Assembly: GCF_001194135.2 (NCBI RefSeq)
Contig: NC_068982.1
Coordinates: 152,162,715 to 152,226,714, forward strand
DNA: 64,000 nt
From: Octopus bimaculoides
Lineage: Eukaryota
Direction: 5' to 3'
In this document: piece after piece, positions 1 to 64,000 of the stretch
Numbering within the stretch: position 1 is the stretch's first letter
Layout: each line of letters opens with the position of its first letter
Program-made: the position numbers and the translations under genes
Notes under the pieces: generated by a model
Database searches by the model: none
The model's input: the letters and a program-made list of their open reading frames with translations, nothing else
Told to the model about the DNA's origin: nothing

Positions 1-1125
1 AGTGATTAGGTGATGAGCAGCATTGACTCAGAAAGATTATCAGAGTCATAAACTGTGTACATTGATTATATTCTGAAGATAATGACTTCAAAGAGGAGTA
101 AGGTGAGGTAGTAGATGTCTTCAAGACAGTTATGAAGCAGTTGTTGTTTAGCTCCAAATCAGCCCTGACCAGTCAGATGTATGGTCGAAGTTATTCTAAT
201 CATAGCCATTCTATCTCTTTCCTATGTACAAGCTTTTAAATATTATAGTTTTGTTCCCATTTTTATACATACCTTCTATATCAATCCCACTTCAGAAATT
301 TTATAAACAAACATTAATCAAACTCTACCTCCATAATACAGGAAGTTTAAAATCCCTATATACTAATTAAATTGCTTATAAAATAATGAACACCTTGAGA
401 GAAACATATAAACATACAACCTTTACTCAAATATTTTTGTGAACATCAAAGCACCAGAGAAATAATTTTCTATACTAACAAAGCCTTAACATACCTAACT
501 AATAACCTTAAATATCATCAAAGTAAAGACAGGACCAATGTAAACTAACTACCTACTTACATCCTTTTGAAATAAAAGATGACACACCCAATTACTAAAG
601 GCTTAAGTACCGGACTCCCATAATACCAAAAATGACAAAAATATTGTCGCACTTTGTGCCTACTAAACAGAAGAAAAATACCTGCAGGTTTGTTTACAAA
701 GTTCTACATGCATGGATAAATACTAGACAATAACATAACACTAAATTTAATCAATTAAAATTTTTTCAAGATATATTTCCATAACAACCAGCCATAAAAA
801 CCTAATTCCCATCCCACTCAAACCCATATACCCAAAGATGATTTTTAACTCAACAGAGACAATATAAAAGCAAGACTAACTGTAATGCATCAGTCTTTCA
901 GTGACTTAGCTGACCAAAACATTGAAGTCACAATCAACAACATTTTTTGTTTAAGAAATAAATGTGTGTGTGTGTGTGTGTGTTAGCCAAAACTTCAGAG
1001 TCACTATTAACACTATTCTTGTTTAAGAATAATAAATTTGGTACTCTACAAAAGTACTGAGTAACCCCTCAGATTAATGTAGAATTATCTTTTTTAGTAT
1101 AATATTAAAACTAAACATTTGAAGT

Positions 1126-1350
1126 GGTAAGCCCACAGACTCATTAGCATGCTGGACTAAATGCTTAGTGGTATTTTGCTCATCACTACGTTCTGAGTTT
1201 AAATTCTGCCAAGGTCAACTTTACCTTTCATTCTTTCAGGGTTGATCAATTAAGTACCAGTTTGAACATTGGGATCAATGTAATCGACACATCTCCCACC
1301 CCCAAATAGTTGTCCTTGTGGCAAAATTTGAAACCGTATTACAACTAAAC
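1126..1350 (+). mobile_element. tRNA-derived SINE family B, old copy
   Basis: Matches the young copy at 44027 (ttctgagtttaaattctgccaaggtcaacttt.cctttcattctttcagggttgat...aagtaccag). Confidence 0.75.
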
Positions 1351-1588
1351 ATAAAAACAAACATTAAGTTATATGTGTATGTATACATATATATATACAT
1401 AAATACATATATATATATTTATATACGTATATATGTATATATATATATATATATATATANNNNNNNNNNNNNNNNNNNNNNNNNNNNNNNNNNNNNNNNN
1501 NNNNNNNNNNNNNNNNNNNNNNNNNNNNNNNNNNNNNNNNNNNNNNNNNNNNNNNNNNNNNNNATATGTATGTATGTATATATGTATG

Positions 1589-1619
<31 letters not shown>

Positions 1620-2186
1620 CATTAGGTTTACATGAGCAGACACAAATCATATGTATATATGCACACAAGCATTCATGTATGCACATACTCAGAATTAATT
1701 AGTCACTGGTGATAATATTTATATTATGTACTCCAACACAAGAACACAAATGTATATTTATTTTACACATTTTCGTGAAAATATAATTATGTTTTTTGTA
1801 TAAACAAGATTAAAAAATTAATTATTTGTATTTTCATTCCATTACTTTCCACCAGTTTCAACAATTTTTTTATCACATATTGATTTTAACTGTTACTACT
1901 ACTTCTCTCACAGCTACGTTATTATTTCTATTTTAGAGTTAGGGTTACCCCAAAAGTAGATATCCTATAGTGTTTAGATTGATGGCTCTTTTCAGAGAGA
2001 GAGGGGGGAGACAGGGAGAGAGAGAAAGAGAGAGAATGTGTGTCTAAGCACTTTTTTGATCATTTTAGTCTGAGTGAGGACGATGGGGATTATAACCAGA
2101 TGATATTAGAACAGTTTGTGAAGAACACTGTTCTAAGAAAAACAAAGGTTAAGCATTGTTTTCTAGTACTATTGTTTAATAGTAAT

Positions 2187-2463
2187 GTTGCCAGTGCCGA
2201 TGGACTGGCTCCTGTGCAGGTGGCACGTAAAATACACCATTTTGAGCGTGGCCATTGCCAGTACTGCCTGACTGGCCTTCGTGCCGGTGGCACATAAAAG
2301 CACCCACTACACTCTCGGAGTGGTTGGCATTAGGAAGGGCATCCAGCTGTAAGAAACTCTGCCAAATCAGACTGGAGCCTGGTGTAGCCACCTGGTCCAC
2401 CAGTCCTCAGTCAAATCGTCTAACCCATGCTAGCATGGAAAGCGGACATTAGACGATGATGAT
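2187..2463 (+). mobile_element. RTE-type LINE 3' UTR copy (5'-truncated) with (GAT)n tail
   Basis: Shares cactacactc..gagtggttggc.ttaggaagggcatccagctgt...catgctagcatggaa..cggac and (GAT)n with many other copies; at 4372-4918 the same tail follows an RTE ORF end. Confidence 0.8.
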
Positions 2464-2887
2464 ATTAACTTTTACTAGTTTCAAATTCACCTTTGTTATT
2501 GTTATTTGTTATTACAGTAAATTTGCATATGAGGATCATTACACTTATGGGGAAATTTTAGTAAACTTTGCTGCAACATGCCAATTAGTAAGATTGATTT
2601 AAGCACCATCCTCCATGCCAAACAAAATGTAAAAAAATCATAATATATATTACTTGAACAATGGTTTCAAAACCATTCAAATTGAAGGTTTCCTTCATTC
2701 TTGCTGGGCCAGTGGTGTATGTAACAGCTGATCTTACCATAGTATGAAAGAGCTCAGGTAGCAAAATTTTATGTCTTCTGAAGTTAGAAACCATGTAAAA
2801 GGTCACCAAAAATATGATATACTGTGAAGCTAAAATATAGTAATTCAGACCACATGCTTTCAACTTGAATTGCAAAACCACCACAGT

Positions 2888-3040
2888 AGCTTGGATACAC
2901 TGCACAGACCAAATTACTGCTGTAAAATAGTGGAACAATTTCTAGCATCACTTGTAAGAAGTAGTAACTCAAGAATTAAACTATACCAGACGTAATCAAA
3001 GAAACTGGATATCAGGCTGAGTAACAGAATTTGTTATAAA
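2888..3040 (+). repeat. 153-bp direct duplication; partner at 4219-4371
   Basis: Near-identical ungapped match agcttggatacactgcaca...ttgttataaa, offset 1331 bp. Confidence 0.92.
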
Positions 3041-3539
3041 GTAGTGGAGCCACAATCAACTCTTGTGAAGGCAAATCATCTGTTCTGTCTATGCTTATCA
3101 CAATGAATTCTAATGTACTGCCACTCAAGATATGGAACATAATATTATTCTTAGGACTCACAAAAACTGTATCAGATTTTAGAATAAATCATGAAAGGCA
3201 ACAAGACCAATACTTCTTGATGTTTAAGGCAGTTATAGTGAAAGCTGATGATCACAGTCAATGGTGTGACCATTTTGTGAACCTATTCAATCATGATTCC
3301 TCTACTAATCAGCTGTACATGTACTCTACAGATATCATTCTCTGTGCATGCAATCCAGATGCACCAACCATCAAGGAGGTGCACTAAGCTATCTAAAATC
3401 TGAAGAACAATGTCTGAAGAGGATTTAACCATTGAAATCTTCAAAAATTGCTTAAATGTCTTGGCTCTACAGCTGCACTGTGATTTGTTTCTATGATATG
3501 GAATCTCTTCCACAAGGTTAGAGTGATGTTGGTTTCCTC

Positions 3540-3790
3540 CTTTGCTTCAAGAAGAGTAATACTTATCCACGATGAAAAATACTTCTCCAGTACTGTTCTG
3601 ACCTCATCTGCAGAATTCATATTTTTCCTATCCAAATGATTTTGAAGACTGTGGAATAAATGATAATCAGATGCTGCAATATCCAGCGAATATGGTGGGT
3701 GGGGCATCGTTGCCCATTCAAACTGTTCCAGGCTTTCACAGAAAATGCACTTTTACACTCTGTAAGATTGTCGGTGTTAAGAAGAGCATC
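3540..3790 (-). mobile_element. Mariner transposase C-terminal fragment
   Basis: Translation EQFEWATMPHPPYSLDIAASDYHLFHSLQNHL resembles the mariner HPPYSPDLAPSDYHLF motif. Confidence 0.85.
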
Positions 3791-4371
3791 CATCAATGGA
3801 AATTATGTTAAAACTGAGACATAGGAGCAAGATATGGTTCTCTAATCCATGGATTCAACAAAAATGTTGAGCTCATGCCAGTGAGGAAAATGGACTGATG
3901 ATGATAATGACGATGGCAACAACAACAACAATGAGGATACATATGTATACAGATGAACCTCTTGTAAGTACATCATACAACTTGTATGATGAACCTCTTG
4001 CCTACCAATAGCATATAAGTTGAATCTGGTGAACAAAATGATCATGCCTTTGCTAAACTAATACTTCAATGAATTAAATGCCTCATATACATATTAAAAA
4101 AAAACTAAATTCAGTCTGGATGAACAAAACTAGCTTGAATGTGACACTAGAAACTGCAACATTCCTGATACTAATTCTTAAACATAAAAATACCAAATGA
4201 CAATGATGTTGTGCAATAAGCTTGGATACACTGCACAAACTAAATTACTGCTGAAAAAGAGTGGAACAATTTCTAGCATCACTTGTAAGAAGTAGTAACT
4301 CAAGAATTAAACTATACCAGACATAATCAAAGAAACTGGATATCAGGCTGTGTAACAGAATTTGTTATAAA

Positions 4372-4918
4372 CTAAGGAGACATCAGATGTTGTGTGCAAG
4401 AGAGAAGATTACATTGGTTTGGTCATGTGATGCATATGGATGAGGACAGCTGCATAAAGTACCATGCTCTAATTGTGGAGGGAACCTGTGGAAGGGGTAG
4501 ACCCAGATAGACATGGGACGAAGTAGTGAAAAAGTATCTTTGAATGCTGGGCCTCACTGAGGAAATGACAAGGGACCAGGAGTTGTGGTGATTTACTGTA
4601 CTTGAGAAGACACGTCAAGCTAAGTAAATGATCACTGTCATCCATACATGCATGCTTGTCCTCATGTGCCAGTGCTACATAAAATGCACTCAAGCCAGTG
4701 CTGTATAAACACATCTGTTCTGGTGGCATGTAAAAAGCACCCAGAACACTCTGTAAAGTGGCTGGCATTTGGAAGGGTATCCAGCTGTGGAGACCATGTC
4801 ACAACAGTTAGTTGGGACCTTGATACTCCCTGGCTGGCCAGCTTCATGTCAAACTGTCCAACCCATGAAAACCCATAGAAAACAGATGTTAAATGATGAT
4901 GCTGATGAAGAAGATGAA
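4372..4918 (+). mobile_element. 5'-truncated RTE-clade LINE: ORF C-terminus plus 3' UTR and (GAT)n tail
   Basis: VQERRLHWFGHVMHMDED...GTCGRGRPR*TWDEVV...LTEEMTRDQELW matches the RTE RT C-terminal RLxWxGH..GRPRxxW..DRxxW pattern. Confidence 0.85.
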
Positions 4919-5787
4919 TACAAATTTAATGAGTGAATTTAACACATTATGGCAATTGAGAAACATATCTATGATTCCATTTGTAATTAGTACAACTGGA
5001 ATGATGCAGAACCACTTCTGTAATGATATTGACAGATCTCTTACAAATACAGAGAGAGGCACATTGTAAACAATATCAATACTAAGATGTTTAAATATTA
5101 TGGCATTTTTAAATGACATTGATTAACTTTTGAACTGATGTCAGTGACCAGGTCACAGTTGTGTGATTGAAAGTTTGACACCTCATGAAATAAATTAAAT
5201 TTAAAGTGATTTTAACAGTTTATGCTTAATTAAATACCCTTTTCATGATGTAGTTGCTTCAACTTCAACAAACAATCTCAGATGAAGTCACTTGCCAGAA
5301 ATTTTTATTTTTTCTAAGTTGTACTTAATTTATTTTTCAAAAATAGAAACTATTGTGTCTTCTCAAATAATAACTAGCAGGATCTATGAAAATTCTACAT
5401 TTTAAAAGTGCTCTTGTTTCTATTATGATGCATAAATTAATAGTTCTTCATAACATTTTTTCATTATGTTAATAATTTCAACTGTCTTTTATTCATTTTT
5501 TTTAGTTAGGTTTGTTGAAAGTGTAACACTTGAACTAGTTCCAAACTGTTAGAAATTTTGATTATACCTTCAATTTCAATCTACAGCTAAGATTGTTTAA
5601 GGTGTAACACATGAACTTGTTTTATTGTTTTAAAAGTTTCAATTATATTTCTGACTCCTTTCCATACTTAAAACTGTTTAATGCCTAATACTCAAAATTG
5701 TTTCAGCACGTTAAATATTTTGATTATGGTTTCAGTTTTGTCACATAGTTCAGGTTATTGAAAGCATAACTTTCAAATTTATTCCAT

Positions 5788-6053
5788 TATTCTGTTGTGT
5801 CTGGGGAGAGTCATTTTCTTATCATGCCTTAAAATTTAACACACTCACCGTTAAAATTTCCACTTATTATTTTTATTTTCCTAAAATTCTCGTTGCGTCT
5901 TGCAACCTTTTCAATAGTCAAGACTATTGAAAAGGTTGCAAGACGCAACGAAAATTTTAGGAAAATAAAAATAATAAGTGGAAATTTTAACGGTGAGTGT
6001 GTTAAATTTTAAGGCACGATAAGAAAATGACTCTCCCCAGACACAGCAGAATA
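5788..6053. repeat. Near-perfect 266-bp palindrome (132-bp arms, 2-nt centre), probable fold-back MITE
   Basis: Arms 5788-5919 and 5922-6053 are reverse complements except at three positions (5795, 5824, 5889); the outermost bases are TA on both sides. Confidence 0.95.
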
Positions 6054-7400
6054 TGCTTCAACCCACGAAATCACATAAAAAATCTTGCAAACCAAATCCA
6101 AAAATGAAATATTATTCCATTATGTTAAAGATTTTAATTTCAAAATATGATTGCAAAATAGGCTTTGATATTTATGAAAAAAAATTATGAAATAATTCTA
6201 GCAGTATTATTTGGATACATTTTTATTATACATTTTTTTTTATCATTGTGGTTGTCATGACTCCAATTTTTTAAATTTATTTTAATTTTATATTGTTAAT
6301 AAAATCCACGTGACAGATATAAATATCAAATAAAGAGCCTCATTCAGAAAAACATATATATTGCATATTTACATGAAGAAGTGCATATAATCATATATTC
6401 AATATATCAAAGATTTATTTCATAGAATTCACCCTTAAATAACCCCATCATTATATTCATCCTTAGACATTAGTACAACATTATTCAAAATAGAAATATA
6501 CTTAATCCCTAAACAAAACTGCAACTATGAAGTCTAAAAGTACATAAATATAAAATATAGGTAAATGTATTCCGCTAACATATACTCTATTCCAATTACA
6601 AACAGTTTATTCCACATTAAATATTACTTAACTTATATACTGAAATATAGACGTAAACTAATATTAATATTGACTATTATTGACAGGCAAGTATGACCAA
6701 CAAATGTGTTAAATGCAAGCATTTTAATTTTCATTTTCTCTCCAAATAATCACAGCCTTTTAAACTTATATGAATTCCATTCTTAAACATCTTGCAATCT
6801 CTCTTTCTCTCTTTTAACCACACACACTCACACATGCCTATACACACACACACACACACACACTCACACACACACACTTCAGTTGTAACCATGAAGAATT
6901 TTAGTGTGATACTGGACTGTGTTAGCCAGTATCAGAGTGGTTTGTTTGTCGGTGGCTGATTGACTATAAAAATACTTAAAATCCTCACATGCAACAAGAA
7001 ATTTGAAAAATGATAACAGAAAACCAATTAAATTTATAAATTCATTTACAAACTTGCAGGGATTAATTTCATATAACTCAAACTATTACATTTGATATAA
7101 AGTATCAAGCATTCTTACTAGGTGACCTAACCCATAAAAAAGACAAACTATTAAAATAGATTATAATACACAATTGAAAATGAACTTAGATACAAATCAG
7201 TGCTTGAAAACTCAGCAACTTATTTATAAATTTATCTATAAATTATCACAGAAGTTATATAAATAGCAGAAGTTATATAAAAGAAAAAAAAGCTCATTAC
7301 ATAAATATCATACTCTAGTAACAAACTAACTCCAGACAGCATGTCCAAGCCATTTCCTGATTACTTAGAAAGTCAGGTGGTCAGGTGAGGGGAATATTTA

Positions 7401-7928
7401 CGAGGTCTGATCAAAAAGTATCAGGACTGATGCTGTGAAAAGTAAACTACAATACGTGTCAATTTGGCATTTAGTCTCCTTCAAAGTGGTCCTCTTCTGA
7501 AGCCATAAACTTTATCCAATGACAATTCCATTGATGGGAGCATTCCTGGAACTCCTTTTTTGGGATAGCAAGCAACTGCCTCATCTCATTCTGTTTGATT
7601 CCCTTGACTTCTTGAAATTTTGTTGTAGATTTTCTGCTCTTGAAATCTCTTGAAATTTCTTGAAATCCCTTAAAATTTTTTTGATGTCTTGAAATCTTGT
7701 TGATGCAGATTCTCTGCTCAATTTTCTCTGGTATAGTCACTGATGGAATTGCTGTGGTGTGGTTTTACTTCTAAGCATTGTTACAAATAATGGAAGTGAG
7801 CTAGAGTGTTATAACTTAATGTGTGTGCATGACAGCTTACAAGGTCAATCCGTGCCAAGTGGCTTGACTCTGCATACTTTAGACCTGTTACCATGGCAAG
7901 AGTTCCAATACTTTTCGATCAGGCCTCA
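7401..7928 (-). mobile_element. Internally deleted mariner (non-autonomous), 528 bp
   Basis: TA|CGAGGTCTGATCAAAAAGTATCAGGACT ... AGTTCCAATACTTTTCGATCAGGCCTCA|TA imperfect TIRs with TA TSD; minus-strand C-terminus FQECSHQWNCHWIKFMASEEDHFEGD* resembles mariner W..RW.KC....GDYFEGD. Confidence 0.85.
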
Positions 7929-8176
7929 TAAATCCTAGTGATAACAGATGAGGTATAAGCACTTCATTGACCTCCATAATTCTTCTACCAGCAATATAAA
8001 AATGTTGATAGCAACTACTAGGATCTAAACTGTTTCATCTAGAAGGAAACTTCCTTGAAACCAAGAAATGTTATTGTTCCCAAATAAATATAAAGTCCCA
8101 AAGAACATATATGCATACATACATTGGTATATACATGGTTATATGTGTATATATGCATAACCATTATGTATGTATG

Positions 8177-8264
<88 letters not shown>

Positions 8265-8269
8265 TGTAT

Positions 8270-9025
8270 CTATCTTTCCAACCACATGATTCAGGGTTAA
8301 GGTTCCACAGCATGGCACCTTGGGCAGGTGTTTTCTACTATAGCCTTGGGCCAACCAAAGCCTCATGAGTAGATTTGGTAGACAGAAACTGAGAGAAGTC
8401 TGTCATATATATATATAGAATTAATATAAACAGTTGCGCAGAATACAATACCATAAAGGAAAAATTCAGTCATCACTAAATGTAACTAAGAGTGCTGAAA
8501 CACATACATTGCTAGAAATAGGAGTAAAATACTCCTTGTGCTGTAGGAAGAGCACAAATGTATACACATGCTGACAGGGAACAAAACATCCTCGTGACAG
8601 AGGAAGAAACCTCCCCAGAAATACATGAAACTTGACACCTAGTTTGAGAGATTCTCGATTCAATCATAGAGAGGTTTCTTCCCTCTCAGCATTTGTGTAT
8701 ACATTTGCACTCTTCCTACAGCACAAGGAGTATTTCACTCCTATTTCTAGCAATGTAGGAGTCTCAGAAGCCTTAGTCACATTTAGTGATGATTGTAATA
8801 TATATATGGTGGGAGGTATTTTTGTGTCTGTGTTTGTCTCCCACCACTGCTTGACAACCAGTTATGGTATGTTTACATCTCTGTAACATAGAGGTTTAGC
8901 AAAAGAGAGATAGAATAAGTAGCAGGCTTAAATAGCAACAAACTCTAGGGTCAATTCTTTTGGCTAAAATTCTTCAAGGTGGTGTCCCAGCATGGCCCCA
9001 GTCTAATAGTTAAAACAAGTAAAAT
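8270..9025 (+). mobile_element. SINE family C copy split by an insertion (5' half about 8270-8405, 3' half about 8820-9025)
   Basis: Both halves match the contiguous copy at 19968-20345. Confidence 0.7.
8467..8795. mobile_element. Tc1-like fold-back MITE nested in a SINE
   Basis: Ungapped arms 8470-8568 and 8694-8792 with 10 mismatches in 99 bp, plus an inner 12-bp pair (8602-8613/8671-8682); ends CAGTCATC...GATGATTG|TA, similar to Tc1 CAGT termini. Confidence 0.8.
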
Positions 9026-9066
9026 ATAAAAGATAGAGGAAATATATATATATGTTTGTATGTATG

Positions 9067-9115
<49 letters not shown>

Positions 9116-9225
9116 ACACACATACATACACACACATATACATAAGCACACAACAACATATATGCAAGTATATATATACATGACATGAATATATATAAGC
9201 ATAGACAGACAGACAGACAGACAGG

Positions 9226-9269
<44 letters not shown>

Positions 9270-9520
9270 CTTAGGCATGTCTAAATAGGTGAAAGGTTTG
9301 CTTTTCAATCATGAGGTCCCTGATGCTATATCTGGTGAACTCAAACCTTGTGAATAAAATTGTGTTGATAGAAAATGTTTTGAACTTATACCAACATCTT
9401 CACAAATTCATGGAACTATTTTGATTCAAAGACGACTTATGAGTCTGTCAGAAACTATGCTCGATTTTGAGAATTCAAATAAATCTCAAGGGACACCTTC
9501 ATGCACACATACATGTGTAC

Positions 9521-9554
<34 letters not shown>

Positions 9555-10349
9555 GTACATATCTACACACATAAATACACCTACATATATACATACATCA
9601 TATATATGTACATACAGAGAAAGGAAGATTGAGAGAATAAAATATATAAAAAGAGAGTGTATAGTAAGAAAGAAAAAGAATGAGAGTGAAGAGAATGGTG
9701 GAGGTATGAAGAATGCCTTTTTGTTTGTATGATATATGACGATAAATATATATGTTGCTATGTATTGTAACTTTTATAAATATTTTTATAAAATTGAGTG
9801 TCTACAATTCTGTCATATTTATATACAACTTAATAAATCAAGATAATTTTGTTCAATTAATTTTCAATTGAATATGTACTAATTTTCATATTCATACACA
9901 TGTGTGTGTATGTGTGTCTTTACATATTCTTCAATGTATATATGTACATATGAATGTATACTTTATATGTTAATATACTAATATATGCAGATATGTGCAG
10001 GGCACCTGTATGAACAGGTGTGGACATGCATTTGTGAATGTGTGTATGATTCTGTGTGTGTCTACCTCTCAATGTGAGAGGAATTGTTGAGTTTAAAAAT
10101 GCATCAAGGAAAGTAAAAGGAAGGTTAAAGTTTTATTCATTCCAGACTATGCTAATTTGTTTAACATATAAATGTAATCTGCTACATATATTTCCTATAT
10201 TTATTCACTAAATAAATCAATACATACATATATATTATATGCATATATATGTATATGTATATATATATATCTATATTGTACATCCTTATATTTTTTAAAG
10301 TATTATTGGTGTAGCTAGGTATAGATGTTTTGATTGTTATTATTGACAG

Positions 10350-10400
10350 CTTGCAAACATTTGTCAGGACAAGAACAACGGAAACACTCGGAGAAAAAAA
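10350..10400 (+). CDS. HCN: Candidate alternative microexon for the HCN S4-S5 linker (LANICQDKNNGNTRRKK)
   Basis: ttgattgttattattgacAG|CTT...AAA|GTAAGA; 51 nt, phase 0/0, no stop; compatible with the phase-0 start of the S5 exon at 15432. Not supported by any transcript evidence here. Confidence 0.45.
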
Positions 10401-10670
10401 GTAAGAATAATTAGATAAACAAAAATAATAAAATATCAGTAATAGTAATAATAATAATAATAATAACAACAATAATAATACATTTATATCTATTTTAGAT
10501 ATTATCTAAGAATTGTAGTATTAGCATATTTTTTATGTTTGATATTTTGGATAATATTTTATGTATAAATACTTTTTATTTCAAAATTTCATCTGCATTA
10601 TGTATATATACATATATATATATGTGTATTATATTTATTTATATATATATATATATGTATTATATTTATT

Positions 10671-10726
<56 letters not shown>

Positions 10727-11189
10727 AATAAAATGTGAATATATATATATGTATATATTATATACATATATTAATTACACACACACACATATATATGGAC
10801 ATATATATATACATGTATACACACATATATACATATACACATACATATATGTACATATATATATATATATACATATATATATGTACACACATATATATAT
10901 ATACATATATATATATACACATATACATATATNNNNNNNNNNNNNNNNNNNNNNNNNNNNNNNNNNNNNNNNNNNNNNNNNNNNNNNNNNNNNNNNNNNN
11001 NNNNNNNNNNNNNNNNNNNNNNNNNNNNNNNNNNNNNNNNNNNNNNNNNNNNNNNNNNNNNNNNNNNNNNNNNNNNNNNNNNNNNNNNNNNNNNNNNNNN
11101 NNNNNNNNNNNNNNNNNNNNNNNNNNNNNNNNNNNNNNNNNNNNNNNNNNNNNNNNNNNNNNNNNNNNNNNNNNNNNNNNNNNNNNNNG

Positions 11190-11412
11190 TACATGAAGAT
11201 GCTGAAAAGTTCCTGGTTTTGCTTAAAAGAAAATAACGAAGCATCAGTTAATTATGATTTTATCAAACATATTCCCCTCTAAGATTCACACACTTATTGG
11301 AGATGCAGCAGTCTTTCAGTTTTTTAAGCTCTGTAAAAGAACTTGGAAGGTTGGGCCTCCAACCAGGCCTTTCACAATACCCTTAAAGCCAGGAACTTTT
11401 CAGTAGCCCCTA

Positions 11413-11414
<2 letters not shown>
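11190..11414. mobile_element. Mariner-type MITE (~225 bp); second copy at 30321-30542
   Basis: TIR core CTGAAAAGTTCCTGG / CCAGGAACTTTTCAG; internal sequence shared with the 30321 copy. Confidence 0.8.
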
Positions 11415-11446
<32 letters not shown>

Positions 11447-12102
11447 GTATATATATATACATATATAAGCTTACGGTTGATGAGGGAAAATATTGTTGAC
11501 TACTAACATTTAGTGTTGAAGTGTATACCACCATCAGCTAACAATATTATCATACAATTTCACTGTGATATTGTGAAATGGTGAAATCTCATTGAAAATC
11601 TTTGCTGTCAACTCAATTCTTTTGTGACTCACTTTTTCACTTTCAAAATAAGTTGGAGATATGGAAGTGTCTTGCTGGATGCGATATTTATTGGAACTTG
11701 TTTCAATTTTTTCTTTTATTTTTTGTTCATATTGCATTCCTTTCCATTTATTTCCTATTGTTAGTTTAAAATTACATACTTGCATTTCTGACCATCATTC
11801 AAAGCTTGCTACATCCATTCCACCCATTGTGAAGACATTTAACTCTGCCTCAGCAACAATAGTTGTTAGCTTGTTGACAAACCTCAACACTCATTAATTG
11901 TTTAAGCTAAGAATATGAAAAATATATATCAAATAGAAAAAAAAAATGCTCATATTTATGCAACTATCTTTTTTTAAAAGAATAATATTTTATCCATTCT
12001 AGCATGGAACAAATGTATGCAAATATATGTATAGACATGTATGTTTGCATATCAATGTATCTATCTCTCTCTTTATATATATATATATATAAATATGTAT
12101 GT

Positions 12103-12434
12103 CAGTCAGGCGGTATATATATATACCGCCTGACTGGCCTTTGTAGGGTTTTCGAGCGAGATCGTTGCCAGTGCCCCTGGACTGGCTCTTGTGCGGGTGG
12201 CACATGAAAGACACCATTTCGAGCGTGGCCGTTTTCGTGCGGGTGACACGTAAAAGCACCCACTACACTCTCTGAGTGGTTGGCGTTAGGAAGGGCATCC
12301 AGCTGTAGAAACTCTGCCAAATTAGATTGGAGCCTGGTGTTGCCATCCGGTTTCATAAGTCCTCAGTCAAATCGTCCAACCCATACTAGCATGGAAGGCG
12401 GACGTTAAACGATGATGATGATGATGATGATGAT
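12103..12434 (+). mobile_element. Young RTE 3' UTR copy with a palindromic 5' junction
   Basis: CpG-rich, nearly identical to 31271-31549; (GAT)n tail. Confidence 0.85.
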
Positions 12435-12610
12435 CTCAAACTCTTACAATTTGTATATGAAAGAGGAAGATAGTACTCAATAAGCAGCTGGGATGTATTT
12501 ANNNNNNNNNNNNNNNNNNNNNNNNNNNNNNNNNNNNNNNNNNNNNNNNNNNNNNNNNNNNNNNNNNNNNNNNNNNNNNNNNNNNNNNNNNNNNNNNNNN
12601 NNNNNNNNNN

Positions 12611-12655
<45 letters not shown>

Positions 12656-13147
12656 TTGAAATTTATAGTAAAACAAAAGACAAAGATAGGTGTATGAAAA
12701 ACAGGTGTATATATGTATGTTTATATGTACATGTGTGTGAGTAAGTGTGTATTTATACATATACACATACATATATATACATACAAACATATATATACAT
12801 CTATGCATACACATACACACACACACATATATATATACATATAGATATAGATAATGTTACACTTTATGTGTGTATATGTATATGTGTGCGTGTGCATTTC
12901 TCATTTTCTACTGATGATTGAGTTTAGCTTTATTGTAAGATATGTGAAACATGCCAGTAGATTAATGTTCCAGTGTTATTTTAAATTATTCACATTTCCA
13001 CCAAAAGGATGTACTGAGCAAGTTTGTATTTTGCATTAATGCATTAACAAAATATTTGCATGTGTGTGTATCTGCTTGAATATATCTGGGTGTATATGTA
13101 TGTCTACACATACAAATACACACACTTATACACACACACACACACAC

Positions 13148-13196
<49 letters not shown>

Positions 13197-14204
13197 GCAC
13201 ATACACACATGCATATACATGTATGCGTATGTGTGTGTGTGCGCGTTAGTGTGTGAGTGTATTTGCATGTGTGTGTGTGTGTGCATACAATTATGTGCAG
13301 TTAAGAATAGCAATATGTAACTTTATATTTATTTTCATTTGAAAAGGCATTTCAAAACGACCAGTTTTGAGTCTAAATTCATTTAGATATGTTTTATATC
13401 ATTTTATCTTTTGTAACTACAACTCATATTCTCTCATATACATCTATTCATGCAAATATATAAACTAATACATACATACATATACACACAAAACACACAC
13501 ACATACAATCACAAACACGCACACATACACACACGTTTATAGAATGCACAAGTACACTTGTACATATATATAGTTTATGATCTTTGCATTAAGCTACGCT
13601 TTCTATCAGTCCACATGTGCTATATATATGAATGAAAATTTTTAATTACAAGTGATATGGCTTCTGATTTTGAGGTATTTCATTAATCTGCAATTTGCAC
13701 TAGAGGCTTCCATATCACTTATATGACTGTAAGAGGGGAATCTTACACACACACATGCATATATAGATGGATGCATGTATGTTTTCAAAGATGTGTAAAT
13801 ACATGTATACATATCCATTTAGGCGTGTGTGTGTGTGTGTGTGTGTGCATGCACACAGGTGTGTGTATGTGTGCATGTGCACAAGTGTGTATGTGTGTGT
13901 AGCACTTCTTAGTATCACAATAAATCATTTACTTTACATAATTACATATTGAGTCTTCATTTAAACTATGGTCTTCTCAGATCTATACTGGCCATATTCC
14001 GCAGACAAATACCAATATGTTAAAATGCTTACAGGAAAAATTTATGATTTTTTAAAATCATTTCTCTCATTAGAGGACGTATCATAATTACCAAAGGGTA
14101 ATTATGACCAGCTCCACTTGAAAAGGGGAGAAAATCTTAAGATTAAAAATTAAAAATCCCCCATAATTAACGTCATTAAGGAAAGGGACAGGCTTTAGAG
14201 AGAG

Positions 14205-14260
14205 GACAGTTGTGGACACATGTCTCTGGCTCAACAGACTTCATCAGCAAGACAATTGTC
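14205..14260 (-). ncRNA. Degenerate type I hammerhead-like relic
   Basis: Minus strand: gacaattgtcttg CTGATGA agtc tgttg agcc a GAGAC atgt GTC cacaactgtc. CUGAUGA box intact, GAAAC box mutated, stem II weak, stem I partly complementary. Confidence 0.35.
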
Positions 14261-14441
14261 CCACCATATTTCCAGCAGCCAAAGGACTTAGGCTTATGCA
14301 AGACAAAGTAGAAAACAGTAATAGCCTAGCATTTCAACAAAATGATCTAAGAGAAATAATTGGTCAGTGGCATGTATTTGACTTACATAGACAAATACCA
14401 GTATGTTAAATAACTTATAACAAAATCCTCTAGAGGATATC

Positions 14442-14489
<48 letters not shown>

Positions 14490-15431
14490 TCAATAAGATT
14501 CATATCTTATAACTGGAATCAAAAACTTTTAGTTTAATGTGTCGATTATTTCTTAACTACATGAATTTGATTACAAAATTAATGTTAAAGATAACAAGAT
14601 ATTTATATGCTCATGTGTGACAAGTTAATATATAAACTATTCTAAGGAATCTGAAGTTGTCTAACCTCTCAGCAGAGCAAAGTGAAGATATTTCAGTATC
14701 TTATCAGTTAGGATTTTGTTGGTTATATATTCATTTGTGTTCCATTCCTCATGGCCAACTATTATTGATGATAAGGAAGAGAAGAATAGTCACAGAAACA
14801 TTTCTGGGTCCAAGAAGTTTACTAAAAAGTTAATAAATGCATTTGTCACAGACCCAACTTATTTTCGATTAGTTGTAGAGCATATGACTTGATGAGATGA
14901 ATTAAGATGTGCTTTATAAGGTTTATGTGAGTCTAAGTACCACACACCTGTATATGTGTGTGCAAAGTGCAGTTATTCTTATAAAAATAAATACTCTCTT
15001 CATTCCAAATGTACTGAGTTCTTTCCTGAATTGTAGTTTCCCTAACCATGCAGTTATATGTACATATAAGTGTGCATATGTGTATACATACACACACATA
15101 TACATAGACACACATGATATGTATATCCATATATGCACACAAACACACATATACATACATGCACACAAACATACATAGACACACTTTCCATAAATATCCT
15201 ATAATATAGTCAATTACCAAACTGCATGAATAGCCTGTTTATTTTCTTATTCCAGCATGTCTTAGAATATAATGGTTTGTTCTCTCCTATTTTGCTATTA
15301 TAGTGTTATTTTGGCAGATCTTTATTACTTTTTTTTTTTTACATTTATTTCTCTTCTTTATTTCTGGAGACACAGTGTAATTTGACAAAAATCACTACTG
15401 AAAAATAATTTTATTTCTTTTGTAATTTCAG

Positions 15432-15581
15432 TTCTTAGCGCTGGCTGGCAAGTTTATGCGAATATTTAACTTGATATGCCTGATGTTCCTGCTTGGTCAC
15501 TGGAACGGTTGCCTGCAGTTCCTCGTGCCCATGTTGCAAGATTTCCCCAAAGATTGTTGGGTGTCCATTGAAGAATTGCAG
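15432..15581 (+). CDS. HCN: HCN/Ih channel exon: end of S4-S5 linker, S5, turret ([50 protein letters not shown])
   Basis: ttttgtaatttcAG acceptor, CAG|GTCAGG donor, 150 nt open; [14 protein letters not shown] motif typical of HCN S5; joins the next exon in frame (ELQ|EAHW). Absent from the ORF track. Confidence 0.95.
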
Positions 15582-17205
15582 GTCAGGTAAATCTTAATTT
15601 ACGAAATGTCTTATTTCCAAAGACAACAAAATGTATGATCTTAAATTGATGTAATATTTTAAATTGATGCATATGTGTGTGTGTGTGTAAATGTGTATGT
15701 GTGTGTATAAATCCATATTTTGATTGAGGAAAACTCTGACTAAAAGCATTCCAGCTGTGGTTCTCCCATCTTATACCCAAACTTATTGTATCTAACAACT
15801 ACATTAGCCAACATGTCCTTTCTGTGCAAAGATACCATGGTGTGATCTGAGAGAGAGAAGTTATTGACCAACAACTCTACTCTAACAATTTAGAGGCTCC
15901 CTTGTTGATCCTTCACTCAAACAGATTCATTACTTACTCAAATGCTATCACCAACGACCTAATACTTTTGTCATGTATGATATGTTATAGTGAGTTTGAG
16001 TAAAAATCTCACTGAGACTGGCTTTATGCTTCAATCCACCAGGATAGATAAAGGAAAATAATTATCAAATACCCAAGTTTGTATTAATTTTTTTTCTTAC
16101 TCCTTACCCACCTCATTAAACTACTAAAATATCACAAGCCAACAAGGGAACCTCTCAGCAATCACTCAGCCTGTTTAAGATAGCAGCCATATCTCCCTCT
16201 TCAAAGGTACAAGCATAGATCTGTACTTATGAAATCACTTCATAACCATGTTGTTTCAAGCTTGCTCCTATTGCTTAGGATCTTGAACAAATGTCACAAG
16301 CCCTGGTTGACTAATACCTTGAGAAGGAATTTGATAGGCAGAATGTGTGTGTGTGCATGCATGCATGCATGTGTGTGTGTGTGTGTGTGTGTCTGTGTGT
16401 GTGTGTGTGTAAACTAGCATCAGAAATTGGGGTTTGGTAGAGGTCAAAAATGTTAACTTAGCTATTTGATAAAAAAAATACTGATTGAAATAAGTTCTGG
16501 AGCCAATTTTATTGACTAAAACCCTTGAGGGTTGTGCTGTCACAAGAGGTGAAGTCCAGTGAATCAAACTAGTTAAAATAAATGAATACAGTGCTGAGTA
16601 TTCACATTATGTTGTTACAGTAGTTGAGTGTTATGGTTTTGAATGTATCATTTATCTTACAAATGTCTGTATTTTGTTTTTAAACAATTGTTTTCCTATA
16701 TTTTACTTTCTTTCACTGTTAAATTTACTAATATTAATGTCAATGAAAAATATGAACTAAGTAAAATCACATCAGAAACAAGTGCAGCAGCAAATATCAA
16801 AAGAAAATTTAAAAAGTCTTTGTTGTATCTTGGCAGGGTCATTATGCCAATAAGAAACACCTGCACCGGGTCTATTTCATTTCTTTTGTTGTTATTAGAC
16901 AATTAGTAAACCATTTAAACAATTGTCTAATCGATTTTTTGATTAATTGTTTGGTCAATCAATATATTAGATTCATCAAAGTCCTTTTGTTATCATCTGT
17001 GGCTTCATCAATAACATAGCTGCTTTACTCCAGATCTGTCTCTCATCCCTAGTTTTCAGATTATATAATTATATTAATTGGGATATGAATGACTATATGA
17101 AGAAAAAAGAGTCATGTATATATGTGTCTGTGAGCATGTGCATGTGTGTATGTATGCATGTGTATATGTTTTATTATTCAATATATGTGTGTGTGTGTGT
17201 ATGTG

Positions 17206-17259
<54 letters not shown>

Positions 17260-17277
17260 TATGTATATGTGTATATA

Positions 17278-17360
<83 letters not shown>

Positions 17361-18149
17361 GGGGAAATGCATTATAAACTGGAGGCATACAAAGTAGAGG
17401 TGAATGAAATATGTGTGAATAAGTGGACATGGAAAAACCTTTCATAATGAAAATAGTCTCAGGAGATAATTATCGCCATAGACAATGTATGAAAGCACAA
17501 TTTGGCTGTAAATGACATTCTCAGATCATAGGCTCTGCTTCATTAGCTAGAAATACTGAAACAGTCTGTCAGAATCCTATATTACATTATATTTATGTAA
17601 TATAAAATAATATAACATATACCTTCTTTCTTCTTTTATTTGTTTCACTTGTTAGACTGTGGTCATGCTGGAGCACTGGCTTGAATTTTTTTAGTTGAAC
17701 GAATCAACCCTAGTATTTATCTTTTTTAAAGCTTGGTGCTTATTCTATCAGTCTCTTTTGCCAAACTACTATGGCTGGAGGCTCTTCTTAATGCCAACCA
17801 TTCCAAGAGTGTAGTGAGTGCCAGATAGATAGACTATTCTTAGTTATATAATATATATCTTATGAAAATGTTTTATATATACACATATTATGTGTATAGT
17901 GTGTGTGTGTGCGTGCATGTATGTTTGTGTGTCTGTTACTGTCTCCTTGCCTTGACATCACATAATAGTCATAAACAAATGTCAAATATCTTAGTCATGC
18001 AAGCAGTGTCCTTCATTCCCAATCTTCTATGAGAAAACAGAAGATAGGAAACAGGTAAACATTGCCTCACTTGAAAACGGATGAAGTTAGTTATTGGAAG
18101 CACATCCAGCTGTAGAAAATCTGCTTAGTAAAAAAATAAATATATATAT

Positions 18150-18625
18150 AAGGTTGCAATGATTAAAGTGGTGACTTCTTTTGAATATCTGGATAACATT
18201 GGGTATGTTGATGGAAACCTAAATGCAAAAATCATTTCTCATATTCAAAGGGCAGCAAAAGCCTTTGGCAGCCTTGAAACTAATGTCTAGTCACAATGCC
18301 ATATTAAAGCTGACACTGAGACTATGTATACATCTCATTTATTTTTTCTGCATTGTTGTATTCTTCTGAAATTTGGACAATATACATGCGTCAAGTAAAA
18401 ATGTTGAAAATATTTCACTAGAAATGTCTCCACCACATACTCAAAATAAGTAGGTCCTCACTCATTCTTGACATTGAGGTTCTTGCTGAAGATAGAATCA
18501 TGTCAATCCAAACTACGCTTATTAGGAATCAACTACAATGAACAAACCATCTCATCCATATGGATGATGAGTGTATTCCTCAAAAAATGCTTTATGGTGA
18601 ACTTATGCAGGGAAAACATGCTTGA
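18150..18625 (+). mobile_element. Decayed RTE LINE reverse-transcriptase C-terminal region
   Basis: IKVVTSFEYLDN...HIQRAAKAFGSL...SEIWTIY...FH*KCLHHIL...HLIHMDDECIPQKMLYGEL, with stops and frameshifts. Confidence 0.8.
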
Positions 18626-18675
18626 GTTAAGTAAATCAAAATTAAATCAAATCACAATCAAATGGAAATTGTAAT

Positions 18676-19066
18676 TGTGGCCATTACCAGTGCTGGTGGC
18701 AAGCGATAAGCACCATTCATTCATGTGTGGGTCACTGCCAGAGCTGCCTGACTGGCTCCTTGCGACGGTGGCACATAAAAAAGCACCATCTGAATGTAAT
18801 CGATGCCAGCCCCACTGCCCAGACTGGCTCCTGTGCTGGTGGCACATAAAAAGCACCATCTGAACATGGCTGATGCCAGTGCTGCTTGACTAGCTCCCAT
18901 GCTGGTGGCACATAAAAAGCACCCACTACACTCTCAGATGTTTCTACATCCAGCTGTAGAAACATTGCCAGATCAGATGGAGCCTGGTGTGGCCTCCTGG
19001 CTTGCTAGTCTCCAGTCAAATCATCAACCCCATGCCAGCATGGAAAACGGACGTTATATGATGATG
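18676..19066 (+). mobile_element. RTE 3' UTR copy with four tandem internal units
   Basis: GGTGGCA(C)..AAAAAGCACC unit repeated four times at about 65-72 bp spacing, then the standard tail. Confidence 0.8.
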
Positions 19067-19967
19067 GTATATAATTATATATGTTTACATACATTCTCAC
19101 ATACATGTGTGTGTGTGTGCGTGCGCTCACACGCAAAAGATCTAGTATTCACAAAACACATTCATTCATACACACACTTACATACCAATGTACATGGATT
19201 ATCTTTGCATCAACTCAATAAATAAGCCTTATATAAATAATTCCATTAATGATTGGATTTACTAGATTGATATCTCTGTGGACTTGTCTATAAGCATTTC
19301 TGTTTTATAGAAAATCATTAGTGAAGAGCAGACAATAACACAACAACATCAACAACGAGAGCCTCTATGTCACCACTCAACTCGCTAGAAATAGTTGTAG
19401 AATCTCTCTGAACTGACAGCCTACCATGTGAAATAGGGAAGGGGTTCCTTGGATAGTGTAATACACTGTACCCTATAAAGGTGGGATAGTTATGACAGGA
19501 ACGACTTGAGACACACAATTAAGCACACCGTTGTCATTGTCTTCCTCATCATTAACATTAACACAATTGCAGTTATTGCCACCTTCTTCCTGCTCATTGT
19601 CATCATCATTATCAACAATAACTTGTTAATAAAGTTACATGAAATCATTATTTCTGAAAGTGACTCTACTTTGTCACTCTAAATTTTCCTAAAATGACAC
19701 ACAATGACTTAAAAATAGACAGTAAGGTAGTCAATGTAATCACTATATAAGTAAATATACATACTTACATGCATTGTCAAAGCTGTTTATTTAAGTTGTG
19801 TATTTAATGTTATCAACTGATTTTTAAAACTGATGGGTACCAAGCATCTGTACAACATTGTTATACCCTCTGCTTAAAGTTATTATCTCATAATTGTTAC
19901 ATAAAAGGTCTATATTTGAAAGTGATCATAATAACTGACTTCCATTACATGCACACACATATGGATG

Positions 19968-20345
19968 AGTGGTAAGAAGTTTGCTCCCCAACCACATGGT
20001 TCTAAGTCAAGTCCCACTGCATGGCAAGTTTCTTCTACAATAAGCCTCAGGCTGACCGAAGCCTTATGAGTGGATTTAGTAGACAGAAACTGAAAGCAGC
20101 CCAGTGTACATATATGTATATTTATATGTATATGTCTTTGTGTATGTGTTTGTCCCCCACCACTGCTTGACACTGGATTTGATGTTTTCAGGTCCCTGTA
20201 ACTTAGCAGTTCAGTGAAAGAGATCAATAGCATAAGAACCAGGTTTTACAAGACAATAATAAGTACTAGGGTTGATTCATTCGACTAAAATTCTTCAAGA
20301 TGGTACACCAGCATGGCCATAGTCTAATGACTGAAACAAGAGAAA
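19968..20345 (+). mobile_element. SINE family C (bipartite, TA/TG linker); other fragments near 17640 (-), 23010 (-), 30840, 37090 and 46860
   Basis: Recurrent ggtaagaagtttgct.ccc.aaccacatggttc...aagccttgtgagtggatttggtagac.gaaactgaaagaag head and tttgtccccc.accactgcttgac...ctaatgactgaaacaag tail. Confidence 0.7.
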
Positions 20346-20355
20346 AAGAAAGAGA

Positions 20356-20392
<37 letters not shown>

Positions 20393-20816
20393 TAGTATAA
20401 GAGTATAAGATGTGAATTCAGAGAATTGTGCAGTGTCACAAAAAGCTCCTCTTTCTTTATTTGCATTAATTTGTGAATATACAATTGTATTGCACAATGC
20501 CAAGCATACATAGTAATGCAAATATGTAAGCATAATGTCTTCCACACTGAAATTAATAATATATGAAGAAGGTTGTGAAACAGTCATAATCCTATGGGAG
20601 TCACGTGGTTAAATAAATATATATATTTATAAATAAATTTATTTTATTTATCTCACCTCACATACCACCTAACTTTAAATTCTTAAATACATATATATAA
20701 TGTTTGAGGGTCTGATAAAGCTATAAGCTGTTACTCAGCCATGCAACTATGAGTCCACCACATCTTATAGTAGAAACAGCTGTAAGATAAGTTCATAAGA
20801 TAATTTATTCCTTTTC

Positions 20817-20866
<50 letters not shown>

Positions 20867-20870
<4 letters not shown>

Positions 20871-22118
20871 GTCATTAAGAATGAAATGTCTGAATTTGAA
20901 CTGAAAGTTTATTTTACTCTATCTCAACAAAAAACAATGCAGTTAATCAAAGTATGCACCTAAATTATTAACACAATTTTGCCATTTTATTGGTCGCTTA
21001 TTTATGCCAGCAACAAAGAATTCTGGAGATCAAGGCATGATAAAATCACAAAGGGCTGTTTTTGCATCTTCTTTAGATTTGAAGTTTTTTTCTTGCAAAA
21101 AAATTGCCTAATGCCTGGAAAACATGATAGTTAGTTGGTGCAAGGTCTAATGAATATAATGGATAACAGAGTACTTCCAAGTTCAGTTCCTATAACTTGA
21201 GTAGTGTTCTTTGTGCAAACACGTGCTCAAGAATTGTCGTGCAAGAGAATTGTCGCTATTGACCAATCTCAGTTGTTTAATTGCAAGTTCATTCATCATT
21301 TCATCCAAATAGCTGGCGTATACATCTGCTGTAATTGACTTACGAAGTCTCTTGAAACTGTAGTGGGTGACACCAGTGCTGGACCACCAAACAAACACCA
21401 TTAGCTTTTTTTTGGTGAATATTCTTTTTTGGATTATGTTTTGGTACTTCGTCTCTATCCAACCACCATGCAGAATGCTTGCTATTGTTGAAAAGAATCC
21501 ATTTTTCACCATACATTTTTTCACACAACAATACGATGTAAAAATGGTTCACATTGATGCTGTGACAGCAAATTTCAAGATTATGTGTAATTTGATGCTC
21601 GTTCAGTTTGTGTGGGTACTTGTCCAGTTTTTTTACCTCAGTTGGAATTGAAACATCAAACCTTGCTGCTAACTCACACGTAGTTTGAGATGTATCCACT
21701 TCCATTAGTTTCTAGCTCATCATTATCCACCTTGGTCTCCGGTCTACCACAAGGCTGATTTTCAAGAGTAAAGTCACCAGACCAGAACTTCTCAAAACAT
21801 CAACGTACAGTGTGCTCGTTTGCCACATCTTCACCAAACACCTCATTGATGTTTCAAGCTGTCTGGGATGCATTGGTTCCATGACAGAACTCATATACAT
21901 AATCAACATGAATTTTTGATCTATCCATGGGTTCACAAAAATTGATTTGTAAGAGAAAACTCACAATATAATCAGACACCATGAATTGCATTTCGAAAAG
22001 TGATGATGAAACTCTTCAAAGTTGTAAAAACAAAGAATTGTCAGGATAAGACATTAGAGTTAATGACTGTCAAACTTGGTACATAAGAAAATCAGACATT
22101 TCACTCTTAATGACCTGA
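20867..22118 (-). mobile_element. Full-length decayed mariner transposon (1252 bp)
   Basis: 27-bp TIRs TCAGGTCATTAAGA(A/G)TGAAATGTCTGA with one mismatch, TA on both sides; the transposase can be read from MDRSKI... through EKWILF, KLMVFVWW and YSLDLAPTNYHVF to GAYFD*, with many stops and frameshifts. Confidence 0.93.
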
Positions 22119-25100
22119 TATATGATTCTGCCTATATATACATTCATATGAGATGCATTCTAGATGTTTTGAGACTTTTCCGGGAAAGATATTTATTAAT
22201 TTCAAAGAACGACAAAAATCAAATCACCTTCAAAGTAGGACCCTCTGATTTCAATGCACTTGTAGCACTCCAGCCACCTTCTGAAGTTCCCATGCAAGTC
22301 CTCCAAAGTTATAGTGTCCAGGACTATAACTGTTGTAGCCTATATTTTCTTACTGTGTAACTAGTCAGTTTGAAGAGGAGTGGTATATGTATGCATTTGT
22401 GAATGTGTTAGGTGTTGGTGAAAACTTAATAATAAGAGGGAAAAAAGAGGAGAGAATAAGGAGAAAGTAGGGAGATAAAAGGAAGGAGAAATCTATATGG
22501 GAAGGAGTAAGTATATATGACTCAGAAGGAACAAAAGGATGGGCCAGAGTAAGAAGGGAGGAAAATATCACACACACACACACACATACATAGCTTAAAT
22601 GTGGAAAATAATTATTCAAGGTACATACGTTAAAATAAACAAGTACATTTTATATATCCATTTTCTGGATATGTGACTGTTTTTAGTGAAAAAGTATATA
22701 TATAATTTATTTTGTTTGATCTAATGTCTGTTTTCTTTTTTCAATGGGGTTAAATGTATTTACATCATGCTCTTCTTATCACTCACTCTTATTTGTATTT
22801 CATGTAAAGAAGTTTTTATTTCACATGTCTTGAAAAACACTGAGCCAACAGATGATTTTTTACAACAAACATTACTATTTGTTGCTTTGTACTTCTTCTG
22901 CTTTGAAGCATGCAACACAGACACATACAAAACGCACACATGCATGCATGCACACACACACACACACACACATAAACATACATACACATGAATAAAACAG
23001 GTTTTGTGCGGTTTCCATCTACAAAATTCACTCACAAGATATTGGTCAGCTGAGGGCTTCAGTAGAAGACACTTGCCTAAAGTGATGCACACGACATTGT
23101 TGATGCAAATGGTTTAACCACACAAACATGGCAATGTCTAAATATATATTAAATCTCTGTCTTCATTAATAGATGATGGGACTACCTGTATAAGAGTGTC
23201 ACTGGCTTTTATACATGCTGGCTTTGCTACAATTTTGAAAACCACTGGATTCGTCAAATGCCAGCTGAAAATTAAGGAAAATTCAAATATTTTCTATATG
23301 TTTGAAATCTATATACTTGAAAGTTCTTAACCTTCAGAATGGAACATTAATAATACAATTCAGAAGAAGGCTATAATAATGTTATTAGTGATAGAAATAA
23401 ATATTTAATAGATGTAATAAGATTATTTCTTCATGGAAAAGTTGATGATACATACTTTATAACTTTAGGAGAAAAGAAAATCCTTTTGGTATCAATGTAG
23501 AGAGGACTAAAATTCTTCTATTCATGTGGATGCTAACAATGACCTCAGTAAGATCATATTTGATGAGGTCATCTTAATAATCAAAATCATCAATTACTTT
23601 ACACATCAAGTGCCATGCCACTCGTAGTCTCCATCATTGGTGCATTGCTTTTATATGCACTATCTTGCAATCCATAACTGTATTAGATGCCTGCAAACAC
23701 TGTTTACATAACCTCCTTCTTCAGTGTTCTGTTTAGCTTTGATAAATTATAATTATTATATAACTATATGTTATCCAATGTGGATAATATTATTCTGCCT
23801 CCAGTAGAATACATTTCTGATATTTAGAAACAAAGAGATGACTTTGAACTAAGGATTTCCTGCTTCTCTTGTGATGATCTCCTTCATATCTATTTTCAAA
23901 TATAGCTTCTCTGAGTTTCAGTAATATCCTGTGTACCTAAGATTAGAGACTTGATCATATTTGATGTGAGAGCAGGTCTCAAATTTAATATCTTTGTTGA
24001 TGTCAAATGCAATATATATGTACTATATTGGTAAAATCTGTGCTAACATACTATAGTGAGCCAAGAAATTGTTGATTAATTAAAATTACAGATATGGTGA
24101 GCAGAAAGAATCACTAGCTTAATGATTAATTTTGATCAAGAAAGTACAAGGAGACAGTCATAATGTTTAATTAAAATAAAATAGAATGTGGGCAATGCAG
24201 TAGAAGGTGACTGATTTTTACAATACAGTGACTTGAAGATGTACTGATTTTTGTTGAATAAACATCGAGTGGCATAACATAAAAGAAGGAAAATAGAGAA
24301 TTAATCAAGAATTTATACAGCCTCAAAACAAAATTGAGAGGTTGGAGTTAATATACAAATGCTTGAACCTAACTTACCATTTGGTTTTCATATAGAGCAT
24401 GTCCCTGGATATTTTCCTAAGTCCTTCAATGTACTGTATTATTTATTTAGTATTTTGTTAAAAGATCCAAATTCACTGACATTTTTCCCATTTTGACATA
24501 CAAATACAAAATAAGTGATTCTTTTTGGTAGAATATTTTCAAAAGTGTCTATTTATCTGTCTGTTTATCTCACTATCAACATGTTTTTCACTCTCCTGAC
24601 TTTTATTCTTGATATACAAAATTCTGGTAAAATATACAGTGACTTAAGCAAATTAATATTACATATATAAATTATCTATATATTGCAACATTTTGAGTAG
24701 CAATTGCATAAAATATATATTACAACATAATCAGTAATACATAAATAAAGAATACATTACATCACATTTACTAACAATGAAGAAAAAATACATCATTGGT
24801 ACATGACAACATATTCAGTGACAATTATATAAAAATACATTGCATCTTTCTTTAACAATTATGTAAAAATTATTTAAAAAATACTTTACAATATTTTCAT
24901 TAACAATTGCATAAAAGATGTTCTGTTATTCTTGCATGAAAGCTACATTACAAGTCCAGTAACAATTACACTTATACATATCATTTATTATGAACTATTT
25001 GATATCTGATTCATTATTTTTGGTTTTGTTTAATTTACAATTTGGTGAAGTACGAAGCAGATTTTGTTCTGGGTTGATATATATTTCTGTATTTGTGACA

Positions 25101-25252
25101 GAAATGCCTAATTACATTTTATCACCTTCCTTATATCAAATAATTTTGTGTTTGTTGCATTTGATTAATTCTGCATTTTGAAATATAGCAATAATTAATT
25201 AATATTGATTATTTTTCTCCTCTATTTTTATTTTACCTTTGTCCCCTGATAG

Positions 25253-25471
25253 GAAGCACATTGGGCTGAGCAATATACTTGGGCTCTTTTCAAGGCTTTA
25301 TCACACATGCTGTGTATAGGGTATGGCCGGTTTCCACCGCAGAATATGACTGATACCTGGCTCACAATTCTTAGTATGCTTAGTGGCGCCACCTGCTACG
25401 CACTATTCCTAGGTCACACGACAACACTTATACAGTCTTTTGACACATCAAGACGACTCTACAACGAAAAG
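25253..25471 (+). CDS. HCN: HCN/Ih channel exon: pore helix, CIGYG selectivity filter, S6 ([25 protein letters not shown]...SRRLYNEK)
   Basis: Pyrimidine tract plus tAG acceptor; AAG|GTAATT donor; 219 nt, phase 0/0; SHMLCIGYG is the HCN filter signature. Confidence 0.97.
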
Positions 25472-25899
25472 GTAATTATTTTGCAATTTGAAATTATCTA
25501 AATTCTGTTAAATTCTAATAAATAAATTCATTCATTCACGCATTAATCAATCAATTAATTAAAATACTAATGGTTTCTATGGGGATTCTTCCATTTCATT
25601 TTATTGAAAAAAATATTCATCTTGCTTTACTATGTCATTAGCAAGGTAATTTTGAAGGGCTATATTTTATAGTAGTATCTAAAATAAACTTAAAATTTCT
25701 TTAATTAGGCAACTTTTAACAAATGATACAAAGTCTGCCATAGTTTGATTCTGTATTGGTCTTTACATGTTAATGTATGACTGTATGTTTAAGAGTATTT
25801 AAGTGCCTTTATATATGTTCATGCATACTATATAACAGTTCATAAAATATGTTGTCTGTTTGTTAGAGAGTAATCTTAGAAATATCTCAGTCGTCTTTC

Positions 25900-27160
25900 C
25901 TATTCTAAGACAGTGCAAATTGGATGTAGATTGAAGGAATTGGATCTGTAGTCTTCGAATCTGCTTTCTCCATTCTGGTTTTGAGAAGCCTAATTTCTCA
26001 AGATTGGTATTTAGGCATATCCCAAGGCTCCAATAATTACAGATATAAACCTGAACTTGTAATCTGGATAGAGTAACTGCAGATTTCTCAATAGTTCAAC
26101 ATAGGTATTCTCTTTTTTACTGATCTTCATCTTTATGTTCACATCAGCTGGGCAGCTAATTTCCCCAACTGTGCACAGTTTCTATTCTCTATCCCAAATC
26201 ATTATATAAGGTCTGGTGTGCTTACATTTTATTGAGGTCTTCACTGGGACATTCCACCAGTACTCCTTTTTATTATGAGTGGCTATGGCTTCTACCATAC
26301 TATGGATTCTTATTTTGTTTGTCCTCAGGATTATCCTTCTGATGGATTTCGTTATAGAGTGTCCTAGTTACAACAACATGTCTCATCAGTAGATAATACC
26401 ATGATGACATTTTCAAACAACTGCTTATGCTGTGGGTGATATCTTCAGTATTAACTCCACAAAGTTTGCACCAGTTGTCACATTTTACTGTTTTTTCCTG
26501 CATCTCTATCCCTTTTGTGCATCAGGTACTTGGTTGATATTTCCTGTTCCTGGATTGCAAACACATGCCCTTCAAAGTGGGAGGTAGTAATTCAGCTATT
26601 GGTCCATGATAGACTGCTTTGATGATCAATGTTACTATCATCTTAGAGCTTTCTACTAACATATCCATGCATAGTCTTCTGCTTATATAGGCTCCTCCTT
26701 TCATCTGATGATATGTTGCAATGGAGTCATGCAACTTCTTTGGGCATGTATTCTAGGTTATCAGACAAAAAATATTGCTCAAGGAGCTGCCTTCCAAGTC
26801 TTATGATGTTATCAGCCTCATGTATGCAAACTTGGTCAAGAGATGCACTTCAAAACTTGGTGGTTAAAAGATGTTGCCAAAGGCATATGATACGACATTC
26901 AAAGGGATTTTAGATCGATGTTAAGACTCTACCTCCTTGCTTTCATTTTAGGTAGAGCTGGTCTACGTTATTGTTTATGTGGAAATTATGTATGCTTGTT
27001 AGTATGTTCCAGGTTTTCACATCAATGGCTCGGATCTCATCAAGCAGCCCAAATGTTGGTATGAGTACTGGCACTGCAAACATATTGTGGGCCACTGTTT
27101 TATTGAATGCAGAGAGTTCTGAGGTCCAAATTTTCTTTATTCAGCTGTAATATTCTTTAG
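25900..27160 (-). mobile_element. Decayed R4/Dong-like non-LTR retrotransposon 3' part (RT end, CCHC knuckle, RLE endonuclease)
   Basis: EGHVFAIQEQEISTKYL; CKLCGVNTEDITHSISSC...RH; HTRPYIMIWD...EISCPADVN..KENTY...IIGALG. Confidence 0.8.
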
Positions 27161-27829
27161 TGTCATGTGTTTTGTTACAGGCTGCAAGATTTGTTTTCAT
27201 CCACTCCTTGTCAGATATGTATGTATGTATGTATGTATGCATGTTTGTGGGGGGTGCATACATGTATGTATGTATTTATGTATGTCAGTCAGTCACAATT
27301 CAACAGCAATATAATTCATGATCTTCTTTGTCTCTGGATTAACATGTGCAACAATACTTCTCATGCAAGAATAGATAAATTAGCAGATGACTGTGCAGTT
27401 ATTAATATAGTATGAAATGATGATTAAATTTATTATCATAACATCTTTATATTCTCTGCAATTTCATTTTTTATTATTAGAAATGTAACTACATTACTAT
27501 GAAGTGAGACTTAAAGAAAGCTGACAATATTTCTATAATATATTTTTGTCATTCTCTTTGATGTTTTTCCTCTACAACCAAGCAATATAATCAGTATATT
27601 CCCTTCTTTCAAGGTGTCTTATTCACTTGTATCTGAGATGTATGTTAGATATATGAGTGGAGCTTTTAGCAGAGCATACATTCTTTCTTAATCTTTATCT
27701 CATATTTGCCTGGGTCTTCCTATTGATTTTATTACTTTTGGTATAAGGAAAGAGATCTACTTTAATCATCTACCTCCTCCTTTCCTCCTTTTTCTACCTC
27801 ATTTTTTATCATCATCATCATCATCATGA

Positions 27830-28024
27830 GTGAGCTGGCAGAATTGTTACAACACCGGACAAAATGCTTAGCAGCATTTCTTTCAGCTTCACGATCGGAG
27901 TTTGGATACTGCTGATGTCAACTTTGCCTTTCATCTTTTTAGGGTCAATAAAACAAGTACCAACTGAGCAATGGGGCCAATGTAAGCAATTAATCCACCA
28001 CCCAAATTTTAGATCTTGAAAAGA

Positions 28025-28058
<34 letters not shown>

Positions 28059-28272
28059 CTGATTAGCAGAAACATCAAAGCATTGAACAAAATGTTTTAT
28101 AGCATTTCTTCCAATTCTTTATGTACTCAGTTCAGATCCTGCTGAGATCAACTTTGCCTTTTATCCTTCAGGGTCAACCGAAGAAGGTACCAGTGAAGTA
28201 CTATGATTGATAGTATTGACAAACCCCTCCCCTTCAAAATTGCTGGCCTAGTGTAAAAATTTGAAACTACTA
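27830..28272 (+). mobile_element. Two tandem SINE family B copies separated by (TTA)n
   Basis: Each has the caactttgccttt.atc.tt..gggtcaa...aagtacca block. Confidence 0.75.
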
Positions 28273-30073
28273 TAATTATTATTATTATTATCATTATTTG
28301 CTCACATTGGATATGTTTCACTTGAATTTTACTATGTTTCATTGAATGAAAAAGTTTCTTTCTGAAATATTTACAAAAAAGATATTCTGTAACTTTGGTA
28401 AGCCTGCACCATTTCCTCAAGGAAAACAAAAGGCCTATCTTTTAAGAATTTAATTTTGAAAGTATTTTGATTATTTACAAATTTCAAAGATTAGTTTTTT
28501 TTTCTGCTGAGGTAGAGGTGAAAGGTCAAAAAACAGAAAATAGCAGTAAGCTTAACATCCAATTTTTTTTTTTTAATATAAAAATATTTGTTGAAAATTC
28601 TGAAAATAAAGACAAACTACATGAAAAGGACAAACAAAGGAAAATGATAGCTTTTACGCAAACAGGTGTGATTACAATGATACATGCAGACATTGGTGCT
28701 TCAAAAAATACGGAAAAGAAATCACAGATGAATAAAATTTCTAAACATAGACCCTGGCAACAGACAAAATTTTCGTAACTAAGCAGACATCAACAGCTTT
28801 GTTATAGTCTTAAGTTAAAAAGATCTTTTAAATACAACACATTTCTCTGAGAAAATGAAGAATGTGGAAAGTTACTTCATGAAAAACTGTGATCCCTCAC
28901 CTGATGATTTTATCAAAGAAAGGATAAGCAGAAGAGTAACATAATACTAGCCCTCAAAACGTGGAGGAGCTCTCTGTATGCCCTCCAAAGTGCACTTAAA
29001 GGAAGTCCTGGCCAATGTGTTGGATGGTGTGGTTTCCATCATCCAAGGTAGGGGAGGAAAAAGTGTGTACAGGGTTTTCAAAACTAAGTATGAGGCAAGA
29101 TGGCAGAGTTACTGGACCATACATCTTTCCCATGCTCATTCCATAAGACATGAAGAAGTGTAATATAAGGTCCCAGTTAAGGATATTGGCTCAGATATTA
29201 ACTCTTGACTCATTATAACTTCCGTTGCACAGAATGGGCAGACTGTCAATGCCAAAATGACCAAGCATACTGTTTCTCTTGAGAGTAAAAATGCAGTTTT
29301 TATCAAGGACTCACAAAACCACATCAGTTTTTAAAGTCAAGCACAAAAAGCTGATTATCAACAAAGGAAATAGTCCTCAATATTCAAGGGGCAATTATCT
29401 CAAAACTAGATGATTACCTCAGTCAATGGTGATGAATATTTCACAAACCTATTCAACTGATTTCTCTTCTAATCAACTGTGCATAGACTTCACAGATACC
29501 ATTGCATATGCAAAACAATCCAGAAGCACCAACCACCAAGGAAGCATGTGAAACTATCCACAAAATAAATAAGAGTTCCATGTGAAGATCATCAACATAC
29601 CTAAGACTTCAAAACATGTTTCAAAAAATATTTTGGCTCCTGATGAGAGAGTGTGATCATACATAAATCTGTAAACTGCTTATATTCAATGCCATGGAAC
29701 TACATTTTAACAGTTATAATACTGTTTCATTGGTCTTACTACTAATTTTGAGGTTAACAACATCAAAGAAACACTTAGTAACTATACTCACCTGGCTTTT
29801 GGAGGGGTTAATTAACCTATATAGAGAGAACGTTGGTCAGTACTCCTTAAGAGTGATGTAAGGATGTCACATACCTTAGCGAACCAAGTAATTTTCCATT
29901 TTTATGTACATATATATATATATATATTATGTGTATGTTGTATATGTTTATACAATGCAATGTGTGTGCATTATGTGTTATATATATATATTTATATATA
30001 CAATCTAAGCTTTTACAAAATTGTTTGAATGTAGAAATAAAAATGAAAATTCTTTTATTTTTATTTGTTTTAG

Positions 30074-30220
30074 TTTAAACAAGTAGAGGAATATATGGTG
30101 TGTCGCAAACTGCCTCGAACACTTCGTCAGCGTATTTCCGATTATTATGAACATCGGTTCCAAGGGAAAATGTTTGATGAAGATACCATCCTTGGTGAAT
30201 TAAACGAATGCTTACGGCAG
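30074..30220 (+). CDS. HCN: HCN/Ih channel exon: C-linker ([49 protein letters not shown])
   Basis: tttgttttAG acceptor; CAG|GTAAGT donor; 147 nt, phase 0/0; KQVEEYM...YYEHRxQGKMFDE C-linker motif. Confidence 0.97.
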
Positions 30221-30320
30221 GTAAGTACTTTTTCAGAGTCAATATTATTGTTGATTTAGTGAATGTTTTTTAAAATTTCAATACTAACTGGTAAAGAACT
30301 GTTTTATCTCCAGCCACACC

Positions 30321-30542
30321 TATGAGGGGAAGCTGAAAAGTTTCTGGTTTTGGACAAAAGAGAATATAGGAGGATCAGTTAATTATGATTTTATTGAACA
30401 TATTCCCCTCTTAGATTCACACACTTATTGCAGTGGTCCTTCAGTTTTTGTAAGCCCTATAAAAGAACTTGGAAGTTTGGGCCTCCAACCAGGTCTTTTG
30501 TAATATGTGTAAAGCCAGTAACTTTTCATTACTCCTTCCTAA
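30321..30542. mobile_element. Mariner-type MITE, 100 bp downstream of the C-linker exon donor
   Basis: Homologous to 11190-11414; TA|TGAGGGGAAGCTGAAAAGTT start. Confidence 0.8.
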
Positions 30543-31270
30543 GCTGCAATGTACATATTACTGCAACTGTTGCATTAGCCCCTTCATTGCCAACACCACA
30601 ACTCCAAATATCTCAAATCCACTGATATCTATATATTATAGGTATGACTGGTTGCTGTTTAGGTGATCACTTCGTGAACATCAATCAGAAGTTCACAGTA
30701 ATGTTGTAGGCATCCTAAAATGCATGGTTCACTACTTTAATGCTGGTCATTCTCTCACTACCTAGACCTCATTGCTGTTTGCTAACACCTTGGCTCATGT
30801 GTGTGTTTTGCAATGCAGTTAAGAATTCTAATGAATTTTGGGAAAGCATCCTCTACTATAGCCTCAGGCTAACCAAAGCCTCCTAATTTGGGCAATGTAA
30901 ACTGAAAGAAGTTAGTCATATATGTCTGTACACTTACATAGAATGTGAGTGTGTGTATGTTTGTCCCTCCTTGTTTTTTTTTTTTATGTTATGTCATTGT
31001 CATAAATGGACAGTACTGCAATAGAAGCAGTGAAGTTCATTTCCAATCTTTTGTGAAAAAATGTCTGGGCACAGAATAATATTATGCATAGGAAGGGAAT
31101 CCAGATGCATAGGAAATCTACCTCTGCAAATTTTGTCTTCAGCATTAAAACAATGATGAAGACGATGATGACAATAATGTTCTTACTTGTGTTGTTTAAC
31201 CCTGTCTGGACTCCTTTATTTGAGAACAATTTCTTTGTTTACAACTTGCCCTTCATACATACATAAATGC

Positions 31271-31549
31271 TTCGAGCGAGATCGTCGCCAGTGCCCCTGG
31301 ACTGGCTTGTGCGGGTGGCACATAAAAGACACCATTTCGAGCGTGGCCGTTTTCGTGCGGGTGACACGTAAAAGCACCCACTACACTCTCTGAGTGGTTG
31401 GCATTAGGAAGGGCATCCAGCTGTAGAAACTCTGCCAAATTAGACTGGAGCCTGGTGTTGCCATCCGGTTTCACCAATCCTCAGTCAAATCGTCCAACCC
31501 ATGCTAGCATGGAAAGCGGACGTTAAACGATGATGATGATGATGATGAT
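31271..31549 (+). mobile_element. Young RTE 3' UTR copy ending about 95 bp before the CNBD exon acceptor
   Basis: Nearly identical to the 12.1-kb copy; (GAT)n tail. Confidence 0.85.
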
Positions 31550-31645
31550 TTATATATGCATATACGCATTTATATAGTACCTTGTCATATCTTAATACTA
31601 AAACCGGTTTTCTTCTTTGCATTTAATTTTTCCCCCATAATACAG

Positions 31646-31889
31646 GAAGTTATAAACCACAACTGCAGATCTTTGGTTGCTTCAGTACCATTCTTTACAA
31701 ACGCAGATCCACAGTTTGTTTCTGAGGTAGTCAGTAAGCTCAAATATGAAGTGTTTCAGCCTGGTGACTATATAATTCGAGAAGGAACAATTGGGACGAA
31801 GATGTATTTTATACAAGAGGGAATAGTTGATATTATAACAAAGGAAGGTGAAGTTGCTACGAGCCTCTCGGACGGATCTTATTTTGGCG
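31646..31889 (+). CDS. HCN: HCN/Ih channel exon: end of C-linker and CNBD beta-roll ([17 protein letters not shown]...SLSDGSYFG)
   Basis: tacAG acceptor; GGCG|GTGAGA donor; 244 nt, ends in phase 1; [20 protein letters not shown] and DGSYFG motifs. Confidence 0.97.
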
Positions 31890-33298
31890 GTGAGAACTAT
31901 ATTTGTTTATTATGCACATACATGTACACACAAACGTGTATGCATGTGTGTATGTATATGTTTCACAAAGCAATTTTATTCACACAGGTGAGGTTTTGAT
32001 TCATAATCATAAAACCAACGTCTGTTGTTCTACAGAATTACTCTACCATATAGCTAGGTTCCATTACCAGCCAACAGCTAAAGGCTGGTGATGAACATCT
32101 TTGTACATTTAATCCTTGATTCAGAACAAGGTTTAATTTTTTTTTTCTTTTATTATGACAGTATTTTGGCATCAACAATATAACATGTCACTTACCTCTG
32201 CCACTGTTTTTCATTTAATTGAATTTGTTATCTTGTTTTCTTCTTTTGGGACAGGTATAGTCATGTATTTATTCAATGAAAAGCATGGGGTAAAGGTTCA
32301 AATCTAGTTAATACTTAATACTCCATGTGTTATTTATGAAGATTCTTTCTCCGATTACCTGTATGTAAGCATAAAGTAAAAGTTCAATCTATTCCAATTT
32401 AAGAATTCTATATTGTTGTTTCTTTTTCTCTAATTTGTGCATTCATTTCAATATTAAAATTTTTCATCAGCACAGTTTATGAACAATTATCTTTAAATTA
32501 CTAATGAATTGAAGTCAAAATTACGTTTTTCAGAGTTATGTATAAACTATAGTAATATACAAAAATATGTATGATTAGAAGAGTAAACAGAGGTACCATT
32601 GCCCTCCAAGGTGGACATAATCATCAGAAAAAACATGTAACACTTATATGCTTTTCACCAGGGAAATTCATTTAAAATGGTGAGATTTTCCTTCATGAGT
32701 ATAAAACTAACATCTGCTGTGGAGTAGAATTAATCTATGATGCAATCAGATTCCATCTTCCAATGGATTATCCTCCCATATAGCCAGGCTCCATCTCCAG
32801 CTGACATCCTGTTTTGATTACTTATACATCTAGCAAGACAATTGTGACTTCAATTCACTTGTAACATAAAGATAATGGCCCATAAGCTGTACTGAAGGAA
32901 TATAAAAACATCAAAGCAGATTATGAATAGAAGGAGTAACAATATAGAATAGTTATTGTAGCTATATTTCAACTAAAAAATCTATGCTTCCCATTGACGA
33001 CTAATAAAAAACAAAATCTTTTACATAAACACGACATTGAATGTTAAAAATTAATTGGATTCATTTGCATTTGTTTCATTAGATTCTTGATGTGAAGTTA
33101 TATTGTTTCAAAACACATGTTGCACGAGTTTCAAAGGGTCATTCTGCCTATAAAAGTAGGCAAGGGTGCTGTACACTCATTGGAAAGGTTATATAAGTGT
33201 GACAAATAACTTTGACTGATTGATTATGAAAGTAATTAACTCCTGTCAGCACATATGATTTGATTTATTTATAGAATGATACTCACAAAATATTGCAA

Positions 33299-33346
<48 letters not shown>

Positions 33347-33351
33347 TATAT

Positions 33352-33399
33352 CATCATCATCATTATCATCATTTAACATCCATCTTCCATGTTAGCATG
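33352..33399 (-). mobile_element. Short antisense RTE tail fragment
   Basis: (CAT)n-ttaacatccatcttccatgttagcatg is the reverse complement of the family terminus. Confidence 0.7.
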
Positions 33400-36175
33400 T
33401 ATGTATATAGATACATATATATATGTATGTATATCTGTATGTATACACACACACATGTATAATGTACATATATAAAACATGTATGCATGCATATGCATAT
33501 ATGAATTTATACATATGTATATATANNNNNNNNNNNNNNNNNNNNNNNNNNNNNNNNNNNNNNNNNNNNNNNNNNNNNNNNNNNNNNNNNNNNNNNNNNN
33601 NNNNNNNNNNNNNNNNNNNNNNNNNNNNNNNNNNNNNNNNNNNNNNNNNNNNNNNNNNNNNNNNNNNNNNNNNNNNNNNNNNNNNNNNNNNNNNNNNNNN
33701 NNNNNNNNNNNNNNNNNNNNNNNNNNNNNNNNNNNNNNNNNNNNNNNNNNNNNNNNNNNNNNNNNNNNNNNNNNNNNNNNNNNNNNNNNNNNNNNNNNNN
33801 NNNNNNNNNNNNNNNNNNNNNNNNNNNNNNNNNNNNNNNNNNNNNNNNNNNNNNNNNNNNNNNNNNNNNNNNNNNNNNNNNNNNNNNNNNNNNNNNNNNN
33901 NNNNNNNNNNNNNNNNNNNNNNNNNNNNNNNNNNNNNNNNNNNNNNNNNNNNNNNNNNNNNNNNNNNNNNNNNNNNNNNNNNNNNNNNNNNNNNNNNNNN
34001 NNNNNNNNNNNNNNNNNNNNNNNNNNNNNNNNNNNNNNNNNNNNNNNNNNNNNNNNNNNNNNNNNNNNNNNNNNNNNNNNNNNNNNNNNNNNNNNNNNNN
34101 NNNNNNNNNNNNNNNNNNNNNNNNNNNNNNNNNNNNNNNNNNNNNNNNNNNNNNNNNNNNNNNNNNNNNNNNNNNNNNNNNNNNNNNNNNNNNNNNNNNN
34201 NNNNNNNNNNNNNNNNNNNNNNNNNNNNNNNNNNNNNNNNNNNNNNNNNNNNNTGGGTGGAGTGTGGGTTAAGCATACACACATTACTATACCTATATAT
34301 ATATATAATTTTACATGTAGAGAGAAGGAACGGCTATTCTTTCAAATATTTTAGTTTCCAAACATTGAAGTTAAAATTTTTATATTAAAAGTTTTGTTTC
34401 ATTACTGGTGTGATGTTGTATGTTTAGTTTGGAGCCATAACCTTCTTACCATTTCAAAACATCAAATTCTGAATGAATAGATAATAATGGCATTTTGTAG
34501 TAGGCCAGAAAGAAGGTGGGAATGATGCTATAACTGATAAATTGCTACTGCGAGATTTAAAATTATGGAACAGTCAATACTTTTTAGTTTAATAATCTAT
34601 TTCCCTTAAGCTGTATCTGTTGATGGTCGAAATGATAGGCATAAGAAAAGTACCCTATATACTAAGAAGCATTCTAAGAAATTTTTTGTTGACCTGCATG
34701 ACCAGGCTTCCCTTCCAGTGTGTAAGACAATCTGTACATCTAGATATTAGGAGTATATATAGGTTCTCCACTTGGGCTCACATTTGCAGTATTCTACATG
34801 GATATTCAGCTTGGGCTCGTATTTGCAGTCTTGAAAATAACAACATAGTATTAAAATAAGTATGTTTACAGCATATTCATTATGATGAGTGCTGAAGAAC
34901 AAGCAGATACATTCACATAAATCAGATTTTTAAAATAATCTTATCCGTAAACTTTCAATCAAACATAGTTCTAACATAAATTCAAATAATACTGGCTCAT
35001 TCTTAGACATAAGCAGTAGCATTAGAGACCACTTATATTAGCTAGTGTAGCATGCACAGACAGGGATAACATGTGTCCCTATAAATATAAAAGGTTTGTT
35101 ATGAAATCCCTTAGAATGTTTTGCTAAAGGAACTTTAAATAAGGAAACCTTAAGGGTTAAGCATTCATTAAGAAGGGATATTAAGCATGCTAAAAACCTA
35201 AGCAGTAAAATAATACAGGAAGATTTTCACCTGCAGAAATGCAACTGATACAAAACAGTAAAAACAGACAATCCTCTCACATATTGTACTACATAATCCA
35301 AATGCTCTTTGCTTATAGAATGAATGAACTTGTCATTGGAATATTCATAAAACAAAACACATCACGTCTAACCACAAACTAGCAGTTTGAATCTATTAAA
35401 AAAACATCAGAATTAAAATCTGTCATATAAACCTGAAACCACAAACTTGCTAGTTAGCAGAACATACTTTAGACAACAAATGTTACATGTAATCTTCAAT
35501 GCGAACATGGAAGTTGTAAACTTCATGACACAAACTGTTATATTAGATGTACAAACAAATATGACATATTTTTAATCAGTTTTCAAGTTTTCAATGCATT
35601 TACAGTTAAGAGAATTACAGCACATATTATACTGAATACAAAACTAAACTGGAAAGGAAAAATCATTATTTGATAGCACTACCATCTGATATAAAACTGC
35701 ATAAAAGGTTAGATTTACTTTAAGAGTTTTATCAATAACAAAATACAAACCAAACGTTAGTACACAGATACAGCTCATGTGAAATAGACTATGAAAGTAA
35801 CCAAGAGTAAAGTGTTAAACAATTTAAAATCCCGTGATGCTGGAAAAGATGATGTCAACAACAAGAAATGCCATTATTCTAAACTAGACATAAAAGACTA
35901 ATAAGGAAATATGACAGATCTGTAATAAAAGAGATTAAATCCAACTCAGTTATGTTGTCAATGTGCTACTTAAAGTTTCACCAAATGAATTGCATAGGAT
36001 TACTGACTAATTATACCTGATGATCCTCTAAATCTATAGTATGCCCTGGATATTACTATGTAGTTCATCTTGTAAAGCTTTAAAGTAGTACACTGTTTCA
36101 ATCAGGTACTGTATGGTTATAATATAATTATATTGTTATTGAGTTTTTTCTTGTTCTATGCTGATAAATCTTACA

Positions 36176-36222
<47 letters not shown>

Positions 36223-39085
36223 CACACGCACGCATATTAATGTGTGTATATGGGTATGTGTGTAAGTGTGTTTGTATGTGTGTATGCACACACACACACA
36301 CACATACATACAAAACTTAAATATATACATATATGTGTACATATACATACATATGTGTATGTGTGTTTACTTTGTATTTTGGGATATTTATTTATGTAAT
36401 TGAGTGGAGTCATTCATGCAGTTTGTGTTGGTTCTTTACTTTCTTTCTGTGTTTACTTTTCTTTGTTTCCTTATTTACTTACTCTAATTTACATCCACTC
36501 CTACCAGTGTGGAACATGGACATTAAATAATGGTAATGAGTATGCTAATGAAGTGTTTGTATTTGAACTTATTGTCAATAAATGTACCCTCCTCCTCCTC
36601 ATCATCATCATTACCATTTTCATCACCATCACCAAATCCATTACCACCAAACTGCCACCATCTCCACCACCATCATTGTTGTCTTTATCATTATTGCAAT
36701 CGCTATTATCACTATCATCATCAATGTCATTATTACACGAGCCAGTATGGATGCTTCTATGTAGATACTAGAGACAACAGAATCTAACGTAACTCACAAC
36801 CAGTTGTCTTAAATAAGGAAAGGAGATACTAAATAATGAACTTATAGATGAATCTCTAAATAACAGGTCACATATCATGCCATGAAAATGTCTTTAAGAT
36901 ATATTCTGGATTGTTCATCTTTTAAACAATCTTATAATAGATGAAGCCTTAACAATCAAGGCTTCTCCACTAGTCATATTATATTGCAGAACAGACATGC
37001 TGGTCAGCCAGTCAAATTAAAAATCAAGAATTAATACAAAACTAGCATATCTTTTAACTTGCTTTAGTTTTTTTTTAAATATGTCTGCATGCTTAAGAAA
37101 CTTGCTTCCCAACCATGTGGATTTGAGTTTAGCCCCATAGCATAACATTTTGGGCAACAAAAGCCTTGTGAGTAGATTTAGTAGCTGGAAACCGAAAACA
37201 TTTTATTGTGTGTGTGTGTGTGAGTTTATATTTTCTCTCATTTTTATGTCTGTTCATTGGTTGTAAACAAAAAGCTCATCTATACTATGTTATTTGCTTT
37301 ATCCACCATCCTTATCACCTCTATCAATCCATACCTCCAAAATCACATCATCTCCATCATAATATGAGCACTCACCATCACATTATTCAATCTCATCACT
37401 ACTACAACTGCTGCCACCACCACCATCACTTTTAACCTTCTACACTTCATTACTACCACTGCCATCATAATCATTTCCACTTCATCATTTGCAACACCAC
37501 TACCTCCTCCATTGTCATCTTACTACACATCATGACCATCACCAATAGTATTTTTTGCATCTCTTTGTGTTGTTACCTTTAGAGTCATTAATCCTCATCT
37601 ATGTTCTCCCAAAACATTGTTTCTTTACATCATCATTATCTTTAATTATACTCAGTTGATGTATTAATGCATGTGATAAATGTATGAACAATGTCCCTCT
37701 TCAAGGTCTTCATTCTTCTAACAACATATCATTATTACTAACCTCATAAATAATAACTCCCATTAGCCATAAGGTCACATATTAGGGAGAAAAGCACCTG
37801 GCTAGTATTCATTATATCAGGTCTGGCACGATGAAGAGCCCAGTGGATATCAGCATGATTTCCACTGAACATAAGAAATATAGAACTATATACTGAAAGA
37901 TATCTAGTTCTACTATCTGCACATAGTTACCACTTCACATGTTCACTACTCCACAGTTTTACCACTTCACATTTTTTACCAATCCATATGTTTCTGTATT
38001 TCCACATATCAACTATCTCACATATCTGGCCCCTAATATACTACCCCTACAATATTCACCTTTTCACTTATCTACCTCTTCACTTACCTACCACCTCTCC
38101 ACTTAACGACTCTTCCAATTATCTATCAGTTCATATAACTACCACCACACATTTCTAACATTCTACATATTTATCGCTTCACATATCTTTATATCAATAT
38201 ATCTATCACTCTACGTGTCGATCATTCCTTATACATCCTGCAATAAATAGATAATATTTGATGTAGGTATCACTCAACATTCATATTTTTTCAATGAGCT
38301 TGTAAAAAATATATGTATTAGTAATAGAGGCAGTATTAATACCAAGAGGTAATATTTATCCTCACTTAAATGTGAATATCTTGTTAGAACAAACTTTACT
38401 GTGGTAGGTACCATGAGAGAAACTCTAATATAGGCTTTTGACAGAAAATGTATATATTGTTTATATTGTTAGCAGGTAGATAAATCCCCACCAACTCCAG
38501 CACTAAGACCACCATGGCAAACAATATAAACAAGTGTACATTTTGCACCAAAAACCTATGAGAGTTTCTCTCATGGTATCCACCACAGTAAAGTTTGTTC
38601 TAACGGAACATCCACGTTTAACTGGGAATAAATATTACCTCTCATACCTTTCCATGTTCTTACTACTACCTCACAAAGCTACTACTCTACATTTATCCTC
38701 TCTCATAATATCATTTGTAATAAATAATTATTTTGATATTTTCATTTAATATAATCCATCAGTATAATAAAAAATGTTTCCTATTAGCAAATATCTGAAA
38801 TATGAAAGAAAGAGAGAAGAAAAACTGGGAAATAATTGTTGTTGTTGTTTATTCTCGCTATTGTTGTAGTATTGATTCATATGATGTTTGAGAAATGCTT
38901 ATTAAATTTTCAGAAAATGTTAAACTTTCTTCTTTTTAGCAGAATGTCTCTGGATAACAGTTAATAATAACAGTACCCATTTTAAACAAATAAAGTAAAA
39001 TATATTTTGGGCGCAAAATATGTTTGCTTGTGGATTATTTCAGATTACATTTTTACTATTAAATTACACAGACGCTACCTTAAGC

Positions 39086-39178
39086 TGAATGCAGATTGCA
39101 AATAGCTGGAAGCTGAAGGCGCCATGATTGTTAGGTAAACAACGCGTTCCGCTTTCAGTCTTTTGCAATCAGCCTTTG
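39086..39178 (+). ncRNA. Candidate structured intronic hairpin (pri-miRNA-like or ADAR substrate)
   Basis: 39091-39121 pairs ungapped with 39143-39173 (26 of 31 pairs, including G-U), with a further basal extension and a 5-bp apical stem; not matched to any repeat elsewhere in the window. Confidence 0.4.
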
Positions 39179-39596
39179 TCATCACAAGAACCAGCTTGCC
39201 ACACTCAAAGATCAGCAAGATATTAATTATAATGGTGAGAGCAGCAAAGCAAAAACTAAATCTATTATTTCACCTTTTTGCTCATAGGTAAAACCTAGAA
39301 TAGGATTTACATCCAATGAAAGAAAAAAAATGAAAATATTGAAGAAAGAATAGTAAAACAAAATTTGATGACATTTAGAAATGTTGTTGATGTTATAAAT
39401 GCCAATAGAATACAGGTTAAGATCATTGTTAGATAAGTGATATCATAACAAGGAAAGTACAAAATATCTTCTTTTAGTTGGGTGTTTTTGAGGGAATTCT
39501 TAGGACGTTACAGACAAGAGGAATCATCAATATTAACAATATTGTTTCTGAAAGAAATATAGACTAAGTCAAGAAGCAAGAAGTTCTCTACTTGTA

Positions 39597-39812
39597 ATAT
39601 ATCAGTTTCAAATCTTGGCACAAGACAAGAAAATTTGAGGGAAGGGGTAAGTCAATCACATCAACCCCACAGCTCAGCTGGTACTTACTTTATTGACCCC
39701 AAAAGGAAGAAAGGTAAAGTTGACCTCAGTAGCATTTGAACTTAGATTGTACAGATGGACAAAATACTGCTAAGCATTCTGCCTGGACTGCTAATGATTT
39801 TGCCAGCTCCCC
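39597..39812 (-). mobile_element. SINE family B, antisense copy
   Basis: ctggtacttactttattgaccccaaaagga.gaaaggtaaagttgacctc...tttgaactt is the reverse complement of the family core. Confidence 0.75.
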
Positions 39813-41320
39813 ACCTGATTCTACTAATAATTATATCACCAATTTGTTGAATGTGCTTGAACAATGGAATCTAAAACATACAAGATTAGTTTGTTGCATA
39901 GCAACTCCACTCATTCCTACTTGTTACACCTGTCTATATTTCTCTCACATCAGTCTTAGTGTCTTACTTCAAGGCCTTGCATCAACTACTTTACTCAAAT
40001 CTTCTCCTCTAGAGCATCATTCCCCTAGAATTTTCTTTTCTTCATCCACATTTTTCCTGTAGATGTTGACCTATAGAAATTAATGAAGCAGAGCATAAAC
40101 TGTATTGATCTTATCAGCCTTAGAGGGCCGGAAATGCTCATGGACATGGCCCCTTCTTCCAGATTAATCCATAAAATGTTATGTACTTACTGAGAAATAT
40201 CACATGTTTCCAAACAAGCTTTTATGATAATCATTCAGATAATTCTAAATATTTACTCATGGTGAAGGAACAAATATTCTAGAATTTTACTATTGGGCGA
40301 AATTTTAACTTAATCTTACTATTAGGAGAAATGTATTAAATAATGTAACTTGGTTTTGTATCTCAAATTCTTGGGATGTGAAGCAGAAGAGGTTCAGTCA
40401 CATCTCAAGATGTAGAGATGAAAAATTATCACATGTTGAGGAATAAACAAAAACAATGAACACGGCGGCAGTGGTGGTGGCAGCAGAAGTGATGATGGTG
40501 GTGGAGGAGGAGGTAGAAGTAGATTGCAGGTATAAGCTTGTTAAAGAAAGTATCATATATTATGTTCTGCAACTAATATCTTTTTATTTGGTTTTGAGCT
40601 AACAGAAGTTAGATAAAATCACTATAAAAGTAAACCAACAGCAGACATAACTAGATATAACCTGAAGGAAGTTGTATAAATGATCACATTGTTCTTTAGG
40701 AAAGATTCTAAAGAATAAAGAACTACTTTACATGAAATCAAAGAAATGAATTGTTGGAAAATAGTTGAAGCCATATTAATCCTAATAGAATCTCCAAACT
40801 TAGACAAACAACAAACACAAAGCAAACGACAGTTAAGGTTACAAAACAGCTTCACATCAGCAACAGTTTCGCTTGGCAGCAAAACACATTGCAACAGCAT
40901 ATAAAACAAATCTAACATAACATTCAATAATGGTAAGGTGAGAAAACATGGATATTATCAACAAAACTAAATATATATAAAAAATACTTTTAAAATATTT
41001 GAAATCAATAGAGATAGAAGCTACAGCCACAAACTAACTTTAAGGATGTTTTCAGTTGTAAAATAAGCAAAATTGTTTCTTTTCATTTAATTTGCTTTTA
41101 AGATTTTTCCCTGTCTTACCAAATTTTAGGTTGATAAAAGTAACTGAAAGGAACCTAAACTACTAATTCTAGCAGACAGGCATTTAGCTACAGGTTAACT
41201 CTGGTGTTGTACTATGATCTGAATAACAGGTTACTGGATGATATAACTACCCACATGCACATATGAGTATATGTATGTGTATATATATGTATAGTATATA
41301 TATATATGTGTGTGTGTGTG

Positions 41321-41577
41321 TGTGCAGGTGGCACGTAAAAAACTTTCATTTTGAGCGTGGCCGTTGCCAGTACCGCCTGACTGGCCCTCATGCCAGTGGC
41401 ACGTAAAAGTACCCACTACACTCTCAGAGTGGTTGGCGTTAGGAAGGTCATCCAGCTGTAGAAACTCTGCCAGATCAGATTGGAGCCTGGTGCAGCCTTC
41501 TGGTTCGCCAGCCCTCAGTCAAATTGTCCAACCCGTGCTAGCATGGAAGGCAGACGTTAAACAATGATGATGATGAT
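41321..41577 (+). mobile_element. RTE 3' UTR copy
   Basis: Same tail and (GAT)n end as the other copies. Confidence 0.8.
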
Positions 41578-42059
41578 ATATATATGTATAATATACAAGT
41601 GCATAAGATATTTGAGAACAGATTTATGTTTATAAAAAACAGATATATAATAACAAATAATAACTTTATTTATCAAAAAATTCTATGAAGACAAAAATAA
41701 ACCTTTTCTATAATGTTATTCAATAAAGCCACCTTCAGCTTCAACAGCTGGTTCTATACAAGATCTAAATCATCTACATGCTCAAATCAAGTGGTACTGG
41801 TTCATTCTGGATATTACTCTGACTATGGTTGCTTTCATAGAATGTTTGGTGTTATGAGTGTATTCATTGACCTCTCTCTCAACAACGCTCCACATGTAGT
41901 AGTCCAATGGATTCAGAATTAGGAGGCCAAATGTTATCTATATAACATCTATTTACCAATTGAGTAAACAGAACTATGAACACACCTAAATTCACTGTGA
42001 TTTTAAGGCCTAATTGACTAAAGGAAGGGGTAAGTTGTTTCCTAAATTTGTCTAGGGTA

Positions 42060-42425
42060 CTGAATTCCAGTTCAGAAACTTTCAGCAGTTGTAAACATAT
42101 GGATGAGTTACTGTTGGTGAATTGGAAAGTACCACCCTCTCCGGATTGAGCATCTGTACTGCAGACTCTAGGCCACTATCCTTTCAGCCTTATGACTTTA
42201 CAGTCAAAGGGGACATTACTCTAATTCTCCTCCTTTTTTCTGTTTTCTTTTTTGTTTTCCAGTGTTTGAACCTACGGCCTTTTACATATACTTCTTTCTT
42301 GCCCTTTCTCATTTTTTATCTCATCCTATCGTCCTGTTTTTAGCATGTTATGCCATGTGGGCACAGCCTGAGGATTGCATGAAGACACCAGATGTATTAG
42401 AAAATGATGTCTGAGCTGTTTCCAT
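42060..42425 (+). mobile_element. Penelope-like element 3' end (end of GIY-YIG ORF plus 3' trailer)
   Basis: LNSSSETFSSCKHMDELLLVNWKVPPSPD*; inverted homologue of 44757-45130. Confidence 0.65.
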
Positions 42426-43556
42426 CACATTAAACTGATAGTAACTCATAAAAATATATATTGTTTATTAGATAACATTTATCTCTCACCAGATGGAGTA
42501 CTTTTTGTTGATCTTACATCACAGAACAGTACATCATATATATATATATATATANNNNNNNNNNNNNNNNNNNNNNNNNNNNNNNNNNNNNNNNNNNNNN
42601 NNNNNNNNNNNNNNNNNNNNNNNNNNNNNNNNNNNNNNNNNNNNNNNNNNNNNNNNNNNNNNNNNNNNNNNNNNNNNNNNNNNNNNNNNNNNNNNNNNNN
42701 NNNNNNNNNNNNNNNNNNNNNNNNNNNNNNNNNNNNNNNNNNNNNNNNNNNNNNNNNNNNNNNNNNNNNNNNNNNNNNNNNNNNNNNNNNNNNNNNNNNN
42801 NNNNNNNNNNNNNNNNNNNNNNNTAATATATAATATATATGTATATAACTAATTTAGAGACGAACCACCACTCTACAACTGAGAACCAGTCCAAAACCAT
42901 GCTGTGAGGTATATACCATCTTAATATATTTAAGATTTTAATCTAAAAATTTAAATTAAATAATATATTACATAAATAAATCATAGAAATATTAATTTTA
43001 AAAATTTAAAAGTCAAAATTATAAATTAGACAGTAAAAATTAATACGATAATATACAGTATGGAAGTATAAATGTAAAAAGTTAGTGCTAGTACATAGAC
43101 TACGAGCATTTCATGGCTGAAATAGGGCTATATAAAATCATAAGCAAATTCTATCCAAGTTCATTAGAACGGGGAAATGATTTTACTCTCCAAATCAGAA
43201 AAATCTTCAGGTCAAATCCCTAAGAAAATACCTAAAATCATTCATGGAATAAACATAAACATGAGAAATAAAAATATATCTAAAGAGACAAAATCTGTAA
43301 ACTAATCCCTACCTTAACGGTGTTAAAATAATTATTAAGAGTTAGAACCTAAAAATATTGAAAAAGAGTATTATAGTAAACAAAGTTAAAACATTATGGA
43401 ATAAGTTGATAATAGTAAAAAATGCGTTAGTGTATAAAGTTACTAAAAGACGGATGTCAATATTGTTTATAAAATTAAAGTAAGAAAACATGACTTATCT
43501 GCTGGCTGGTAACTGTACATTAAACCCAAAATGGCTGCGCTATAGAATTTACACCA

Positions 43557-44003
43557 AAAGGTCACGTGATAAATATGGCATCTATTACCCAGAAGTACAT
43601 GCGTGTTATAATTACTAAAATAATAACGAAAATATCGAAATAGAAAATCTACCTAAAATAAAAAGTTTCTTGGGGATTGAAAATACTAAAATACCTCAAC
43701 TTGCAAATTAACGCAGAGTAATACCTATACACATTCGAAAATTCTATAATACGTGAATAATGCTATGAAAATTAATACTGAAAAGTCACGTGATAAACAT
43801 GGCGTCCCTTACCAGAGGTAAATACGTATTATAATTACTAAAATAATTACGATAATATCGAAAAAGAAAATCTACCTAAAATAAAAAGTTTCTTGAGGAT
43901 TAATAATACTAAAATGCTTAAAACTCTCAGATTTACGCAGAATAATAACTATACCAAATGCAAAAGTTATATATTACTTAAATAATGTTATGAAACATTG
44001 TAA
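43557..44003 (+). repeat. Tandem duplication with a ~224-bp period (2 units)
   Basis: aaaa(g)GTCACGTGATAAA..TGGC...ATAATTACTAAAATAA...GAAAATCTACCTAAAATAAAAAGTTTCTTG recurs at a 223-224 bp offset. Confidence 0.85.
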
Positions 44004-44026
44004 AAGACTGCTCATATTATCATTGA

Positions 44027-44321
44027 GGCGGCGAGCTGGCAGAAACGTTAGCACGCCGGGCGATATGCTTAGCGGTATTTCGTCTGCCGCTACGTTCTGA
44101 GTTCAAATTCCGCCGAGGTCGACTTTGCCTTTCATCCNNNNNNNNNNGCCGCTACGTTCTGAGTTCAAATTCCGCCGAGGTCGACTTTGCCTTTCATCCT
44201 TTCGGGGTCGATTAAATAAGTACCAGTTACGCACTGGGGTCGATGTAATTGACTTAATCCGTTTATCTGTCCTTGTTTGTCCCCTCTGTGTGTAGTCCCT
44301 TGTGGGTAGTAAAGAAATAAT
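44027..44321 (+). mobile_element. Young tRNA-derived SINE family B with a putative 13-bp TSD
   Basis: CpG-rich; A-box-like TGGCAGAAACG and B-box-like GTTCAAATTC; flanks atattatcattga (44014-44026) and atattatcgctga (44322-44334). The 52-bp internal repeat around the N10 gap is probably an assembly overlap. Confidence 0.85.
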
Positions 44322-44481
44322 ATATTATCGCTGAATACTTAAATTAAAGGTAGTTATATGTTCCAATTTTGTATAATATTGTGATGATTAAAGTGTATTC
44401 TAAAGCTAATCTGATGTATTTTACGCTACTGATCACAACTATAAGTTGGTACCTAATCCTAGGTTTAAATAAATAAATTAG

Positions 44482-44754
44482 TTATCTAAACCTATTATAT
44501 AAGTAATTTAATTTATGTCTGCATTTAATATTACGTTCATCGTGGGAGTCAATCAATTTTTTATGAGCTAATATCTCTTTAAATTCGGTAGTACATAATA
44601 AGCAGAATTTATTCCCTATCCTATATGATTTAGCCTTGCAAACTATTTCCCATTTTAACTCGTATTCTATTCTTTTTGATTTAAGTTCCCAAATGTATTT
44701 ACTAAGGCCCGTAGAGTTCATTAAATTTCTGTTCTTAAAAGAATTCATATGTCG
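44482..44754 (-). mobile_element. Penelope-like GIY-YIG endonuclease C-terminal fragment (family 2)
   Basis: RHMNSFKNRNLMNSTGLSKYIWELK...KWEIV...CLLCTTE...KCRH; the CxLCxxE...CRH signature is typical of some Penelope-like clades. Confidence 0.75.
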
Positions 44755-45410
44755 ATCCAATGCAAACAGTTCAGACACCATTTTTTAATACATCTGGTGT
44801 CTTCATGCAATCCTCGGGCTGTACACACATTGCATAACATGCTAAAAACAGGACAATAGGATGAGATAAAAAATAAGAAAAGGTGAGAAGGAAGTAGATG
44901 TAAAAGGTGGTAGGTTAAAAAACCGGAAAACGTAAAAGAAAACAGAAAAAGCAAGAGGGGAGAATTGTAGTTATGCCCCCTTTGCCCATAAAGTCATAAG
45001 GCTGACAGGATAGTGGTAAAGAGTCTGCAGTACAGATGCTGAATCCGGAGAGGGTGGTACATTCCAATTTGACAATAGTAGCTCATCCATATGTTTACAA
45101 CCACTGAAATTTTCAGATCTGGAATTCAGCGAAAAGGTTCTGTATTCTTTCAGCTATGCATAGTTTACATTTTTTTTTTGATCCATTGACATATGGTGTG
45201 GACTTTTCAACTATTTTCTACTTTATTGTATGTGATGTGGTGTTAGACTTTAAACTCCATATGTGGCTAGCCAACTTAGTGGCTTTACTTTTGTTCCTAT
45301 GTTGGAAGGAAGATATGTGATTAGCATAGCGATTTTTGAAATCACCTTCATATAGCCCAATGTATCCTTTTTTTTCAGTTCTGTTGTTGTCATCTAGCAT
45401 TGCTGTAATT

Positions 45411-45415
<5 letters not shown>
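44755..45415 (-). mobile_element. 5'-truncated Penelope-like element (family 1): GIY-YIG domain plus 3' trailer
   Basis: GYIGLYEGDFKNRYANHISSF...TKLASHIWSLK...IK*KIVEKS...CKLCIAE...NSRSENFSGCKH, followed by a trailer homologous to 42060-42425. Confidence 0.75.
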
Positions 45416-45469
<54 letters not shown>

Positions 45470-47854
45470 ATGACAACAGCTAGTAGACCCTCACTCTTGG
45501 TGGTTTTACTGCATGCCCTGACACCTAGGAAGGGTAGTTCTGCATCCCTGTGCTCAGGTAGATTGTCATTATATATGCTAGTTAACTCTTAGTGGGACCC
45601 TGACAAGTGGTACTACTTCAGTTGAGAGTAGACCTAGGAACAATAATGGCTAAGAGGTGGTTTCACACTCCACAAAACCCTGGAAGTCTGAACTAAAGCC
45701 CCATTATCAGATTAGTTTAAAGCCATACTCAAGACATACTCTGATGTATAACCTGTGGTTTCACATGATTAGTGGTCAGCTTGCTTCAGCCTGTCACTAA
45801 GTACTAATCGTGGAGACTCAGCAAGTGTTTATCACAATAATCCAATTACATATGGATGTCTCTTTATGGTGACCTCATTTTATATTCAATCAATTGAAAG
45901 TCCTATCACATTGGAAGAGTGGTGACATGTTCAGACTTAACCAGCTGGAAGCACACAGTAACAACTTTTGTTTGTCACCTATACTTCAAACCATGCAGAT
46001 CTGCAGCTGGATGTAATAGTCATCTGAGAAGTCATGGGTGGAAAATCAGAAATGCAATTGACAACAAGGAAGCACAAAGTGATGGCAATTATCTGTGAAG
46101 GTGGAGTAATCACCATTTATATACATAGCACCAGCACCAGCAGGATTGCCAAGCAACTTGCAAGACAAAGACTTTTTTCAGCTGAGAGATAGAAGTGGCT
46201 GCATGCCAGGTGAGAGGTTAAGGTATAATAGAGAGATAGATAAATGTCATACTATAGAGGAGATACTCAGCTACCTCAGTAGGACAAGGATTGGAGAGGA
46301 AGGGGAGAGAGAGCTACAAAGATAGATAGTAAAACAGAATGAGAAATAGGTGTTGGAGATACATTGGGACCTATCCAAAGGGAACAGTGGAGAGGGAGTA
46401 TAAGTAGTACAGAGGAGATAAGAGGGATGTTCCATGAGAGTGTGAGGGGAAAGGTTTAGAGATGGGGAAGACATGATTGTAGCAAGTGAGGGAAATTGGA
46501 GAGGCTGGGAGTGGGGTAAGGTAAATATGTGAGACATGGGGAGTGTTCAGATAGGCATGTGAGGGAGAGATGAGGGGCTTGCAGTAGGTGAGGCAGGTGA
46601 GGGAGAAAAGATGGGCCAGGAGTGAGTGGTGATCATGGGTGGTGAGATGAGGGTCTTGAAAAGATGGATTGTGGGGGAGTTTTGACAGAGGACAGATTAT
46701 GTGTGTGTGTGAGGCAGTGCATGACTCTAAAGGACATGCCTATATGTATGGATGGCCATGATTTTACTTAGTTTGATGTGTCTTTTCTAATATAGCAAAT
46801 TTACAGAATATATATATGTGTGTGTGTGTGTGCGTGTGCGTGTGCGTATATTCATTCATTCCCACAGTGCAGCATTTTGGGAAAATGTAGCTTCTGCTAC
46901 AGTCTTAGATTAATTAAAGCCTTGTGAGTGGATTTGGTAGAAAGAGACTGAAAGAATCCCATTGTTTATATGTGTAAGGATATGTAAAACTATGTGCACA
47001 TGTGTGTGAGAGTGCATGTGCATGTGTGTGGTAGTGATGGTTTACAAAACATCCTCTTTAATGATAAAAATAGGATTTTGATACAATGCTGAACCAGCAC
47101 ACTGAATAAATAGAATAATATAATTTCTGTAACAAGAAATATAGAGATGTTTTCGTACAAGTTACAATGATTTAAATCAATAAAATTGTCCACAAGATGA
47201 AACCATTCTTTAATTCTTTATTTATTTTCATTTTATTCTAACACTTTTATATCTCTTACAATCATTTCTAAATACTCTTATTTTATTTTATATTTATAAA
47301 TTTTTATTGAGTCAATGCATTATCAGATTACAAGTAATAAAATGTCCAAATATTATAGATTAGTTAAGTTTAATATTTATATTTACAAATATATTTCATC
47401 TTCAATTTGATTGCATTTTTCAGAAATAAAAATATTTTAAGGACCCTTCACAATGTCTACTACACTTGTTGCACACTTAATGTCACCACCAAATACTGTC
47501 AACACAAAGTACCATTGTGATGAATTCTGTGCATAAGGGTGCTCTTATCTTTATGTGGTCTGTCTTGGCAAATCCCCATTGAAGAACCAATTTCTATTCC
47601 AAATAATTTGAATTCTTAACTGCTTGATATTTCAACATTTAGCTGACAAAAGATGCAATTAAAATTATACTTGCTTCCAGCTGGGAGCTATGACTCTCCA
47701 TGTCAAATTATGACAAATTAGATTTTACTATGCAAATATAAGTGTTTTGACTATGGATAGAATGCATTTCTACTGAAGGGATACAGGATATCAATCATTT
47801 TCTTCAATGTTGATTCCTTATAAATTCAGTGGCTACGTTACTCTGCATAATAAA

Positions 47855-48155
47855 GTGGTGAGGGTATTCAGCTCGTGATTGTAAGGTTGTGAGTTTGATT
47901 CCCAGTGACGTATTGTGTCCTTGAGCAAGATACTTTATTTCATGTTGCTCCAGTCCACTCAGATGGCAAAAATGAGTTGTACTTGCAATTCAAAGGGCCA
48001 GCCTCATCACATTCAGTGTCACGCTGAATCTCCCTTAGAACTACATGAAGGGTACAAGTATCTGTGAAGTGCTCAGCCACTTGCATGTAAATTTCACAAC
48101 CAGGTTATTCTGTTGTTTGAATCAACCCTTGTCATCATAACCGATAGAGTGCCAG
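47855..48155 (+). mobile_element. tRNA-headed SINE with a CORE-like central block; more decayed neighbour at about 48375-48600
   Basis: gtaaggttgtgagtttgattccc B-box-like head followed by tgtgtccttgagcaagatactttatttc. Confidence 0.55.
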
Positions 48156-48338
48156 TTTTTTAATAAAATGCTTGTCCAGTTGAAACATTTCTCTGATGTT
48201 ACCTCTAAGATCAAATTTTCAACTATTTTCACATCACAGGAATATCATGCTATCTCCATCAACTCTATACTAATCAACCACATTGTTTTTAATTGGCAAT
48301 ACTACATTATGCATGTGTTTGTAAGTGTGCATGTGCTT

Positions 48339-48376
<38 letters not shown>

Positions 48377-48858
48377 CTAAGTGCTTACAGTGTTGTACTC
48401 ATGATCACAAGATTGTAGTATGGATTCCCAGATTGTGGGGTGCATGGTGTTCTTGAAGAAAATACTTCATTTCACATTGTTCTATGATCATCTCATCATC
48501 TGATGTATGGTACACTTGTGTGCTTGTACAAGCAATGTCAATTTGATGGAGGGACTGCGCTTATGTGAATACAATCATAGACAAGCCATCTGTGAAGTTG
48601 TTCAAGCAAGAAATTATGGAACTCTCTAACGGTGAGAGAGTCCATATTATATGTATGTTGCTTAATATCAAACAAATGAGAAAGGAGTATTCAACACATG
48701 TCAAAGAGTATATGATGTTTTCTCACTAAAATTGAGGCTAGGAGCTGGTCATGCAACTTGAATTTCATGCTGCAGCGATCTTCAGGGCTGAAGATTGCAG
48801 TTGATTTTTACTTGGTGAGGATACAAAAACAACTGATGATATGTATTGCAATTTTAGC

Positions 48859-48920
<62 letters not shown>

Positions 48921-49510
48921 TAATAATGTAATATATTAAGTGAAAATAAATTGCCATGCCTTTGAAATATTTGTAGCATGTATTGAACTGTCAATATTTA
49001 TTCATCTTCATTTATTTTATATGTAAATGTTTGTTTTTATATTGGGCTATAATAAAAACAATTTTGCATTAAACTGAAAAATACATATTTATTATTCTTT
49101 TACATGAATAGTGTTGACAGTGATTTCAATGATTTGGCCTGCTTAGCCTTCATTTCAAAATACAAGTCAAGTAATAGAATCAATAAATGTAATCAAATAC
49201 CTCACCCAAATTTAAGGCTTTGTATCTAAATTATAAACAATTTTTAAATAAGTTTTTTTTAACGAATCTGAATGGTACATGTTTATTTAGTATGGTTATT
49301 TTTTTAATTTTAAAAATATTAACATGAAATCATGTTTGTATATCAAGTTGTTTGTGTTATATATTATTCTTAATTATGTTAAGTTTCAATACTTTCTAAA
49401 CATATTTTTTTGTCATTTTATTAAATGTTTTAAGCAAATTATTTCTTGAACATAATTTAATCAAATAACATAATCCTATTTTAAATTATATTGCATTCCT
49501 GTTATTCTTA

Positions 49511-49545
49511 GACTAACTATTACTTTTTTTTTTATTTACTTTCAG
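49511..49545 (+). promoter_or_regulatory. Branch point (GACTAAC), polypyrimidine tract and 3' splice site of the 17.7-kb CNBD intron
   Basis: gACTAAC at 49511-49517 followed by a T-rich tract and ttcAG. Confidence 0.7.
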
Positions 49546-51065
49546 AAATTTGTCTTCTTACTAATGCGAAACGTGTGGCAAGTGTTCGATCTGAGACTTA
49601 CGTGAATTTATATTCATTGTCAGTAGAACACTTCAATGCAGTCCTCGACAACTACCCAGTAATGAGACGAACAATGGAAAGTGTAGCTGCCGAGAGACTT
49701 TCAAAGATTGGCAAAAATCCTAGTATTGTCAGCAGTCGTGCTGATTTGGAAGAGGATCAAAAATTAGTTAATGAGATTGTCATGGAGTCTACCCCCATTC
49801 CCACCAGTGCTAGCGAAGATGAAGATAGAGAATCTGATGACAGTTATGAAACGAAACCTAAAAAGAAATTCAAGTTTGATTTTCCTCTAACTCTTCAGAA
49901 AATAACTGAAGAGCGAAAGTCAAAATCAAAAGAGAACCTTGCTAGAATGGCTGGTGATGATAGGGACGACTATAGGCCATCAAATATCTTTAGCAGGTTA
50001 CCCAAAGTGCATTCTGGGTCAAATCTTTTTGGTTTAAGAGTTCCCCAAATGCCTGATCGTAAAAGAACTGGTAGTTGCGGAGATGTTTTAGGAATCATCA
50101 GTGAAACGAACAAGGACATTAAAGAATCAAAGGATGAAAAGATGTCTCCAGAAAAGAAAATGAAGGATGATAAAGAGAAGGAAGATAAGGAAGAGAAAGA
50201 AAAAGATAAGACAAAAGAAAAAGAACACGAGAAAGAATCAGAAAAGGAGAAAGAGTCGGAGAAAGAGAAGGAGGAGAAAGAGAAAGACAAAGACAAGGAA
50301 AAACATCAATACCACCATCACCACCATCATTCCATTGTGAAAGATGATAAATGTCGTGAACGTAAACCAATTTTAAAGCAAACTTCTCAAGAAGACAAGA
50401 AAGAGCACTGTTCTACCGATGAAGATGGTAATAATGAGAGAAAAAAACCAAGTTATTTGGAAAAAAAGTTAAAATTAACTGATGGGTCAAGTCGAGATCA
50501 CAAAGCTCGCAAATATAGAGAACGTAAGACTCCAAGTCTGGATGAAAGGTCAGTGACTTTTGAAAGCAGACCTGGTATGCAATATTTGAAACTTCCTGGA
50601 GACTCTGGAGTTTCTTCTGATAAAATCAAAGGAAAAGTATCTGAATTATCAAAAGAGCAAAGACCTAGATCAAAGAGTGTAGATATTAAAAGTAAAACGC
50701 TGGACCAAAAAACTGAGAAAAAGGATGATAAAGAAAAAGAGAAAGATGACAAAGAAAAAGAAAAAGAAAAAGAGCAGGACAAATCAGAAAAATTAGATAA
50801 ATCTTCAAATGGTAAATTTCAGGAGAGTAAGACAGAAAAGACTAATGTTGAAAAATCTTCTGATGAAAAAACAGAAAAATCAGCAACGAAGGCAAAACCA
50901 GCAGCACCGGTCAGTGAACAGAGAACTGGCAGGATAAGTCCCAGTAAAGCAAAACCAATTACTGGTGAAGTTAAAGTAGAAAAACCAACTATAGGAAAAT
51001 TAATAACCTTAGATATTAAGAAACCTGGTGAAGAATATCCAGATTCTAAAGAATCTCCAGTTTAG
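49546..51065 (+). CDS. HCN: HCN/Ih channel terminal exon: phosphate-binding cassette, B/C helices, long charged C-tail ending ESPV*
   Basis: ttcAG acceptor; G+AA completes Glu of [17 protein letters not shown]; open to TAG at 51063-51065 (1520 nt). The HCN-like part is certain; that the whole tail is one exon is inferred from the uninterrupted ORF. Confidence 0.93.
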
Positions 51066-51344
51066 AATGTGAAAAAAATATATAGCAATATCATCTGGTT
51101 TACCCATTTTCATCAGGGTATTTACATCTGGTTTTTTTTTCATTTTTGTTACTTTTGTTTTATTTTTTATTTTTAAATAACGTCACCATTTTAAAATCAT
51201 GTGATGTAAGCTACAGCTATGTAACTAAAAAAACAAAGTTAGCATCTTGCTGTAGTTTGTGATAATTGAAAAGGTTTCTCTCTAGACACGACTGATTGAT
51301 GTTCCATTCAAACCTTCTCGTCTTTAAGGTGGTCAGTAACTTAG

Positions 51345-51350
51345 AATAAA
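51345..51350 (+). promoter_or_regulatory. First candidate polyadenylation signal (AATAAA) after the HCN stop; further candidates at 52850, 54128 and 54312
   Basis: Hexamer match only; AATAAA is frequent by chance in AT-rich DNA. Confidence 0.3.
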
Positions 51351-52323
51351 ACAAAAAAGAAAAATGAAAAAAAAAGCTAGCAATTTTTTTTTTTTTTTTG
51401 CTAACTAAGCACTCTTCAGGAATGTTGGTAAATGACTACCAAAGTACCATTCTATATAGCAATGGTAAAGTGGGAGTAAAAATATACAATACAACAACCT
51501 ATTGAAGAAGGTGTGGGAGTGTAAAGAAAAGAAGACATAAAATATGTTTTACAAGCCCAGGGAACTGTAAAAGTGCCTGTATTGGATAGATTACAATAAC
51601 TTATGACTGAATGGGTCGTCTTTTGATGATAACAGTTATTCAAAGATTGTACAAAAAAACTAAAAGAAAACAAAAAACAAACCGAAAATTTTGAAAAACA
51701 AAAATCCTAGTTCTTATAGATTAGCCTAAGTAGCGCCTCGCTATGCAAATTATTTTGTAGGTAACCATGGTGCTTTGTGGACAACGACTGCGGATAAAAT
51801 TAGTGGTTGACAAATTTTGTTGAAAGGTGTCTTTATGGGGCACTCAGGTGTATATATTTAAAGGTCCCTTGTATTTTTAGTCTTGGGGGATCTTTTGGTT
51901 GTTTTTGTTTGATTTTTTAAAAAATATTTCTATAAGTTAATATTCTGCCATGGTCTTCACACTATTTTTTGGGGTGTAGGTTTTTGGTATGAGTCGGCGC
52001 CTAATTAAGGTTTTTGNNNNNNNNNNNNNNNNNNNNNNNNNNNNNNNNNNNNNNNNNNNNNNNNNNNNNNNNNNNNNNNNNNNNNNNNNNNNNNNNNNNN
52101 NNNNNNNNNNNNNNNNNNNNNNNNNNNNNNNNNNNNNNNNNNNNNNNNNNNNNNNNNNNNNNNNNNNNNNNNNNNNNNNNNNNNNNNNNNNNNNNNNNNN
52201 NNNNNNNNNNNNNNNNNNNNNNNNNNNNNNNNNNNNNNNNNNNNATCCGCAACCACACGTTGATAAAATATGAAGAAACATACTTCAAACATTGTTCTTC
52301 TTTTCTTTCATTGATGTATTTTC

Positions 52324-52385
<62 letters not shown>

Positions 52386-52885
52386 GGGAGGGTAGTAAAT
52401 TTTTGTTTTAAGTTTCATTATTTACTTTTAGTTGTTTTTTTTTTTTTTACAATGTTACATTTTTGGGTTACTTTTTTATGTTATGTTTGTGTAGCCTTAC
52501 ACTTTTTTTCTAACGTTGAGCCCTGCTAATGATGAAACAGAACAGAACAGAGATCCTAGACAGACCGTTTGCAGTTTATTGAGTAATTGTTGAGTTTTAA
52601 TGAAGAATAACTAAGCTGAATGAAGATGTAGATATGTACAAAGATATCTTTCTAAATATCGATTTATTTTTGATAATTCCAAAGTACAACAAATTATGTA
52701 ATGCCTCTTATTGTTATGTATCAAGTATTGTAGAGTTTCATTTTGGTATCACTACTACAATAACATGATTATTACTAATATTATTATTACTGCCCTAGTA
52801 ATTGCAGTTCACATTTTCACACCAAAATGTCCCATATCTCTCTTTTAGGAATAAAAGAAAAAAAAACTTAAAAAATAACATTTTC

Positions 52886-52988
52886 AGTTTGTCACATTAT
52901 AATAGCTTGTCACATTCTAATAGTTTATCACATAATAATAGCTTGTCACAATCTAATAGCTTGTCACATGATGATAGTTTATCACATT
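52886..52988 (+). repeat. 18-bp minisatellite, about 5.7 units
   Basis: AG(C/T)TT(G/A)TCACAnnnTAAT repeated. Confidence 0.9.
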
Positions 52989-52990
52989 TC

Positions 52991-53660
52991 CTCACCGCAT
53001 AATTATTTCTAGTTATTTTTTAAACATGCCCTGCATTGTTTTTCATGCAGGAGGCATCTCTGAGAAATTTATTCTCTAAGCAATTCTAGTTCCCTATGCC
53101 AAACAATGTACTTTCTTGTACATTTACTTAGTGATTTTTTTCCATGACTACTTTGGTGAATATAGTGAAGTCTACGCTTTGCTGATGAGGTCATAATAAG
53201 GCCAAAACATGTCCAGAGTTGTATCCATACTTACTGAAATAATTAAAATAATATTAGTTAATGTCTAATATTGTTTTTTCCTCACTGCATAATTATTTCT
53301 AGTTCATTTTTAATGCTTCAGGCATTAAATATGTTAACACAAACACTTTTATTTTTATGTAGATGGTGTCTCTGAATAATTTATTCTTTAAACAAAATTC
53401 TAGTTTCCCATGCCAATCAGTGTACATTTTTGTACATTTACTTAGTGATTCTTCCACCACTACTTCAGCAAGTACTGTGAAGTCTATACTTTGCTGGTAA
53501 GGTCATAATAAGAGTAAAACATGTCTAAAGTTGTCTCCTGTACTGGCTGAAATAACTAAAATCATATTAGTCATTGACTAATATTGTTTTTCCTCACTAC
53601 TAATTATTTATAGTTAGCTTTGTAATGCTCCCTGCATTAAGTATGTTAACAATAACTGAA
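52991..53660 (+). repeat. Tandem ~290-312-bp repeat (2 full units plus a partial third), each full unit with a hammerhead relic
   Basis: Unit starts ctcac..cataattatttctagtt at 52991, 53281 and 53593; colinear similarity across units. Confidence 0.85.
53174..53223 (+). ncRNA. Minimal type I hammerhead ribozyme, G12A variant (probably impaired)
   Basis: gctttg CTGATGA GGTC ataataa GGCC AAAAC AT GTC cagagt: core box, 4-bp stem II, palindromic ACATGT stem III, GUC triplet and 6-bp stem I are all present; G12 is replaced by A at 53204. Confidence 0.7.
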
Positions 53661-53828
53661 CACATTATGATAATTTGCATTTAATATTTTCCTTCTGTTT
53701 AGGATAAGAATAATTCTATTTTCCAGATTATAATTATTTGTCCCCTCTCTCTGACTGTCTTTCTCTCTCTCTGTTTGTCTATCTGTCTCTGTCTGTCTCT
53801 CAGTCTCTCAGTCTCTCTCTTTCTCTCC

Positions 53829-53866
<38 letters not shown>

Positions 53867-54944
53867 ACTCAGTCTCTATTTTACTTTCTCTCCCCCCCCT
53901 GTCTTCTCTGCCTCATTCTCATAATCTGTCTGTCCATTTGTCTGTCTCCAACTGTCTCTCCCCCCCCACTTCTCTTCTCTGTGTTCAGGTGTTCCACTCA
54001 CTCACTCACTCTCATTTCTCATTAGATCTACACCTTTCTTTATTTTTTTTTTTCCGTTCATGACTATGCTTTATCTTCATAAGAAACATGTAGATGAACA
54101 ACATTGCAAACATTTTGGATGTAAGTCAATAAAAAGAAAAAACTCTGAAAACGAAACTGCATACTTTTTGTATTTAGTAGACAAACTCCTTAACTCGATT
54201 AATTATCTTTAATTGGATCAACAGATAACCCTTTAATACACTATAATTTTAAGTAATCTGAGATTTCTTTCAGAAGTATCACCAGTGATCCAATTTACCC
54301 CATGTTGTAACAATAAAACTCATTTTATTTGACAGTAAACTTATTTACTTATTCTTAATCTTCATTACATGTAATCCTTTTTCTTCTTTTTTTTTTGTTT
54401 ATTTTCCTTTCTAATTGAGTTTCTTTTGTTGTTGTTGCTGTTGTTTTTGTTGTTGTTATTTTCTTTTGGTAAGACATCTTCAAGTAAATCTCTTTAAAAT
54501 TAACTCCTAAGAAATGAACAAGCTTCATAAATGTTATTCAATAACTTTTTTTAGCTTCTCATTTCTCAAAGAAACTACAAAGATATACAATACAGAATTT
54601 CATGGATTTCAAAGAAAACAAGGAAGCCTCTATGTGGCTGCTTGACCTGCTAGAAATAGCAGCCACATCTTCCTAAAATCACACCAACACACCCTATCAT
54701 CTTAAAAAAAAAAAAAGAATGACAGGAAGCATAGGATAAATCACTCATGCATTCATTATGTTTGAAAAAAAGGTGGGATGGTCATGGCTGGATCACCTTT
54801 GATTATAGTTTGGTTGATCAAGACTGGTCTTTGACTTAAAATAAACAAGAAAGAGAAATGTTAAAAGTTCAATGAATGAAATGGTATGAAATTAATGTAA
54901 ATGTAATCTACTATTGTAAGATTTTGATAGAGAAGGATACCTGC

Positions 54945-55505
54945 AAAAAGGACATTTTAGTAAAGAAAGATAATTGGTAAAGAAGGACATTTATTAAAGA
55001 AGGACAAATGCTATGAGAGGATACTTGGAAAGAGCATAATTGATAATGAAAGACATTTGGAAAGGAAGAACATTTGGTAAAGAAGGATAATTAGTAAGTA
55101 CATTTAGTAAGGAAGAATGTTAAGTAAGAAATGATATTTCATAAGTAAGGTTATTTGGCAAAGGGAGACATTTAGTAAGGAAGGATATTTGGTAATGAAA
55201 GATATTTAGTAAATGAGGACATTTAGCAAGGAAGTATGTATGATAAGGCAGGATGCTTGCAAATGAAAGACATTTCATAAGGAAGGGTATGTGGTAATGA
55301 AAAACAGTATGGGAAAATATTTGGTAATAAAAGGTATTTGGCAAGGAAAAATAAATGATAGTAAAGGATATTTAAAAAAAGAAGAACAATTGATAAGGCA
55401 GGATATTTGGCAAGGAAAGACAATTTGTAAGGCAGGATGGATATTTGGCAAGGAAGGACAATTGGTAAAGGCAGGATATTTGGCAAGGGAGGACGTTTGG
55501 TAAGG
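54945..55505 (+). repeat. Degenerate purine-rich minisatellite (about 17-18-nt period)
   Basis: Recurrent AAGGAAGGA(C/T)ATTTGG(T/C)A-like units. Confidence 0.75.
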
Positions 55506-55929
55506 AATTATTACTTAAAACAATAGTTACATTATTTCTTAAAGTTGTTTGCAATAATATTTCCAGCAAAATGCAAGTAAAAAAAGTAAATAGATAGATA
55601 ACTGGATGGTTGCACAGATGGATGAATGAATGGATGGATGGATAAATGGATAAATGGATGGGTGGATGAATTGACAAGTAGATGGATAAATGGATAAGTG
55701 GATATGAGGGTTAATTGGCAGTTACATACAGAGTTTGATAAATAAAAAAAATGTTGTGGACTGAAAACTAGCGATAGTTTCTGATTTAGGCAAAAATCCA
55801 GCAATTTTGAGGATATCAATGTCAATGCTAGAGTGGTAATTTTATCAGCCTTGTTCTCAATAGAATTTGAACTCAGAATTTTAACAGCTGAAAAAAATAC
55901 CACAGACATGATGACCTTACAAGCTTGCT

Positions 55930-55990
<61 letters not shown>

Positions 55991-57126
55991 TGATGATGAT
56001 GATATAACACGTACTCTATACAATCAACACCCAATAAAATAATGCAAAACACATTCATACATAATCAATACTTGACACTAAAATGCTAACAACTCGCTTT
56101 CTCACAGTTGCTATAGTACAATCCATACAGCACATATGCTACACAATCACAACATGACATGAATCCACCAATAATACCAATTAATAAAAGTAACTTGAGT
56201 CACATTGAACATAACTCAACACATTAAATGAAACATAATTAACATCAGAAACCCAAAAAAACCCCACAACTAAGTGAAAATATATCTACATTAAATGAAC
56301 ACATTACTGCACTCAGCTCAGGAATATTTCCATATACACACACACACACAGATATATATAAACACATACTTATATATGTATACACATATATATACATACA
56401 CATACATAGACATACACATACATACACATATACATATATANNNNNNNNNNNNNNNNNNNNNNNNNNNNNNNNNNNNNNNNNNNNNNNNNNNNNNNNNNNN
56501 NNNNNNNNNNNNNNNNNNNNNNNNNNNNNNNNNNNNNNNNNNNNNNNNNNNNNNNNNNNNNNNNNNNNNNNNNNNNNNNNNNNNNNNNNNNNNNNNNNNN
56601 NNNNNNNNNNNNNNNNNNNNNNNNNNNNNNNNNNNNNNNNNNNNNNNNNNNNNNNNNNNNNNNNNNNNNNNNNNNNNNNNNNNNNNNNNNNNNNNNNNNN
56701 NNNNNNNNNNNNNNNNNNNNNNNNNNNNNNNNNNNNNNNNNNNNNNNNNNNNNNNNNNNNNNNNNNNNNNNNNNNNNNNNNNNNNNNNNNNNNNNNNNNN
56801 NNNNNNNNNNNNNNNNNNNNNNNNNNNNNNNNNNNNNNNNNNNNNNNNNNNNNNNNNNNNNNNNNNNNNNNNNNNNNNNNNNNNNNNNNNNNNNNNNNNN
56901 NNNNNNNNNNNNNNNNNNNNNNNNNNNNNNNNNNNNNNNNNNNNNNNNNNNNNNNNNNNNNNNNNNNNNNNNNNNNNNNNNNNNNNNNNNNNNNNNNNNN
57001 NNNNNNNNNNNNNNNNNNNNNNNNNNNNNNNNNNNNNNNNNNNNNNNNNNNNNNNNNNNNNNNNNNNNNNNNNNNNNNNNNNNNNNNNNNNNNNNNNNNN
57101 NNNNNNNNNNNNNNNNNNNNNNNNNN

Positions 57127-57170
<44 letters not shown>

Positions 57171-57828
57171 AACAAAATTGAACATACATACACCTTGTGT
57201 ATCTGTCTGTTCGTGGGTTGGCTGCATTTTAGATCCACGAATAAACAATACACACACCTTGTGTATGTGTGTTCGATTTTGTTTATATTCCTTGAACTGC
57301 TTCTAATTCATATTTGAATATATATATATATATATATACAAATAAATATATATGTACACAAATATATATAAACATGTATATGCATGTATAGATTTTTTGT
57401 ACATATATATATGTATATATATATAGATAGATGCATATAAGATATAAATATATGTAACGTAATATATATAAATATGTGTGTTTGTGAGTGCATGTGCGTT
57501 TGTAATATGCATATATAGTATATAGATGTAATATATATGCAGACAGACAAACTGATGAACAGTTGCCTAAATACACATTTGGATCATGAATTAGCATCTT
57601 GGATTAAGAAAATATTGTGTAGTACTTAGTTAGACCCATTTAGTTGGAACCATTTTCATTTTCAGTTTCAAGTTTTACCCATTCCAACTTTGCCTTTACT
57701 CTTTCCATAGACAAAATATTGATGTCCATATATATTCAATTAAACCTATGTAAGCAATGTTCTAGTATGTCCAAAATCCAATGACTGCAAGCTAAAAGTA
57801 GAAATGTGTGAGTGTGTGTTTGGTGGGG

Positions 57829-57862
<34 letters not shown>

Positions 57863-58419
57863 CTGTATGTATGCATGTTTGTATGTATATATATATATGT
57901 GTGTGTGTCTGTGTACATTATACTCACACACACACACACGCACACACATATATAATATGCACACACACACACACACACACATATATAAGCAAATATGTCC
58001 TTTGGATTGAATTAGCAATGTTTTTTTTTTCCTTTGCATACAAGATCTGGAGGAGAGGTTAGTGCCTAGGGGTACAGGGCCTAGATAGCTGGCCAGCTGG
58101 ATACAAGGGGTAGAAAATGAGCAGGATGAGAATGCTGAATAAAGGTAGTGTAACCCCCAGCTGCTTTGAAGAGGAGAAGCCATTATAGTAGGTACACAGA
58201 GAAGGCAGCTCACCTGTAAGTCAGAGACTGGTTCATGTCAGTGAGTGACATTATGTTAATTGGAAGGCCCTTTTCTGGAATGACTGCATATGCAGCAGCA
58301 GCAGCAGTAGTGTTTTCCTGGATGTGAGAGAAATACTGCATTAATTATAGTCAATCCTTTCATATCAAATTAAATTAAAAATAAAATAAATGCCAACCTA
58401 GCTTTCACTGGCTTGGACT

Positions 58420-58660
58420 CAAATCATGTAAAGCCTCTACACCTTAAGATTAATCTTAATTCAGCATTGAGAGCCTCATCCATGTTCTGTAGAGTATTGA
58501 TAACTGTTGGAGGCCAAAGATTATTGATAATTGTCAAAGGCTGAAGTATCTTTTGGCATGAAACAAAAGACAAGTCTTTGGGATGCAGTCCTAACTTGAC
58601 TAAGAATGTGGCTTTAGTAGGATTGATCCTCCATGATAGTGAAACTAACAACTAAAGTAA
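58420..58660 (-). mobile_element. Possible very decayed CR1/L2/Jockey-group RT fragment
   Basis: WRINPTKATF...KLGLHPKDLSF loosely resembles W..xNPxK...LGxxFxxDLSW; weak. Confidence 0.3.
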
Positions 58661-59104
58661 TTTTGAGATGTCCTACTGAATACTGTCCATGATTAAACAG
58701 AGTGTAATGTGATATTCCTTTCTTGATAGAAGGTCAGCAGTCATCATCATCATCATTTAACATTCATTGTCCATGTGGCATGGGTATCTACCAAAACTAT
58801 ATATGATATATAAATGAGTAAATGGCTTCCATTTTAAAGCTACTAATTTATTACATAAAACTGAGTGTAAAGGACTAATATTTTGATGTTAGACAAGCAC
58901 ATAATACTATATACCATGAGTTACATTCCAGAATTACATTAACACAGTTTCATAGAAGCATAGTCAAAACTGCTCACTGCCATTACTGAGTGATAAGTAT
59001 TTGCATGTGTATGCGTTACATTGCATGCTTGTTGGTCTCTGATGATTTAACTAATTTTAAGTGAGATTTTTCATCCACTGGACTGTATAGAAAAGTAATA
59101 ATGA

Positions 59105-59182
<78 letters not shown>

Positions 59183-59371
59183 ACGCATATATATACATAT
59201 ATATATATATATGCATATATTTGCATACATATATGTGTGTGTGCTTGTGTGCGTGTGTATGTGGATTACATTTATGAACGTGTGTGTGTATACACACACA
59301 CATATATATTTACATATATACATACATATATATACATACACACACACACACACACATATATATATGCATAC

Positions 59372-59407
<36 letters not shown>

Positions 59408-59524
59408 AAACATATATATATGTGTATGTTTGTGTGTGTGTGCATATATATTGTAAAATATATATGTATGCATATATATTGTAATATATATGTATGTATA
59501 TACATATTTATATATATGTATATA

Positions 59525-59555
<31 letters not shown>

Positions 59556-59772
59556 NNNNNNNNNNNNNNNNNNNNNNNNNNNNNNNNNNNNNNNNNNNNN
59601 NNNNNNNNNNNNNNNNNNNNNNNNNNNNNNNNNNNNNNNNNNNNNNNNNNNNNNNNNNNNNNNNNNNNNNNNNNNNNNNNNNNNNNNNNNNNNNNNNNNN
59701 NNNNNNNNNNNNNNNNNNATATATATGTATATACACATTCACATATATTCATACATACACATATATATATTA

Positions 59773-59777
59773 TCATT

Positions 59778-59808
<31 letters not shown>

Positions 59809-60000
59809 CCACCACCATCACCATCATTTTACTTCCACTTTCCATGCTGGCATGGATTGGATGATTAATCACAGTCCAAGAACAGTTCTTATTTAGTATT
59901 CCTATTCTCCAAGACTGGTCAAATGACCATATCTTGCTTGTACATATCATTTTTGGCTTAGTTTTTCACAGATTGCCACTCTTCATTTCACCTGCCACTT
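59773..60000 (-). mobile_element. Antisense RTE 3' end
   Basis: (CAT)n-cttccactttccatgctggcatgg tail preceded by a decayed ORF end. Confidence 0.6.
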
Positions 60001-60782
60001 TAGAGAATGTACTGAGAGCATTTTATCATGCACCAGCCTTAATGGGGTCACTTTGACCCCTGTAATATTAGAGAGTTTTCACTTGTCTATGGTGTGCTTA
60101 TTGTTTGGAGGCAACAATACCAAGAAAATGAAGAGAAAAATGAGATAGAGTGACAGAGACAGAAAGAGAGAGAGAGAGAGATGACAGAAATACCAGGATG
60201 AGTAGAAGAAGGGAGCATAAGTTTGATGATAGAAACAGAGTCATTTGGATAAGAGCATGACTGCAGGGGAGATAGCTTGATGGATGGCAGTAGAGGTGAG
60301 TGATGGTAAGAGTGAGTGATGTATTCCCATAGCAAGTGATAGGGGTGAGGGAATTATTGAGTACATAAAGTGTGATGTTAGAGTGTATGGGTTATAAACA
60401 GATTTGATGCAATACCTTATACATAGGTTCCATGATAGGTAATAGAAGTAGAGTGATAAGCATGGTAGTAGGAGTAACTGAATACATGTGGGACCAACTT
60501 CATCTCTCATTACATGGGTGATGTGGTTCAGTGAATAGAAGGGAAAGTGCCTGGGATTTGAAAGGTTCAGAAAGGCCCAATGATATTCTTTCTTACACAG
60601 GAAACATGGAATTCACTGCTAGCCTTGGCTACAGTGGCAGCATAATAGTTGTACAGTAAATAGTGAAGAGGGTGACTGTAGAGAGGAATAAAGAGATGAG
60701 AGGGTATCGATGACCAGTCTAAATAAACTATTATATTCTATGTTTTGTGCTGAGTACTTTGTTTCTGGATCATTAATCAGCA

Positions 60783-60816
<34 letters not shown>

Positions 60817-60822
<6 letters not shown>

Positions 60823-60978
60823 ATTTATTCTTAGTAATGAGATAAAAAACCAAGGCTGTGTGCACCATAGAACATTTATAAATAGAAGGTCTTACAGATG
60901 TAAGACCTTCTATTTATAAATGTTCTATAATGCACACAGCCTTGGTCTTTTATCTCATTACGAAAAAGAAATCCTTAT
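60817..60978. mobile_element. Palindromic MITE-like fold-back (about 80-bp arms, 2-nt centre)
   Basis: 60834-60896 pairs with 60899-60961 with 3 mismatches and extends imperfectly to 60817/60978; TA at 60818-60819 and 60976-60977. Confidence 0.88.
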
Positions 60979-61122
60979 CTTTACATGCTGATATATGACC
61001 TACGTTGGACCCCTTATTCGCATAATCACTAAACCTGGAGCTTAACTATGGTCTATCCATAGTACTTACTTAGCATCACCTGAAACCTCTGGGTCTAATT
61101 GACACCACTATCGCTCATAACC

Positions 61123-61154
<32 letters not shown>

Positions 61155-61353
61155 AGATTTAAGGATTGATGTGTAGGAAGAAAGTTAGCCTCAAGCAAAC
61201 TGTAATAAATATTAAAAAAAAAACTTTCAGGGACAATAGTGGTTTATTGAGACAAAGGTTATGGATTTTTATCTTATTGAAGTATGATAAATTGAAAAAA
61301 GTTCTTTTTATATTTCAAAAATTGCCAGGTATGCAAATAAGAATACACGAGTA

Positions 61354-61644
61354 AAGGAATAGAGTAGATAAGATCCAGGCTACATATGTTTCATAGCAAG
61401 CAGAAACTCAGAAGTGGTAAATATCCAAGCAAGGTGTATACCACAGGCTACTCTTTGAGCCAAGAATTCAGCCTTCCATGTGTTAACATATACCTCCTTG
61501 CAACACTGTAAACTTTCATTTAACCAAGATATTCTTGGCCTGAAGAGTAGTCTACAGTATATAACTCGTTTAGATATTTACCACTTCCAAGGTTCCATTC
61601 GCTATGAAACATATGTAGCCCAGATTTAATCTACTCCATTCCTT
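61354..61644. mobile_element. Old MITE with 114-bp inverted arms and a 63-nt spacer
   Basis: 61354-61467 versus the reverse complement of 61531-61644: ungapped, 24 differences, 21 of them transitions. Confidence 0.85.
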
Positions 61645-61797
61645 AATTCTGGTATGTATATATATATATATATATATNNNNNNNNNNNNNNNNNNNNNNN
61701 NNNNNNNNNNNNNNNNNNNNNNNNNNNNNNNNNNNNNNNNNNNNNNNNNNNNNNNNNNNNNNNNNNNNNNNNNNNNNNNNNNNNNNNNNNNATATAT

Positions 61798-61963
61798 CTG
61801 AGTGGTTGGCGTTAGGAAGGGCATCCAGCTGTAGAAACTCTGCCAAATCAGACTGGAGCCTGGTGTTGCCATCCGGTTTCACCAGTCCTCAGTCAAATCG
61901 TCCAACCCATGCTAGCATGGAAAGCGGACGTTAAACGATGATGATGATGATGATGATGATGAT
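61798..61963 (+). mobile_element. Young RTE 3' UTR copy (5' part lost in gap)
   Basis: Family tail with (GAT)n. Confidence 0.8.
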
Positions 61964-62583
61964 ATATATGTATATTGTATGCATGTGTGAGCATATGTGT
62001 GTGCATGTGTATGTGTGTATAAATGGATGGATGAATGTGTAGTGTATATGTGTGAGTGAATGCCTGTGGATATGTGTTTCTACGTACATGTGCCTCTAAC
62101 TGTATTTGTTTATGTGTGTGTGTGTGTATGAATATTCTTGACTGTCTTTTTTATTTTTGTGTTATCAATTATTATTTATTTAACATTTGCATTATTACCT
62201 CTTTAAATAACCTCCTGCAGTTATCGTTTCTCTTCTAGAAATAGCAAATTTATGTTATAGAGTAGCCTTGTGGACTGAAAAAGAACAGAAAATCTATGCA
62301 GTCCCTATATATTATTTTCTATACCATTATTTTTTTATATTTTATTATATTATTCATTTCTTATCACCTTTTTACTAAATTCTGGACCTCATTATAAAAG
62401 TATCATAGATATTTATGACGTAAGTATAGTTGTGCCATTAACAAGTTCAGCTTGCAATCACATGCTACCAAGTTTGATCTCATTGTATGGCAACTATGCT
62501 AACTGTATGGAAGACAATCAAAGACACATACAGATACACATACATACATAAATACATACATACATGTGTGTGTGTGCATGTGC

Positions 62584-62625
<42 letters not shown>

Positions 62626-62793
62626 ATGCGTGCACACATATATAAATAGTATATACATATGTAATGAAAAATCATTAAAGAATGAAGTTTATTGTTCAAT
62701 TTTCACATTAGCCTTAGTAAATCAACCTTAAATAATACCATTTCCATGTTAACGGCTACTGGTCCATCTTGTACATTTATATTATGTATAAGT

Positions 62794-62962
62794 CATCATC
62801 ATAATCTTTTAACATCCGTCTTCCATGCTGGCATCGGTCGTATGGTTTCACAGGATCCAGTGGGTCTGAGGACTGCATCATGCTTCAATGTCTACTTTGG
62901 TATGGTTTCTACAATTGGATACCCTCCCTAATGCCAACCACTTTACAGTGTGTACTGGGTGC
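62794..62962 (-). mobile_element. Antisense decayed RTE 3' UTR copy
   Basis: catcatc...ttaacatccgtcttccatgctggc...taatgccaaccactttacagtgtg. Confidence 0.7.
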
Positions 62963-64000
62963 ACCAACACTAGTGAAGTTTCCGTGTAGCTTGCAAGACT
63001 AAGGTCCACTCCCAATGAGTGGCACCAAAGTAGTGAGAGAAGTGGCTTAATACAAGGTGTTGAAAACTTAAAGTATATGCCTCTGTGTGTGTGTGTATGT
63101 GTGTGCGTGCATGTGTTTGTCTGTGTGTATGAGAGAGAGTGTGTGTGAGAGAGAGAGTGTGTGTGAGAGAGAGTGTGTGTGAGAGAGAGTGTGTGTGCGT
63201 GTGTGTATCACTGGTAGACCCAACACATCAAACAACACCTTGTTATTTTGTTGCATCACAATTCTAATCCATTCTGCCAAGGCTGATTCATCAGTCCACT
63301 TTATGTTGATGACCAAATAAATACCACAGAAACTACTGGTGTTGATATAAATAACTAAAAGCTTTAGAGTTCCAGTATGGCCAGACTCCTATAACTGAAA
63401 ATGATAAAAATATAAATGCAAATACTTTTTGTTAAAATGAAGTCAAAACAATAAGAAACAGCAGCAAAACATGAATGATAAATGTGTGGTTAAGGGATTT
63501 GCTTTCCAAGAACATGGTTTTGGGCTTGATTTCATTGTTATTTCATTTGAAGCATGTACCTTATCAGTGAAATTGGTAGATGCAAATTGTGTCTTTTCCT
63601 ATCCAAAAAGGATTTTCAGCCTAACATTTATACACTATTATTTATAACTTTATGTGTGTGCTTTGAGATATTCTAAAATGAGTTATTTCCCGTCCTCTCA
63701 AATGTTTATAAAATTCCTGTCAACAATATAATATATATATATACATATCTATATATATACACACACATACATATATATATATAATATATATATATATTTA
63801 TGTATGTACATATGTATGTAAGATGTACAGATGTTGTATATTAAGGAAAATGAGGCATATATATGTATATATATATATATATATACACACATACATATGT
63901 GTGTGTATATATATATATACATATGTGTATATATATATAAATATATATATGTACGTATATGTATATATGTATATGTATGTATATATATATATATATATAT

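Follow-up and report, generated by a model that had tools for sequence, protein, structure and literature searches.

A candidate 51-nt microexon in the S4–S5 intron of an Octopus bimaculoides HCN channel gene is probably an unused pseudo-exon

The stretch of Octopus bimaculoides DNA analysed here (64 kb, referred to below as the window) contains five exons of a gene encoding an HCN channel, all of them on the + strand (Table 1). The exons were placed by tblastn using human HCN1, which served as a probe only, and the HCN protein of Lottia gigantea (XP_009054816, taken from the S1 table of PMC4640657). The S5 exon is 96% identical to residues 273–322 of the Lottia protein. The last coding exon continues past the CNBD into a tail of about 440 residues, strongly enriched in K, E, D and S, in which six histidines occur in a row. 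No S1–S4 exons were found in the window with the human HCN1, Lottia HCN and S4-peptide probes. In the absence of an S4 exon, the window must begin inside the S4–S5 intron, which therefore exceeds 15.4 kb.

The window also contains a GC-rich and CpG-rich short interspersed repeat, present in about ten copies that are up to 97% identical (12105–12362, 2187–2346, 31271–31420, 41388–41455 and others); a pseudo-exon at 12147–12242, which scores better than the candidate discussed below, derives from this repeat. Microsatellites of the TA, CA and TAA types are very abundant and give rise to many sub-threshold Rfam matches to 'mir-297/466'. Assembly gaps (runs of N) are found at 1460–1563, 10933–11188, 12502–12610 and elsewhere. 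Transposase-like ORF fragments lie on both strands between 3040 and 3752; the minus-strand ORF at 3444–3752, which reads ...PPYSLDIAASDYHLFHSLQNHL, appears to resemble the C-terminus of a mariner-type transposase.

Table 1. Exons of the HCN gene, the candidate microexon and its putative splice sites, and the microexons at related molluscan loci. Locations are window positions unless a locus is named; a slash marks an exon boundary.
Feature	Location	Strand	Remarks
Putative 3' splice site	10330–10349	+	ttgattgttattattgacAG; possible branch point TTGAT, A at −17; T-rich, interrupted tract
Candidate 51-nt cassette microexon	10350–10400	+	LANICQDKNNGNTRRKK; net charge +4; most probably a pseudo-exon that is not used
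Shorter in-frame version, 33 nt	10368–10400	+	DKNNGNTRRKK; internal ttgtcAG; acceptor score −1.02, poor
Putative 5' splice site	10401–10406	+	AAA/GTAAGA; PWM 5.62; 6/9 matches to CAG/GTAAGT
HCN S5 exon	15432–15581	+	150 nt, phase 0/0; tttcAG/TTC TTA GCG ... CAG/GTCAGG; starts FLALAGKF
HCN pore/S6 exon	25253–25471	+	tblastn
HCN C-linker exon	30074–30220	+	tblastn
HCN CNBD exon	31646–31889	+	tblastn; phase 1 at end
HCN last coding exon	49546–51065	+	tblastn; CNBD end and long K/E/D-rich tail
L001 microexon	L001:3008–3058		ttaccag/TTTGAAGGCGGCCCTTGCTTGAGCCTCATTTCTTGCGGCAAGAAAACACCG/gtgagt = FEGGPCLSLISCGKKTP; 51 nt
L002 microexon	L002:2966–3016		conserved ccAG / GTGAGT sites
L003 microexon	L003:894–938		ttgccag/TTTGAAGGCGGTCCTTGCCTATGCCTTTTTGGCAAGAAAACACCG/gtgagt = FEGGPCLCLFGKKTP; 45 nt

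The start of the S5 exon had been proposed in a preliminary description of this DNA as the S4–S5 linker junction, and both its phase (0) and its match to Lottia confirm that assignment. In other lophotrochozoans S4 has an exon of its own, about 105 nt long, which ends ...QWEE in phase 0 at all nine of the loci that show it (the S4-exon loci inspected include L005:4887–4994, L007:5133–5240, L031, L054, L074, L075, L077 and L084). The donor that follows is GT at each of the nine loci except L031, where the intron starts with GC (GAAGAG/GCATGT). Given the phase-0 start of S5 and the phase-0 ends of S4, a 51-nt exon in this intron would place its 17 residues precisely where S4 meets S5, and the candidate would leave the frame of the exons on either side intact, as judged from the S5 exon of the window and from the S4 phase at the nine other lophotrochozoan loci. 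The gene models of Lottia and Helobdella (P0064) carry extra residues ('VC' and 'DIGQ', respectively) that are not obviously encoded at the S4-exon loci; they may be model artefacts or may reflect alternative splice sites.

The candidate is separated by 5 kb from the S5 exon downstream of it and sits within approximately 160 nt of unique sequence that has a (TA)n microsatellite on one side and a (TAA)n microsatellite on the other, and it is followed by an A-rich run. Its 17 codons (CTT GCA AAC ATT TGT CAG GAC AAG AAC AAC GGA AAC ACT CGG AGA AAA AAA) encode LANICQDKNNGNTRRKK. The sequence ttattgacAG stands directly before them and GTAAGA directly after, and the frame that is open across them is closed tightly by a TGA at 10344 and a TAA at 10416. 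Read directly, the sequence thus agrees with the stop-free 17-codon reading first proposed for these 51 nt, with ..gacAG before it and GTAAGA after it, and it also contains the second in-frame version of 33 nt that had been reported to start at an internal ttgtcAG. Use of either acceptor as a recursive splice site was rejected by inspection, as splicing to 10350 or 10368 regenerates no GT donor.

The splice and frame signals of the candidate are real but weak and common. No AG intervenes between the putative branch-point adenine and the acceptor, so that the AG and GT that an exon needs are in place, together with a possible branch point. Splice-site strength was scored with a generic position weight matrix (PWM) of approximate frequencies, and the scores are accordingly rough: the acceptor reaches 1.17, under all five real acceptors in the window (2.5–7.3), and the donor reaches 5.62 bits, under all four real donors (6.3–13.0), and carries A, not G, at position −1. 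The donor had been called strong, a description that does not hold for a site scoring below every real donor in the window. Sites of this quality are frequent in the intron, as about 5% of the AG and GT dinucleotides in positions 1–15431 score at least as well (42 of 781 AG sites for the acceptor and 40 of 819 GT sites for the donor). By the generic matrix both sites therefore fall outside the range of authentic exons, but the acceptor of the conserved molluscan microexon described below scores lower still, and a weak acceptor score does not, for that reason, disqualify a microexon.

The open frame is no evidence for an exon, because 37% of intronic 51-mers (21,360 of 58,252) are stop-free in a fixed frame. 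Within positions 1–15431 there are 24 AG..GT pairs, 9–150 nt in length, in which both sites score at least as high as those of the candidate; four of the 24 are both a multiple of three in length and stop-free, and among those four the sites of the candidate are the weakest. These counts argue for the reading that we consider the most probable, at roughly 0.65, namely that the candidate is a chance intronic pseudo-exon in the HCN S4–S5 intron and that it is not used. Chance would have supplied an upstream AG, a downstream GTAAG and, between them, 17 codons free of stops in a phase that suits the neighbouring exons; the stretch would be spliced out as part of the intron, and the channel would gain nothing from it. 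The ease with which comparable decoys arise also weighs against a genuine exon. However, all three better-scoring decoys fall within repeats or transposon-like sequence (one of them is present ten times in the window), and the candidate is single-copy. When these counts are combined with the compositional measures given below, roughly 0.1–0.15 equal look-alikes would be expected in the intron segment, and the candidate is modestly better than chance; as the criteria were chosen post hoc, the figure is suggestive only.

The composition of the candidate likewise sits less comfortably with a pseudo-exon. Its GC content is 0.39 and it retains two CpGs, whereas the adjoining 200 nt on either side have GC contents of 0.20 and 0.145 and zero CpG, which substantiates the earlier remark that a CpG-retaining island stands here in an AT-rich intron. 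Across the window, the observed-to-expected CpG ratio is 0.24 in introns (6 CpG per kb) versus 0.75 in the HCN exons (34 per kb), and 3.3% of intronic 51-mers combine a GC content of at least 0.39 with at least two CpGs. With codon log-odds derived from the HCN gene's own exons, the candidate scores +4.5, which falls in the top 3.7–4.7% of stop-free intronic 51-mers. The candidate is also purine-rich, as enhancer-rich exons are. It resembles intronic pseudo-exons in its sub-exon site scores, in the abundance of similar pairs in the same intron and in having no support outside the window, but in CpG content and codon usage it comes closer to exons than at least 95% of intronic windows do.

A short patch of higher GC content between microsatellites, followed by an A-rich run as at the 3' ends of retroposons, could also be an island of another kind, such as a small RNA encoded in the intron or a piece of a mobile element. 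We regard this as very improbable. An Rfam search of 10290–10440 returned no overlapping family, the nearby matches being sub-threshold and to microsatellites, and the folding energy of the region is the same as that of shuffled sequences on both strands (z of 0.0 and −0.3), with no stable fold; the non-coding RNA reading was rejected on these grounds. There is no second copy in the 64 kb, and the reading as a repeat copy was rejected within the window.

Features of regulated neural microexons were also sought. Srrm3/4-dependent neural microexons are at most 51 nt in length and have a UGC motif a short way upstream of the acceptor. The candidate has exactly the limiting length, and no TGC occurs within the 60 nt upstream of its acceptor; the Rbfox motif GCATG does not occur within 500 nt of it. 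The lack of these motifs nearby favours a pseudo-exon and counts against a real cassette exon. Splicing signals that are weak yet usable would also suit a cryptic exon, that is, splicing noise of the sort that long introns commonly yield: the candidate would then appear in few of the transcripts, unconserved and without a selected function, and since the insert preserves the frame it would escape nonsense-mediated decay. On this account the CpG retention and codon-like composition would be coincidence, and we judge it improbable.

Counterparts of the candidate were sought in other genomes and proteins. A query joining the microexon to the S5 exon matched 54 genomic exon-ORFs in a collection of 5.8 billion proteins, none of which carries the insert; the collection evidently does not contain spliced HCN products of this species. 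An antisense ORF that spans the candidate has no relatives among the proteins searched. In an exact look-up, none of three ORFs from the window was recorded in the protein collection, which indicates that the O. bimaculoides genome is absent from it. The absence of any protein joining the candidate peptide to the S5 exon is in the direction expected of a pseudo-exon, but such database negatives weigh little, because neither transcripts of this species nor its close relatives are in the collections. A degenerate DNA pattern (NGNTRRKK followed by GTAAG) gave no match in the JGI metagenomes.

At the DNA level, 84 related loci were compared, of which 80 are metagenome loci carrying the S5 exon. 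The closest of the 84 has 81% identity within the S5 exon, and none of the introns could be aligned to the window. The complete S4–S5 introns of two molluscs (L005/L006, 2388 nt, and L007, 1310 nt) and of six annelid loci (460–2184 nt) contain no peptide resembling LANICQDK. No conserved intronic island was detected with blastn and tblastx between L005 and L007 or among the six annelid introns, and the 10 kb upstream of S5 in L001–L003 contain no counterpart of the candidate. Deep conservation of the candidate is not supported by these sequence comparisons. The suggestion that it is a molluscan counterpart of the arthropod inserts, whether by homology or by conservation across molluscs, consequently finds no support: the two molluscs and six annelids are without a counterpart, and the microexon present in L001 and L003, the one conserved microexon found in this intron, is unrelated in sequence.

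This second microexon was found by comparing two related molluscs from ENA metagenome assemblies (L001/L002 and L003; ENA samples ERZ25073280, ERZ25073285 and ERZ25069866), the exons of which are 85–88% identical in DNA. A single non-exonic block is conserved between them in 20 kb, 7.0–9.1 kb upstream of the S5 exon, and it lies inside the S4–S5 intron because the S4 exon of these loci is more than 10 kb upstream. Within the block the identity is 80%; more than 20 nt upstream of it or 10 nt downstream of it, the value is about 52%. The two versions of the microexon are both multiples of three in length and open in phase 0; their lengths differ by an in-frame 6-nt indel, and three of the codon differences are synonymous and two non-synonymous. 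The donor (CCG/GTGAGT) is strong, while the PWM score of the acceptor is below that of the acceptor in the window. The block thus shows the pattern normally seen in conserved cassette exons and, judged by sequence, is a candidate for one, at the position proposed for the octopus exon but unrelated to it. We know of no description in the literature of a mollusc HCN microexon of this type.

The likeness between the two microexons is one of position and form. Both lie in the S4–S5 intron, have lengths that are multiples of three and are compatible with phase 0; the L001 version is also 51 nt long, both peptides have basic ends (..GKKTP in L001/L003 and ..RRKK in the window), and both lie some kilobases upstream of the S5 exon (7–9 kb and 5 kb, respectively). 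They differ in the kind of support, since the L001/L003 microexon is backed by conservation across species whereas the candidate is known from the sequence of one genome. Between FEGGPCLSLISCGKKTP (L001) and LANICQDKNNGNTRRKK (window) there is no detectable similarity, and neither is found in the locus of the other: searches of the window for the L001/L003 microexon with tblastn and blastn gave chance matches only, and the candidate shows no homology to FEGGPCL..GKKTP. The L001/L003 microexon was also not found in L005–L007 or in the annelids. Its existence in the same intron, in the same size class and with an acceptor that scores lower still, nevertheless counts against dismissing the candidate as a pseudo-exon. 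As we see it, the L001/L003 microexon raises the prior for optional exons in the S4–S5 intron of mollusc HCN genes and says nothing directly about the octopus stretch itself.

The reading put forward in the preliminary description, that the candidate is a real, lineage-specific alternative cassette exon, is best weighed against the arthropod channels that suggested it. That description names the Ih genes of bee, Drosophila and spiny lobster as alternatively spliced in the S4–S5 linker, with basic inserts that alter voltage dependence. The arthropod insert, given there as ILQNLQKK..RR, may bear a loose resemblance to LANICQDK..RRKK, which was treated as a lead only. In arthropod genomic ORFs the S5 exon reads ..CAG/FLNMASVFMRIF and starts at CAG/TTC (FLNMASVF). 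The arthropod S5 exon and that of the window share this phase-0 CAG/TTC boundary, and the candidate lies in the intron that precedes F(L/I)xxA..FMRIF. An arthropod S4–S5 insert was not recovered from the insect loci L085 and L086, which are without an S4 exon, and nothing similar was found in L087; nor do the reference isoforms listed in PMC4640657 S1 carry an S4–S5 insert. For Drosophila the proposed precedent stands: according to PMC4382183 (citing Gisselmann 2005), the S4–S5 loop is not equally long in all splice variants of Ih. As the candidate would, these variants place optional residues between S4 and S5 in the same gene family, but they are known from cDNA whereas the candidate comes from genomic sequence alone.

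If the candidate were a real exon, its inclusion would place 17 mostly polar and basic residues (net +4) between ...QWEE, at the cytoplasmic end of S4, and FLALAGKF, at the start of S5, and the S4–S5 turn would be lengthened beside residues that contact the C-linker. In HCN channels, voltage sensing is still coupled to gating without a covalent S4–S5 link, and the linker residue D290 contacts K412 of the C-linker on activation (PMC10317503). By alignment, the insert would precede the residues equivalent to T288–D290 of human HCN1. As a broken linker is tolerated and D290 makes this contact, a basic loop at that point would likely be tolerated and would likely modulate gating; voltage dependence or kinetics might be shifted, possibly through lipids of the inner leaflet. 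The exact fit of phase and position, the exon-like composition of a single-copy sequence, the variable S4–S5 loop of Drosophila Ih and the independent conserved microexon of 45 or 51 nt in the same intron of L001/L003 all speak for a real exon, and the last two also detract from the pseudo-exon reading. With splice sites weaker than all of the real sites in the window and no counterpart in the other lophotrochozoans examined, however, we consider a real exon rather unlikely.

A chance pseudo-exon accordingly remains our preferred reading, and as matters stand the candidate mainly illustrates how frame-preserving mini-exons arise by chance in long AT-rich introns. Were the candidate instead to prove real, it would be an exon missed by annotation, and a cephalopod would gain a second isoform of a pacemaker channel, altered where voltage sensing passes to the gate; natural length variants at this point are rare and mechanistically informative. 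The conserved microexon of L001/L003 is the firmer lead, and it makes inserts in the S4–S5 linker of invertebrate HCN channels directly testable.

A wider proposal would be that small optional exons arose several times over in the S4–S5 intron of protostome HCN genes (the 51 nt in the window as the cephalopod case, the FEGGPCL..GKKTP microexon of L001/L003 and the Drosophila variants), each adding a short, basic-ended loop where voltage sensor and pore join that would retune pacemaker gating in particular cells. We think this unlikely as it stands.

The same region of protostome HCN channels appears to be diversified by splicing in another way. The locus L043 contains two tandem S5-type exons (8854–9003 and 10001–10150) about 1 kb apart, and in the arthropod and annelid genomic ORFs P0055–P0063, which include Lamellibrachia satsuma, tandem S5 exons are split by a short stop-free intron. 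From their sequences these look like mutually exclusive S5 exons, which would likewise vary the S4–S5/S5 region. Genes of this kind would swap one exon for another, whereas the window has a single S5 exon and the candidate would be an insertion. The compact, arthropod-like HCN gene at L087 (GCA_012066115.1, JAAALH010000477.1) has an S4–S5 intron of 5 kb, by far the longest in that gene, and its S4 exon (L087:4689–4967) ends RYVSTLESH/GTAAGT in place of the usual RYVSQWEEVY.
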